From Candidatus Latescibacterota bacterium (lineage in GTDB: Bacteria > Krumholzibacteriota > Krumholzibacteriia > WVZY01): a stretch of DNA of 64,000 nucleotides. This document shows positions 1 to 64,000 of the stretch, in pieces. The position numbers and the translations under genes are program-made. Below the pieces are notes generated by a model. It ran no database searches, was not told the DNA's origin, and worked only from the letters and a program-made list of their open reading frames with translations. Within the stretch, counting starts at the first letter, position 1. Each line of letters starts with the position of its first letter. The stretch spans positions 32,001-96,000 of the forward strand of contig CAWBQK010000002.1 of assembly GCA_963791045.1 (NCBI GenBank). Reading direction: 5' to 3'.

Positions 1-1286
1 ACATTGTTGGGAAGCGCCTCCGAGTTCATGCCGTGCGCGCGGGCAACGACCCCGCCGGCAAAGTCGGCATCGCCCGCCCAGGCGATCCCGAACGCGAGCG
101 CCTTGCCGGTGCGATCGGGCGCCGCGATAAACGGCGGCGTTTTCGATCCGTCGCGTCCGTCGAGCGGGGCGCCATCCTTCATCTTGCCGGGAAGCGCATT
201 CTCGGGATTCTTGTGTTCGAGGACACACTGAATGCTCATCCCGCCGGCGTTGCTGTCGGCGGCGGTGATAATAAGTGTGTTGGGGTTCTTGTCGACGTAT
301 TTCAACGCGACACCGATCGCTTCGTCGGCGCGCCGCAGAGCCTCGAGTGTGCCTTTTGCGTTGTTGCGGTTGCCGAAGTTATCGGTGCCTTCCTCCTCGA
401 CGACGAGAAGGAATTCCCCGCCCTTCGCCTCGAACATGCGAAGCGCAAAGTCCGTCATCTCGGCGACCGACGGCGCCGTCTCGACATAGAGCGGCAGCCC
501 TTCCGCTCTGAGTTCCTCTTCGGTCGCCTGGTTGAACGTGTGCCCCGCGGCGAAGACACCGAAGACTTTGTCGGTGGTTTCGGGGAGAGCGAGGAGCTCG
601 TCGCGTGTGAAGACAACTTCGTAGCCGAGCGCCCGGGCGTGGTCGATTATATTCTCGCCGTCCTTGCGTTTGCCCGGCGCACCGTGACGGCCCATGACGC
701 CCTTCGGCAGGAGGTATTCTTCGCCGCCCGCCATGACGACTTCCGCGCCGCTTTCAATAATCTTTTTTGTGATCTCGTCCGTCATCGCGCGCTCGTTGAC
801 ACCGGCAAGGAATACTCCCGTTCCCGGCTCGGCGATCTGGCCGCTGTTGATGACGCCGACACTCAACCCCGCTTTCTGCGCCTCGGTCATGATGCTGTAT
901 TTTTTGCCCGAGCGCGAGGTGAGCGGGTAGTCGCGGCTCGCGCCGTAACTGAAGTATTTCGCTTTGACGCCGTAGGCGTGTACTGTCGCGCCGCCGTTCG
1001 AACTGCTCGCGAGCGAGTCCTTGAGGTGGCCGCGGTAGACACCCATGTGATCGAGCTTGTCCCAGTTGAGCATTCCATCGGGGCCGACGGTGAGGAGACG
1101 CAGCGCCGCCCATGCCGAGATGCTCGTCCCGTCGGGATGGATGAAGATCGCGCTGCCGCGGATGGGCGTCGAGCTCTCCGCCTTTTTGGTGCCGAGCATC
1201 TTCACCACGATCACCGCCATGATCGCCGTCAACAGCATTACAATCGCCGCTTTTATGATCGTCGTTTTCAAATCTCTATTGTTCAT
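1..1286 (-). CDS. Alkaline phosphatase family protein (partial, runs off window edge)
   Basis: Manual translation from ATG 1286: MNNRDLKTTIIKAAIVMLLTAIMAVIVVK (signal/anchor), then AIFIHPDG and SLASSSNGGATVHAYGVK, which resemble AP metal-ligand and active-Ser motifs. Not in the ORF track because it has no stop inside the window. Confidence 0.8.
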   Translation of the reverse strand, partial: MNNRDLKTTIIKAAIVMLLTAIMAVIVVKMLGTKKAESSTPIRGSAIFIHPDGTSISAWAALRLLTVGPDGMLNWDKLDHMGVYRGHLKDSLASSSNGGATVHAYGVKAKYFSYGASRDYPLTSRSGKKYSIMTEAQKAGLSVGVINSGQIAEPGTGVFLAGVNERAMTDEITKKIIESGAEVVMAGGEEYLLPKGVMGRHGAPGKRKDGENIIDHARALGYEVVFTRDELLALPETTDKVFGVFAAGHTFNQATEEELRAEGLPLYVETAPSVAEMTDFALRMFEAKGGEFLLVVEEEGTDNFGNRNNAKGTLEALRRADEAIGVALKYVDKNPNTLIITAADSNAGGMSIQCVLEHKNPENALPGKMKDGAPLDGRDGSKTPPFIAAPDRTGKALAFGIAWAGDADFAGGVVARAHGMNSEALPNN

Positions 1287-1355
1287 TCCAGGCTCCCTCG
1301 CAGTTGTCGCGGGCGTGGTCGCGGGCCGCGACCGGGCGGCCATCCACGATGATAG

Positions 1356-1388
1356 CAACAAACCCCCGCGAGGTGCAGGGGTTTGTTG
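1356..1388 (-). terminator. Probable intrinsic terminator after sodN
   Basis: CAACAAACCCC...GGGGTTTGTTG 11-bp inverted repeat just downstream of the sodN stop. Confidence 0.55.
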
Positions 1389-1419
1389 AAGTTCCGATGA
1401 CGCGGCAGGCCGCCAAAAT

Positions 1420-1923
1420 CTACTCGTGGTGCTCTCTCATGTGGTCGAGATCTTCTTTGCCGAAATACGCCTCGTTGAATTCGGCTGTAAGTTTTTTTAG
1501 ATTTTCGACATGCTTGAGATCCGTCGTCTGCTTGGTCTTCATCGCTTCGACAAGCATCCCGTGCAGGAGCGTGAGCTTCTTGAGATAGCTGTCACGCGTC
1601 GCCGCGTCGGCACCCTCGGACGGTTTGAGCCGCTGTGTCATAAAATACTGGGTAACGATTTCCTGGATTTTGTTGGCGTGCTCTTCCTTGTTGGTCGTCC
1701 AACGGATGAGCTGGTTGTAGTCGACGGGCGTTGCCTTCGAGAGCTCGTTGATCTGCTTCATCGATTTTTCGATCGTCTGCACGTGTTCCTTGATGAGATA
1801 CACACGAACGTCGTCGTGATAAATCCCGCACGGGATCTCGCAGTGCGCGAGCGGCGACGACACCCAACCAAAAAGAATCAGCGCAACCGCAGCGACAAAA
1901 CCGGCGGCATGAATGCGTTTCAT
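1420..1923 (-). CDS. sodN: Nickel superoxide dismutase with N-terminal signal peptide
   Basis: Ni-hook HCEIPCGIY follows MKRIHAAGFVAAVALILFGWVSSPLA; NQLIRW..KEEHA motif; AGGAG RBS before ATG 1923. Confidence 0.92.
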   Translation of the reverse strand: MKRIHAAGFVAAVALILFGWVSSPLAHCEIPCGIYHDDVRVYLIKEHVQTIEKSMKQINELSKATPVDYNQLIRWTTNKEEHANKIQEIVTQYFMTQRLKPSEGADAATRDSYLKKLTLLHGMLVEAMKTKQTTDLKHVENLKKLTAEFNEAYFGKEDLDHMREHHE

Positions 1924-2053
1924 ATGGGGACTCCTTTGCTTATTCCTGAAAAACAGGCCTCTGATCTCTCTATTGTATGTGTATTGTGAAAGCGTCAATC
2001 AGATGTGGCCGTCGTATGTCATGTTGTGTGAAAATAAGCAATTGGCGCGGTAC

Positions 2054-2182
2054 AGCCAAGCTGAATCCAACACTCTGGCAACGGGGCAGCGCCCCGAACC
2101 GGGGGCCGCGGCATAGCCAAGTTGAATCAAACAATCTGGCAACGGGGCAGCGCCCCGAACCGGGGGCCGCGGCCGAGCCAAG
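2054..2182. repeat. 61-bp tandem repeat (2 copies plus start of a third) with internal CGGGGC-AGC-GCCCCG hairpin
   Basis: AGCCAAG starts at 2054, 2115 and 2176; copies 1 and 2 differ at about 5 of 61 positions. Confidence 0.9.
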
Positions 2183-2214
2183 TCGATTCGCACGCACCCC
2201 GAAACGGACCCTGA

Positions 2215-3408
2215 ATGACCCCAACGAGCCCCAAGAAGCGCCTCCACCTGGACCCGAACCTCCATATTGTGTTCGCGGTTACACTTATGGCGGTGATGGG
2301 GGTAGCGAGCGTGACCCCGGCTTTTCCCAGGATTGCTGAGGCATTCGGCATTTCGCCAAAACAAATTGGCTATCTTATTACGGTATTTACAGTTCCGGGG
2401 GTCTTTTTGACGCCGGTCCTGGGGGTCCTCGCCGACCGCACGAGCCGCAAGCGGATCCTCGCGCCGTCGCTATTTCTCTTTGGCGCGGCCGGGGTGGCCT
2501 GCGCGTTTGTCAATGATTTCAACACGCTTCTCATGCTCAGGTTCATCCAGGGTGTGGGCGCCGCGGGGCTCGGCTCGCTAAACGTCACCATCATGGGCGA
2601 CCTTTACGCGGGGCACACACTCACGACGGCGATGGGGTACAACTCGAGCGTGCTCAGTATCGGGACGGCGACCTACCCGCTCATTGGCGGCGCGCTCGCC
2701 ATGCTCGGGTGGCACTACCCGTTCGTGCTCCCGATCGTCGCGATTCCCGTCGGAATCGCCGTACTCACCGCGCTCGAGTCGCCGGAGCCGGCGAACCAGC
2801 AGCGGTTGCGGTCGTATTTTGCCGACGTGTGGCAGATCGTCCGCGGCAGGTCGGTCATCGGGCTTCTTCTCGCCGGGCTCGTCACGTTCATCGGTCTCTA
2901 CGGCGCGTATCTGACCTTTCTTCCGTTTTTGATTTCCGATGAGTTTGGCGGTTCACCGCTATCGATCGGGCTCATCATGTCGGCCGCCTCGCTCGCGACG
3001 GCCGTCACATCGGCGCGCCTCGGCAGTCTTGCCCGCCGTTTCTCAGAGAAATCACTTCTCGCCACCGGGTACATCTTTTTTGCCGCGTCGCTTGCCCTGG
3101 TCCCGTTTGCTTCGAACATCTGGCAGCTCGTTCCGCCCGCGCTCGTCTACGGTGTCGGGTCGGGACTCAACATTCCCAACATTATTTCGCTTCTCTCCCG
3201 GTTTGCACCGCTCAACCAGCGCGCCGCCGTGATGTCGATCAACGGAATGGTGCTCCGGCTGGGGCAGACCCTGGGGCCGATGATCATGGCGGGGGTTTAC
3301 AGTGTGTGGGGGCTCGATGCGGTGTTCTACGCGGGGGCGATTTTTACGTTGGGAATGTGTGTTTTAGCCGTTATTATGATAAGACAACCAGATGAACGGG
3401 GCGTGTAG
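2215..3408 (+). CDS. MFS transporter (DHA1-like)
   Basis: 397 aa, about 12 hydrophobic segments, motif A GVLADRTSRKR. Confidence 0.9.
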   Translation: MTPTSPKKRLHLDPNLHIVFAVTLMAVMGVASVTPAFPRIAEAFGISPKQIGYLITVFTVPGVFLTPVLGVLADRTSRKRILAPSLFLFGAAGVACAFVNDFNTLLMLRFIQGVGAAGLGSLNVTIMGDLYAGHTLTTAMGYNSSVLSIGTATYPLIGGALAMLGWHYPFVLPIVAIPVGIAVLTALESPEPANQQRLRSYFADVWQIVRGRSVIGLLLAGLVTFIGLYGAYLTFLPFLISDEFGGSPLSIGLIMSAASLATAVTSARLGSLARRFSEKSLLATGYIFFAASLALVPFASNIWQLVPPALVYGVGSGLNIPNIISLLSRFAPLNQRAAVMSINGMVLRLGQTLGPMIMAGVYSVWGLDAVFYAGAIFTLGMCVLAVIMIRQPDERGV

Positions 3409-3464
3409 CGTCGCCCTCACATAATCGACAATTTCGATAATTGAATCTTAAAAAGGAGGCTCCC

Positions 3465-3677
3465 ATGCCCAACCATATCTATAAGAAAATCGAACTCACC
3501 GGTTCGTCGACGACGACGATCGAGGACGCCGTCAACGCGGCAATCGCCAAAGCGTCGGAGACAATCCGCAACATGGGTTGGTTCGAGGTCGTCGAGACCC
3601 GCGGCCAGATCCAGGACGGCAAGGTCGCCTACTGGCAGGTCACCCTCAAGATCGGTTTCACGCTCGACAAGGAGTAG
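3465..3677 (+). CDS. Dodecin (flavin-binding protein)
   Basis: [15 protein letters not shown]...WFEVVETRG...[19 protein letters not shown]. Confidence 0.93.
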
Positions 3678-3718
3678 GAGCCACGGCGGGAACGATTGGC
3701 GGTTCGAAGAAATCAATG

Positions 3719-3758
3719 GAGGCATCGCAGAATAGTCATGACTATTTTACGATGCCTC
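3719..3758. terminator. 40-bp near-perfect palindrome, probable bidirectional terminator
   Basis: GAGGCATCGCAGAATAGTCA|TGACTATTTTACGATGCCTC followed by a T-run, between convergent genes. Confidence 0.65.
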
Positions 3759-3770
3759 GTTTTTTGTTGT

Positions 3771-4418
3771 TCAGTCCTCATCGGCGATCGGCAGGACCCC
3801 GGCAAGGAAATGCTGTTCGGGTACCGAGCCCTCGAGAACGCTCTTCTCATTCGCCACCGTTTTGGGAACGCCCATCACGCCGTACTTTTGTGCGAGGTGG
3901 GGGAATTCCATCGTCTCCACCATGTCTGCCGTGATGAAATCGCTTTCCATCGCAAACTTGTGTGCCAACTGCACAGCCGGTGCGCAGTAGGGTCAGGTGG
4001 GTGTAACGAACACCTGGAGGTGAAGCGGTTTTTTTAGCCCGGCGAGCGCTTTCTTGGTGTCGTCGGCGAGGCCTGAGTCCTTCTTCGATACCATGAGGAT
4101 CGATTCAAGGACGGTTGTGAACTCGTACCCCGATGGGATTCCGAAGAAACGAATTCCGTAATCCTTCTCTCCCATGACGACGGTCGCCGGTATCTTGTCG
4201 ATGTTGTATGCGTGGGCTTTATCCTTGTCGGCAACGAAGTCGAGGACTTCGAGCGAGATCTTGTCCGAGAGTCCCGCGATCTCTTCCATCAAGCGGCGGG
4301 TCTCGGTGCAGTACTGACATTCCATTTCCTGCGTGAAGTTGATGATCCTGACCGGTCCGTCGAGTTCCTTGAACTTCTCCTCGACCTGGGCCCGGACTTT
4401 ATCGTCGAGCAGCGCCAT
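3771..4418 (-). CDS. Two-domain thioredoxin-fold protein disulfide oxidoreductase (PDO/AhpF-NTD-like), selenoprotein with UPYC motif
   Basis: ORFs 3993-4418 and 3771-3974 are in one frame, separated only by TGA at 3993-3995 in VFVTPT-U-PYC. N-terminal CQYC motif; SECIS-like hairpin follows. Confidence 0.9.
3951..3984 (-). promoter_or_regulatory. Putative bacterial SECIS element
   Basis: CGCA-CC-GGC-TGTGC-[AGTTG]-GCACA-CAA-GTT-TGCG; loop GU at +24/+25 after UGA. Confidence 0.65.
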
Positions 4419-4433
4419 GTCACATCGCCTCCT

Positions 4434-4898
4434 TTACAAGCTGTCCCGATACTTGATCTGCACACCTTTGAGGAAATTGCGCAAGATCTGATCTTTGCAT
4501 TCGCGGTAGTGCTTGTGATCCGGCCGCCGGAAAAACGCACTGAGCTCGGACTTGCCGATACGTTGGTCCGCCAGGGCAAGAATCTCCAGCACACCGTCCG
4601 CCTGAAGGTCCAAAGCGATTTTGAGCTTTCTGAAAATGATATTGTTCGTCAGGGTCTTCTCCGGCTCGGGCTGCGCGCCCTCTTTTTTGCCCCGTCTGTC
4701 GTTGATAAATCCATTGAGGAAAATCGCGAGCATCCGGTCCGGGCAGTTCTGATAGTCCGGATCTTCCTCTTTTTTTAACCAGTTGCTGATCTGCGGCCGG
4801 GTGACATCGACACCCGCCTGGCCAAACATGGAAATCATTTTCGAATCGCCGAGATCAAACGCATAGCGGATACGCCGCAAGACATCGTTATTGGTCAC
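4434..4898 (-). CDS. DUF1456 (YehS-like) family protein
   Basis: MTNNDVLRRIRYAFD...LTNNIIFRKLKIAL...SAFFRRPDHKHYRECKDQILRNFLKG. Confidence 0.9.
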   Translation of the reverse strand: MTNNDVLRRIRYAFDLGDSKMISMFGQAGVDVTRPQISNWLKKEEDPDYQNCPDRMLAIFLNGFINDRRGKKEGAQPEPEKTLTNNIIFRKLKIALDLQADGVLEILALADQRIGKSELSAFFRRPDHKHYRECKDQILRNFLKGVQIKYRDSL

Positions 4899-4938
4899 AA
4901 GTGTGTCCTCATCAGAAATACAACCGTTTCGAAACTTC

Positions 4939-5526
4939 CTACGATCTTACAAATTCCAAGAGAGGAATGAAATTCCCACCGTCCGCATCTTTGAGCGCCT
5001 TGATGTACCTGTTTCTGGTCTCACCCGAACTTGACAGGTCCTTTCTGCCCCAGGAGAACCGGGAATCGTGCAGAACGTTCTCCAAGAAAATGTCCGTCAT
5101 GATGCGTGCGTGGCGTCCGTTTCCGTTGGGAAACGCGTGAATCCAAACCAGGCGATGATGAAGACGAACGGCCATTTCCTCTGGCGATTCATTTTTTGCA
5201 GTCATCCATACTGTCACATCATCACACAAAATACCAAGGGACATCGGGATTTGATGCCAAGAGACCCCGATGTTCTTGTCGGTCCGGCGATACTGCCCCG
5301 CCCATCGCCACACATTGCCAAACATTCTTCTGTGCATTCGCTTGATAAACTTCTCATTCACGATGTTCGTCGGCTTTGTCCGATCAAGCCAGGCCAGTGC
5401 CTCAACTATGTTGTCTTGTTCCCAGCGGTTCAATTCCTCACGCGTGGTGATATGCGTGAGCAGCAACCCTCCCAACTCGTCTGGGTCGACAGGTGTGGCG
5501 CCGTCCGGATATTTGAAGTTTATCAT
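4939..5526 (-). CDS. Fic-domain protein ('mobile mystery protein B')
   Basis: Fic motif HAFPNGNGRHAR; N-terminal YPDGATPVDPDELGGL; ATGA overlap with the upstream gene. Confidence 0.9.
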   Translation of the reverse strand: MINFKYPDGATPVDPDELGGLLLTHITTREELNRWEQDNIVEALAWLDRTKPTNIVNEKFIKRMHRRMFGNVWRWAGQYRRTDKNIGVSWHQIPMSLGILCDDVTVWMTAKNESPEEMAVRLHHRLVWIHAFPNGNGRHARIMTDIFLENVLHDSRFSWGRKDLSSSGETRNRYIKALKDADGGNFIPLLEFVRS

Positions 5527-5984
5527 GAGTCGTCCCACAAGTCTGAAGGAAGCGTGCGGATGATTTCATTGGTCAAATCAGCCAGCGCACTCGCGTTATC
5601 GTTTGCATTCAGCGATTGATTCTCCAGGCTCATGGATTGAGACGCCCTTTCAAGTCGCCGGGCCGCGACCTTCTGGGCCTGCCGGGCAACTGTCTCTTCC
5701 AAGCTCGTGCGTGGCACAAACCCGTATACAAACACACAATCGAGGCCTTCAGCGACTCGCCGCATGGTTTTGATGGTCACCGCCCCGGGGATCTCTTCTT
5801 TCTCAATCCGCGCCACAGCTTGCTGAGCGATGCCGAGGCGGCCGGCCAACTGCCGGGCGGTCATCCCCAGGCCGTCGCGGATGGCCCGTATCCATCCTTT
5901 CGGCGGCGCGGTGACCTGGAGCAGGGGGCGGAGACGCTGGAGCGACGCGTCAAGCTGCTCCCATATCAGTTTTTTCTTGTACAT
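5523..5984 (-). CDS. XRE-HTH protein ('mobile mystery protein A'), putative Fic antitoxin/autorepressor
   Basis: PPKGWIRAIRDGLGMTARQLAGRLGIAQQAVARIEK HTH; C-terminal SMSLEN; paired with the Fic gene. Confidence 0.88.
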   Translation of the reverse strand: MYKKKLIWEQLDASLQRLRPLLQVTAPPKGWIRAIRDGLGMTARQLAGRLGIAQQAVARIEKEEIPGAVTIKTMRRVAEGLDCVFVYGFVPRTSLEETVARQAQKVAARRLERASQSMSLENQSLNANDNASALADLTNEIIRTLPSDLWDDS

Positions 5985-6036
5985 TATTTCGCGCCTTCGA
6001 GTTCAGGCCGGTGCTCATTCGACTCAACCCTTTCAA

Positions 6037-6120
6037 TACAACATATATATTGTAATGATGTCAAGGACAAACAACATATATATTGTACTTATGCGCCCGA
6101 GTTACAACATATATGTTGTA
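6037..6120. promoter_or_regulatory. Three 18-bp palindromic operators at 33-bp periodicity upstream of the HTH-Fic operon
   Basis: TACAACATATATATTGTA (6037), AACAACATATATATTGTA (6070), TACAACATATATGTTGTA (6103, perfect palindrome); minus-strand TTGACA at 6059-6064. Confidence 0.8.
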
Positions 6121-6123
6121 TGG

Positions 6124-6148
6124 CAGGCTCAAGCCGGCGTTGAGCCTG
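6124..6148 (-). terminator. Hairpin downstream of the DUF1858 gene
   Basis: CAGGCTCAA-GCCGGCG-TTGAGCCTG. Confidence 0.45.
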
Positions 6149-6165
6149 GCTTTGGCGGTCGGGGG

Positions 6166-6369
6166 CTACTTTGCGGCAAGCTCGTTGAGATCTTTGACGA
6201 AAACATCGATCTCCTCGTCGGTGAATCCTTTCTTCCGGGCCGCTTCCTCGAGCGTGCCCCAGATGGGCTCACCGCACGCGAGACACTTGATGTTCTTTTC
6301 CATGAGATACGTCACCGCTTTGGGAAGCTTGTGAACGAGATCTTCTATGAGGATGTCTTTCTCGATCAT
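6166..6369 (-). CDS. DUF1858 domain small protein
   Basis: 67 aa MIEKDILIEDLV...IKCLACGEPIWGTLEEAARKKG; GGAG RBS. Confidence 0.8.
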   Translation of the reverse strand: MIEKDILIEDLVHKLPKAVTYLMEKNIKCLACGEPIWGTLEEAARKKGFTDEEIDVFVKDLNELAAK

Positions 6370-6400
6370 GACTTCTGACTCCTGCGTTTTTGCGCGGTTA

Positions 6401-6435
6401 GGCACGGGTCCTGTCATCGATTACCCCGCGCGTGC
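6401..6435 (-). repeat. Dispersed palindromic repeat family, partial copy (inverted)
   Basis: Reverse complement matches 24559-24593 at 32/35 nt. Confidence 0.85.
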
Positions 6436-6438
6436 CGG

Positions 6439-8346
6439 TTACGGCAGCACGTGGACCTCGATACGCGACTGCTGCCCCTGTGTTCGGTACACACGGTGCA
6501 CCGCCTCGACAAACAGGACCTCCTCGGCGTTCACAATATCACCGACATAGGTCTGCGGGTTGCGATCGATGTACGGGAACCATGAACTCTGGATCTGCAC
6601 CATGATCTTGTGCCCGGCCTTGAACGTGTGACAGATGTCCGCGAGATCGAATGTCACGCGCGTGGGCTCACCGGGGACAAACTTCTTCGGTGTCGACGGG
6701 TCATCGCGGTAGCGACCGCGCACGACTCCCGCGCGGACGAGCATCTGATACGAACGAAGCATCATGAGCTGCCGCGATCCGTCCGAGCCCATGTCCTGCG
6801 GAAAAACATCGATTAGCTTAACCACCCAGTCGGCGTCCCCCTTCGACGTCGACACCCACAAGTCCGCGGTGATCGGCCCCGCGATTGTGACATCGGATTC
6901 GAGCGCCGGCGTCTCGTACATAACGACATCGGGGCGCCCGTACGCAAACCGCTGGTCCTCGACCATAAACTCGGGCGGCACCGTTTTGGTTTTCCGGTGG
7001 GTAAAGGGCACCGGATTCTGCGGGTCGCTTATAAACTCGTCGAACCCTTCCGCGGCTTCCGCGGCCACCGGTGAGAACCCAAGAGCACCGTCCGCGCCGG
7101 GATAAAGACTCTTCGTCTCCACGCCCTTCGGCGGCCAGTTGTCGAATGCGCGCCACTCATTTTGCCCCGTCTGAAAAACAAACGCCTCGGGCAGATCGGC
7201 GCGGCCCTTGTCTTTTAGAAAATATTCAAAGAACGTGAGCTCGATATTCTGTTGAAAAAACTCCGGTGTGTTCGACTCGAACATGATGTCGCCAAGACCG
7301 TCCTCGGCCTCGTACTGACCGAGCCACCCCTCATGCCCCCACGGCCCCATAACGAGAATGTTGAACGCGCCGGGGTTTTTCGATTCGACCGAGCGGTAGC
7401 ACGCAAGCGGCCCGGAAAGAGCGTGCGCGTCGAACCAGCCGCCGACCGTCATGACGGCCGGCGCAACTTTCTTAAGATGCGGCAGGAGATTGCGCGACTG
7501 CCAGAACGAGTCGTAGTCGAGGTGACGTGTGAGGTCGTTCCAGAACGGGCGCCGGGTTCGAAGGTAGAGGTCGTCGACATTGGACACAGGCCCCATGTTC
7601 AGCAAGAAATCATACCCGTCCGGCGGAATCCCCACATAGAGCATGTTGTACCGGGCGGTTTTTCCGGGAATCGGCTCACCGTATGTTGTAACAAAATCAA
7701 TCGCGTTCATGAGCATGAATGCGCCGTTTCCAAAAAACTGATCGCGCCAGGCGTCCACGAGCGGCGCCTGTGGTGAAACTGCTTTCAAAGCGGGGTGCGC
7801 GTCGATCATCCCCGCCGCGGCGCAAAAACCGGGGTAGCCAATTCCCCACATTCCCACGCGGCCATTGTTGTTGGGAATGTTTTTGACGAGCCAGTCGATG
7901 GTGTCGTACGTGTCGGTGCTTTCATCGATATCACGTTCACCTTGCTTACCTGTAATGTGCGGGGTGAAGTATTTGAGTTGTCCGCTCGATTCGTAGGTCC
8001 CGCGGATTTCCTGGCGGACGAGGATGTACCGCTCGCGTACGAGCGTCATGTTGGGACCCTGCGAGCGGCGCGCCCGCTCGCGGCCGAGGGCGCCGTACGG
8101 CGTTCGCTCGAGAAGGATGGGATAGGTCTGGCCATCATTGGGGTGGTAGACCACGGTAAAAAGCAACGCCCCGTCGCGCATCGGAACGTGATAGTCGTCG
8201 CGCGTGTAGTTCGCGTCGACATATTCCTGAAATTCGTCGGTCGGCCGCTTTGGCGCGTCGGCGGATATATCGGCACCGCTTGCGAGGATGATGGCGAACG
8301 CGAGTACCAACGCTGTCATGGTGTGTTTCAAAGTTGTCGTGAACAC
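6439..8346 (-). CDS. Secreted CocE/NonD (S15, alpha-amino acid ester hydrolase-like) protein with Gly at the nucleophile position
   Basis: Signal peptide; VPMRDG, ERTPYG, DTYDTIDWL, GMWGIGYPG, GPWGH, FKAGHKIMVQIQSSWFP. Confidence 0.88.
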   Translation of the reverse strand: MFTTTLKHTMTALVLAFAIILASGADISADAPKRPTDEFQEYVDANYTRDDYHVPMRDGALLFTVVYHPNDGQTYPILLERTPYGALGRERARRSQGPNMTLVRERYILVRQEIRGTYESSGQLKYFTPHITGKQGERDIDESTDTYDTIDWLVKNIPNNNGRVGMWGIGYPGFCAAAGMIDAHPALKAVSPQAPLVDAWRDQFFGNGAFMLMNAIDFVTTYGEPIPGKTARYNMLYVGIPPDGYDFLLNMGPVSNVDDLYLRTRRPFWNDLTRHLDYDSFWQSRNLLPHLKKVAPAVMTVGGWFDAHALSGPLACYRSVESKNPGAFNILVMGPWGHEGWLGQYEAEDGLGDIMFESNTPEFFQQNIELTFFEYFLKDKGRADLPEAFVFQTGQNEWRAFDNWPPKGVETKSLYPGADGALGFSPVAAEAAEGFDEFISDPQNPVPFTHRKTKTVPPEFMVEDQRFAYGRPDVVMYETPALESDVTIAGPITADLWVSTSKGDADWVVKLIDVFPQDMGSDGSRQLMMLRSYQMLVRAGVVRGRYRDDPSTPKKFVPGEPTRVTFDLADICHTFKAGHKIMVQIQSSWFPYIDRNPQTYVGDIVNAEEVLFVEAVHRVYRTQGQQSRIEVHVLP

Positions 8347-8352
8347 TGACGT

Positions 8353-8793
8353 TTATCCCTTTCTCCGTGATGTCAAAAATCCGATGGGCAGGAACATCGG
8401 CACGCGTTTTTGATACTCTCTGTATTCGTCGCCGGACTCGGTAAGCCCCTTACCGGCAGCATCGCCGCCGAGCTGGCGCAGCCCCAGAAACCGCCTGAGG
8501 TCATAGTGCCGGGCGCCCGTGATAAAAAGTATCAATGCGGCCGCAAGAAGCGACGCCTGGGCGTACACGAAGAAGCCTTCCCAGCTCCACACCACCCGGC
8601 TCTCGAGCGATCGTTCGTACCAGGCAATCGCCACCAGAGTCAGAAGCGCCACAATATTATACAACAGCCGGTAGAAACGAATTCCACGCCCCGGGCGCCG
8701 TTCGAGGCGGCACATCACCGCTGGCGTTATCATCGCGCTGTGGATGACGCACCAGCATATCCACAACGCGGCGAGTATAATGTGTGATTTCAT
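8353..8793 (-). CDS. NnrU/isoprenylcysteine-methyltransferase-like membrane protein, apparently internally deleted
   Basis: WCVIHS, RFYRLLYN, FLGLRQL and EYREYQKRVPMFLP are present; the RHP-containing core is absent. Confidence 0.6.
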   Translation of the reverse strand: MKSHIILAALWICWCVIHSAMITPAVMCRLERRPGRGIRFYRLLYNIVALLTLVAIAWYERSLESRVVWSWEGFFVYAQASLLAAALILFITGARHYDLRRFLGLRQLGGDAAGKGLTESGDEYREYQKRVPMFLPIGFLTSRRKG

Positions 8794-8992
8794 CACTGGT
8801 TCGGTAATAATACCACACCAGGGGCCATGCGTCCGGCAATGCACCCGCGTATCAGGGAGATATTTTCAGTAAGCATCTCAACCCCGGCACTCCGTGCTTT
8901 CGTTTTTTGGCTGCGGTAAGTTGTCAAATATGGCAACTTATGAGCATGGTGTGAAGTGACCTGGTGTCGGTTCAAATGACGGGAACATTGCT

Positions 8993-10765
8993 TTGACCTT
9001 TGATCAGATATTTTTGCTGAGCCTGCTCGGGGTCGTCCTCATTATGTTTGTTTGGGGACGGTGGCGCTATGACGTCGTTGCAATTGGTGCAATGCTCCTT
9101 GTCGCGGTCGTCGGCATCATTCCGGGCAAAGACGTTTTTCTTGGGTTCGGGCACCCGGCGACATTGACCGTGGCGATGGTGCTTATAATAAGCCGAGGCC
9201 TGTTGAATTCCGGTGTTGTTGACCTCATGGCCGAGCACGTGCTTCGGCCGCTCAAATCAACCACCGGGCAGATCGGTATTGTGTCGTTCGTGGCGGCGGG
9301 GCTTTCCGCCATTATGAACAATGTCGGTGCACTTGCGCTATTGATGCCGGCCGCCATCCGTTCCGCCACCAAAGCCGAGCGCCCACCGGCGGCCATCTTG
9401 ATGCCGCTGTCCTTCGCATCGATCCTTGGCGGGATGCTGACACTGATCGGAACACCACCAAACATTATCATCGCAGCCATTCGCGAGGAGACGTCAGGTT
9501 CGGCATTCAAAATGTTTGATTTCACACCGGTGGGCGGCGGCGTCGCGCTGGCCGGGGTCCTTTTTGTGTCGTTGGTGGGCTGGCGGTTGATTCCCAAGAA
9601 ACGTCGTGCACGGTTGTCGTCTGCAGAACTATTCAATATCAAAGACTACGTGACCGAAGCCATCGTCCTCGAGAAAAGTCCGCTCATCGGACGACGGCTT
9701 AGTGAGATTGACGACGAAGCGAACGAAAAGGAGTCAGACCTTCTCGGTGTCGTCAGAAACGACGTGCGCCTCGACATGCGGGCCGGGGGACGAACATGTC
9801 TGGTCGGCGACGTGCTGCTTCTCGAAGCGGCGCCGGAACCACTCGAAAGACTCCTCAAAGACTGGGGACTCGAGACCGTCTCGGCGGGCGACGGCGAAAA
9901 GCGACCGTCCAACTTGAGTCTCGCGGAAGTCGTGATCCCTCCGCGCAGCCGCCTGTTGGGGCGAAACGTCGCGTCGCTCGGGCTCCGCCGCCATTACGAT
10001 GTGAACCTCATCGCTGTGTCGCGCGCAAGCAAACCGTTTCGGGGGCGTCTGCGCTCGTTTCGTTTTGAAACGGGAGATGTCGTTCTTCTCGAAGGCGACG
10101 CGGACAACCTGCCCGAGGCTATCGCTGAGCTGGGCCTGCTGCCGCTTGCTGAACGTAATCTGCGTGTCGGCCGACCCAGGCGGGCGCTTCTTGCGAGCAC
10201 GCTGTTCGTGTTCGCGATCGCGCTCGCATCAATCGGTGTCCTCAGCCTTCCCGTCGCACTCGGCGGTGCGGCGCTCGCGATGATTCTTACCGGCCTGGTG
10301 CCGGTCCGTGAGATGTACGACCACATCGATTGGCCGGTGATCGTTCTTCTGGGCGCAATGATTCCCGTGGGACAAGCGCTCGCCGTCACCGGCACAACCG
10401 AGCTGATTGCCTCGAGCATCGTCACCCACTCGGCGGGGCTGCCGCCCGTGGCGCTGCTCACCATCATCCTCGTTCTTACCATGACCTTGTCCGACGTTAT
10501 AAACAATGCGGCGACCGCGGTGGTGATGGCACCGATCGCGCTCATGATCGCTCAACAACTCGGTGTCAATCCGGACACCTTTCTGATGGCCGTCGCGATT
10601 GGAGCGTCGAGCGCATTCTTGACGCCGATCGGACATCAGAACAACGCACTGATTCTCGGACCGGGCGGGTATCGTTTCGGCGACTATTGGCGGATGGGTC
10701 TCCCGCTCGAAATTCTGATCGTGCTCGTCGCGATACCGATGCTTCTTCTCGTCTGGCCTCTTTAA
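8993..10765 (+). CDS. SLC13/DASS family permease with TrkA-C domains
   Basis: SAIMNNVGA, GGMLTLIGTPPNII, INNAATAV and FLTPIGHQNN motifs. Confidence 0.92.
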   Translation: MTFDQIFLLSLLGVVLIMFVWGRWRYDVVAIGAMLLVAVVGIIPGKDVFLGFGHPATLTVAMVLIISRGLLNSGVVDLMAEHVLRPLKSTTGQIGIVSFVAAGLSAIMNNVGALALLMPAAIRSATKAERPPAAILMPLSFASILGGMLTLIGTPPNIIIAAIREETSGSAFKMFDFTPVGGGVALAGVLFVSLVGWRLIPKKRRARLSSAELFNIKDYVTEAIVLEKSPLIGRRLSEIDDEANEKESDLLGVVRNDVRLDMRAGGRTCLVGDVLLLEAAPEPLERLLKDWGLETVSAGDGEKRPSNLSLAEVVIPPRSRLLGRNVASLGLRRHYDVNLIAVSRASKPFRGRLRSFRFETGDVVLLEGDADNLPEAIAELGLLPLAERNLRVGRPRRALLASTLFVFAIALASIGVLSLPVALGGAALAMILTGLVPVREMYDHIDWPVIVLLGAMIPVGQALAVTGTTELIASSIVTHSAGLPPVALLTIILVLTMTLSDVINNAATAVVMAPIALMIAQQLGVNPDTFLMAVAIGASSAFLTPIGHQNNALILGPGGYRFGDYWRMGLPLEILIVLVAIPMLLLVWPL

Positions 10766-10888
10766 ACGCTCGCCAAACGCTCGCCTGGCTGGCGACTGGC
10801 TCCGTCAAAACCCCCTTTTCGCGGCATGCCGCGCGCGGTATACTCTTCGGATGATTTTCACCTGTAATCACCATTCGAGGAGATTTCC

Positions 10889-13006
10889 ATGAAACGACTT
10901 TTTGTGTGCCTGCTCGTTCTTCTCGTCGCCGTTCCCGCCGTAGCGCAGAAACGCGCGCTCGAAATCGAGGACCTCTACAAGCTCAAGGGTGTCGGGGATC
11001 CGCACTATTCCCCCGACGGCAAGCTCGTCGTGTTTTCGGCGACCGAGTATTTTCTCGAAGAGGGAAAGTCGAACTCGGACATTTATATAATGAAGGCCGA
11101 CGGGACCGACATGCGGCAGCTAACACACAACAAGGCGGCCGACTATCACCCGCGCTGGTCGCCCGACGGCGATTGGCTCATGTTTGTGTCCACGCGCGAG
11201 AACGGTTCGCAGATGTGGAAACTCCCCGTCCACGGTGGCGAGGCCGTCCAGGTTACTGATTTCTCCATGGGTGTGAGCGATCCGCGCTGGCTTCCCGACG
11301 GTAAGAGCATTGTTTTTTACGCGGAAGTCTTTCCCGAGTGCGGGGCGGACAGCGAGTGCAACAAGAAACTCGCCGACGACATGGACGGCGGTCCCGTCCA
11401 CGCGCATATCGCGGACGACCTCCTCTACCGGCATTGGACGCACTACAAGGACGGGAAGCGCTTTCATACATTCCTCTATAATATGGAGAGCGACGAGTAC
11501 ACCGACATTACGCCCGGTCACATGGATGCGCCGGCGTTCCTGACCGGTGGCGGGCATGCGGGTTTTGATGTGTCGCCCACGGGCACCGAGCTTTGCGTCG
11601 TCGCCAACGCCGATCCCAACGAATGGGAGACGACAAACAAGGACCTCTGGCTGGTCCCGCTCACGGGCGGCGAACTCAAGAACATCACCGACGACAACGA
11701 AGCGTACGACGCGGAGCCCCAGTACTCGCCGAACGGCCGCTACATCGCCTACGTCGCGCAGATGGCCCCCACGTTCGAAGCCGATCTCGTGCGGCTCATG
11801 ATTTACAACTGCGACTCCGGAGAGACGACCGATCTCACCGGGGACTTCGACTACTGGGTGGGTAGTTTCGAGTGGTCGCGGGATTCCAAAGAAATCTATT
11901 TCACCGCGCAGTACCAGGGCACCAATCCGCTTTACAAAGTCGAAATCAAAAACAAGAAGATCAAAGAGATCGTCAACTTCCGGACGATCGACTCATTCGA
12001 CGTATCCCCCGACGGCAAGCAGGTCGTTGTCTCGCGCCGCGCGATCAGCGAACCCGCCGAAATCTGGACATCGAAGATGAACGGCAAGAACATGGAACGG
12101 ATCACGTTCTTCAACAAGCCGGTCGAGGACGAAGTCGACATTCGCCCCGTGGAGGAAATGTGGATCGAGTCGCCGACGGGCAAGAAGATCCATACATGGG
12201 TCGTCAAACCGCACGGTTTCGATCCTTCGAAGAAGTATCCGTTGATCCTCAACGTCCACGGCGGCCCACAGGGGATGTGGTGGGACAGCTTCCGCGGCGA
12301 CTGGCAGGTCTACCCGGGCAAAGGGTATGTGGTGGCTTTCCCCAACCCGCATGGGTCGACTGGTTACGGGCAGGAATTCACCCACGCGATCTCGCGCGAC
12401 TGGGCGGGGAAGGTCTACCAGGACTGCATCGCCGTCGCCGACCACATGGCCGCGCAGCCGTGGGTCGATGAAGAGCGCATGGGCGCTATGGGCTGGTCGT
12501 ACGGTGGTTACATGATGATGTGGTTTGCCGGACACACCGACAAATTCAAGTGCCTTGTGTCAATGATGGGCGTATACAACCTTGCGTCGATGTGGGGCGC
12601 GACCGAAGAGCTGTGGTTTCCGCAGTACGATCTCGGCGGCGCGCCGTGGGAATCCGATGACTACGTCACGTTGTCTCCGCACAATTACGCGTCGGAGTTC
12701 AAGGCCCCGACACTCGTCATCACGGGTGAAAAAGATTACCGCGTGCCTTATACGGAAAGCCTTCAGTTCTACACGGCGCTTCGCAAGAACGGCGTGCAGT
12801 CACGGCTTATCGTTTTCGAGAACGACGGGCACTGGCCGAGCTGGGTCAAGTCGATGCCGCTCTATTACAACGCTCATCTCGAGTGGTTTCACGACTACCT
12901 CGGCGGCGAGCCCGCGCCGTGGGATTCGCGGGATATGGTGAACAACCGGGCGTACAAAGATAAAGACGCGGAGGATGACAAGGACGATGACGATGATGAC
13001 GATTAG
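10889..13006 (+). CDS. S9 family (acylaminoacyl/dipeptidyl) peptidase, secreted
   Basis: Signal peptide, beta-propeller SPDG repeats, HGGP, GWSYGG, GEKDYRVP, DGHW; acidic tail. Confidence 0.93.
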   Translation: MKRLFVCLLVLLVAVPAVAQKRALEIEDLYKLKGVGDPHYSPDGKLVVFSATEYFLEEGKSNSDIYIMKADGTDMRQLTHNKAADYHPRWSPDGDWLMFVSTRENGSQMWKLPVHGGEAVQVTDFSMGVSDPRWLPDGKSIVFYAEVFPECGADSECNKKLADDMDGGPVHAHIADDLLYRHWTHYKDGKRFHTFLYNMESDEYTDITPGHMDAPAFLTGGGHAGFDVSPTGTELCVVANADPNEWETTNKDLWLVPLTGGELKNITDDNEAYDAEPQYSPNGRYIAYVAQMAPTFEADLVRLMIYNCDSGETTDLTGDFDYWVGSFEWSRDSKEIYFTAQYQGTNPLYKVEIKNKKIKEIVNFRTIDSFDVSPDGKQVVVSRRAISEPAEIWTSKMNGKNMERITFFNKPVEDEVDIRPVEEMWIESPTGKKIHTWVVKPHGFDPSKKYPLILNVHGGPQGMWWDSFRGDWQVYPGKGYVVAFPNPHGSTGYGQEFTHAISRDWAGKVYQDCIAVADHMAAQPWVDEERMGAMGWSYGGYMMMWFAGHTDKFKCLVSMMGVYNLASMWGATEELWFPQYDLGGAPWESDDYVTLSPHNYASEFKAPTLVITGEKDYRVPYTESLQFYTALRKNGVQSRLIVFENDGHWPSWVKSMPLYYNAHLEWFHDYLGGEPAPWDSRDMVNNRAYKDKDAEDDKDDDDDDD

Positions 13007-13040
13007 CGTCTGGATTCTTGGCTGACCTCAGCACAGATAC

Positions 13041-13070
13041 AAGGGGCCGTCTCACCGAGACGGCCTCTTT
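13041..13070. terminator. Intrinsic terminator between convergent genes
   Basis: AGGGGCCGTCTC-ACC-GAGACGGCCTCT followed by TTT. Confidence 0.75.
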
Positions 13071-13093
13071 TGCATCAAGCGGCGAGTGTTGAA

Positions 13094-13606
13094 TCAACCC
13101 GTCGGGGGCGGTTGGACGGTCTCAAAATGCGACGTACACGCCGGGCAACGCACTGCTTTGAACGCGATCGTCGACAAACAGAACGGACACTTCTTCTCGG
13201 TCGGGTCGCCCACAACTGCTTTCTCCTGGCCAAACTCCTCTTCGAGTTTTGAATCGAGTTGGTTGATCATGCGAACGATGAGAAACATCGCAACGGCCAC
13301 AATAAGAAACGCGATGGTGTTGTCGATAAACACACCGTAGTTGACCGTCACCGCCCCGGCGGCCTGCGCGTCGGCGAGCGTCGCGTACGGCCCCGGCGTC
13401 GCCCCCCCTTTCAAGAGCCAGAAGAAGTTCGTAAAGTCCGCCTTGCCGAGAAGAAGCCCGATCGGCGGCATGATCATATCGCTCACCAGCGACTTGACGA
13501 TCGTCGTGAACGCCGCGCCGACGGTGAACCCGACGGCGAGATCGATCATATTGCCGCGAAGCGCGAATTTTTTGAATTCGCCAGCGATTTTCATAATCAC
13601 CTCCAT
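13094..13606 (-). CDS. mscL: Large-conductance mechanosensitive channel with C-terminal zinc ribbon
   Basis: EFKKFALRGNMIDLAVG...VNYGVFI; C-terminal CPFC...CPAC. Confidence 0.93.
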   Translation of the reverse strand: MEVIMKIAGEFKKFALRGNMIDLAVGFTVGAAFTTIVKSLVSDMIMPPIGLLLGKADFTNFFWLLKGGATPGPYATLADAQAAGAVTVNYGVFIDNTIAFLIVAVAMFLIVRMINQLDSKLEEEFGQEKAVVGDPTEKKCPFCLSTIAFKAVRCPACTSHFETVQPPPTG

Positions 13607-13631
13607 GCACTCAGCCGGTACATATCACTGT

Positions 13632-15029
13632 TTACGATTTGAAATCAGAAATGTCGCCAGAGTCTACTTTCGTCCACCCGGGCGGATCGGCCGGCCGCGG
13701 CTTCTCGCCGTAGAAAAGATCGTCGAAGTATATCGCCATCCGGCGAAAGAGCGAGGAGTTCTTCACGCCGCGGCGCACGAGGTTGTGGAGCAAATTGTCG
13801 GGATGCGAGTACGGGCATACCTTTACGCACCGCGCGCAGTCGGTTCCTGCCGCGCTCCAATAAGTGTAACACGCTTCCTGGTCGATCTGCCAACGGAGCA
13901 CGCCATCGATTTCTACTCGTTTCTCGAATGAAATTGCGCGGCTCGGACACACATCCGCGCATTTGCGGCAGTGCGTACAAAAGTCGAGGGTTGTATAGTC
14001 GCGGCGGGGCTCGTCGATAACGAGCGGGAGGTCGGTCGTCACCACGGAGATACGCACCCGCGGACCCAGCTCGGGTGTCATAAGCAGTCCCATCCGTCCG
14101 ATTTCACCGAGCGCTGCGTCGCGTGCAACGAGCGGGCACACCACACGATAGTTGGCGTCGATGTGCGCCCGCGCCGGGTATCCGAGATTGCGGATGAAAA
14201 CAGCGATCTGTGTCGCGATCATACCCGACTCAAGATACTGCTGGGCCGATTCCATCAAGGTGGGACCGAGCGGCGCGGCATCGATCATCTCTTTGTTCAT
14301 CTCGACGGTAAACGCGATCGCGTATTTGTGATCGAGTGTCACCGTTTTGCCGAAGTCCGGGCCCCGCCCAATGACGGAGTACTTGTGATAATCCCTGAGT
14401 TCGGTCACGCCCACAGACACCGCGCCCGTCTGGAGCGCCCACTCTTTTATAAAGTGGGTGATGTCGGCGTCGTCGACATCGACGCGGTCACCCGATGGCT
14501 CCCCGTCGACAATCGAATGCAGGTTCTTAACGGTCGTGAAACTCGCGTGCGCCGCTTCGAAGGTCACGGGGTCGTAGTACCTGGACCCCTTTGCCATAAG
14601 ACCCGGCTTCGCGCGGAACTTGTCGTCGAGCGGTTTGAGACCCGGCTTCTCATTATAGTAGGTTTCAAATCGTTCGGTTCCGGGCTCGAGGAGCTTCCGC
14701 GAAAACATGACGTCGCGTTCGTCGATCCGCCCACGAGGGGTATCGTCACCCACCGCCGAAGCGGGCCGCCCGGTTGGAAAACTAAACGCCCCAATTTTGA
14801 GCCCGGCAAGAATGAGAAGCGCCACGCCGATCACATTCTTGTCCGGGATATCCAGGACGCCGATGAGGACAAAGGGGAGCGCCGCGGCGAGCGACATGAG
14901 AAGCGCCACGCCGGCCGCACGCTTTTCGTTTTCGCGAAGAGAGACCACCGCCATCCATATAAAGCCCGCATAGAGGAGGGCACCGACGGCAATAAGTACA
15001 GTGGAGATAGTATCGAGGCTTTGGATCAA
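13632..15029 (-). CDS. Membrane-anchored reductive dehalogenase-like / QueG-superfamily cobalamin, 2x[4Fe-4S] protein
   Basis: N-terminal TM helices; RIDERDVMF; ARDAALGEIGRMGLLMTPELGPRVR; CTHCRKCADVCP and CYTYW...CARCVKVCP. Confidence 0.82.
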   Translation of the reverse strand: MIQSLDTISTVLIAVGALLYAGFIWMAVVSLRENEKRAAGVALLMSLAAALPFVLIGVLDIPDKNVIGVALLILAGLKIGAFSFPTGRPASAVGDDTPRGRIDERDVMFSRKLLEPGTERFETYYNEKPGLKPLDDKFRAKPGLMAKGSRYYDPVTFEAAHASFTTVKNLHSIVDGEPSGDRVDVDDADITHFIKEWALQTGAVSVGVTELRDYHKYSVIGRGPDFGKTVTLDHKYAIAFTVEMNKEMIDAAPLGPTLMESAQQYLESGMIATQIAVFIRNLGYPARAHIDANYRVVCPLVARDAALGEIGRMGLLMTPELGPRVRISVVTTDLPLVIDEPRRDYTTLDFCTHCRKCADVCPSRAISFEKRVEIDGVLRWQIDQEACYTYWSAAGTDCARCVKVCPYSHPDNLLHNLVRRGVKNSSLFRRMAIYFDDLFYGEKPRPADPPGWTKVDSGDISDFKS

Positions 15030-15241
15030 GAATCGCCGCCCAAGGATAAGCCCTTGTCAAATAGTCGGTTAGAACCAAAGGTCCCGTCCGAGCTCGCGGG
15101 CGCGGTCTTTGGTTCCCTTCCCGGACTTTAGCATCCCCGGGCACCGTTGCGCCAAGGATTTCCATGTGGGCGGTTTTGACCCCCACACCGAGGAGATGGT
15201 CGAACCAGCCTTTTCTTTTCGCGGGGCGCGGTATCGGAATC

Positions 15242-15694
15242 TCAAGCCGACGGGCCGCCGTGGAGCCCGCCCTTCACATGCGAAAAAATCATAACACCGA
15301 GCTGAATGAAGTAGGTCACGAGCGTGACGGCGCCAAATCTCCGCCCCATGAGAAACGAATAACCAACCATCGCCCAGACCCCGGCATAGAACACCGCGAT
15401 GTATGGCCACAAGAGGCCGGTTTCTCTGAACGGGATCTTGAAAATGTAATCGAGAAGAAGTTCGATGAGAAGATAAAGAGCAAGAACGAGCGGGAGGACG
15501 ACGGACCACCACTCGCGTCGCGCGACGGCGTTGGAAGCGGCCGCCGCACACACAGGCACAATCATTGCGACGATAATGAGCCCGAGCACATACTCGACAC
15601 GCTCGAGCCCACGCCAACGCACATAAAACAACACCGCGAGCAAAACGTTGATGAGATTCGCCGCGCCAAAAACAACAAGATCGGCGGTTTTCAA
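15242..15694 (-). CDS. Hypothetical integral membrane protein
   Basis: 150 aa with about 5 hydrophobic helices. Confidence 0.7.
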   Translation of the reverse strand: MKTADLVVFGAANLINVLLAVLFYVRWRGLERVEYVLGLIIVAMIVPVCAAAASNAVARREWWSVVLPLVLALYLLIELLLDYIFKIPFRETGLLWPYIAVFYAGVWAMVGYSFLMGRRFGAVTLVTYFIQLGVMIFSHVKGGLHGGPSA

Positions 15695-15713
15695 TTTGTT
15701 ATCCCCTCAACGC

Positions 15714-16658
15714 TTATTTGTTCGCGGCGGCTTCTGGCGTGACACCCGCCGCATCGGATTGGATCCAGTAAATATCGGGAAACGGCCGATCCGTCGACCG
15801 GTCGCTCGTAAAGAACAACACCTTGTTGTCAGGCGAGAACACGGGGAAATTCTCTTCGCCCGGCGTATTTATCTCCGGCCCCATTTTCCGGGCCTCCGAC
15901 CACGCCCCGTTCTCGAACCTGCTGATATAGAGGTCGCCCCCGCCGGTTTCACCGGGACGATTGATCGCGTAAAAGACGAGCGTCTTGCCGTCTCTCGAGA
16001 TGGCCGGGTCGGCCTCGCTGCGGGCGGTGTTGATCCCGGTTCCGAGGTTCTCAGGCATCTGGAACTTTCCGTCTTTGAGTTCGCTCTTGTAGATGTCGTT
16101 CTCGCCATGGCCGCCGTACGCGTTTGATTGAAAGTAGAGCGTTCTGTCCGCCCCCACCGCGGGGCTCCGCTCGTCCATGCCCGAGTTGACCGGCGGGCCC
16201 AGGTTGGTCGGCTCCGACCACCCATCCTTCGTGCGTTCGACCTTCCATATATCGAAATCCTTCAAGAATCCGTCGGTCTCGAGCGGTCGATTAGAAACAA
16301 AATAGAGCGTGTTCCCATCCGGAGAAAACGCCGGTGAGCCGTCGACAAAGAAGCCCGTGAACGATGCCGGCTCTGGTTTGGACCATCCGTCTTTTGTGTA
16401 CGTCATATGCATGACTTTTGGAAGCTGGCTCCGCTCGACGAGCGTATAGAATAGTTCCCTCATGTCGGGCGAGAAAGCAGGTCCAAACTCGATCGCATCA
16501 CCCGATACGAGCCCCTGCGCGAACACAGATGGTGTGGCCCCGGGCACATCGCCGCCGGGGTAGGACGGCGGCTCCGAACTGCACTGAGTGAGCAGAACCG
16601 CGAACCCTAACGACAAGGCCACATTAGTCGCCTGCTTAAGTCTTGTTTGCACCATCAC
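15714..16658 (-). CDS. PD40/TolB-like beta-propeller lipoprotein
   Basis: Repeated PAFSPDG and NLGPPVN motifs; lipobox-like LTQC. Confidence 0.85.
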   Translation of the reverse strand: MMVQTRLKQATNVALSLGFAVLLTQCSSEPPSYPGGDVPGATPSVFAQGLVSGDAIEFGPAFSPDMRELFYTLVERSQLPKVMHMTYTKDGWSKPEPASFTGFFVDGSPAFSPDGNTLYFVSNRPLETDGFLKDFDIWKVERTKDGWSEPTNLGPPVNSGMDERSPAVGADRTLYFQSNAYGGHGENDIYKSELKDGKFQMPENLGTGINTARSEADPAISRDGKTLVFYAINRPGETGGGDLYISRFENGAWSEARKMGPEINTPGEENFPVFSPDNKVLFFTSDRSTDRPFPDIYWIQSDAAGVTPEAAANK

Positions 16659-16701
16659 GCTTGGGTTCTCCTTTTGGCTGGCGGAAGATAAAGTTCGTGT
16701 G

Positions 16702-16731
16702 ATTATAGGCCAGATGAGAAAAGAGCGTCAA
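16702..16731 (-). promoter_or_regulatory. Sigma70-like promoter for the PD40 gene
   Basis: TTGACG-18 nt-TATAAT on the minus strand. Confidence 0.6.
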
Positions 16732-16851
16732 CCGCCCCGGCGGGAGGAGTCGGCCGCAGATGGGATCAGGCCACGGAGATCGGTACAGACCGCGGGAGGG
16801 AGCGCAAGCCGCGGAGGCGTGGGAGATGGAGGGACATCGACGGCGACCGGA

Positions 16852-19800
16852 TTAATCGCCGCCGTTCATCACCTTGTCCGTGCGGCGGCGGATGCGAAGA
16901 AGCCTCAACAGCCACACAAAGAAGCGGCGAGTGAGGTCGAACGAGTCTTCCACGAGCGTCGTGGTCGTCGGCAGGAGAATCGCCGTCAAGAATGTCGAGG
17001 CAAACAGGCCGCCCATGATAACAAGCGCCATCGGGTAATAGTAGACACTCCCGATCGACGGTTTTTGAACGGCGATGGGAACGAGGCTGATCAGTGTAGT
17101 GATCGCCGTCATCAGAATCGGGCGAAGCCTCTCGCGCCCGCCGCGGATCATCGCTTCGTAACGATCCATTCCTTTGCGGCGGTAGCTATTGATATGTTCG
17201 ATCATTACAATACCGTTATTCACGACGATGCCTATCAGGAGCAGCAACCCCACGGCCGCGGTCGTGTCGAAATCCGTCCCCGTCAAAAACAAAATCCATA
17301 CTGCCCCGCACAACGCAAACGGCAGCGCGATCATGAGCCCGATCGCCTGGCGAACGGATTCAAAGAGCCCGGCCATCACGGCGAAGATCAACGTGAGGGC
17401 AAGCGCCAGATTCACAAGAAATTCCCGTGATTTCTCGGCGCGGTGCTGCTGCCACCGGCCAAACGTCCACCGGTACCCGTACGGCATTTCCATGCTGTTC
17501 ATCGCGGCAGTGATCATCGGCACATACTGCTCCCTCGACCCCTCCTCGTACCGCGCCCCGACCCACACACTCGTCATGCGATCGTCGCGCTGGATACGTT
17601 CAGCCCCGGGCACTTCCTTGAACTCGGCGAGCGAGGCGAGCGGAACCTTCTCTCCATCAGAAGTCCACAACGGGGAGATTGCTCAGCTGCGCCACCGACT
17701 CTGTTTCTTTCTCATCAAGCGTCATTCGCATCTCGCGCTCGCCGTCGGATGTGCGGAACCGCTGCAGTCTGCGGCCGCGGAAGGTGAGCCCCACAACCTC
17801 GGCGGGCTGCATAGGCGACACACCGTATCGTGACGCGAGATTCCGATCGAGCTCGACGTGAAGCTCCTGTCCACCCTGTTCGTTGCTCGACTGCGGATCG
17901 CCAAGACCGGGAATCCCCGCAAGAAGAAGCTTGGCGTCTTCGGCGAGACTGCGCGAGCACTTCGGAGTCTTCGCCGGCTATCTGGAACCAGACCTGTTTG
18001 CCGCCCTGGTGACGCCAGTGCTGCCTGTTCTCCTGCACTTCCAGTTTGACGCCGGCAATCTCGGGCAGGACCTCTTTGAGCCTGGTTCGAACCTTGGACA
18101 TATTTTCGGGTGTCGCGTCGCCCTCGTTGAGATAAATGCGCGTCAGCGACCACCGGTCGCTCCAGAAACTGTAGATCGACCGCGCCTTGAATTCCTCGCG
18201 GTACGGTTCGAGATGCGCTTCAACGCGGGTGACAAGCTTTTCCTTGTTTTCGAGGGTCATCTCTTCGCTGATGTCGTACCTCACCTGAACGAACATTTCG
18301 CTCTCGGTGGTGTCAAAATTCTTTTCCACCTTCATAAACGGGTAAATCGAGATGGCTACGAGCCCAAAACCGACAACCGGCGCCAGCCACCGGTGCCGGA
18401 GGTTGAACGAGAGAAGGCGAACGTATCCGTTTTCGATCGACGTGATCGTTCGGCCGCGCGGTTTCGGCTTCGACCGGATGAACCACGACGTGGCCATCGG
18501 TATAAGCGTCTGGCTAATAAATAGCGACGCGAGAAGCGTGAGACACACCGTGATGCCGAGCTCTTTCAAATAGATATTCATCTCGCTCGGCTTGTTAAAA
18601 ATAAGGGGAAGGAAGACGATCACCGATGTAAGCGTGGCGGCAATCACCGCGGTCGATACTTCACGCGCCCCGAGACGCGAGGCGGTGTGGCGGTCGTACC
18701 CCAGCTCGCGATGACGGAATATGTTCTCCATCACCACCACGGCGTTGTCGACAAGCATCCCAATTCCGACGATCAGCCCCAGAAGAGTCAGCGTGTTGAG
18801 CGTCTTACCCTGCAGCCAGATAATTCCGCAGGTTACTACGAGCGAGAAAGGGATACAAACCGATGCAATAATCGTGGTTCCGACACGGCGCAAAAACCCA
18901 AACAGGATTACTGCGGCGAGGAGCCCGCCGAAGATACCGGTGAACGTCAAATCCTTGAGCGCACCCTTGATTTCATCGCCCTGGCTGAACCACACCAGAA
19001 AATTGATCCCATCGAGTTCGGGATCATCACCCATTGCGTTGATCCGTTCTTCGATCGCGGCACAGACTTCAACGGTGTTGGCTTTTGCCTCCTGACTCAC
19101 CGTGATTCCGACGGCGAAGTCGCCATCGAGATGGCGGCCGTATTCGAGCGGGGGCTCTTCGTAAAGAACGTCTGCGATGTCCGAGAGCCGGAGCCCATCG
19201 GCACGGATGGGGAGATTCCTGATTTCTTCGACATCACTGAAACGCGCCGACCGTGCGGACGGCGAAACGCGACTCGCCCTCGGTGATCTTTCCGAGCGAC
19301 ATGTCGAAGTTGCTGTTTGCAAGTGTTTGCCGGAGCCCCCGGATGTCAACTCTGTGCGCTTCAATGTCGGCGATGCGGAGATTGACCGAACCTCGCGCGG
19401 ATTGACGCCGTCGAGCCGCACCTGCGCGACCCCGGGCGACTCGCTCTATCGGCTTTATAATTTTGCGCTCGAGCAGGTCGTAGCTTTCGCTCAGGTCGCG
19501 TTTGGACGAAATCCGCCCCTCGAGGATCGGCATATCGGCGTCGCGCGAATCCCAGTTGCTCGAAACGGTGATGTCGCCGACGTCATCGGGCAGGTCCCGG
19601 CGTATTCGGTCGATCTTCTCCCACACTTCGACGCGCGCGAGCGACATGTCAGTCGACCAGTCGAACTGGAGGCGGACCATACCGCCGTCGCGGTCGCAGT
19701 GCGCCCACATTTGCCGAAGCCCCTTAACCGAACCCAGAGCGTCTTCGACCGGGCGAACGATCATCCGTTCGATTTGTTCCGGCGATGCGCTCTCATACGG

Positions 19801-19947
19801 CAAACGGACAAAAATGTGGGGTTGTTCGAAATCGGGAAGAAATGCCAGCGGCAGACGGAAGAGCGCTACAAGCCCGAGCACGACGAGACTCACAATAATC
19901 ATCAGCGTCGTGACGTGTCGTTTGATGGCAAGTTCGGGCAGTGTCAT
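16852..19947 (-). CDS. RND efflux permease (AcrB/MdtC-like), split by several frameshifts
   Basis: Fragments 19234-19947, 17715-19421, 17722-18153 and 16852-17670 carry GMLVDNAVVVMEN, GIVVNNGIV and RLRPILMT. Confidence 0.85.
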
Positions 19948-19972
19948 GTTGCGTCTCCTCGGTATCCGGTCA

Positions 19973-22900
19973 TTATACCGTTACGTCTACTTCATTGTCC
20001 GCGGGTGATTCAGCATCTTCGTCCGGCCCCGTCTTCGACGGCACAACCATGTATGCGGCGGGAATTACAACGAGCGTGAGAAGCGTGCTCAGAAAAAGAC
20101 CCGACGCCACGGTGATAGCAAGCGGCGACCGCAGTTCGGCGCCCTCTCCCCAGCTCAGCGCCATCGGCATCAGCGCGAGAATCGTTGTCAATGTCGTCAT
20201 CAAAATCGGCCGCAGCCTCAAGTGGCCCGCGCGAATAACGGCGTCGTACTTGGATACGCCGGCGCGGCGGAGCCTGTTGATTGCATCGATAAGAACGATC
20301 GCGTTATTCACAACGATACCGACAAGCATGATCGTGCCGATGAGAACGATCACCGTGATCGTGGTGCCCGTCGCGAGGAGCCCGGCGATCACACCCACAA
20401 GGGCGAGCGGGATGGTGAACAAAACGATGAAGGGATGGACGAACGACTCGAACGTCGCCGCCATCACGAGATAAACAAGAAAGATCGCCAGCGCCATCGC
20501 GAACCGCAGACTGGCGAACGACGCCTGCATTTCACGGTTCTGGCCGGCGAGTTCAGTTGTAATCCCTGCCGGCGGCGGCGCACTTCGAGCGCGGTGCCGA
20601 TATTATCGATTACCGCTCCGAGGCTTCGCCCCTTCAAATTTGCGGTGATCACGGCGGCGCGCTGCTGCTGGAGCCGGTGAATCTCGGCGGGACCGCGGTC
20701 GAGTTTGACATCGGCGACGGAGAGAAGTCGAATCGGCTGCCCATCGGGACCGGGGAGCACGAGATTTCGGACATCGCCGATGGAACCGCGCGTGATCTCC
20801 TGGTTCCGGATACGCACATCTATCTGGCGGTCTTCCTCCTTGAATCGCGTGGGCACGACGCCCTGAACCCGATTTCTCAGTGTCTCCGAAAGCACGCCCA
20901 TGTCCAGACCCAGCCCGGCGAGTCTGCGCCTGTCAAAGATTACCTGTATTTCGGGGTTCCCCGCTTCGAGCGACGAACGCACGTCGACAAGCCCAGGGAC
21001 CGTAGACAATTCTTGTGCGAGTTCGAGCGAGTAGGCTCGAAGCTCTTCGAGACTTTCGCCGTAGATGACTATCTCGACGGGCGTTTTCAAGCTGAAGTAA
21101 GAGGGCCGTCCAAATTTGACGTCGAGATCGGGAATCGACTCGTACTGCTGGCGAAGACCGACAGTGGTGGCCGTTTCGCCGGCCTGGTCACCGCGTTTTT
21201 TCATGGCGATATTGAGCTGTCCGAGATTCTCCGCTTTTGTATTGAGAGACATTCCACCGGCTATAAGCCGGCTTCCAACGGTCGCGTAATAGTAATCGAT
21301 TTCGTCATCGCCCGATGCGGCCTGCTCCATGGTGGTGATCACGCGGTCGGTCGCGGCAAGCGATGTTCCCTCGGGCATGTTGACTTCAAAATAGAATTCA
21401 CCCTCGCTCAATTGTGGAATCAACTCGGTCCCAATAAACCGGAGTGAAAACAGGGCGGCAAAAAATAGCGCGAACGCCACGGTGAGCGTCGCCCAGCGTA
21501 CACGGATTGCCCCACGGACAAAGCGGTCGTACGCCCGCGAGAACCACCCAAGCGTCATCTTCGCCTCGGTGTCTATAAGGGTCTTGCTGGACATCCCGCT
21601 CATTACTTGCCGCCGATCGCGCTGAGCATCGGGATCATCGTGATGGCCACCACGAGCGACGCGAGCAGACTTATCGTCACCGTCCACGCCTGGTCCTTGA
21701 ACAGCTGCCCCGCGATTCCCTCGACAAAAACGATCGGGAGAAACACGGCCACAGTGGTGAGCGTCGAGGCCACGACGGCGGGGCCCACCTCCGTCGTTCC
21801 GTCGACGGCGGCCGGCACGAGAGCCTCGCCCTTTGCCTTTTTGCGAAAGATCGATTCGAGCACTACGATCGAGTTATCGACGAGCATCCCAATTCCAAGC
21901 GTCAAGCCCCCGAGCGACATGATGTTGAGCGAGATGTCCATCCGATACATTACGAGGAATGTCGCGATCACGGAGAGTGGGATCGACGTGGCGATAATAA
22001 GCGTGCTTCGCAGATCTTTGAGGAAAGCAAACAACACCAGAATGGCGAGAAGCCCGCCAATGAGCGCGGCATTGCGAACTTCGCCGATCGCCTGCTCGAT
22101 AAAATGAGACTGGTCGAACATCACCGTCATCGTGTACCCGGGCGGGAGCTTTTCCTTCCATTCCTCGATCCGCTCCTGAATGAGCCGGGCAACGGTCACG
22201 GTGTTGGCATCACCCTCTTTGTAGAGCGCTACTTCGATACATTCCTTGCCGTTTACGCGCGAAATCTCCTCGCGTTCCTTGGTCCCCATCTGAACCGTGG
22301 CGACATCATTCAAAAGAACGAGACCGTCATCGCTCTGATAGATGATGAGCTCGCCGATCTCCTCGACACTGTCGAATTCGTTGACCGTTCTTATGAGAAA
22401 TTGGCTGTTCTCGCCGCGGAGCGCGCCCCCCGGGAGGTTGACGTTCGACACACCCACGACCTGCTGGATGCGGTCGATCGGTATCCCAAGCGCGGCGAGC
22501 CGCTCCTGGTCGACATTTATCTGCACCTCATCCTCAAGCCCGCCCTTTATCTGCGCGGCGGCAACACCAAGAATGGTTTCGAACTCAGGTTTGATCTTTT
22601 TTTCGGCGAGCCGTCGCATCTCGACCAGATCGTCAGATCCGGAAATGGCGAGCCGCACGATGGGATCGAGAGACGGATCGTAGCGCAGAACGATCGGATC
22701 ATCCGCTTCTTCGGGAAGAAGCAGGCGGTCGATCTTTTCACGGACCTCCATGGAAAGCATGTCCATGTCGGACTTCCAGTCGAACTCGAGCGTGACTTCG
22801 GACACTCCCGGCCGCGACACCGAGTGAATCGTCTGAAGCCCGCGCAGAACCCCAACGGCCTCTTCAACCGGGCGCGTGACGAGATACTCCACTTCTTGCG

Positions 22901-23069
22901 GAGCGGTGTCGGGAAAGTCGGTCTGAACCGTGAGAGACGGATATGTGATGTTTGGAAAAAGTTCGAGCGCGAGCCGCTTGTATCCCACGAATCCAAAAGC
23001 GGCTACCGCGAGGGCAAACATGATGACACTCACCCGGCGGCGCACTGCAAGCGCGACAAATGAGCGCAT
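19973..23069 (-). CDS. RND efflux permease (AcrB/MdtB-like), split by frameshifts
   Basis: Fragments 21603-23072, 20464-21687 and 19973-20530; GMLVDNSIVVLES, RLRPILMT. Confidence 0.87.
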
Positions 23070-24304
23070 CAAGAACCTTCTTTTTTCGCGTGTTCGGCGC
23101 TTGTGGTGTCGGGCGCCGGGCTGGCAACGGGCGCGTCACCAAGAATTTTTATCGGCGAGCCGTGTTTGAGCGAGCGCTGCCCCTTGACGATGATCGGTTC
23201 TCCGTCCGATACGCCGTCGAGGATTTCGGCGTACGCATCGTCTTCAAAACCAACTTCGACCACGCGGCGTTCGGCCGTGCTGTCCGCCGCGACATAAACG
23301 ATCTGATCACCGCGGTCCGTGAAGACAGCTGTTTTTGGAATCAGCGTCCGGCCCTCGCGCCGTTCGGTCACAATGCTTACCTCGGCGAAATCACCGGGGC
23401 GTGTGTTCTTCGGATATTCGACTATTTCAATGGTGACCTTGATCGTCCCGCTACTTGGGTCGATAATCGGGCTCACAAGTTTGATCCGGCCCTGGAGACG
23501 ATCTTTGTTGCTGTCGAGAAGAAGCTGGACCGGTTGATCGGGTTTGAGTTTTTTGAATTCTTTTGAGGGAACGTGAACAATGGCAAGAAGCGGGTTGAAA
23601 TCGGACACAACAAAAAGGGATGTCCCCGCGCTGACATTCTGTCCGACATCGACAAGACGGCGGACGACGGCGCCGGTGAACGGCGCGCGAATCACCGTGT
23701 GGGACAGGTCAAGTCGCGCCAGATCCTCGGCCGCTTCGGCGGCGGCCAACTCGTTCTTGGCCGCTTCGAATTCCTCGGCCGATACCAGCTGTTGTTCGAA
23801 CATTCCGTCGAGACGGCTGTAGCGGTCTTTGAGGCTCGCCGTATTTGCCTCAGCCTGCCGCAAGCGATACTGGAACTCGCTCCCCTCGATCCGGAGCAGG
23901 ACGTCTCCCCTGGTCACCAGGTCGCCTTCTTCACACTCAAGCGCGTCGACCACACCGGTGACACGGGCGAGCATCTCGGCCTCTTTCTCGGGGGCCAATG
24001 TCGCCGTAGCGGTATAATAGCTTGAAATTGAACCAAGTTGCGCCATTTCAACTGCCACGGGAACAGGGGGTTGGCTGGGGCCCTTACCCGGGCCGCCACC
24101 GTTACCAGCGTGCTGTCCGCCTCCCGGACCGCCATTTTGATTGCCGCACCCCGTCACCGAACCCGCGACGAGAACCGCAAGAGTGGCGACCGCCAGGAGT
24201 CGTCCCGGCCGAGCTAAAACCTTATATAATGAGAATCTCGCCGGCCGGCGGCTGTGGGGCGTGCCAAACTCGCCGGGCGCTGAGTGCAAATCGTTTGAAG
24301 ACAT
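23069..24304 (-). CDS. RND periplasmic adaptor (membrane fusion protein)
   Basis: Lipobox VTGC; EGDLVTRGDVL, IRAPFTGAV, RPGDFAEV. Confidence 0.9.
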   Translation of the reverse strand: MSSNDLHSAPGEFGTPHSRRPARFSLYKVLARPGRLLAVATLAVLVAGSVTGCGNQNGGPGGGQHAGNGGGPGKGPSQPPVPVAVEMAQLGSISSYYTATATLAPEKEAEMLARVTGVVDALECEEGDLVTRGDVLLRIEGSEFQYRLRQAEANTASLKDRYSRLDGMFEQQLVSAEEFEAAKNELAAAEAAEDLARLDLSHTVIRAPFTGAVVRRLVDVGQNVSAGTSLFVVSDFNPLLAIVHVPSKEFKKLKPDQPVQLLLDSNKDRLQGRIKLVSPIIDPSSGTIKVTIEIVEYPKNTRPGDFAEVSIVTERREGRTLIPKTAVFTDRGDQIVYVAADSTAERRVVEVGFEDDAYAEILDGVSDGEPIIVKGQRSLKHGSPIKILGDAPVASPAPDTTSAEHAKKEGS

Positions 24305-24319
24305 GGCCTTGCAACCTTC

Positions 24320-24328
24320 TGTGGATAA
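24320..24328 (-). promoter_or_regulatory. Perfect DnaA box just upstream of the RND operon start
   Basis: TGTGGATAA (reverse complement TTATCCACA). Confidence 0.45.
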
Positions 24329-24510
24329 TTATGGGTTGGGTTCAGCTGAATGGCTGATCGCTGCGCCGAGAGGCATGTCCGGGTCATCTCGGCCGGCGAT
24401 CCGCCTGTTGATTTTTAGTACGGAAATACCCCGCTGCTGGTTCCTAATAATATGTAAATACACCACATAAAATGCAAACGTGAACTCGCGGCGCTGCCGA
24501 GGCATTGATA

Positions 24511-24592
24511 GCGCGGGTGGCATCGATGGGGCCCCCGACGCGAACGGAGCGTCAGCGAGTACGCGCGGGGTGATCGATGACAGGACCCGCGC
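24511..24592 (+). repeat. Dispersed palindromic repeat family, backbone-only copy
   Basis: GCGCGGGT...ACCCGCGC termini, rod-like hairpin; shares blocks with 6401, 36237 and 44298. Confidence 0.85.
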
Positions 24593-24606
24593 CCTAGCAG
24601 TGCCGA

Positions 24607-26073
24607 TCAGTCGCTCCGGAGCGCGACCACGGGGTCGACGCGCGCCGCCCGATATGCGGGATAGAGACCGGCAAGCAGACTCACGAGAATACCAAACCCG
24701 AGCGCGAGAAAAATCAGCCATACGGGGAGAGCGAACGGATCGAATACCGGCATTTCTTCACGCTGCATGAATATTTTGAGTACCGCGGCAACAATCTTCG
24801 TCCCCACCCATCCAAACAATATGCCCACCGCGGCGCCCAGTGCACCGATCACACCCGACTCGACGAGAAAGACGAGGCGGATCTCGCGTTCGCCCGCACC
24901 CAGTGATTTCAAGATACCGATTTCGCGGCGGCGCTCCGTGATCGACATCACCATTGTGTTGACGATTCCCAGCGCGGCGGTAAAAAGCGCGATCACGCCA
25001 AGGACGCCGAGACCAACGTAGTAGTACACAAAGAACCTCTGGATCTCTTTCAAGTTCTCCGCAAAGCTGAACGCCCTGTAGCCAAGCGCTTCGACCGAGT
25101 CCGTAACCGTCTCGTGCGACGCGGTCGCTTCCAGGTCGAGCGTCACCCGCCGGTAGCCCCGGCTATCGTCCGTTCCGCCCGGCTGAAAGAGATTTCCGTC
25201 CTGGAGGGCGGTGAGAAGATCCGCCGGATCGCTCGACAGCCCGATCCCCGCGGATCCGAACCGGCGGGCCGTTTCTTCGGGGACGACAATCGGCGCCACT
25301 GCGATCGCGTACTCCTTGAGTTCGTCGCCGACGGCAATGATTGTGAGCGTATCGGCCACGGTCATCTGCCGCGTCATGAGCGCCTCGAAGAAACGAGACA
25401 TGCGGCCGCTGAGTTCGCTACGAACCATCCTCTCCTGATAAGATCTGTCGTGGAGCGAGTCCATGCGGACCATCCGCATAAGTGTAGCCAGCTCGGTTTC
25501 CGGATTGCCGACCGCGCCGGCGATGGCGCTGTCCAAACTCGCCACACGCGTCGTCAACACCATTTCCCTTCCGATAAGCGAGTCGGGGTCGTCGATGCCG
25601 ATCTCCTCGAGAAAACGCGGTGTGAGAATCGCCTCTTTCGCGTCCGCCGCCGAGAAAACAGCGCCGCCCAGAAGCAGTGAAAACGGTTTGATCTTCATCG
25701 CGTCGATCGAGAGCGCCCTCGCGCTAACCGTCACCTGGGTGTCGGCAACCGCGGCGGTCACATCGAAGTCTACATACGGGTAAGCGAACCTTACACCAGG
25801 TATCTCGGTGAGTATCGAGAGCGCGCGCCGGTCAAGTGCCGCCGTTTTTGTGGAATCAGTATCGTCGCCATCTTTGGGATAGACATTTACGCGCGTGAGA
25901 AAACCGAGTTCGTTGTACGCGCCGGTCACCCATTTCTGGTTGCCCGCGGCGAAGGAGAGCATCGCCACAAAGGTCGCGATGGCGATGACGACCCCCGCAA
26001 TGGTCAGCGTCGCCCTTAGCTTGATCCGCCAAAGGCTCCCGATTGACAAGTCTATAAGATCACGAAAGTTCAT
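24607..26073 (-). CDS. ABC transporter permease (MacB/FtsX-like)
   Basis: RATLTIAGVVIAI; GIVNTMVMSITERRREIGILKSLGA; GLYPAYRAARVDPVVALR. Confidence 0.92.
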   Translation of the reverse strand: MNFRDLIDLSIGSLWRIKLRATLTIAGVVIAIATFVAMLSFAAGNQKWVTGAYNELGFLTRVNVYPKDGDDTDSTKTAALDRRALSILTEIPGVRFAYPYVDFDVTAAVADTQVTVSARALSIDAMKIKPFSLLLGGAVFSAADAKEAILTPRFLEEIGIDDPDSLIGREMVLTTRVASLDSAIAGAVGNPETELATLMRMVRMDSLHDRSYQERMVRSELSGRMSRFFEALMTRQMTVADTLTIIAVGDELKEYAIAVAPIVVPEETARRFGSAGIGLSSDPADLLTALQDGNLFQPGGTDDSRGYRRVTLDLEATASHETVTDSVEALGYRAFSFAENLKEIQRFFVYYYVGLGVLGVIALFTAALGIVNTMVMSITERRREIGILKSLGAGEREIRLVFLVESGVIGALGAAVGILFGWVGTKIVAAVLKIFMQREEMPVFDPFALPVWLIFLALGFGILVSLLAGLYPAYRAARVDPVVALRSD

Positions 26074-26105
26074 TTACGTTTTCCGTTGCGTATCCGCGCG
26101 ACCGA

Positions 26106-26780
26106 TCAATCAACGATCTCGCCGTAGTGCATTCGTATGGTGCGCTGCGCGATACGGTTCGACATCTCCGTATCGTGGGTCACCATGACGACCGTCAGGC
26201 CGTCGCTGTGAAGCTCCGATAGTAAACCGGCGATCGAACGCGAGTTCTCTTCGTCGAGGTTCCCGGTTGGTTCGTCCGCAAAAATAATTTCGGGCTGTTT
26301 GACCAGTGCACGCGCGATGGCGACACGCTGCTGCTCGCCCCCCGACAGGTCGACCGGCCGGTGCGTCATTCTGTCGCCCAGGCCCAGGCGTTCCATAATT
26401 GCCGTCGCGCGTTTTCGCCTTTCACGCCGCGGCGTGCCGTTGAAATAAAGCGCCATCTCGACGTTGCGCAGTGCCGACTGATTCGTGAGAAGATTGAACG
26501 ATTGAAAAATCATCCCGACTTTTGTCGCGCGGTAAACCGACAGTTCTTTGCTCGATAGTTTATCCAGCCGGTCGCCGTCGATCTCAATAAATCCTCCCGT
26601 CGGCGTATCAAGCCCGGCGAGAAGATTGAGCAGGGTCGACTTCCCCGATCCCGAAGAACCCACCACACCGATAAATTCGCCCTTATCTATAGACACGCTT
26701 ACACGGTCCACGGCGCGCACTTCGTGGCGTGCGCGCTGGTAGTACCGGCAAAGATCCGTCGTCTGGATCCACGGACTCAT
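26106..26780 (-). CDS. ABC transporter ATP-binding protein (LolD/MacB-like)
   Basis: [33 protein letters not shown]. Confidence 0.93.
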
Positions 26781-27871
26781 TCGCTTATCCGCCCATCTTC
26801 GATCTTGTACACCCTGGCACTCCCGTCATTTCCCCAATCCATCATTACAGGTGTTGTAACAAAAATCTGGTGGCCGTTCTCGAGAACATTCCGGAGCCGC
26901 TCGCTGACTTGTTCGTCAAGTTCAGAGAAGAGGTCGTCGAGAAGCAACACGCATGGTTCGTTGAGTTTTTCCTCCATATACGAAAGCTCCGTCAATCGAA
27001 GCAAAACAGAAACAAGACGCCGTTGCCCTTGCGAACCAAACCGGCGGACATCGTGATCATCCAGAATGATTCTTATATCGTCACGGTGCGGGCCGATAAG
27101 AGTCGTCTTGCGCCGCGATTCTTCTTCCTCTAAGTCTACGAGTCTCGCCGTGAAATGTTCCTCACGAGCAACACCTTCCGGAATGTTTTCGACGAGATCC
27201 GATTCGTAGCGAACATCGATATTGTATCCGAGATCGAGTTCCAGAACGTGTTGTTTTAAATGATCGAACAGCGCCTGGACAAGATCGATTCTCTTGGCTA
27301 TTAACGCGCACCCGCGCGTAACCAATTCCTCGTCCCATACGCGCCGCGAAGACCGTGACCCGCGCGATTTCAAAAGAGCATTCCTCTGCGTGAGCACACG
27401 CCGGTACAAGCGAAGATCATCGAGGTATATCCTGTCCGTCATGCTCCCCGTCATATCCAGGAAGCGGCGGCGCTCGGTGGGAGCGCCAGACGACAGCGCC
27501 AGGTCATGGGGACCAAAAAGAACACACGGGTAGCGTCCAACAAGGTCGGAGAGTTTAGGAAGTTCCTTCTCGGCTACTTTAACACGCTTGTCGCCCCGGC
27601 GTTCGATGGACATGCGCGAACGACGTCATCACCACCCGCTGCAATATTCAACGGATATTTCGACTCGGGAAAAAGCCTCTTCGAATTTTATAAGGTCGTT
27701 ATCACGGCTGGTTCGAAACGAGCGGCCAAATTTAAAAAGCGAGAGTGCTTCGAGGATGTTTGTTTTACCCTGGCCATTATCTCCGACAAAGAGATTAACC
27801 CCGGCCGAAAATGACACCGGTTCGTGAACGAGGTTTCTGAAATGAGTGGTGGATGGCCGTGTTATGTGCAA
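26777..27871 (-). CDS. recF: DNA replication/repair protein RecF (locally disrupted near 27615-27635)
   Basis: GDNGQGKTNILEAL, RSFRT, RRRFLD, GPHRDD, GSQGQRR, LLDDLFSELD. Confidence 0.9.
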
Positions 27872-27895
27872 AGGAATGGATGACCCTTTACCAGA

Positions 27896-29008
27896 TCAGT
27901 CGTTGAGCCTCAGCGGCATCAACAAACAGTGGTACTGGAGATCCTCCACGTCTCCAACCGGGGAGAAGCATTCCGGCATTGTCACTCCTGTCGAGCAGGA
28001 AAGTCACATCGTCGGTTTCCATTGTTTTCAGAATATCAAGCAGATACCGAGCGTTGTAACCGATATCCATCGGATCATGCGCGAACGCGCAGTGGACCTC
28101 TTCAACCGCCTCGCCGACATCCGGTGTGTTGACGCTTATCGTCATTGCGTCCTTGCCAACAGCGAGCTTTACCTGGTGTGTGATGACACTCGAGAGAATC
28201 GCGACTCGTTTGCACGCGTCCGTGAACTCTTCTCTGTTAACAACAAGTTCTTTCTCGTTGCTCTTGGGTATCACCTGTGTGTAGTCGGGGAAACGGACCC
28301 TCAAGAAGACGCGAGTAAATAATACTGTCTTCGAGATCAAATGTGACATGGTTCTCAGCGAATACAATCTTGACTTGTTCTTTGTTATCGATAAGAGACT
28401 TTAAAAGATTGAGCGCCTTTGGCGACACAATGAAATCTTTACCTTCCACGTTGCCGTAATCCGCCTGTGCGAATAACTCGCGATAATCTGTGGCCGTCCG
28501 TCGCCACCATCGTCAATGTATCCTTGGCAACGACCCACAACACGCCGCAAAGCGCCGGCCGAGTTAGATCGTTGGATACCGCATAGATGGTCTTAGAGAT
28601 CATATCGTTTATCACCGGTGTGTCGATGGAAATAGTCGCGATCGATTTTTGCTCAGGAAGTTTTGGAAACTCATCCGCCGCTTTCCCTACCATCCGGAAA
28701 CGACTCTTGCGACACTTGACCGAAACCTTATCGCCTTCGACTTTGATTTCTACTTTGTCATCGGGAAGCGAGCGCACGATTTCAAAAAACTTTTTACCAG
28801 GGACCGCAACCTTTCCTTCGACTTCAACATCGCAATCAAGAATGGTTGTTAGTGATACATCAAGATCATTCGCGGTTAAATACACCTTTCCCTTTTTTGC
28901 TTCCATCAAAAAGGTTGAAAGAATAGGGAGCGATGTTTTTGTAGGAACGACTGACGCGATGCCCTGAATCTTTTTGGTCAGTAGCTTTTGATCCACTGAA
29001 ACCTTCAC
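27896..29008 (-). CDS. dnaN: DNA polymerase III beta clamp (frameshifted)
   Basis: LPILS, ANDLD, EFPKLP, VATDGHRL, RLLEG-FPDY, GYNARYLLD, LLMPLRL spread over several frames. Confidence 0.92.
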
Positions 29009-29062
29009 AACCAAACCTCCTGAATTTCCGATGATTAAATTTCAATTTTGAGACGTCAGAGA

Positions 29063-29091
29063 ACTATAAAGGAACTTCGGTCTGCTTTCAA
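29063..29091 (-). promoter_or_regulatory. Sigma70-like promoter for dnaN
   Basis: TTGAAA-17 nt-TATAGT. Confidence 0.55.
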
Positions 29092-29149
29092 CCCCTCGAA
29101 AAAGCCATCGAGAAAGGCTCTCGCGTGGAGGGAAAGAGGGCTAAGAGTT

Positions 29150-29359
29150 CTGCTTCTGTTTAATAAAGAATAATACAGAAGTAGTAGTAGGCACTGTTGA
29201 TATGTTGGTAGATCGCCCTCTTTGTTTTATCACAGCGGGTTCAACCTGTGGAGCGATGTGAAACGTTTGTTTTGTGAATGTCGTTAAGGTTGTTGTTATC
29301 CCCGGGGGTGTCGGTATTAACAAACATTCCACATCACATATCCACGATGGTTGATAACT
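29150..29359. other. oriC unwinding region (DnaA boxes, DnaA-trios, AT-rich tract) between dnaA and dnaN
   Basis: Minus strand CTACCAACA/ATATCAACA-GTGC-CTACTACTACTTCTG-TATTATTCTTTATTAAA; further degenerate boxes at about 29248, 29325 and 29338. Confidence 0.8.
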
Positions 29360-30719
29360 CTAGGTGAGCTCCTTTCTCAACTGAAGAATCGTGGCCTTCA
29401 ACTGCACGTCGGCGGCCATTTTTTCTTTTATCTTTTGAACCGCGTGAATGACGGTTGTGTGATCACGCCCACCAAAATGCTGTCCGATTTGAGTCAGCGA
29501 ACAACTAGTAAGATCACGCGCGAGATAGATAGCTATCTGTCTCGGATAAGCGTACGCGGCCGTGCGAACCTTTGATTTCATCGCGTCAACAGGGATGCGA
29601 TAGTGATGGGCAGTGACCTTTTGTATGATAGCAATGCTGGTTTTCTTGGGTTGGTGTGTGATGAAGTCTTTAAGGATCTCTTTGGAGGATTCCAAAGTGA
29701 CGTCTTCGTTATACACACTTGCGTGGACCAGCAGCTTCACAAGACTGCCCTCGAGTTCTCGAATGTTGCTCTTAACATTGTCGGCGACAAACTCGAGTAC
29801 CTCGTCGGGAATCGGCCGCTTTTCTTTTTCAACTTTTTTCTTCAAGATCGCAATACGCGTCTCGTAATCCGGGGGTTGAATGTCGGCAATAAGGCCCCAT
29901 TCAAAACGGGACCGCAGACCTTCTTCGAGTGTCGGGATCTCCTTGGGAGGACGATCGCTCGTAAGAACGATTTGCTTTTCGGCGCCGTGAAGCGAGTTGA
30001 AGGTGTGGAAGAATTCTTCCTGGGTACTTTCCTTGTTTGCCAGAAACTGGACGTCGTCGATGAGTAGCACATCGACATTGCGGTATTTCTGACGAAATTC
30101 TTGACTTTTGCCCGTACGAATGGAAGTAATGAGCTCGTTCATGAAGATTTCCGCTGAGCTGTAATGAACCTTGATACCCGGTTTGGCGTCCAGTAGGTAA
30201 TGGCCGATGGCCTGCATAAGATGTGTTTTGCCGAGGCCCACCCCGCCATAAATAAACAGGGGGTTGTAGACCTTGGCCGGTTTTTCGGCAACAGCAACGC
30301 TGGCCGCGTACGGCATCCTGCTGTTGTTGCCCTGGACAAATTCTTCAAACAGGTATTTGGGGTTTAGCGGCTCCCCACCATTCCCGTTCCTTCTCCGTGG
30401 AATCTGCACCACCGGAGGGGCTACCCGCCTCTGTGGAATTTCACCGCCGAACGCCGTTGGTGTGTTTAAAAAACACCGACGGTTCCCGGCCGATCAATTC
30501 CTCGAAGACGTAGCAGACCTTATCCTTGTGGTGTGCCTCAACCCAATCCATGGAGAATTTACTGGGGCATTCGATGGTTACGCTGTCGTCTTCTATCGAC
30601 GACAGGCGCATCGGCTTGAACCAGGTCTCGAGGGTCTGTTTGGTGACCATCGTACTGACTCGCGTCAAGAAGTCCGCCCATATCTGGTCGTAGGTCCCGC
30701 CTGAAGGGTGGATGGACAT
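29360..30719 (-). CDS. dnaA: Chromosomal replication initiator DnaA (frameshift in the domain II linker)
   Basis: ETWFKP; YNPLFIYGGVGLGKTHL; LLIDDVQF; NIRELEG; FGGRDHTTV. Confidence 0.95.
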
Positions 30720-30858
30720 CGTTGAAGCCCTTTCGTGATTTAAGCGAACCATCGCTGGGGACACTCCTCCGTTGGGCGGTGCCCCGGCCCTCTAACAAAA
30801 TTCCTGTGTCGGGAAAAAAACCCGCCACTCTCGACAAAGCAAGCAGGTTGTTCAGCGC

Positions 30859-31133
30859 TTATCCACAATTGTGGAAAAACAAGCATCCATCTGAAAAACA
30901 ACAAGATACGCCTGGCGGCGCTTTTAAAATCGGCAGGTTGTCCACAATCTGCTCCTGAGATGCGGGATTTCTTGTTGTTGGGATATCGCTTTAATGACTG
31001 AAGAAGACACTCGACTGAGTGAAGGAACGCTACCAAAAAACGCCGGGTGCTTTCAAGGTCAAAATCGAGTTTCCCACAACATTCCCCAAGACGATTGTTA
31101 GTAAATGGTTAGCATTGTATAAATTGTGGATTA
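30859..31133. promoter_or_regulatory. DnaA-box cluster upstream of dnaA
   Basis: TTATCCACA 30859, TGTGGAAAA 30870, TTGTCCACA 30938, TTTCCCACA 31070, TGTGGATTA 31125. Confidence 0.8.
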
Positions 31134-31151
31134 CTTTGTCGTATAAATGCC

Positions 31152-31180
31152 TTGACTTTACGCCCGTGCCGGGGTAGTTT
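31152..31180 (+). promoter_or_regulatory. Sigma70-like promoter for rpmH
   Basis: TTGACT-17 nt-TAGTTT. Confidence 0.55.
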
Positions 31181-31281
31181 CTATTGTTTGAGTGACAAAT
31201 ATTTGTTCTCACCCAGACATTAGTCATCCAGTCATCAATTGATACACAAAGAATCGACCGCCGAACGGCCGGAGTATAGCT

Positions 31282-31416
31282 GTGAAAAGGACTTTTCAAC
31301 CAAAATTGCAGAAACGAGCGCGCGTACATGGTTTTCGCGCGAGAATGAGCACGAAAGGCGGCAGGCTCGTCTTGAAGCGTCGCCGCAAGCGAGGCAGAAA
31401 GCGTCTGGCCGTCTAA
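31282..31416 (+). CDS. rpmH: 50S ribosomal protein L34
   Basis: Manual translation (GTG start): [44 protein letters not shown]. Confidence 0.97.
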
Positions 31417-31482
31417 AGGCACAGCCGCCGGTTTCCGCCGGTTCGATCACCAGCGGGTGAAACCAGCCGGGGGCAAGGTGGT

Positions 31483-31827
31483 ATGATGTCCCGCAACGTC
31501 CTGCGCAGCTCGTGGCAGTTTCGGCTCGTCTATGAGCGTGGCAGTAAAGCCTATTGCAAATACTCGATTCTTTTTTATCACAAGACGGGTGAAGAAGGCA
31601 TCGGCCCGCAATTTGGGGTCGTCGCCAGCAAGAAGGTTGGCAATGCCGTCGAGCGCAGTCGGGCCAAGAGGTTGCTCCGCGAAGCGCTTCGTTCTACGGA
31701 AAATCGATTGATCGACCGGGATCTTTGGATCGTCGTCGTCGCCAGAAAAAACATACTAACCTGTAAGACGCCGGACGTTCTCGCTGATCTCGAAAATATG
31801 ATGATGGGTGAGGGGCTGGTTCGGTAA
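31483..31827 (+). CDS. rnpA: Ribonuclease P protein component
   Basis: FGVVASKKVGNAVERSRAKRLLRE; synteny. Confidence 0.93.
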   Translation: MMSRNVLRSSWQFRLVYERGSKAYCKYSILFYHKTGEEGIGPQFGVVASKKVGNAVERSRAKRLLREALRSTENRLIDRDLWIVVVARKNILTCKTPDVLADLENMMMGEGLVR

Positions 31828-31890
31828 TATGCCTTGCAATTATATTGATATCATATAATTAGATCGAATTCTAATAAGGCGAACATTGTA

Positions 31891-32112
31891 ATGAAGCGTA
31901 TATTGAGCGCACCACTAATCGCTGCCATCGGCGCGTATCAGAAGCTCATTTCCCCGTTTCTCCCCAGGAGCTGCCGGTTCTATCCGAGCTGTTCCACTTA
32001 CGCGATTCAATCCATAGAAAAATACGGTAGCTGGCGCGGCACGTTCCGGTCGATCCGGCGCGTTTGCCGGTGTCATCCCTGGCACCCCGGGGGCGAAGAC
32101 CTTGTTGATTAA
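31891..32112 (+). CDS. yidD: Membrane protein insertion efficiency factor
   Basis: [27 protein letters not shown]. Confidence 0.95.
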
Positions 32113-32135
32113 TCTCCAACACTAGGAGTCCTACA

Positions 32136-34023
32136 CTGGAACGACGACTTCTTATCGCTTTTGTCCTCTCGCTGTCGCTTATTCTGGCGTACCAGATCTT
32201 CTATTATGGCCCGCGGATGAAAAAGGTCCAGGAGGAGCGGCGCCTGAAGATGGCCCAGGAGCAGCTCGAAGAGCAAGAACAGCTCGCGCAGCAAGCCTTA
32301 CGGGATTCACTCGATCGAGCTTCCCGTCCTAATAGCGAGTCCGACGCGGGCGAAGGATCCGGCGCGTTCGACACGCCGACTTCGGCCGGTGACGATGAAT
32401 ACTCATCCGAAACCACGCCTGGCGGCGACCTTCCCGCGGTCGCAAGCGGCGATGTGAGCCTCATCACTGTCCGCTCCCCTCTCTACGAGATGGTTATGTC
32501 GACGGCCGGCGGCGAAATAGTGTCCGTGCGGTTGACCAACTTCGAAACCGAGGGAGAGCCCGTCGAGTTGATCGTCCAGGACGATACGCCGAGACGGGGC
32601 GGAATGATCAATGTCACGCTTGTTGGCGAAACTCAGACCCAACCCCTTGCTAATGTTCTCTTTGAGGTGTACGCCGGCGCGTCCCCCACGCCGCTTGCCG
32701 ATGGATCGGTCTTCCTGATCGACGAGACCACACCCGAGAAGGAAATCGTTTTCCGGGCGGTTGGCGCAGGCGTTAACGGGGTCGAACGGTATTATCGATT
32801 TACACACGACTCATATCTGATAAACGCGGGTGTTCGTTTCGCCTCGACACAGATTTCCTACGCCCGAGAGGTGAAGTGGGGATTCGGGCCGGGTATGCGC
32901 TCGACCGAGAAGAACGAAAAGGAAGACAAGGCGGCGATGCGCGCCACTCTGCGTATTGGTGACGAATTCCACCGCAAAAAGCCGGGCGATTTTGACGAGA
33001 ACTACACAGGGACCGTTCAATGGGCGGCTCTTCAAAACAAATACTTTACGACAATACTGATGGCTCAGGCCCCTGCGGGCGGCCAGGTGTCCGCGACCGG
33101 CGTCAAGGCGGAGTCGTTTATGACGGCGTCAATCGAGTTACCGCTTTCCGAGAGGCTCGGGCAGGTCGATCAGATGATCGATGTTTATCTGGGGCCGATC
33201 GACTACAAAGCGCTCAAGGCGTTCGACCGGGGCCTCGAGAAGAATGTCGAGATGGGATTCTGGCTCTTCAGGCCGGTGAGCAGCGTCATCCTTTGGAGTC
33301 TCCTGTGGCTTTACAGGTTTATCCCAAATTACGGCGTGGTCATCCTCCTTCTTTCGGTCGTTACAAAGATTTTGTTCTACCGTTTGACCCACAAGAGCTT
33401 CAAGTCGATGCGCGATCTCCAGTCGCTCCAGCCGCGGATCCAGGCGCTGAAGGACAAGTACGGGGACGACAAGCAGAAGCTCAGCCAGGAGACGATGAGT
33501 CTCTACAAGGAAGCTGGAGTGAACCCGCTTGGCGGATGTCTCCCGATGCTTCTCCAGATGCCCGTTTTTATTGCCCTTTTTAATGTGCTCCGTAGCACCA
33601 TAGAGCTGCGCGGGGCGCCTTTTGTGGGCTGGATGAACGACCTCTCTCAGCAGGACGTTCTCGCCACCATCCCGGTAACCTTGCCGTTTATCGGGAATGC
33701 GGTGAGCCTCCTTCCCATCCTTATGGGCGTCGGGATGCTCGTTCAGTCCAAGATCGGTGGTTCGATTGCCGGTCCGACGCAGAGTGCGGCACAGCCAAAA
33801 GCGTTCCAGTATCTGTTGCCCATCGTGTTTACGGTTCTCTTTTACCGCATGCCATCGGGGCTGGTGCTCTACTGGCTGGTGAACACGGTCATGTCGGTTG
33901 CCCAGCAGTATTACATCAACAAGGGAGCCGACGCCGAAGAGAAAGCAAACGGAACCGCAGTTGTAGATGAAGAAACCAAGCAAGTCGAAAACGAACAAAG
34001 CAAAACCAAAATCCAAAAAATAA
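32136..34023 (+). CDS. yidC: Membrane protein insertase YidC (CTG start; probable +1 indel near 33975 fuses it to jag in the ORF track)
   Basis: NYGVVILLL, LQPRIQALKDKY, GVNPLGGCLPMLLQMPVF, PSGLVLYW; alternative-frame Lys-rich tail ends TAA at 34021-34023. Confidence 0.9.
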
Positions 34024-34040
34024 GGACAGGTGATCATTAC

Positions 34041-34721
34041 ATGGCGCAAAACGTCGAATCCTCGGGCAAGACCATCGAACAAGCGCTGCAGAAAGCGCTC
34101 AAGGAACTCGACGCCCGTCCGGAAGATGTCGATATCGAGATCCTTCCCGGAACAAACAAGGGCTTTTTTGGCGGTCTCTTCGGGTCGAAAACTGTAAGCA
34201 TCAAAGTGACCTTGCGGGACGCCAAGGGCGGCACCGAAGACCATGTCGATACTCTGAAGGTTATTCTCGCCAAGCTTCTCGGTCTTATGGGTGTCGATTA
34301 CGATGTCACAATAGAAACGCTCCCCGACACGACATTTATCAATATCAACTCGTCGGGGCTGGACGGGCTGCTTATCGGCCGGCGCGGCGAAACGCTCGCC
34401 TCACTCCAGCACGTGGTCAACCGTGTGTTCACGAGCAGGACCGGTCAGCACAGCAAGATCACGATCGATGTAGGCGGATATATAAAACGCAAACACCGTC
34501 TTCTCGTCGAGCGTTCACGCAAGGTCGCCGACCGTGTGCGCAAGACGGGCAAGGAATTTGATTTCGAGCCACTAAAAGCCGCGGACCGCCGGATCATCCA
34601 TCTGGCCGTCTCCGAGCTTAACGAAGTCACCACTTACACGATCGGAGACGGACTGCTCCGCAAAGTGGTAATCACGCCAAAAACCAACGAGGCTTCCGGG
34701 AGCGCGGGTCGCGACAACTGA
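34041..34721 (+). CDS. jag: RNA-binding protein Jag/EloR/KhpB
   Basis: SGKTIEQAL, KGFFG, KH motif LIGRRGETL, R3H motif RRIIH. Confidence 0.92.
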   Translation: MAQNVESSGKTIEQALQKALKELDARPEDVDIEILPGTNKGFFGGLFGSKTVSIKVTLRDAKGGTEDHVDTLKVILAKLLGLMGVDYDVTIETLPDTTFININSSGLDGLLIGRRGETLASLQHVVNRVFTSRTGQHSKITIDVGGYIKRKHRLLVERSRKVADRVRKTGKEFDFEPLKAADRRIIHLAVSELNEVTTYTIGDGLLRKVVITPKTNEASGSAGRDN

Positions 34722-34745
34722 TCCCGCCCGGAGTGCCAGGCCCCT

Positions 34746-36140
34746 ATGACGAGCGACCACGATTCTACGATCGCGGCGCTCTCAACCCCCGCCGGTGAGT
34801 CCGGCATCGCCGTGGTTCGAATGTCGGGGGGACGAGCGCTCGCCATTCTCGCCGGTTTATTCCGAACGAAGGACGGAACCGTACGTAGCGGTGCATGGGA
34901 GCACCGGCGCCTCTACTACGGCAAGGTGGTCGACGCTGACGGTGAACCGATCGATGAAGTTGTCTGCGCGATAATGCGCGCGCCGGAATCGTATTCCGGA
35001 GAAGACACAGTCGAGATCAGCTGTCACGGAAATACCGTTATCATATCAAAATTGCTGCGAGCGCTCTTCGACGCGGGGGCCAGACCGGCCGAGCCGGGTG
35101 AGTTTACAAAGCGAGCTTTCTTAAACGGCAAGCTCGATCTTATCCAGGCGGAAGCCGTCGGGGATCTCATTCACTCACGCAGCGAACTCCAGCAGCGGGT
35201 TGCCCGCGAACAACTCGAGGGGTCGCTCTCGGCCCGGATCAACGCCCTCGCCGACGAGTTTCTTGGACTTCTGGGGATCGTCGAGGCCAACATCGATTTT
35301 ATCGAAGAGGGAATCGAAACGATCAACTATGACGAAGCGGTCGCGCTGGTCTGCGCGCACCGCGTGCGCCTGGACACGCTCCTCGGGTCGGCCCCCTTGA
35401 GCCGCCCCTTTCGCGAGGGGTATCGCGTGGGAATCGCCGGGCCGGTCAATGTCGGTAAGAGCAGCTTGTTCAACAAGTTAATTGGAGAGAGCCGGGCGAT
35501 CGTTACCGAAATACCGGGAACGACGCGTGACGTTTTGCGGGAACCGATTGTTCTCGAGGGGCTTCTTTTTGTGGTTCAGGACACGGCGGGGCTCCGCGGA
35601 ACCACCGACGAGGTGGAAAGCATAGGCGTGGGACTCGCCGAGTCGACGGTGGATGAAGCGGACATTGTTTTGTTTACGATTGACGGATCGGAACCGATTG
35701 ACGACGAGGTGGAGGCGCGGATCGGAAGGCTCAAACCAGACCGAACAATACTTATTTTGAACAAAATCGATTTGCCGTCGCACGCGTCACTCGATAAATT
35801 GAATAAAGCCCATCCGTCGCTGAGGGTTCTGCCTGTTTCGGCGCATACGGGCGAGGGAATAAGCGACCTGACCGAAGCGCTTGTCGAACGGGTTGCGCGC
35901 GATGGACTCGATTGGATCGCGCGCGAACGCGTTGTTCTCAACACGCGACTTGTGTCGCTTCTGGAAAACGCGCGCGAGCACCTCGGCGTCCTTGAGAAAA
36001 ATCTGGCGGCACGCGCGCCGCTCGAGATTCTCGCGCTGGACACGCGCGAAGCGTTGTCGTTTTACGAGTCGGCGACGGGGAAGCGCTACAGCGAGGATCT
36101 CCTCGATACGATCTTTTCGAGATTTTGCATTGGCAAGTAG
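34746..36140 (+). CDS. mnmE: tRNA modification GTPase MnmE
   Basis: TIAALSTPAG, GPVNVGKSSL, PGTTRD, DTAG, NKID, FCIGK. Confidence 0.96.
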   Translation: MTSDHDSTIAALSTPAGESGIAVVRMSGGRALAILAGLFRTKDGTVRSGAWEHRRLYYGKVVDADGEPIDEVVCAIMRAPESYSGEDTVEISCHGNTVIISKLLRALFDAGARPAEPGEFTKRAFLNGKLDLIQAEAVGDLIHSRSELQQRVAREQLEGSLSARINALADEFLGLLGIVEANIDFIEEGIETINYDEAVALVCAHRVRLDTLLGSAPLSRPFREGYRVGIAGPVNVGKSSLFNKLIGESRAIVTEIPGTTRDVLREPIVLEGLLFVVQDTAGLRGTTDEVESIGVGLAESTVDEADIVLFTIDGSEPIDDEVEARIGRLKPDRTILILNKIDLPSHASLDKLNKAHPSLRVLPVSAHTGEGISDLTEALVERVARDGLDWIARERVVLNTRLVSLLENAREHLGVLEKNLAARAPLEILALDTREALSFYESATGKRYSEDLLDTIFSRFCIGK

Positions 36141-36162
36141 GAGTAGAGTGCGGGCGGCGTGC

Positions 36163-36339
36163 ACGGCGTTTTTGTCGACGAACCAGTGGTCGTGTCGTGA
36201 CCGGTGCTACTATCGGCGAATCAGTGATCCGCACGAAGCGTAAGCGAGCACGCGCGGGCTTACCATTTGGGCTCTCGAAGCATCTGAGCCAAGTTCCCCG
36301 CACTTCGCTTCGCTCAGGGTATCGGCGACAGGACCCGTG
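36163..36339 (+). repeat. Dispersed palindromic repeat family, copy with one ~59-bp insert module
   Basis: AGCGAGCACGCGCGGGCTTACCAT...GAAGCATCTGAGC...CCCCGCACTTCGCTTCGCTC...GACAGGACCCG shared with 44298-44498. Confidence 0.85.
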
Positions 36340-36370
36340 GCAAGTTAAACGACAAGACCAATAACAGCTC

Positions 36371-38287
36371 ATGACACTCAAGTATGACCTCATAGTTATC
36401 GGCGGCGGACACGCCGGGTGCGAAGCGGCTCTCGTAGCGGCGCGCTCAGGCGTTAGGACCGCGCTCGTCACCCTGACCCTTGACCGTATCGGTCATATGC
36501 CGTGTAACCCGGCGGTTGGCGGTCTCGCTAAGGGGCATCTGGTCAAAGAGTTAGACGTATTGGGTGGTGAGATCGGACACGCTACCGATATTGCTGGGAT
36601 CCAGTTCCGTATGCTGAACCGCGCAAAAGGGCCGGCCGTGTGGTCACCACGCGCGCAGGTCGACAAGTTTCACTATCGCGAGGCAATGAAGCATGTCGTT
36701 GAAAATCAGATAAACCTTGATGTCTTTGAAGGGGAAGTGGCGGATGTCCTGGCCGAGCACTATCGTTTTCAAGGTATCGTGATGAAGACAGGTGTCAAGA
36801 TCTTGTCACCCTATGGAGTGCTGACCGCCGGGACATTTCTGCGGGGCTTGATGCACATAGGGGAGAAGAAAATCACCGGCGGGCGCGAGGGAGAACCCCA
36901 GTCGAGCACACTGTCGAGCGCACTTTCGGCGGCCGGATTCCGAATGGGCCGGCTAAAGACTGGGACACCGCCGCGGATTCTTCGAAGCTCTGTCGATTTG
37001 TCGAAGCTTGAACCGCAGCCGGGTGACGATCCACCGACACCTTTCTCGCACCGGACGGAATCGCTCGATCTGACACAAGAGCTGTGTTACCTTACATTTA
37101 CAACTGAAAAAACCCATGAAATTCTCCGCGAGGCTCTCGATCGTTCGCCCCTGTACCGAGGGGACATCGAAGGAATCGGGACCCGTTACTGTCCGTCAAT
37201 AGAGGACAAGGTGGTGCGTTTTCCGGAGAAAGTCAGACACCAGGTGTTCGTCGAGCCAGAAGGCAGGGGGCACCCCGAGCTCTATCTCAACGGGATCTCA
37301 ACGAGTATGCCCGTCGATATCCAGCTGAAGATGCTTGGGTCCGTTCCAGGACTCGAAACAGCGGTGATGCAGAGGCCCGGGTACGCGGTGGAATATGATT
37401 ACTTCCCGCCGGACCAGCTCAAGCGAACTCTGGAGTCAAAACACATCGAAGGGTTGTATTTCGCGGGTCAGGTAAACGGCACCTCGGGATATGAAGAGGC
37501 GGCGGCTCAGGGGTTTGTCGCCGGGATTAATGTCGTTCAAAGGCTCAAAGACTTGGAAGCCTTTGTCCCAAAACGAGATGAGGCTTATATCGGCGTCATG
37601 CTCGACGACCTCACTACCAAAGAAATCGATGAGCCGTACCGAATGTTCACTTCGAGGGCGGAATTTCGGCTTCTTCTCCGCCAGGACAACGCCGACGAGC
37701 GACTGATGCACTACGGCGTCAAGTGGGGGCTTGTAGATGAGGCGGAGCTGCAAGGAGTTCAACAGCGGGTCAGCGACGTGGAAACGGTAATTGACCGGCT
37801 TGGCAAGGCGGTATTTCCCATAAGGGCCGGGAATGAGCTGTTCGAGTCGAAGGGGCTCGGGTCGGTAAACAAACCGTCCTCGCTGCTCCAGGTGCTCAAG
37901 CGGCCGGATGTCCGTTTTCGACACGTCGAAACGTTTCTCGAGGGGGAAATCCCTGAGTGCAACGTGTTTGACAATCACGTAGAGTGTTCGGTGAAATACC
38001 GCGGGTACATCGAACGGCAGGAACGCGACATCAAAACGGTCAGAGATATGGAGGGTAAGACGATCCCGGATGACTTCTCATACGAAGCGATCTCTGGGCT
38101 GAGCACCGAATCACGGCAGAAGCTTGTTGCCAAGCGTCCAGAAACCATCGGGCATGCCTCGCGAATCTCAGGAGTCAGGGCCTCTGACCTCTCCATCCTC
38201 GTCGTCCACCTCGAACGCCACCGGCGAAACGGTGGAAAATCGAACGAACAACCCACCCCGGAATCTAATGTCGACGGACAGAACTGA
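36371..38287 (+). CDS. mnmG: tRNA uridine-5-carboxymethylaminomethyl modification enzyme MnmG
   Basis: [52 protein letters not shown]. Confidence 0.97.
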
Positions 38288-38942
38288 AGATATAGCAACA
38301 GTTTTGGCCGATGTGTCGGCCGAGGTGGAACGAGTTGACCCCGGTCGGATGACCGTACTCCTCGAAGAGCTCTTCCGCTGGAATCCCCAATTAGGACTCG
38401 TCTCCAAACAGAACACCCCAGAGGTAGTTGTCCGGCTCATCCGGCGGAGCGCCCAATTGTGGCGGTTTGTTACGGACAACGCCGTTCTGCCGATGCCCGG
38501 TGCGACGGGGAGCGCCGAAGAACCACCGCTTCGGGTGGCCGATGTGGGCTCGGGTGGCGGTTTCCCGGGACTCCTGTGGAAACTCCTCGAGCCTCGGCTC
38601 GATGTTACACTCATTGAACGCAAGGACCGCAAGGTCGCATTTCTCGAGCGTGCGATTGTGCGGATGCAGTTGGATGGGGTGGAGGCGCTGTCATCCGACC
38701 TCGCGGATGTTGCGAGGAAGGATGTTTTCCAGGGTGCGTTCGATGTGGTCGTGCTCATGGCCGTGAGCGACCCAAGCGACCTGGCCGCTCCGATCGAGAG
38801 AATCCTCAAGCCGTCGGGCTATCTCTGTGCCGTCCGAGGACGCGACCAGGCTCCACGGCCCCCGCGTATCGGCGAGTCGCTGAAAGAACGTGTGAAGGAG
38901 GAGAGAGCGGACGGGCGATTCCTCCTCTACCAGAAGATCTGA
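38268..38942 (+). CDS. rsmG: 16S rRNA m7G527 methyltransferase
   Basis: [16 protein letters not shown]; follows mnmG. Confidence 0.85.
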
Positions 38943-39009
38943 CCTCTCGTTTATCCTCCAAAACTACAAGCAACAACAAAACACTATAAGTAACAACGTG
39001 TTACTTGAG

Positions 39010-39025
39010 TGTTTCACGTGAAACA
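39010..39025. promoter_or_regulatory. parS: parS centromere site
   Basis: Perfect TGTTTCACGTGAAACA, 1.6 kb upstream of parA. Confidence 0.92.
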
Positions 39026-39152
39026 ATTAGAAGCGACGGGGAATCACATGCCCTGACGAGAACTTTTTGGCACAGGCCGGAAAAAGCTTGCTTTGGTCCG
39101 GCGGTTGCGATTAATGTTTCGAAGAACCCCATGCACGAACCGAGGAGATGCT

Positions 39153-40508
39153 ATGATTCTTCGTAAGGCATTGTATATCATATGTTTATGCAGCATTGCG
39201 CTCCTGCCGCTGGCCGGATGTTCGAGCGATGACAACGGAACAACCCCCGACAACAACAACCCCCCGACGGTCGAATTCACAATAGACAAACTGGCGGTGC
39301 CCAGAGTGTCGGACATAACACTCACCGCCACAACCGATGACCCGGATGGTGACCCCGTCACGGTTAACTGGCAAGTGACCCGCGGGGTGCTCAACCAGTC
39401 GCAGCAGGGGCAGCCTTCTATCGGATGGATTACACCCCAGGTGGCAGGGCTGGACACCATTACAATTACCGCCGCGGACAACAAAGGCGGTTCGACAACC
39501 ATCACCGAAACCATCAAGGTAGGGTGGCTCGTTTCGAACCGCATCCAGCCCCCCGGACAAACCTGGCGGGCGGTAAACTCGCCAATCATTGTCCGGCCCG
39601 GCGAGGACAAGTTCGTCATCACAGAAGGGGCGAGGCTGGTCATCGAGGCCGGGGTCGAAGTCCTATTCGATCGCCGCGATCTCGAGGCGGTCGTTTCCGG
39701 CGGGACGCTCGAAATGAACGGCGATGCCGTCGATCCGGTGGTGATTCTTCCAAATACGAAGACTCCGGAACCAGGGTGGTGGGCTGGGATACTCGTTGCC
39801 AGTGGGGAGCTTGGCCAGCCCGGAATCGCGGATCTGACCCATGCACGGATCGGCTATGCCACGTCCGCCGTTCGCGGTATCAACACGGCTGACGTCATGA
39901 TCCACAACTGTGACATCAAATTCGCCTTCGAAAACGCCGTCCTCTACGAGGGAGCAGGGAATTTACTCGTTGAAAATTCGAACTTTACCAACAATGAACG
40001 CACCGCGATCCGTGTTGAAAGCGGCGTTTTGCTCCCCGAGAGCGTCATCATTCGCGGAGACAGTATTGCCGTCAACGGAGACCTGTCCGGCTCGACCCCT
40101 TACGAGGACGATGCGGCGATACTGATTAACCTTGACGATCCCTTTGGCACCGTTTACATAGATATTTCAGACAACGAGATATCGCGCAACGCATTTCCTG
40201 GTATGCAGTTAACGAATGCGGTCTTTCCGTTTGTCCATCATAATGCAATTTTTGCGAATGAGTTTGGCAAGTCGGGGACCCGTTTCAATATCCGCCTCAC
40301 GGACGACTTCGGCTCCCAGGGTGGTCAGGATACCATTGATGCCCGCTGCAACTACTGGGGTGGCTTCTACCCGAATCCGGCGGACTCGGTAATGATCAAG
40401 GCCGGCATTCGCGACGCGGATGACAACGCGACCATACTCGTCGATGTCATCGTCACGCCGTGGCTCAGCCAGTGGCCACCGGTTAGTCTGCCGCCGGAAT
40501 GCCAGTAG
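39153..40508 (+). CDS. Lipoprotein with Ig-like domain and right-handed beta-helix
   Basis: Lipobox LAGC; NNPPTV..DDPDGDPV..DNKGG; ARLVIEAGVEV, PGWWAGI, IDARCNYWG; GAGGAG RBS. Confidence 0.75.
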   Translation: MILRKALYIICLCSIALLPLAGCSSDDNGTTPDNNNPPTVEFTIDKLAVPRVSDITLTATTDDPDGDPVTVNWQVTRGVLNQSQQGQPSIGWITPQVAGLDTITITAADNKGGSTTITETIKVGWLVSNRIQPPGQTWRAVNSPIIVRPGEDKFVITEGARLVIEAGVEVLFDRRDLEAVVSGGTLEMNGDAVDPVVILPNTKTPEPGWWAGILVASGELGQPGIADLTHARIGYATSAVRGINTADVMIHNCDIKFAFENAVLYEGAGNLLVENSNFTNNERTAIRVESGVLLPESVIIRGDSIAVNGDLSGSTPYEDDAAILINLDDPFGTVYIDISDNEISRNAFPGMQLTNAVFPFVHHNAIFANEFGKSGTRFNIRLTDDFGSQGGQDTIDARCNYWGGFYPNPADSVMIKAGIRDADDNATILVDVIVTPWLSQWPPVSLPPECQ

Positions 40509-40663
40509 GATCACCCGATCCGCATAAGTATACGTATTTGACTGACCGAGTTGATTTCTGCGCATGGGGGTGGAACGGCTTTGAAGGATTCGATCGAGTT
40601 TATCCAGAGTCATTTGACAATAGACAGCAATGCGAAAGGATCGGTGAGAAAGCCGTCTGAACC

Positions 40664-41440
40664 ATGGGGAAAATAGTAGCAATAACAAATCAAAAAGGCG
40701 GGGTCGGCAAGACGACAACGGCGGTCAACCTGTGCGCGAGCCTGGCCGCGGCGGAGAAACCAACTCTGCTCGTCGACATGGACCCCCAGGCCAACGCGGG
40801 GTCGGGACTCGGTGTCGACAAACGAACGCTCGAGACAACCGTCTACGAAGTACTCCTCGATGACACGCTGATCGACGAGGCGATCATCGAGACGTTGCTT
40901 CCACATCTCTGGCTTCTGCCCGCCAACGCACGTCTGACGGGAGCGGAAGTCGAACTCGTCGGGCATGAAGGCCGCGAATTCAAGTTGAAGAAAGCGCTCG
41001 AGAAAGTCAGAGACCGTTACGAGTATATCTTTATTGATTGCCCGCCAAGTCTCGGGCTTCTCACACTCAACACCCTGTCCGCCGCCGATTCGATTCTCAT
41101 ACCGGTGCAGTGCGAGTACTACGCGCTCGAGGGCCTGGGACAACTGCTAGAAACGATTAAGCTCGTGCAGGCCCGGCTCAATCCCAAACTCGAGATCGAG
41201 GGCGTTCTGCTCACGATGTTCGACCGCCGGCTCAACCTGGCGCGCCAGGTTGTCGAGGAAGCTTCCGATTACTTCGGGGACAAAGTGTACGAAACGATTA
41301 TTCCGCGGAATGTCAAACTGGGAGAGTCCCCCAGTTTTGGCAAACCGATACTTCTGTACGACGCCCAGTCTCAAGGGGCGCAAACATATCTACGTCTGGC
41401 AAGAGAGGTGATCAGCAGTGTCGAAGAAAGCGTTGGGTAA
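40664..41440 (+). CDS. parA: Chromosome partitioning ATPase ParA/Soj
   Basis: [39 protein letters not shown]. Confidence 0.96.
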
Positions 41441-42278
41441 AGGGCTGGATGCCCTCATACCTCAAGGGGTTATGGAGACGCTCGATTCCGAGAAGGTTCA
41501 TCATATCCCCGTCGGCGAGATCCGGGCCAACCCGCAGCAGCCGCGAAAGCGATTTGACAAAGAACGAATTCGATCGCTCGCCGAGAGCATTCAGGCCGAT
41601 GGAATCCTCCAGCCGGTGGTGGTCCGCCAGCGCGGCGAGCACTACGAACTCATCATGGGGGAACGTCGGCTCCAGGCCGCGCGCCTTGCCGGCGCTCAGA
41701 CGATACCCGCGATTCTACGCCCGGTTGAAGAGGCCGATGCCCTTCGTCTCGCGCTGGTCGAGAATTTGCAGAGGGAAGATCTCAACCCCATCGAAGTCGC
41801 CGAGGCGTACAAGGCGCTTGTCGACAAGTTCGGGCTGTCCCAACAGGAACTCTCGGGGCTCGTCGGTAAAGATCGGAGTTCGGTGGCCAACACGCTGCGG
41901 CTTCTCGCTTTGCCCGAGGAGATCCGGACGATGATCGTCGACGAGAAGATCAGCGAAGGGCACGCTCGAACATTGCTGGCGCTTTCGACACGCGCCGAGC
42001 AGCTTGCTCTGGCCAAGCGAATCGTCGAGAAACAATTGAACGTTCGGCAGACCGAGCTGGAAATCGGAGAGCGTCGTGAAAAACCGGCGAAGGGTAAGTC
42101 GAAGAAGGATAAGCCGGCGCACATCACGCTGCTCGAAAACGCGTTCTCGCAGCACCTGTCAACACGGGTGTCGATCGACGAGAAGCGCGGCGGAAAAGGA
42201 AAGATTGTGGTCGAGTTTTACAGCCACGACGATTTTGAACGGCTGGCGACACTCATGGAGATACCGCTTCCGCGATAA
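41418..42278 (+). CDS. parB: Chromosome partitioning protein ParB/Spo0J
   Basis: [35 protein letters not shown]. Confidence 0.96.
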
Positions 42279-43078
42279 TGAAAAAGTACCTGTCACTTAT
42301 CGTCGCACCGCATGACAACGCGAATGTTCGAAACTACAAGATTTCGTACAGAATGTTGTACGCCCTTGGCGTTGTGATCGTGTTGTCCGTTGTGGTCCTG
42401 GTGGTTCTTACCATCGCGTACAGCCGTGTCCTTGTCAGGGCACAGCAAGCCGAGAGGCTTGTCGAGAGCAACGAGAGTGTCGTTATTCGAAAATCTGAAA
42501 TCGACTCGCTCAGGGTCGAACTGGTTCGGCTGCAGACCATGGGGATCCAGATCAAGAACATGATGGGTGTAGGATTGTCCGCTGAGGACAGCTCGCTGGT
42601 CGCTAATTTGTCGCCCATCGCCAAGTCTCCGGCCATTTCAGGCACGTTTGAGACGGCCGATGCGACGGCTGCGCAACAAAAGCTTTTGCTCAAAGCGATT
42701 CCATCCATGTGGCCTGTAAAAGGTTACGTCACCAAAGAGTTTCACGTGACCGGTGGCGAGAAAAACGAGCACTTCCACCCGGGCATGGATATTGCAGCCA
42801 CAAGAAATACACCGGTTCGAGCGTCCGCTGAAGGTGTCGTAATCACGAGCGGTTGGGATGAGATTTACGGGTATTTGGTCGTCATCGATCACGGTTTTGG
42901 GATTTCGACGGTCTATGGTCATAACACTCGTAATCTTGTTAGCGTAGGCGACCGGGTTGCCAGAGGGCAGACAATCGCTTTTCTGGGGTCCACCGGGAAA
43001 AGCACTGCTCCACATCTCCACTTCGAGGTGAAGAAAAACGGTGTGCCCGTGAATCCGAGAGATTACTTGCTCAACTAG
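42278..43078 (+). CDS. M23 family metallopeptidase
   Basis: TM helix plus coiled coil; HPGMD, YGHN, STAPHLHFEV. Confidence 0.92.
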   Translation: MKKYLSLIVAPHDNANVRNYKISYRMLYALGVVIVLSVVVLVVLTIAYSRVLVRAQQAERLVESNESVVIRKSEIDSLRVELVRLQTMGIQIKNMMGVGLSAEDSSLVANLSPIAKSPAISGTFETADATAAQQKLLLKAIPSMWPVKGYVTKEFHVTGGEKNEHFHPGMDIAATRNTPVRASAEGVVITSGWDEIYGYLVVIDHGFGISTVYGHNTRNLVSVGDRVARGQTIAFLGSTGKSTAPHLHFEVKKNGVPVNPRDYLLN

Positions 43079-43164
43079 ACACCAAACGAAAATTGGACTT
43101 TCACGAACATGGGTTTTGTGTATAATCGTCGCGCGTAAGAGACCTTAAAGAGGAGGAAGATCGC

Positions 43165-43605
43165 ATGTTTGGTAAGGAAGCAGATAGCCTCGGCGGCGGC
43201 GGAGGCGAAGGCAACCTCAACTCGATTCTCGGCCCAGGGTGCAAGGTTAAGGGCACAATCGAAATCCAGGGTACAATTCGGATCGACGGAGATTTTGACG
43301 GCGATATCAAATGCCCCGATACTCTTATCATCGGCAAGTCGGGTGTTGTCAAAGCCAACGTGACGGTCAAAAATGCTGTCATCGGTGGCAAGCTGCTTGG
43401 AAATATCCAGGCGAGCAACAAAATTGAACTTCAGACCGGCTCGCATGTCGAAGGCGACATCCAGACCACACGTCTGGTAATCGATGAGGGTGTGTTCTTC
43501 GAGGGTAGCTGCAAGATGGGTCAGGCAGCGACAACGTCGTCGTCACAGCGCCCGTCCTTTGAAAAAGAAACCAAGAAAGAGCTCGAAAAAGAGGCCGTTA
43601 AATAG
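43165..43605 (+). CDS. Bactofilin (polymer-forming cytoskeletal protein)
   Basis: SILGPGCKVKGTI...RIDGDFDGDI...LVIDEGVFFEGSCKM. Confidence 0.93.
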   Translation: MFGKEADSLGGGGGEGNLNSILGPGCKVKGTIEIQGTIRIDGDFDGDIKCPDTLIIGKSGVVKANVTVKNAVIGGKLLGNIQASNKIELQTGSHVEGDIQTTRLVIDEGVFFEGSCKMGQAATTSSSQRPSFEKETKKELEKEAVK

Positions 43606-43635
43606 CCTGAAGAGCAGGGATCGCCAGAAGAAAAC

Positions 43636-43674
43636 AAGGGGGCCGCGGTTTTGTATACCCGCAGCCCCCTTTTG
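43636..43674 (+). terminator. Intrinsic terminator after bactofilin
   Basis: AAGGGGGCCGCGG...CCGCAGCCCCCTT followed by a T-run. Confidence 0.7.
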
Positions 43675-43729
43675 CTTGCCCGTGACGCACACGAGTCGAC
43701 CGCAACAGGGGCCGCATTCCGGCAGCAAA

Positions 43730-43891
43730 TCTGCCACAATCCAGCCAGGGTTAAGTTCAGCGCACCAAATTTTGTCCACAATTGGCCGCACGGGTGTTGA
43801 TAAAGTGCCCTGCTCTGTGGAAAACCCCTAATTATATGCGTAGCAAGGAGATGGGCGGTTGGGGGTGGTGGCCGTTTCGGGCTTTTCCACA
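43730..43891. promoter_or_regulatory. Distal DnaA-box cluster
   Basis: TTGTCCACA 43772, TGTTGATAA 43795, TGTGGAAAA 43816, TTTTCCACA 43883, weaker TCTGCCACA 43730. Confidence 0.7.
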
Positions 43892-43998
43892 AATCACCCC
43901 GGGGTATTCGGCTTATCGTATAGTTTCAAAGAAGATAAGGTGCGCCGTTTCAACCAGCGACGCACCTCCCTGAGATTACCCTTTGATATTTAATAAAA

Positions 43999-44026
43999 TG
44001 ATGCCCTCGCACGGAGGACGAAATCA
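43999..44026 (-). promoter_or_regulatory. Putative SECIS for the C-terminal Sec
   Basis: TGAT-TTC-GTCCTC-[CGTGC]-GAGGGC-ATCA; loop GU at +21/+22. Confidence 0.7.
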
Positions 44027-44248
44027 GACGCCTCAGGTTCCCCCGAACCCGATGGTGACCTCACCCTCATCAATAATCACGGGGACGTCACGCCGTCCAT
44101 CTGTGTAACGGAGCATCTCCTCGAGCGCTTGTGGATCCTGCTTGACATTCCTGTAGTCAACAACGACGTTTCGCGATGCGTAGTCCTCACGGGCCGCAAC
44201 AGTGTAGGGTCATGTGTCTTTGCCAAATATCATTACTCTGCTGGTCAT
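44024..44248 (-). CDS. Glutaredoxin-like selenoprotein with two Sec (UXX-star type), 74 aa
   Basis: Manual translation: MTSRVMIFGKDT-U-PYTVAAREDYASRNVVVDYRNVKQDPQALEEMLRYTDGRRDVPVIIDEGEVTIGFGGT-U-GV*. TGA at 44210-44212 and 44033-44035; GAGG RBS. Confidence 0.9.
44177..44198 (-). promoter_or_regulatory. Putative SECIS for the N-terminal Sec
   Basis: TGCG-G-CC-[CGTGA]-GG-A-C-TA-CGCA; loop GU at +20/+21. Confidence 0.5.
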
Positions 44249-44297
44249 TGTTCCACGCCTCGTTTTTTTGTGTTACCAGGTGCTTTAGTTCGGACTC

Positions 44298-44498
44298 GCC
44301 GCGGGTGGCGGCTCACGTTCTGGGTTGTTGAAGTTTCTGAAAATGACACCCCGCACTTCGCTTCGCTCGCCGATGGGGCCCCCGGAGCGGCGCAGCGTTA
44401 GCGAGTACGCGCGGGCTTACCATCAGGCCACTGAAGCATCTGAGCTGAACACCCCGCACCTCGCTTCGCTCGGGGTGATCGATGACAGGACCCGCGGC
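44298..44498 (+). repeat. Dispersed palindromic repeat family, longest copy with two insert modules
   Basis: 9-bp terminal IR GCCGCGGGT/ACCCGCGGC; modules at 44310-44368 and 44414-44471. Confidence 0.87.
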
Positions 44499-44619
44499 CA
44501 AGAAAACGGTTAAAGCGCCGCGGGTTTTTCCCGCCGGACTCGTCACAACGCAACGAGGATAGATGACGCGGCTGCAAATTGGCAAGCGAACAATCGAAAG
44601 CAACAATTTCGGCGAATGG

Positions 44620-44628
44620 TGGTATAAT
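44620..44628 (+). promoter_or_regulatory. Extended -10 promoter for the moxR operon
   Basis: TG-G-TATAAT. Confidence 0.5.
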
Positions 44629-44705
44629 TCATGGGGCTTCGGCGCCGGCCGATGCCTTTCTTATAAAAAGTCCGATACGCCCACTCTCAAAGAGGAATCG
44701 ATCGA

Positions 44706-45701
44706 ATGACAGATCAGAACCAAAAAATGGCGGATGTCGAAGAGATCAAACGATTCAACCGCGGGTACGAAAAGATCCGGGGCGAGATCGGCAAGGTTAT
44801 TGTCGGGCAGAAGTCGGTTGTCGAAGAGTTGATGATAGCGCTTTTCGCCGGCGGGCACTGCCTGGTGGTCGGCGTGCCGGGTCTTGCCAAAACACTTCTT
44901 ATCTCGACCGTGGCCAAGGCTCTCGAACTAAAATTCTCCCGCATCCAGTTCACGCCGGACCTCATGCCGTCGGATATTACGGGGACCGAGATCCTCGAAG
45001 AGGAGACCGGGACCGGTAAGAGGACCTTCAAGTTCGTCAAGGGTCCGGTCTTCGCCAATGTCGTCCTCGCCGACGAGATCAACCGGACACCGCCAAAAAC
45101 ACAGGCGGCGCTTCTTCAGGCAATGCAGGAGCACGAGGTGACGGCGGGAGGCGGCACGTTTGGCCTGGAGCTTCCGTTCTTTGTCCTCGCGACGCAGAAC
45201 CCGATCGAACAGGAAGGGACATATCCGCTTCCGGAGGCGCAGCTCGACCGGTTTATGTTCCATATCAACGTGGACTACCCGACTGAAGCCGAAGAACTTG
45301 AGATTGTCGAAACCACGACCTCTAGAGTACCGGAAGAACCCTCGGTCGTTTTGAATGCGGAAGACATTCTTCGTATCCAGCAAATCGTAAGAACGGTTCC
45401 CATCTCGAGCCACGTTCTCAACTACGCGATTCGTATCGTCCGCGCGACGCGCGACGGGGCGTCCGGCGCCGTAAAAGATTACGTGAGTTGGGGCGCCGGG
45501 CCGCGTGCGGGACAGCACCTCGTTCTGGGCGCCAAAGTCCGCGCGATCATGCATGGGCGTCCGACGCCGAGCCTGGATGACGTGCGCATGATCGCACCCC
45601 CGGTCCTCCGGCACAGAATCGTTACCAATTTCAATGCGGATGCCGATGGCGTGACGACCGACCAGATCGTCAAGACACTGCTCGACGAGGTTCCCGAGTA
45701 A
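44706..45701 (+). CDS. MoxR family AAA+ ATPase
   Basis: GVPGLAKT, RIQFTPDLMPSD, ADEINR, ATQNPIEQEGTYPLPEAQLDRF. Confidence 0.95.
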   Translation: MTDQNQKMADVEEIKRFNRGYEKIRGEIGKVIVGQKSVVEELMIALFAGGHCLVVGVPGLAKTLLISTVAKALELKFSRIQFTPDLMPSDITGTEILEEETGTGKRTFKFVKGPVFANVVLADEINRTPPKTQAALLQAMQEHEVTAGGGTFGLELPFFVLATQNPIEQEGTYPLPEAQLDRFMFHINVDYPTEAEELEIVETTTSRVPEEPSVVLNAEDILRIQQIVRTVPISSHVLNYAIRIVRATRDGASGAVKDYVSWGAGPRAGQHLVLGAKVRAIMHGRPTPSLDDVRMIAPPVLRHRIVTNFNADADGVTTDQIVKTLLDEVPE

Positions 45702-45748
45702 AACCCGCCCCACGCACCGTCACAACGAACTAACAAGAGGCTTTTCCG

Positions 45749-46695
45749 GTGGCGCGAACAAAACGACAGGCCGTCAACAAATACCTCGATCCAGCCGTGG
45801 TGAGCCACCTCGGCAACATGGAGCTCAAGGCGCGGCTGATCGTCGAAGGGTATATCGCCGGTTTGCACAGAAGTCCCTACCACGGGTTTTCGGTGGAGTT
45901 TGCGGAGTACCGACAGTACATGCAGGGCGATAACACACGCCACATCGACTGGAAGGTGTACGGGAAGACCGACCGGTTCTACATGAAAGTGTTCGAGGAA
46001 GAGACGAACCTCCGCGCCACGGTGATTCTCGACAAGAGCGGCTCGATGGGGTTTGCGTCACCGGCATCACAGACGGCGAAGGTATCCAGCACGACCGGCG
46101 TCGAGATCGACAAGCTCACCTACGGCGGGCTGCTCGCGGCGAGCCTCTCGTATCTCATGATCCGGCAGCAGGATGCAGTAGGGCTTTGCCTCTTCGACGA
46201 ACAAGTCCGCGCGCTTACCGCGCACCGGGCGGTGCGAAAACATCTCTTCTATCTCTTGAGTTCGCTGGAAAGGTCGAACCCGGTGCGAAAACACAAATCA
46301 GCCCGGCGCTCCACCATATCGCCGAACGGATTAAACGGCGTGGGCTCGTGATACTGATTTCTGATCTGATGGACAACCCGGAAGACGTTCTCATGGGACT
46401 AAAGCACTTCCGGCACCGCGGACACGAGGTGATTGTTTTTCATCTCCTCGATCCTCGTGAAATCGACCTCGATTACCGCGACGAAGTCGAGTTTCAGGAT
46501 ATGGAAACCGGACGCAAGCTTCGCGTTGAACCGGCTTTCTTGAAGGAAGAGTATTCGCAAAACATACGAGCCTGGATCGACATGCTGGACCGCGGGTGTA
46601 AATCCCACCAGATCGACTACAACCTGCTTTCGACGCACACACCGTTCGACCAGGCCCTGACTGCCTACCTGAACAAACGTGTTCGATTGACCTGA
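45749..46695 (+). CDS. DUF58 domain protein (frameshift near 46270)
   Basis: GLHRSPYHGFSVEFAEYRQY, IDWKVY, EEETN; C-terminal part in ORF 46186-46695. Confidence 0.9.
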
Positions 46696-46705
46696 GGACA
46701 GCGAC

Positions 46706-48817
46706 GTGCTTGGTTTTGGATTTTTGAACAGCCTGTTTCTCATCGGTCTTGGGGCGATGGCGCTTCCCATTGTGATTCATATCCTCAACCGGCGCCGGCT
46801 GCGCAAGATCAAGTTCAGCTCGCTCGATTTTATCTACGAACTCAACAAGCGGCGGATGAGCAAAGTCAATTTCCGCCGGTGGATCATCCTTATTCTTCGT
46901 ACCCTCGCGGTCGTTTTTCTCGTGCTCGCGTTTGCGCGGCCGACCATCCAGAGCAACGCCTCGTTCTTTATGCCCGGCGAGGCCCCCAAACACGTTGTGA
47001 TATGTCTCGACGCGAGTTACAGCATGAGCGCCGAGCATGAAGAGGGCACCGCCTTCACCATCGCGCGCGATCTCGCCAGGCAGGTGGTTGACGAATGCCA
47101 CCAGAACGACCTCGTCAATGTTGTCGTTTTCGCCGACCGCACCGATGTTCTCTTCGAAGCGGGAACGCGGAACAAGCAGCTCGTCCGGGGCGCTCTCGAC
47201 GAACTCACCGTCACCGCCGAAGGCACCTCGATTCCCGGCGCCGTCGAGACGGCGGTCGAACTGCTCGGCGAGTCCGAGATCGCGACGAGCGAGATTTATG
47301 TCATTTCGGATTTCAGGGAAGGCGCGGATTCGTTGGGCGGATTCGAACCGCCGGAGAATACACGCCTTATCTTTCTTCCCACGGACAGAGGGAACATTGA
47401 CAACGTCAGTATCGATCGGGTGTTCACTCCGCGAAAGCTGATCCGGCCGGGGGAAGTCATTCGGATCGGTGTGGCGATGACCAACCACTCCCGCGAGCGC
47501 GCCATCGACTTTCCGCTCGAACTCTCCGTCGACGGCAAGCGGCTCGCCGAGAAGATCGTCACGCTCTCACCCGCCTCGTCGGTCACCGAGACATTCGTGA
47601 TCTCGATCGCGGACTGGGGATCGCACAGATGCCGGGTGGCAAAAAACCGGGACAGACTCCCCCTCGATGACGATCGGCACTTTGTCATCGAAGTCTCGAG
47701 AAAAATTCCAGTCACAATCATCCGCGGAAGGAAGTTCGCCCCGGGGAGCGATTCGGATCCGGCCGCCGCGTATTTCTATATAGACAAAGCGCTCAACCCG
47801 CGCGGCGCCCAGGGCGGCGAGTTCAGCGTGAACGTGATCGACCAGAACGCGCTCACGGCGGCAAGCCTGCCGGGTAACGGTGTTGTTGTGTGGACCGATC
47901 CGCGGGAGATGGACTCGAGGCGTCTCGATTTGTTGACGCGGCATGTGTACGGCGGAGGCGCGATGTTGGTGTTTGTCGGCGGCGATCGGAACGACCTGTG
48001 GCAGGACGAAGGTTTCAGGCGTCTCCTTGGTGTCGAGCGTCTGACCGCCAGGGACAAAAACGACGGTGTGCGGTTGGGGTCTTTTGCCGGTACACATCCA
48101 ATTTTTGAAATCTTTAACGAGGAAGAGCTGGAACTGCTTTCACAATCAAGTGTGACACGGTTTGCGGCGGGCTCGGGCGTCTCCCCCGACTCGATCCTCG
48201 CCTACTTCGACGGCGGGGCGCCGGCCGTTTGGGAAAACCGACACGGCCAGGGGAGGACGCTGGTTGTGGCGGCAAGCCCCGATCTCGCCGCCGGCAATTT
48301 GCCGCTTTCACCCATGTTCCTTCCGTTTGTTCACACGGCGGTGTCGTACCTGGCCACAGCCGGTCACACCGACCCCCGACGCGAGAATCTCGTGGGCGAC
48401 GATTTGTATTTTGATCTCACGCCGAGGTGGGCGGCGCTCTCGACCCAGCTCCGCGTCAGGACCGAGACAAGGGACGCGACCGAACCCCAGCCGGACACGG
48501 CGCCTGTGTTGTTCGAATCGGGGCAGGGAGAGGTCAAGGCGATGGTGGCGCGTCCGCGTCACGTTGGGTTCTACACACTTATGGTGGACACCACGCGGAT
48601 CGCGCAGTCGTGCGTCAATGTCGATACGAGAGAATCCAATCTCAATGCCCGCGAGTTCGACGACAACGCGACCGCTGGAGCGCGGGTAATCGATGTGTCG
48701 GGGAATCTTGCCGAAGACCTTCGCCGCGAACGGCAGGGCCGCGAAGTTTTTGCCGCCTTTTTGCTCCTGGCGCTATGTGCGCTTGTCGCCGAAGCGATTC
48801 TCGGCAGGAAAGCGTAG
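46706..48817 (+). CDS. BatA domain / vWA membrane protein
   Basis: LPIVIHIL..F SSL..LRTL..LAFARP; MIDAS DASYSM; C-terminal TM helix. Confidence 0.88.
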   Translation: MLGFGFLNSLFLIGLGAMALPIVIHILNRRRLRKIKFSSLDFIYELNKRRMSKVNFRRWIILILRTLAVVFLVLAFARPTIQSNASFFMPGEAPKHVVICLDASYSMSAEHEEGTAFTIARDLARQVVDECHQNDLVNVVVFADRTDVLFEAGTRNKQLVRGALDELTVTAEGTSIPGAVETAVELLGESEIATSEIYVISDFREGADSLGGFEPPENTRLIFLPTDRGNIDNVSIDRVFTPRKLIRPGEVIRIGVAMTNHSRERAIDFPLELSVDGKRLAEKIVTLSPASSVTETFVISIADWGSHRCRVAKNRDRLPLDDDRHFVIEVSRKIPVTIIRGRKFAPGSDSDPAAAYFYIDKALNPRGAQGGEFSVNVIDQNALTAASLPGNGVVVWTDPREMDSRRLDLLTRHVYGGGAMLVFVGGDRNDLWQDEGFRRLLGVERLTARDKNDGVRLGSFAGTHPIFEIFNEEELELLSQSSVTRFAAGSGVSPDSILAYFDGGAPAVWENRHGQGRTLVVAASPDLAAGNLPLSPMFLPFVHTAVSYLATAGHTDPRRENLVGDDLYFDLTPRWAALSTQLRVRTETRDATEPQPDTAPVLFESGQGEVKAMVARPRHVGFYTLMVDTTRIAQSCVNVDTRESNLNAREFDDNATAGARVIDVSGNLAEDLRRERQGREVFAAFLLLALCALVAEAILGRKA

Positions 48818-48832
48818 GAAGCGAACAACATC

Positions 48833-51800
48833 ATGCCCAGATCCGGCAGAGACATCGATCAACACGGGGCGGCCTCGCTCGTAGACAAAGTGCGCCGCGT
48901 GGACGGAGTTCGTGCGATCGAACGGGCCCTCGGTGGTGGCGCGCGCCGGGTGGATGTGTCGGGACTCAAGGGAACGGCCGGGGCGTTTGTCGTGGAAGCG
49001 CTCAGGGGATCATTCGGCGGCACGTTTCTAGTGTGCTGTCCTGACGAGGAAACGGCGCGGGATGTTCACGCCGATCTCGATACGGTTTCTCCATCGAGGG
49101 TCGCGTTTTTCCCCGCCAAAGACATCTTTCCCCAGCGCTTCGATGTCAAAGAGAACCTCTCCGTCAGGGGAAAGCGCAACGCGTGTCTCGATGATATCCG
49201 CATGGGGCACGTCGATATTGTTGTGACGAGCCTTGTCGGGTTTCTCGAAAAAACCATCCGCGTCGATAAACTCCGGAAACACGTTCGCCGTATTGGTGTC
49301 GGCGATGATCTCGATCTCGAAGAGCTTCGTGGCCATCTCGTCGATGTCGGGTACGAGGCCATGTCGATTATCGAGGAGCCGGGACAGTTCGCCGTCCGCG
49401 GCGCCATTGTTGATTTGTACGACCCTTCCTGGGAAGACCCCGTGCGGTTCGAGCTTCTCGACGACGAGGTGATTTCGATCCGTGCCTTCGACATCGAATC
49501 GCAGCGCTCGAACGTCCAACTGGAGAGCGCGCGGCTCTTGCCCGCCACCGGGGTTATTGTCGGCGACGAGGCGTTCGCGGAACTCAAAACCAATCTGACG
49601 GAAAAAGGATTCGAGGCGGCGGCGATCCAGGATATCCGGCAGGAGATTGAAGACCATCGCTTTTCGTATCTTCTCAGGCGTTACGCGCCGGCGATGGGGG
49701 TTGACGGAGCGCTGCTCGACTTTTTCCCGTCACCTCCGACCGTATTTTTCTGGGACGAAGAGGGGCTTGCGCACGAATTTGAAAAACTCCAGGGAGAAAT
49801 CGAGCATGTGAAAACCCTGGCCGGTGAGGCGGAGCCCGTGCTCGATCTCCACGATTACACCCACCCGCCCGAGTACTACACGTCCCGCGGCGTTGCCGCC
49901 GTTCACCACTGGAAACTCGCGCCCAAAGGCGACGCGGCGCCCCCCCATGTTATCTCGTTCCGGACGAATGAACATCCGACGGTGGTCGGCAAGTTCGAGA
50001 CGTTTGTCGACACGCTTAAGTCGCTCAGGCAAAAAAACACGGACATCCACATCTTTTCTGAAAGTGCCGTCCAGCGCGAGCGGCTTGCCGATATGCTTGG
50101 CGATGACGAGGCTCTCGTTCATCTTCCCGTCGGATGGATCTCGGCGGGATTTGTGTGGCCGTCGAGCGGGCTCGCCGTTCTGACCGATCACGAGATATTT
50201 CACAGGAGTCTCCCGCGACCCACGGAGAGGGGGCCCGTGCGTCGAACGCAGGCGCGCCGGCCGGAGAATCTCCAGGTGGGTGATTTCATCGTCCATGTCG
50301 ATTATGGGATCGGCCGGTATCTGGGTCTGGAAAAGGTCCCCGTCGAGGGGGGAGAGGCCGAATGTCTCAATCTTCGCTACGAAGGGACGGACCGGATCTT
50401 TGTCCCGCTCGATCAGATGGGGCTTGTCGAGAAGTACGTCGGCAAGGATGGTGTTGTCCCCGCGATCGACCGGCTGAGAAGCACGAAGTGGCAGCGGACG
50501 AAGGAGCGAACAAAGAAAGCGCTCGAAGATGTCGCGAGGGACCTGCTCCAGGTTTACGCGGAGCGCGAGGTGGCCGGCGGGCTTGCTTTCAACCCCGACG
50601 GGCAGTGGCAAAAAGAACTCGAAGCGTCGTTCCCGTTCGAGGAGACGCCTCACCAGCTCAAGGCCGCCGAAGAAATCAAGAAAGACATGGAATCGCCAAA
50701 GCCGATGGACAGGCTGATCTGCGGCGATGTCGGTTTCGGCAAGACGGAGGTGGCGATCCGGGCGGCGTTCAAGGCGGTCAGCCAGGGCAAGCAGGTGGCG
50801 GTCCTCGTGCCGACCACGATTCTTGCCCTCCAGCATTACAAGACCTTCAGCGAAAGGATGGCGCCCTTTCCCGTCAAGGTCGAGATGCTGAGCCGCTTCC
50901 GTTCGGCGGCCGAACAAAAGAAAATTGTCGAACAGCTTGGAAGCGGGCAGGTCGACATCGTCATCGGTACGCACCGGCTTCTCTCAGGGGACATTCGCTA
51001 CCATGACATCGGTTTGCTCATCATCGACGAAGAGCACCGCTTCGGCGTGAAGAACAAGGAGAAGATAAAGACGGGTCAAACGGACGATCGATGTGCTTTC
51101 GATGACGGCGACGCCAATCCCGAGGACACTCTACATGAGTCTTTCGGGATTGAGGCGGATATCGGTGATTGATACGCCGCCCAGGAACCGGCACCCGGTA
51201 AAGACCGAAGTTCTGCCGTTTGACGAGGACACGATTGCACAGGCGATTCGCGCCGAGGTGCGTCGCGGCGGACAGGCCTTTCTCGTCCACAACCGCGTGG
51301 CGTCGATCCAATCGATACAAGCGTTTCTCGAGCGCCTCCTCCCGGAAGTTCGCTTCGGTGTTGCGCACGGGCAGATGGCGGAGAAGGATCTCGAGAAGAT
51401 CATTCTTGATTTCATCGATAAAAAGTTCGATGTGCTCGTGTCGACGACGATTATCGAGTCGGGGCTCGACTTCCCGAATGTCAATACGATCATCATCAAC
51501 CGCGCGGATCGCTTCGGGCTCGCCGAGCTCTACCAGCTCAGAGGTCGGGTCGGCCGGCGCGAACAGCAGGCGTACGCCTATCTCCTTGTGCCTCGCAACT
51601 TCTCGGTCAGCGAGAACGCGAGCAAACGACTGCAGGCGATGGAGGATTTCGAGGAGCTGGGAAGCGGGTACCGCCTGGCGATGCGCGACCTCGAAATCCG
51701 TGGCGCCGGAAACGTTCTGGGTGTGGAGCAGCACGGCCAGGTTGTCGCCGTCGGGTTCGATTTGTATTGCCGGATGCTAAAAGAGGCCGTCGACAAGCTC

Positions 51801-52304
51801 AAAGGCGATGCCGAGGTTGAGAAACCCGAATGCCGGATAGAGTCCCGGCTGCCGAGCTTTCTCCCCGATCGTTATGTCGAGGACCAGAACGAGCGGATGG
51901 CGATTTACAAGCGCCTCGCCCATCTCAAAGTCCCCGAAGAGGCCGACGAATTCGAGAAGGAAATCACGGATCGTTTCGGCGAGCCTCCAAGGGAAGCCAT
52001 TAATTTAATTGAGCTTACGCGCATCAAGCTCCGCGCGATGCATCTTGGCATCGGTCTCGTCCAGTTCCGGCCCGGGCGGGTCGTTGCCGAGTTTCTCCCC
52101 GAGCGATCCCTCCACCCGCATCTTTGCGCGCAACTTGTGGAAACTTTTGAGGGGCGCGTGTTGTTTAAATCGGGAGAGACGTTCGGGCTCACTTTGGCGC
52201 TCGGACCGCACGCGGATCTGCTTGCGGAAGCCAAAAAGCTGTTGCAAGTGGCTTATTTTTATGATAAAACGTACAATCCCCCAAATAGGGAACATCCATC
52301 GTAG
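48833..52304 (+). CDS. mfd: Transcription-repair coupling factor (frameshift near 51070)
   Basis: [52 protein letters not shown]. Confidence 0.95.
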
Positions 52305-52461
52305 TCTTCGCGGAGAACGAACAAACGCACAGACGACAAGCGCTCAAAAACCGGGGCCACACCAGGCGTTCGGTGGCGGGGGCTTTGCTCGTTCGCCGTT
52401 GTGGTAACGAGGCCTGTATTTAGAATAAGATTCTCTGGCATTTCGATAAGGAGCGGTAGTT

Positions 52462-54180
52462 ATGCGCGTTATAAACGGCGTATTAGCGGTGATTTTGATG
52501 TCCATGGTGACGCTCGTATCCTGCAGCAAAGAACAGGGAGAGCTCCCCGTGGCAAAGGTCGCCGACCGGGTGATCACACTTAGCGTTTATGAAAAGACAT
52601 ACTTCGCCGTCGACGACAAATTTCTTCCCGAGGATAAAGGGATTGAGGGAAGGAAAGAGTTCCTCGACACGATGATCAACAGGGACGTCATGGCGATCAA
52701 GGCCGACGAACTCGGATACGACAAAGACCCGTATGTCGTCCAGGGAATGGAAGCGTTCAAAAAGGTGAGCCTCCAGTCGGCCTATATGAAGATCATGGTG
52801 GCCGACAAGATCAATGTGACGGAAAAAGATCTCAAGGCCGGATACGAACTTTACAAAACAAACCTCCAAATCAAGCAGATCCTTGTCGATACTAAAGACG
52901 AAGCCGACGAACTCCATGCGATGCTCGATGAAGGCCAGGACTTCGAGAGTGTGTGCAAACAGTACTCCAAAGGTCCCGAGGCCCAGTCGGGCGGCAAAGT
53001 TGTCAACGCGCTGTGGGGAACGTTCGAACCGACATTCCAGGACGAACTCTTTAGTACGCCCGTTGGCGGCTACACCAAACCGCTCGACAGCCCGTATGGA
53101 TATTTCATCATCAAGGTCCTGGCGAAGAACCAGCCGAAGAGAAAATCGTACGAAGAGACCAAGCCCGATCTCGAAATACTGATCCGTCGGCAGCAGGAGA
53201 TTCGCCTGACCAACGAGATGTCGAACAAGGTCAGGGCAAAGCACAATTATGAGTACTTCGAGTCCAACATTCGTATCGTTTTCGACGCGTTGCCGATCGA
53301 CCGTCCTCTGACAAGCCCGCCGGATCGGTCCCAGGAGGTTTATCCGCTTCTCAACTTCGAATCGAGAGACCTGGACAAACCGCTGGTTTCGTATGACAAC
53401 AAGACGATCACCGTCCGTGATTTTTCGGATTTTTATGACCGCTCGTCGTTCTTCAACAGACCGCGCCGCGAGTACAGGTTCGGCGGGGTCAAGAAGTTCG
53501 TCGTCGATATCGTGATGAACGAAATCGTTCCGATCGAGATGAAAGAATCCCGGGTAGAAGAAGAACCGATGATCGCGCTGGCCCTCCAGAAGAAAAAAGA
53601 ACAGTTCATGGTCGACAAGCTCTTCCAGGATCTCATCGACAAGCAGACATCGGTTCCACCGGGAGAGCTCCGCGAATACTACGACGATAACCTCGAGCAG
53701 TTCCGGCGCGACGAAGAGCGCCGCCTGGGAATCGTGCTCGTTGGGAGCCGCGAATTGGCCCAGGAGGCGCACGGCAAGATCGTGGGCGGAGAAAACTTCG
53801 GTCGGATTTCCGGCGAGTACTCGGTTGACGAACTCACCCGTGAAGATCGTTCGGGAGCTCAATTCGTCCGAAAAGGCCAGAACCCAGACTTTGATGAACC
53901 GGGATTCGCCCTCGAGAACGTCGGCGATGTTTCCGAGCCGTTCGAAACATCACGCGGGTGGATGATCGTCAAACTCATTGAGCGCAGACCCGAGCGGATT
54001 CTCCCGTTTGACGAAGCTCGGTCCGATATCAGCCGTGTGCTCAAGACCATCAAGAACGAGGAGCGGTTGAACTCGCTGCTCGAGAAGTGGCGGTCGGAGA
54101 TCGACATCGAGATCTTCGAAGACAATTTGAAGAAAGCGAACCTGGAAGAAGAGCCCAGGAGAGCGGTCAAGTTCGTTTAA
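52462..54180 (+). CDS. Lipoprotein peptidyl-prolyl isomerase (two PpiC domains)
   Basis: Lipobox LVSC; FESVCKQYS, SPYGYFIIK, TSRGWMIVK. Confidence 0.85.
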   Translation: MRVINGVLAVILMSMVTLVSCSKEQGELPVAKVADRVITLSVYEKTYFAVDDKFLPEDKGIEGRKEFLDTMINRDVMAIKADELGYDKDPYVVQGMEAFKKVSLQSAYMKIMVADKINVTEKDLKAGYELYKTNLQIKQILVDTKDEADELHAMLDEGQDFESVCKQYSKGPEAQSGGKVVNALWGTFEPTFQDELFSTPVGGYTKPLDSPYGYFIIKVLAKNQPKRKSYEETKPDLEILIRRQQEIRLTNEMSNKVRAKHNYEYFESNIRIVFDALPIDRPLTSPPDRSQEVYPLLNFESRDLDKPLVSYDNKTITVRDFSDFYDRSSFFNRPRREYRFGGVKKFVVDIVMNEIVPIEMKESRVEEEPMIALALQKKKEQFMVDKLFQDLIDKQTSVPPGELREYYDDNLEQFRRDEERRLGIVLVGSRELAQEAHGKIVGGENFGRISGEYSVDELTREDRSGAQFVRKGQNPDFDEPGFALENVGDVSEPFETSRGWMIVKLIERRPERILPFDEARSDISRVLKTIKNEERLNSLLEKWRSEIDIEIFEDNLKKANLEEEPRRAVKFV

Positions 54181-54184
54181 CCGG

Positions 54185-55126
54185 GTGGTTGAGTTGCGGT
54201 ACAGAATAACAGGAATGGCGACAGGGGGCTTCGTGCTCCCTATCGTCGTTTTGGCGACGGGCTTTTTGTTGGGGGGCACCGTTGGGTGTGAGCGGCGGCC
54301 GCTTAGGACTGAACGGGATGATTCTCCGGTTCTGGTCACGGTCAACGGCAAAGAGCTCACCAAGCACGATTTTGATATTTTTCTTCCCGAGGACTATCAG
54401 AGCATCCTCACGCCGCAAGAACGGCGCGATTATCTCGACCGGTGGATTACAACGCAGCTTCTTTACGAAGAAGCTGTTTCGTCGGGGATGGGAGTGTCCG
54501 CCGAAATCGAGGCCAGGCTCGAACAGTACAGAATGGATCTTGCCGCCGATCAGCTGCTCCAGAAAGTGATAGAAGAAAAAGCGGTTGTGACCGACGATGA
54601 TGTTCTCGCGTACTACAATTCGCACAAAAACGAATATCTCCTGGAGTACCGGGTCAGCCATATCCTGGTCAACACTCCGGAGGACGCTGAAAAGGTCAAA
54701 TCGCTTTTGAGTTCGAAGAGTTTTACGTATCTTGTGCAAAGATACTCTGTTGATAAACACGCGCGGGCGGGCGGCGATCTGGGGTATCTTTCGAAAGGGA
54801 ACATGGTTCCCGAATTCGAAGAAATCGTATTTGGTATGAAAGTCGGGGAAATATCCGACGCCATCGAGTCCGATTTCGGGTATCACATAATAAAGATCAT
54901 GGATATTCGTGATGCCCGGGTCAAACTCGAGTTCCTGGATGTCGCCGAGGATCTTGCCAATATTCTGACGATGCGCAAGAGACAAGCCGTTTACGACAGC
55001 CTGGTGACGGCACTTCGGGCCCGCGCCGATATCGATTACAGCGCGGATGCGCCCCAGGTCGGCGATATTGATGACATCATGCCGGAGAGCGAAACCGATA
55101 CGGTGTCCGCGACACAGACCCCTTAA
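54185..55126 (+). CDS. PrsA/PpiC-type peptidyl-prolyl isomerase
   Basis: VSHILV, GGDLGY, MVPEFE, FGYHIIK. Confidence 0.88.
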   Translation: MVELRYRITGMATGGFVLPIVVLATGFLLGGTVGCERRPLRTERDDSPVLVTVNGKELTKHDFDIFLPEDYQSILTPQERRDYLDRWITTQLLYEEAVSSGMGVSAEIEARLEQYRMDLAADQLLQKVIEEKAVVTDDDVLAYYNSHKNEYLLEYRVSHILVNTPEDAEKVKSLLSSKSFTYLVQRYSVDKHARAGGDLGYLSKGNMVPEFEEIVFGMKVGEISDAIESDFGYHIIKIMDIRDARVKLEFLDVAEDLANILTMRKRQAVYDSLVTALRARADIDYSADAPQVGDIDDIMPESETDTVSATQTP

Positions 55127-55151
55127 CGCGGCCGGCAGAAGGAGACGATAC

Positions 55152-56485
55152 ATGCGCGCCCTCGCGCCACGAAATGCAAAGCCCCTCGCGATTTTCATTG
55201 TCGCGGTGTGCGTGATTGCCGGTGCGTTCTCAAGCCCCGTTCAGGCCCAGAACGATCTCGTCGACGGTGTGGTTGCCGTTGTCGAAGATGAAGTAATTCT
55301 CCAAAGCGATGTCGACCGTGCGGTGGCCCAGTATCTCCTCCAATCCGGGGCAACGAATCCCACCGAAGAACAACGGGAAGAACTTGAAAAAGAAGCTCTC
55401 AAGGAGCTGATCAGCAACAAGCTCGTCGTCGTCAAGGCCGCCGAACTCGGGATCACCGTATCGTTCTCCGAGGTCGAAAGCGCGGTCGACCGCACGCTCG
55501 AAGAAAACCGGAAGGCGATGGGGGGGAAGAGGCGTTCAGACGGCAGCTCGAAGCGGAGAACCTCACGATCGATTCCCTGAAAAAACTCTACCGCGAGCAG
55601 ATTCAAAACCGGATGCTCGTCGAGCGGGTACTCGCCGGGCAGATCGACCGGTCAGCGATTGAGATTACCGATGAAGAACTCCTGGCGGCGTATGAGGAAA
55701 AGAAGGCGCTGTTGCCGCCGCGGCCCGCCGTGGTTCATCTCGCGACCATTTTTATCGGGCTCGACTCATCGACGAGCGCGCGCATCGCGGCAAGGGATGT
55801 TATCGATGGTCTTAACCGCCGCATCCTGGCCGGTGAGGACTTCGCCGAACTCGCGAAGGAATACTCGGAAGACCCGAGCGCGGAGACCGGGGGCAGCCTG
55901 GGCAAACTCAAACTTTCCGATCTCAGCAACAGGGCGTTTGCCGATGCGGCGGCCGAATTGGGCGTCGGCGAGGTGAGCGAGCCGGTGCTCACACCTTACG
56001 GTTTTCACCTCATTAAGGTCACGGGCAAGGACGCAATCACGGAAGAGGTCGAGTTGAGCCACATCCTGATCCGGATCAAGGCCGGAGACGAGGATGTCGA
56101 CGATGTTTTCAAGGCGGCCAACGACGTTCACGCTGAGCTTGTCGCGGGCGCGCCGTTCGATTCGACGGCGATCAAGTACAGCACTGACACCAATACAGCA
56201 TCGCAGGGCGGCGACCTCGGGTGGCTGAAGGCCGAGGACCTGCCCGAATTTTTTCAGGATGTTCTTCGCGGGATGACCGATGGTGAAATCAGCCCGGTAC
56301 TCCGCGAGCCATCGGGTTTTCGGATCGTCAAGCTGATCGAACGAGAAGCATCGAGACCGTACGAATTCGAAGAGGTTCGCGACGAACTTCGCCAGCTTCT
56401 CGAACAGGAAAAGATGACGTCGATGTATGACGTTTATCTCGAAGAACTCAAAACCGAGTTTTATGTCGAGGTGCGCGACAACTAA
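55152..56485 (+). CDS. surA: SurA-like chaperone/PPIase (frameshift at the G-run near 55520)
   Basis: VDGVVAVVEDEVILQSD; two parvulin domains (FAELAKEYSED, GGDLGW). Confidence 0.82.
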
Positions 56486-56488
56486 GAC

Positions 56489-56767
56489 ATGAGAATCGAT
56501 CTGGCGTTGAAGCACCTGTGCCTGGTCAAGAGCCGTTCGAGCGTCAAACACTTTTGTGATGACGGCGCGGTTCAGGTCAATGACCTGTCGGCAAAACCCT
56601 CGGCCACCGTACGCACCGGTGACAAGATAACAATCCGTTTTCCCCACCGCACAGTCACGTTCGAGCTTCTCGATGTTCCCGAGAAACAGTTGAGCAAGTC
56701 CGTTGCCCCCACGTATTATCAGATAATCTCGGATGAAGATACGAGGTACGACGATGACGACTTCTAA
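56489..56767 (+). CDS. S4 RNA-binding protein (Hsp15/RqcP-like)
   Basis: MRIDLAL..LVKSRS..VQVND..KPSATVRTGD. Confidence 0.85.
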   Translation: MRIDLALKHLCLVKSRSSVKHFCDDGAVQVNDLSAKPSATVRTGDKITIRFPHRTVTFELLDVPEKQLSKSVAPTYYQIISDEDTRYDDDDF

Positions 56768-57887
56768 CAAAAAAACGACCAGCCCGGAACCCGCCAACGC
56801 GTCGAGGCGCGTGGGGAGACCTGTGCTTGCCGTCACAACGGGAGAACCCGGCGGAATCGGCCCCGAAATCACCGCGCGTTTTTTTGCCGGTTTTCGTCCG
56901 GGGCGATCCACGGCCCTCGTGATCGGATCGATGAAGGTCCTGGGTCCTGTTTTCACCCGCTATGGTACCGAAGTATCGGTCATCAATCCCGGCGCCCGTG
57001 GGGCGCCCGGTGGGCGCGCCGCGGCCCGGCCCAGCATAGATGATTTGGCAGCTGTGACTTCGGACGTTTTGGCCGAGCGGGGTTCCCGGCGATTCCCCGA
57101 TGTGTTAGTTCTCGACACGGCCTGCAGCGATCGCTTTTCCACGGGGCGAGATTCGCGCGGCGGCGGGCGCCACAGCGGAGTTGCGCTCGAAACGGCTTGC
57201 CGGCTGGCCTCCGATGGGGTCGCCGAAGGGATCGTCACGGCGCCATTATCCAAAAACTCTTTAAATATGGCAGGTTACAAGTTCACGGGGCACACGGAAA
57301 TGCTCGCAAAGTATTTTCGCGCGCCCGACTGCCAAATGGTCATGACGTACCGACATTTTCGTGTCGTCCCGCTTACCCGGCATGTTCCGTTGAAATCAGT
57401 GAGCCGCCAGGTCACGAAAGAGAAGATCGTCACGGCGATCCGTGTCTTGGAAGCCGCTCTGAGAGAACAGTTTGGGGTGGCTCGGCCGACTATCGCCGTC
57501 GCCGGGCTCAACCCGCACGCGGGGGACGGCGGGGTGATCGGCCGCGAGGAAATCGAGGTGATCAAACCGGCCCTCGAACGGGCGCGCCGGATGGGGTTCA
57601 GGGTCGAGGGTCCCGTCGCCGGGGATGCGCTTTTTCAGCATGCGGCGAGTGGCACGTTTGATGCCTTTATCTCGATGTACCACGACCAGGGCTTGATTCC
57701 TTTCAAAATGATTTCGAAAAGACGGGGTGTAAACGTTACAGTCGGGTTGCCCGTCATCCGGACCTCTGTCGACCACGGTGTCGCATATGACCTTGTGGAT
57801 CAAGGGGTTGCAAGCATTGACAGCCTCGCGGAGGCATACCGGTTGGCCGAGAAACTCGCCTCGAGCCGCAGGAAAGCGCCATTATGA
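56754..57887 (+). CDS. pdxA: 4-hydroxythreonine-4-phosphate dehydrogenase
   Basis: GEPGGIGPE, GHTEML, GLNPHAG, MYHDQGLIP, RTSVDHG. Confidence 0.92.
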   Translation: MTTSNKKTTSPEPANASRRVGRPVLAVTTGEPGGIGPEITARFFAGFRPGRSTALVIGSMKVLGPVFTRYGTEVSVINPGARGAPGGRAAARPSIDDLAAVTSDVLAERGSRRFPDVLVLDTACSDRFSTGRDSRGGGRHSGVALETACRLASDGVAEGIVTAPLSKNSLNMAGYKFTGHTEMLAKYFRAPDCQMVMTYRHFRVVPLTRHVPLKSVSRQVTKEKIVTAIRVLEAALREQFGVARPTIAVAGLNPHAGDGGVIGREEIEVIKPALERARRMGFRVEGPVAGDALFQHAASGTFDAFISMYHDQGLIPFKMISKRRGVNVTVGLPVIRTSVDHGVAYDLVDQGVASIDSLAEAYRLAEKLASSRRKAPL

Positions 57888-58657
57888 CGGATCCGTTGGA
57901 ACCCAGAAAAGTTATAGGTATCTACCACCTCCATAAGCTCTACGAAGACCAGCCCATCTTGAGGGACGTGAACCTCCAGGTCGGCAACGGAGAATTTGTG
58001 TTTCTCGTCGGACCCAGCGGAGCGGGCAAGAGCACCCTGCTGCGGATGATCTACATGGACGAGGCGCCGAGCGAGGGACAGGTGGTGGTCGGGTCATACG
58101 TTTCTACAAACATGAAACGCTCGCAGATTCCGTTTTTGAGACGTAAGGTGGGGATCATATTCCAGGATTTCAAGCTCCTCGAAGACCGGGATGTTTTCGA
58201 AAACGTCGCGATCGCAATGCGAGTTATCGGTGTGAAGAATGCCGAAATCAAAAAACGCGTTATCCAGGTTCTCACCCAGGTCGGTCTCTATCACAAACGC
58301 TATGACCGCCCCGTCAGACTCTCCGGCGGCGAACAACAGCGTGTTGCCATCGCCCGGGCGATCATAAACAGTCCCGAGATTCTTCTTGCCGACGAGCCTA
58401 CCGGCAATCTCGACCCCGAAGTCACAACGGAAATCCTCCAGCTGCTTCTTCGGATCAACAGCTCGGGGACCGCGGTGCTTATGGCGACGCACAACCACGA
58501 ACTTGTCAGAAGCTTCGGCCAGCGAATTGTGTTTCTGCGCGACGGCACCATCGAAGAGGATATCCGGTTGGGACTCGCCGCGTTTACCAGGGACCGAGTT
58601 GGGATTTCACAACCGGCGGGACGGAGCCGCGATTGGGAGCGGGGTGACAAGCCGTGA
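57884..58657 (+). CDS. ftsE: Cell division ATP-binding protein FtsE
   Basis: GPSGAGKST, IPFLRRKVGIIFQDFKLL. Confidence 0.92.
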   Translation: MTDPLEPRKVIGIYHLHKLYEDQPILRDVNLQVGNGEFVFLVGPSGAGKSTLLRMIYMDEAPSEGQVVVGSYVSTNMKRSQIPFLRRKVGIIFQDFKLLEDRDVFENVAIAMRVIGVKNAEIKKRVIQVLTQVGLYHKRYDRPVRLSGGEQQRVAIARAIINSPEILLADEPTGNLDPEVTTEILQLLLRINSSGTAVLMATHNHELVRSFGQRIVFLRDGTIEEDIRLGLAAFTRDRVGISQPAGRSRDWERGDKP

Positions 58658-59523
58658 GACCGCACCAGTTCTTGTATCTCGTTTCGGAATCGTTCAGCAC
58701 GCTCGGCCGTCACAAAGCGGTCACGTTTCTCTCCGTTATGATAATGAGCCTGACGCTTCTTATTCTCGCCGTGTTCCTGCTCGCCACCGACAATGTGCTC
58801 ACGTTTCTCGACCGCGCCAAAAGCGACATGACGGTGTATGTGTATCTCAAGGACGACGTGCCCGATTGGATTTTGCAGCAGCAGTACGCGCAGGTTCTCA
58901 AGATGAACGAGGTCGAGACCGTTGAGCTGATTTCAAAAGAACAGGCGATGGCCGAGTTCCGTGAAGAACTCGGGGAGGAACGCTCGATCCTCGAGGCGCT
59001 CGAGGCCAACCCGCTGCCCGCGTCGTTTCGGGTCACACTCAAGAAAGAGTTTCGGGAGAAGGAGTCGATCGAACGGTTTGTTGAGGCGATCGGTTCGATG
59101 ACAATCGTCGAGGAGATTGGTTACGGGAAAGAGTTCATCGACCAGTTTGCCACGCTGACGCGGGCGTTTTTGTACGTGGATCTTGTTCTCGGGCTTATCG
59201 TCATCCTCTCTTCGGTGTTTATTATCTCGAATACGGTGCGGCTCACAATATTGAGTCGGCGCAAGACGGTCGAGGTTCTTAAGCTCGTTGGCGCGACAAA
59301 CCGGTTTATCACGATGCCGTTCGTGATCGAGGGCGCGTTCCAGTCGGGGCTGGCCTCGCTTGTGTCGCTCGCCCTGCTTTTTGGGATTTTCCTGGTCACC
59401 CGTGGAATGATTCCCGACATCGCCTTTCTCAAGCCCGACAAGATCGCTCTCTATGTTTTGACGTGTGTTCTTCTCGGGTCGATCGGCAGCCTGGCGTCGC
59501 TTCGGCGTCACCTCAAACTTTAA
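58654..59523 (+). CDS. ftsX: Cell division permease FtsX
   Basis: ISKEQA, NPLPASF, ISNTVRL, KLVGAT..I..PF..EG. Confidence 0.92.
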   Translation: MRPHQFLYLVSESFSTLGRHKAVTFLSVMIMSLTLLILAVFLLATDNVLTFLDRAKSDMTVYVYLKDDVPDWILQQQYAQVLKMNEVETVELISKEQAMAEFREELGEERSILEALEANPLPASFRVTLKKEFREKESIERFVEAIGSMTIVEEIGYGKEFIDQFATLTRAFLYVDLVLGLIVILSSVFIISNTVRLTILSRRKTVEVLKLVGATNRFITMPFVIEGAFQSGLASLVSLALLFGIFLVTRGMIPDIAFLKPDKIALYVLTCVLLGSIGSLASLRRHLKL

Positions 59524-59563
59524 CCACCCCGCCGTGGGGGACGGATTTGTTGTGGCAAAAGGG

Positions 59564-60823
59564 ATGGAATACAAACGGTGGTGGGGATTTTCGTCGACCC
59601 GGTCGACGTTGTCGGCTTCGTCGCCGTCGATGTTGCCGTCGACTCGGTCGATGTCGATTGGGTTGAGCGTCTCGCTCGCCGTTTTTTTCTTTGTTATGCT
59701 TTGCGCCTCGCCGGCGCGCCCGCAGTCCGGGTCGCTCGACGATCGTATCCATTCCCAGAAGGGCAAGCTCCAGGACATCGAAGTCCAGATCAAAAAGCAC
59801 CGCGCCGACACCCAGCAGCTCAAGAAAAAAGAGACGGACGTTCTCAAACAGCTTTCGTATCTCGATAAGGAAATCGCCCTGGCGACGCGGTATCTTGCCG
59901 AGCTCGGCAAGAAGGAACGGCTTCTCAACCAGCAGATCGACAGTTTGCGGGCGAATATTTCGGTCGAGGGCAATGTCCTTGTTCGTCAAAAGGCGATTCT
60001 CGCCGAACGTGTCCGCCAGATGTACATGCGTGGGCCCGAGCATCAATGGGTGTTCGTACTCGGCGGAGAGGACATGTCTGACAAACTTCGCCGCTACAAA
60101 TTCATGCGGATGGTGGCCGAGCGGGATGCCCAGCTGATCCACGCAGTCGATGAACGAAAGCAGGGGCTCGAACTCGAACAAGCCGGGGTGACCGAGGCGC
60201 TCGCAGATATTGCGGCGACCAGGTCGGTCCAGGAGGCGGAAGCGGCGAAGCTTCAGAAAAACAAGCGCACGCGTGTGTCGATGCTCAACCAGATCGGCGC
60301 CGATCAAACCAAGAACCAGCAGGCGATCAACAAACTAGAAAAGTCGCAAGAGCAGCTCAAAAACTTGATCGGTCAGCTCGAGCGAAGCCGCGAGGATCCC
60401 ACGGGGCTTCCGCCCGGCGGGTTTGTAAAGCTTAAAGGGCGACTCGGCAAACCGGTTTCGGGCAAGATTATCGGATCGTTCGGTAAATCCCGCCATCCTA
60501 CCTACGGCACGGTAACCTTCAACAACGGTGTCGACATCCAGGCGGCGGACGGTTCTCCGATCCGGGCGGTGGCGGCAGGCCGGGTAGAATTTGTCGACTG
60601 GATAGACAGCTACGGGAATTGTATTATCATCAATCACGGGGGCGGGTACTACACCCTCTACGCACACGCGTCCGACATTTTCGTGCGGCCCGACCAGAAC
60701 GTGTTGGGCAACGATGTGATCGCCGAGGTCGGGGACACGGGATCCCTCCACGGTTACGCGTGTCACTTCGAAATTCGACAATCCAAACAGGCGCTGAACC
60801 CGATGGAGTGGTTCGCCAAATAG
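59564..60823 (+). CDS. envC: Murein hydrolase activator EnvC-like (coiled coil plus degenerate M23); start uncertain
   Basis: Follows ftsEX; NNGVD, YYTLYAH, CHFEIR. Confidence 0.8.
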   Translation: MEYKRWWGFSSTRSTLSASSPSMLPSTRSMSIGLSVSLAVFFFVMLCASPARPQSGSLDDRIHSQKGKLQDIEVQIKKHRADTQQLKKKETDVLKQLSYLDKEIALATRYLAELGKKERLLNQQIDSLRANISVEGNVLVRQKAILAERVRQMYMRGPEHQWVFVLGGEDMSDKLRRYKFMRMVAERDAQLIHAVDERKQGLELEQAGVTEALADIAATRSVQEAEAAKLQKNKRTRVSMLNQIGADQTKNQQAINKLEKSQEQLKNLIGQLERSREDPTGLPPGGFVKLKGRLGKPVSGKIIGSFGKSRHPTYGTVTFNNGVDIQAADGSPIRAVAAGRVEFVDWIDSYGNCIIINHGGGYYTLYAHASDIFVRPDQNVLGNDVIAEVGDTGSLHGYACHFEIRQSKQALNPMEWFAK

Positions 60824-60843
60824 TATGCGAAGGGATTCAGGAC

Positions 60844-61957
60844 GTGGGGAGTAAGAGCGGGCTGGAAGGAGCGGGGTTTCCCGTTTTAAATCTCGGGCAC
60901 GAGTCGGTCGAGTCATTCCTCTCGTCGTGTCTTGAGACGCATGTTCCCGCGCTTCTTTTCACCGGGCACGAAGGGGCGGGGAAAGAACTGACCGCCATTA
61001 ATTTTGCCCGGCGGTTGTGCTGTACCGAAGACGCGACGTGTCGCCTCGACGGCGCCCTGTGTCCGAGCTGTCAGCAGGCGCTTGCCCTCGAACACCCGGG
61101 GATTCATCTCATTTATCCCACCCCAACTCAGGGGGCGCGAGAGAAAGAAGGGGACGACGACCCCGATATCAGCAAGATCCTCGAAGAAAAACGCCAGGAC
61201 CTGTTCAGCACCCACAAATTTTCGAAAAAGGTCTCGATACGGATTGCCCGCGCCCGCGCCGTCATCCGGCGGGCGAATTCAAAACCGTTCGGCAGTTCGC
61301 ACAATGTTTTTGTGTTCGTCGATGCCCATCTGATGCGCGAAGAAGCGCAAAACGCGCTTCTCAAGCTTGTCGAAGAACCTCCCGGGCATTGTGTTCTGAT
61401 TTTCATCACGCCCAATCCCGATACAATCCTCAATACGATCCGGTCGCGCTGCCAGCAAGTCCGGTTCGCGCCGCTCGACGCCGGTGTGATCGAGAAAATT
61501 CTCGTCGGTCACTACTGATATGGAGACGGAAAACGCCGCCGGAGTGGCCGCCCTCGCCCGCGGTGACATCAACAAGGCGAAGGAGATCGCCTCGGATTTT
61601 GATGACGAGGGTCGGCGTATCGTTTTTGGAATTCTCGAACGGCTGCGGAAGTCGCCCGGAGTCATGGGCGATGGAGAGCGCGCTCGTCGTTGCCCGGAGC
61701 ACCAACCGGGACAGCGCCGCGCGGTTTCTGGACGAGCTGGCGCTCGGCATACCGCGACGTGATGACCGGCGACGAGTCGCTGTTTATCAACCGGGATCAG
61801 GCGGAGGCTTGAAGGCTCAAGTGAGGTTGGGATCAGCGAAGTTCTCCCCCGGATACTGGACAAGATCGTGGTGACCCGCGACGGGATCCTCCGCCGCAAC
61901 CTCAATATCGATGCCGCGCTCGTTGATCTCTTCCTTGATATCAAGCACTTAGGGTGA
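60844..61957 (+). CDS. holB: DNA polymerase III subunit delta' (multiple frameshifts)
   Basis: ALLFTGHEGAGK, Cys cluster, HPG, EAQNALLKLVEEPP, TIRSRCQ. Confidence 0.85.
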
Positions 61958-62010
61958 TAGAATCGTCGGACTTTCCGGGCTCGTTTACACTTAGTAATTT
62001 GCCGCTGCTA

Positions 62011-62180
62011 AGCGGGATCGACATAAGTTTCTCGCGCTTAGTTTCGCGGCGCCGAACTCGATAGCACATCGTTTCCAACTTGCCGCGCTCTAACGCAAGC
62101 AGGCGCACTCGAAACTTATGTCGGTCCCGCTCGGCCGACAACGACTACTCGGCGAAACGAAACTAATGTCAATTCCCGAT
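62011..62180. repeat. Inverted-repeat cluster upstream of metG
   Basis: 21-bp IR 62011-62031/62111-62131 (1 mismatch); third degenerate copy 62159-62180. Confidence 0.85.
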
Positions 62181-62193
62181 TGGGTAAGAAGAC

Positions 62194-63731
62194 TTGAAAA
62201 CGTTTTATGTGACAACTGCAATCGACTACGTGAATGCGCGGCCGCATCTCGGCACCGCCTACGAAAAAATTGGTGCGGACTGTTTGGCACGGTACAAACG
62301 GCTCGCCGGTTTCGACACGTATTTTCTCATGGGTACCGATGAGCACAGCACCAATGTGGAAAAAGAAGCGCGGCGTCTTGGTAAAGACACCGGAAGACTA
62401 CTCGGCGGAAATGGCGGCGGAGTTCGAAAAGGTCTGGGAGAGTCTTCACATCTCTTACGATCAATTCATCCGGACCGATCTGCCCATTCATAAGCGCTCG
62501 GTATCGCGGCTATTTCAGATCATTCATGATAACGGATACATCTTTCAAGGGACGTACGAGGGCTACTACTGCGCGTCGTGCGAGGAGTTCGTTCAGGAGA
62601 AAGATCTTGCCGAGGGCGGGCTTTGCCCCCGTCATCAAGAAAAGGCGCAGTGGCTCGAAGAGAAAAACTACTTTTTCGCACTCTCCAAGTTTAGCGACGC
62701 ATTAAAGAAACATATCGAAGATCACCCCGAATTTATTCAACCGGAGATCCGAAAGAACGAGATACTCAACGTCATCGAACAGGGGCTCGAGGACGTGAGT
62801 GTGTCGCGCGTGGGCAAGACGTGGGGTGTGCCGCTTCCGATTGCCGAAGGGCACGTGGTCTACGTCTGGTTCGACGCGTTGATCAATTATATCTCCGCGC
62901 TGGGTTATGGAGATGACGATACCGCAAGTTTGACAAATACTGGCCGGCGGACTGCCATGTCATCGGCAAAGATATCACACGATTTCATTGTCTCATCTGG
63001 CCCGCCATGCTCATGGCGGCGAACGTGCCCATCCCGAAGAGCGTGTTTGCGCATGGCTTTGTCTATTCCAAGGGAACCAAGATGAGCAAGACGATCGGGA
63101 ACATCCTCGATCCCGTCGAGGTGGCGGAGTTTTTTGGTGGAGCCGACCCGCTTCGTTATCTTCTGCTCCGTGAGATTGCGTTCGATCGTGACGGCGACTT
63201 CACGATCGAGCAGGCAGTGACGAGATATAACGCCGAGCTGGCCAACGAACTGGGCAATCTGTTTTCGCGTACGTTGTCGATGGTCAACCGTTACCGTGAC
63301 GGCGCCGTTCCCGAATGGAGCGACGCGGCAAGCACGGATTACGAACGGCTTGCGGGCAACGTTGTCGACGAGTACTGCTCGCACATGGACGCGCTCGAAT
63401 TTGACGAGGCGCTCAATGCGTTTTGGAAAACGGTTCAGGCGGCGAACCGTTATGTCGAACAACAGAAACCGTGGCAGTTGGCGAAGACCGAAGACCCGAT
63501 AGGCGCTGGACACCACTTTGCGGGTGCTCCTCGAGGTCTTCAGGCTGAGCTCGGTGCTGTGCATTCCGTTTATGCCCGGAGAGATCGTCTGGAATGCGCG
63601 AGCAGCTCGGGCTCGAAGCCGATATTGCGAAGCTCACGCTTGACGAAGCCCGCAACCCGGGCGATTCCGGCTGGAAGACCGCCGGCGCCCCGTCGCCGCT
63701 TTTCCCGAAGATCGAAGCCGAGACCGAATAA
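62194..63731 (+). CDS. metG: Methionine-tRNA ligase, short form (multiple frameshifts)
   Basis: FYVTTAIDYVNARPHLG, GTDEH, YVWFDALINY, KMSKT. Confidence 0.93.
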
Positions 63732-63734
63732 CTA

Positions 63735-64000
63735 ATGATCGATTCGCATGTGCATCTCAATCTCCCCAATTATCGGGGCGACCTCGAAGAGGTTCTGGCA
63801 AACGCCAGGGAAGCGGGCGTGACCCGCATGGTCAATATCGGCTTCGACCTTGGGTCGTCGCGCGAGACCGTGGCGCTCACCGAACGCTATCCCTTCATCC
63901 TCGGCGCCGTCGGGGTGCATCCCCACGATGCCAGGTCTTATAATGAGGGGGTCGAGAAAGAGCTCGCCGGCATGCTCTCCCGGCCCTCGATCATTGCCGT
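63735..64000 (+). CDS. tatD: TatD family hydrolase (partial)
   Basis: Manual translation: MIDSHVHLN...GAVGVHPHDA. Confidence 0.9.
   Translation, partial: MIDSHVHLNLPNYRGDLEEVLANAREAGVTRMVNIGFDLGSSRETVALTERYPFILGAVGVHPHDARSYNEGVEKELAGMLSRPSIIA

Follow-up and report, generated by a model that had tools for sequence, protein, structure and literature searches.

The minus strand of the window (the whole 64,000-nucleotide stretch of Candidatus Latescibacterota bacterium DNA that was analyzed) most probably encodes, at 44024..44248, a 74-residue glutaredoxin-like selenoprotein of the catalogued UXX-star family 1, in which selenocysteine (Sec) is inserted at each of two in-frame UGA codons. We place the probability of this reading at roughly 92%. 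The coding sequence was delimited by its frame, the match to the NCBIfam model NF041114, the Pfam match, and the fold; it starts with an ATG at 44248-44246 and includes a TGA stop codon at 44026-44024. A Shine-Dalgarno-like GAGG (44258..44261, minus strand) was found 9 nt 5' of the ATG at 44248, and the aligned Met start was common to the window gene and its relatives in the same taxonomic family. The first in-frame TGA (codon 13; 44210..44212, minus strand) occupied the Grx active-site position in the context ...IFGKDT-U-PYT..., and the second (codon 72; 44033..44035, minus strand) was located three residues from the C-terminus in the context ...IGFGGT-U-GV-stop. The true stop followed the second Sec codon by 6 nt, and the minus strand at 44035-44024 thus read TGA-GGC-GTC-TGA, the "UXX-star" ending of Sec, two residues, and stop. 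The cis-Pro motif DVPVI was encoded by codons 54–58, between both TGAs, and U13 and U72 were the sole Cys/Sec residues of the translated protein. The ribosome-binding site, the two TGAs, and the cis-Pro motif had been pointed out in a preliminary description of this DNA, and direct reading of the strand reproduced them. The gene had also been described as hidden and absent from the open reading frame (ORF) track; the mechanical ORF list indeed held nothing of at least 40 aa in the frame running from 44248 to 44024 on the minus strand, and ordinary gene callers would therefore miss it.

Comparison with NCBIfam profiles, performed on the protein with U read as C, assigned the window protein to NF041114, the equivalog "UXX-star selenoprotein family 1". 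The match covered profile positions 1–70 of 70 (118.2 bits, with the cut-off at 72; E = 1.3e-34), which all but excludes a chance frame, and it bore out the assignment to the UXX-star type of double-Sec glutaredoxin-like genes made from the sequence beforehand. With the same model, the window gene scored 103.6 bits in a six-frame genome search. The parent subfamily NF041212 was also matched above its cut-off (95.9 bits vs 66), and the Pfam Glutaredoxin model PF00462 gave 44.2 bits. UXX-star families 2 and 3 (NF041211 and NF047338) and the HUGP/GUXX-star fusion (NF045501) have the same Grx-like core and a near-C-terminal Sec, but the window protein scored only 50.9, 52.1, and 59.8 bits with these models, below their cut-offs of 100, 97, and 325, and it lacks the HUGP domain of the fusion selenoprotein. 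The models of classical proteins stayed far below cut-off, with 37 of 90 bits for TIGR02181 (Grx), 38.2 of 88.55 for TIGR02196 (YruB), and 20 of 85.75 for TIGR02194 (NrdH).

Structural prediction from a 24-row alignment yielded an AlphaFold model with a pLDDT of 81.3 and a Grx-type beta-alpha-beta-alpha-beta-beta arrangement (E4-9, H14-25, E29-34, H39-49, E57-60, and E63-66) without a C-terminal helix. The tail (residues 70–75) had a pLDDT below 50, and the rows of the alignment were gene calls ending at TGA-72, so that the model does not bear on the U13-U72 distance. The modelled and aligned window protein carried one artefactual last residue (the translated true stop), which left the conclusions unaffected. 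Among solved structures, the best Foldseek matches were the small glutaredoxins 7c12/7c10 (TM 0.72), followed by BC3987 and NrdH, and a phmmer search of PDB sequences again placed 7c12/7c10 at the top (E 1e-5). The window protein is thus modelled as a minimal glutaredoxin/NrdH-type thioredoxin fold devoid of the usual C-terminal helix. It shares with the classical Grx/YruB/NrdH proteins (7c10/7c12 cGrx1, 3grx Grx3, and 1h75 NrdH) the thioredoxin/Grx fold (TM 0.68–0.72), a nucleophile position at the N-terminus of helix 1, and a cis-Pro before strand 3 (VP-V). It differs from them in having U-P-Y-T in place of CPYC, CGFS, or CVQC and in the missing C-terminal helix.

Absence of the Sec machinery from the genome would have been at odds with the double-Sec assignment; selA (460 bits), selB (374 bits), and selD (373 bits) were all found above their cut-offs. 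A tRNA-Sec was found at C18:158792-158887 (66 bits vs a gathering score of 47), for which ARAGORN gave the anticodon tca. The selD gene (locus L010, G000:C6:361456-362382, plus strand) itself contained one in-frame TGA in the context ...CAG-U-AAK..., which we take to be the Cys/Sec active-site position of SelD, and the SelD of the source genome is accordingly predicted to be a selenoprotein in its own right. About 700 nt 3' of the tRNA-Sec gene, a translation-GTPase-like match (L007, C18:159590-160189, plus strand) was observed, with 66 bits to the selB profile over positions 3–190 and one in-frame TGA.

Two in-frame TGAs within one short gene could also arise under an alternative genetic code (table 4 or 25) in which TGA specifies an ordinary amino acid. 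However, eight conserved neighbouring genes contained 0 internal in-frame TGAs and one of these neighbours, DUF58, ends in TGA; TGA elsewhere in the source genome is an ordinary stop. Moreover, the TGAs of the window gene aligned with Cys rather than with Trp or Gly, and tRNA-Sec, selA, selB, and selD were present, so that we give a reassigned code next to no weight.

The homologs showed Cys or Sec at both TGA positions. Among the 23 of 77 database relatives that were aligned, Cys was present at position 13 in all 22 that covered it. At position 72, the sole aligned homolog reading on (P0071; L063) had Cys in the context ...GGA-C-G-V-stop, and a TGA was found in genomic loci. When the genomes of relatives were searched in six frames with NF041114, 11 of 41 were above the cut-off, and all 11 had two TGAs inside the match. 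These double-TGA genomes span nine genera, all of the taxonomic family of the window. Their 11 loci uniformly read T-U-[P/G/H]-Y-T at the first position and U-[G/A]-[V/I]-stop at the second, the true stop being TGA in seven, TAA in three, and TAG in one.

A scan of species genomes located 80 further loci in other phyla (Acidobacteriota, Deltaproteobacteria/Anaeromyxobacter, Brocadiales, Woeseiaceae, and others). Parsing by pattern succeeded for 61 of these, the remaining 19 being outside the counts, and gave 29 loci with TGA at both positions, 31 with TGC/TGT followed by TGA, and one with TGC followed by TGC. Position 13 was accordingly TGA in 29 and TGC/TGT in 32, a ratio skewed towards Cys because one of the two scan patterns demanded Cys-13 and thereby under-samples Sec forms, and position 72 was TGA in 60 and TGC in one. 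The true stop of the parsed loci was TAG in 26, TGA in 25, and TAA in 10, and the last two residues were GV in 53 of 61. Every parsed relative had Thr or Ser at position 16, as the parsing pattern itself required. The Cys-13/Sec-72 form was found, for example, on the chromosome of Anaeromyxobacter oryzae Red232 (L066).

These data also bear on whether the window gene is a decaying glutaredoxin gene, in which two Cys codons turned into TGA, or a chance frame that is not translated whole. TGC and TGT are each one step away from TGA, ORF lists lack the gene, and the source genome is an incomplete draft (21 contigs, 80.9% complete, 5.8% contamination). Nevertheless, both TGAs were kept in the 11 genomes of nine genera and in 29 loci of other phyla, the conserved residues were intact on either side of the TGAs, the RNA constraints described below track the TGAs, and the Sec machinery of the genome is complete. 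We therefore regard decay or a chance frame as extremely improbable.

Within the phylum, the distribution of the gene was narrow. In a 208-genome sample, some of whose genomes are incomplete, 10 of the 12 other genomes belonging to the taxonomic family of the window carried the gene, and the six-frame profile search of 195 genomes from the phylum's eight remaining families gave 0 hits. The nearest relatives of the window gene, with up to 71% identity, belong to other phyla. This confinement to one family within the phylum sample, combined with nearest relatives in other phyla, suggests that the family of the window acquired the gene laterally. One relative within the set (G005; L031) had the same protein sequence as a public Candidatus Krumholzibacteriia bacterium record (L036).

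The preliminary description had placed a hairpin after each TGA. Hairpins are present at both sites, with their support coming from relatives rather than from single-sequence stability. A search with Rfam gave 0 matches in 43700-44600, and hence none to a bacterial SECIS model. For UGA-13, a candidate intra-CDS SECIS element (SECIS 1) was assigned to 44171..44199 (minus strand), corresponding to nt +14 to +42 from the U of the UGA, with a core, GCCCGUGA, at 44194-44187 (+19 to +26). The codons after UGA-13 encode the conserved residues A-A-R-E-D-Y, so that nucleotide conservation alone is weak proof, and the Cys forms served as a control. The Ala codon six codons 3' of position 13 was GCC in 40 of 40 TGA forms (29 loci of other phyla and 11 of the window's own family) vs 9 of 32 Cys forms, and the next Arg codon was CGT in 36 of 40 TGA forms vs 3 of the 29 Arg codons of Cys forms. 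After deduplication, C21 was present in 36/36 Sec vs 9/31 Cys forms and U24 in 33/36 Sec vs 3/31 Cys forms; because the sequences are related, this synonymous contrast is not a tally of independent events. Positions 19–26 read GCCCGUGA in Sec forms, and its G23 and U24 presumably have the same spacing as the loop bases that SelB recognizes in E. coli fdhF.

Evidence for a helix at this site was mixed. The alignment of 11 genomes gave a structure of six pairs, of which one, the outermost, covaried (GC in five, UA in three, CG in one, and unpaired CA in two). With 36 Sec forms and 31 Cys forms as input, ungapped RNAalifold returned no consensus structure for this first element. After UGA-13, Sec forms did not fold more stably than Cys forms did (mean MFE -12.0 vs -13.95 kcal/mol), and the single-sequence fold did not exceed dinucleotide shuffles in stability (z = +1.0 to +1.5). 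We take the constraint after UGA-13 to be real and of SECIS type, with the helix as a candidate.

For UGA-72, covariation and position across relatives defined a second hairpin (SECIS 2, GUCCUC-CGUGC-GAGGGC) in the 3' UTR at 44003..44019 (minus strand), whose stem begins 17 nt after the U of UGA-72 and 4 nt after the true stop. RNAalifold on the MAFFT alignment of 11 genomes predicted a 6-pair hairpin with compensatory changes in five of the six pairs. Among 70 distinct sequences, a perfect stem of at least 6 bp was found between +10 and +48 in 63, compared with 35% of composition-matched shuffles, and the stem started at +13 to +20 from the U of UGA-72 in 69, with 65 different 5' arms. The loops were G-rich (GGC in 13, GGUC in 9, CGUGC in 9, GUC in 7, and others). 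The single-sequence fold, by comparison with dinucleotide shuffles, was not stabler (z = -0.5 to +0.3).

The true stop had been described as embedded in the lower stem of this hairpin. Such pairing is possible in the window, where four additional pairs (UGAU/AUCA) could enclose the stop (-9.4 vs -8.7 kcal/mol), but across the family the stop lies upstream of the conserved stem and was paired downstream in just 28 of 70 MFE folds. The embedding would therefore be a local option of the window sequence and not a property of the family.

The same region could be read more simply, with TGA-72 as the real stop and the hairpin as a plain intrinsic terminator, which would leave a 71-residue protein with Sec-13 as its single Sec. 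The window hairpin at 44019-44003 fits the terminator pattern because the U-rich tail AUCAUUUUAU follows its stem, and 22 of the 23 aligned database homologs have gene calls that terminate in GFGG(G)T, right at the TGA-72 position. Beyond the window, however, 0 of the 60 sequences of other phyla and 2 of the 10 of the window's family had a U-tract 3' of the hairpin, and the narrow range of stem starts and the recurring loops (GGC, GGUC, CGUGC, and GUC) also speak against plain termination. The coding layout points the same way: two sense codons ([GA][VI]) and then a stop follow TGA-72 at all 11 loci from the window's family and at all 61 parsed loci of other phyla, although the parsing pattern required this layout in the latter, and the curated profile, matched over its whole length, runs through these positions. 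The Cys form also continues past position 72 to its own stop, and the Cys+Cys homolog had a stem of just 4 bp at the hairpin position (n = 1). We therefore consider a stop at TGA-72 very unlikely. The scarcity of U-tracts and the short stem of the Cys+Cys homolog indicate that the 3' hairpin is tied to UGA-72 and not to termination; in the source genome, the window hairpin may serve also as a transcription terminator.

In the double-Sec reading, SelA, SelB, SelD, and tRNA-Sec of the source genome would decode both in-frame UGAs as Sec. UGA-13 would be served by the intra-CDS RNA element with its core GCCCGUGA 19–26 nt downstream, and UGA-72 by the G-rich-loop hairpin in the 3' UTR. Translation would end at the true stop, 6 nt past UGA-72, because this codon is presumably too near the hairpin to be recoded. 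In the protein, U13 at the N-terminus of helix 1 would coincide with the site of the nucleophilic Cys of glutaredoxins and act as the nucleophile, and U72, on the flexible Gly-rich tail GFGG-T-U-G-V, would be its resolving partner. Since Thr replaces the resolving Cys of CxxC (U-P-Y-T) and the protein has no other chalcogen, U72 would be the only resolving partner available. The two residues would form a U13-U72 diselenide in the window protein and a selenenylsulfide in Cys-13 relatives. We judge the assignment of nucleophile and resolving partner in such a diselenide relay, which would resemble the C-terminal arm of thioredoxin reductase and which the preliminary description had also proposed, to have about even odds.

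Animal thioredoxin reductase carries a C-terminal Gly-Cys-Sec-Gly arm, and fish SelL contains a UxxU diselenide. The former resembles the window protein in bearing Sec on a flexible Gly-rich C-terminal tail, which would likewise shuttle to the active site, and the latter provides a precedent for a diselenide redox pair; both have folds unrelated to that of the window protein and depend on eukaryotic 3'-UTR SECIS insertion, a different system. Closer in fold, the clostridial selenoprotein Grx (UxxC; Kim et al. 2011, as cited in the excerpted text of review PMC13188914) similarly has Sec at the first active-site position, but there it is the one Sec and a CxxC-type resolving Cys is kept, whereas the window protein has Thr at that place and a second Sec on the tail.

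A different function is conceivable for the same gene, whose identity would be unchanged: the U13 and U72 selenolates might chelate a metal or metalloid rather than relay electrons. The protein would then bind a soft ion such as Hg, As, Cu, or Cd, or else some species of selenium or sulfur, and work as a carrier or detoxifier. Metal binding is suggested as an alternative role in the excerpted text of the same review. Chalcogens at a helix N-terminus combined with a flexible tail would suit chelation, and both the classical CxxC and the C-terminal helix of glutaredoxins are missing. Against this, the protein keeps the cis-Pro as well as the active-site position of the Grx type, no metal-resistance or transport gene adjoins the gene in the window (its neighbours being ParA, ParB, M23, bactofilin, MoxR, DUF58, and BatA/VWA), and no gene of either kind is among the commonest neighbours in other phyla. 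Chelation is in our view a serious possibility that falls somewhat short of even odds.

The genomic context was examined in the window and across the family. In coordinate order, the gene is preceded by the plus-strand genes of ParA (40664-41440), ParB (41418-42278), an M23 peptidase (42278-43078), and a bactofilin (43165-43605). On its other side lie a MoxR AAA ATPase (44706-45701), divergent from the selenoprotein gene, DUF58 (45749-46351) and BatA/VWA (46706-48817). The latter three, at 44706-48817 on the plus strand, constitute an "aerotolerance"-type gene row divergent from the selenoprotein gene. The recurrent neighbours in the window's family were MoxR, upstream at 11 loci and at a median distance of 218 nt, and bactofilin, at 10 loci. 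The commonest neighbours in other phyla were a 4HBT thioesterase, ThyX, peptide deformylase, an MBL-fold protein, and a LolA-like protein. No neighbour conserved across phyla was found when the loci of the family were compared with those of other phyla, and the context therefore gives no functional clue.

The intergenic stretches flanking the gene are 43606-44023 (418 nt) and 44249-44705 (457 nt). The flanking ORFs at 43484-43831 (plus strand), 43521-43892 (minus strand), and 44313-44606 (minus strand) had no Pfam match. The last of these, of 97 aa, was regarded as spurious, because the 218-nt median gap between MoxR and the gene in the window's family leaves no space for it in relatives.

The gene had also been described as lying near oriC. 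Geographically this is fair, with dnaA (~29360-30680, minus strand) ~13.3 kb away and parAB ~2 kb away; the proximity is probably incidental, as the neighbours in other phyla differ. The dnaA gene itself looks split over 29360-30764 (minus strand) into two ORFs in different frames. A 107-aa ORF (30441-30764) that ends in TGA holds the N-terminal domain (profile 1–85), and a 350-aa ORF (29360-30412) holds the rest (profile 100–437). Either a frameshift within the linker or an error of the draft assembly might account for the split.

The window gene is of an already known kind, and its recognition is correct without being a discovery, because NF041114 is a curated model and the two-Sec form is tabulated in the excerpted text of a review from 2026 (PMC13188914). 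There, "Distant Grx-like protein 1" corresponds to UXX-star family 1, with the motif UxxT and two Sec, and UXX-star family 2 is listed with one Sec and the motif GxGU. The window gene agrees with family 1, as described in these excerpts, in U-x-x-T, in a Sec three residues from the end, in the number of Sec residues, and in the full-length profile match, and shows no substantial difference from it; its local details are a TGA as the true stop and a U-run after the 3' hairpin. The same excerpts credit Zhang & Gladyshev 2008 and Haft & Tolstoy 2025 for the UXX-star family; in Zhang & Gladyshev 2008, "Grx-like, UxxC" is present and the phrase "distant Grx" was not found. They also describe the function as uncharacterized, in accordance with the preliminary description.

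For genome annotation, the value of the finding is that gene callers omit genes of this kind or cut them at the C-terminal TGA; 54 of the 77 database homologs are 68 aa long. A cultured carrier, such as A. oryzae Red232 with its Cys-13/Sec-72 form, would open the biochemistry of the family to testing. The full combination for the window gene, namely a very low-potential U13-U72 diselenide relay, a hairpin acting as both SECIS and terminator, and opposite fates of two UGAs set by hairpin spacing, is a tentative and, taken jointly, rather doubtful proposal. If the relay were true, the diselenide would differ in its chemistry from the selenenylsulfide of Cys-13/Sec-72 relatives. Likewise, if the spacing were to decide between them, the two UGAs 6 nt apart, the first read as Sec and the second as stop, would provide a natural ruler for the spacing rule of bacterial SECIS elements.
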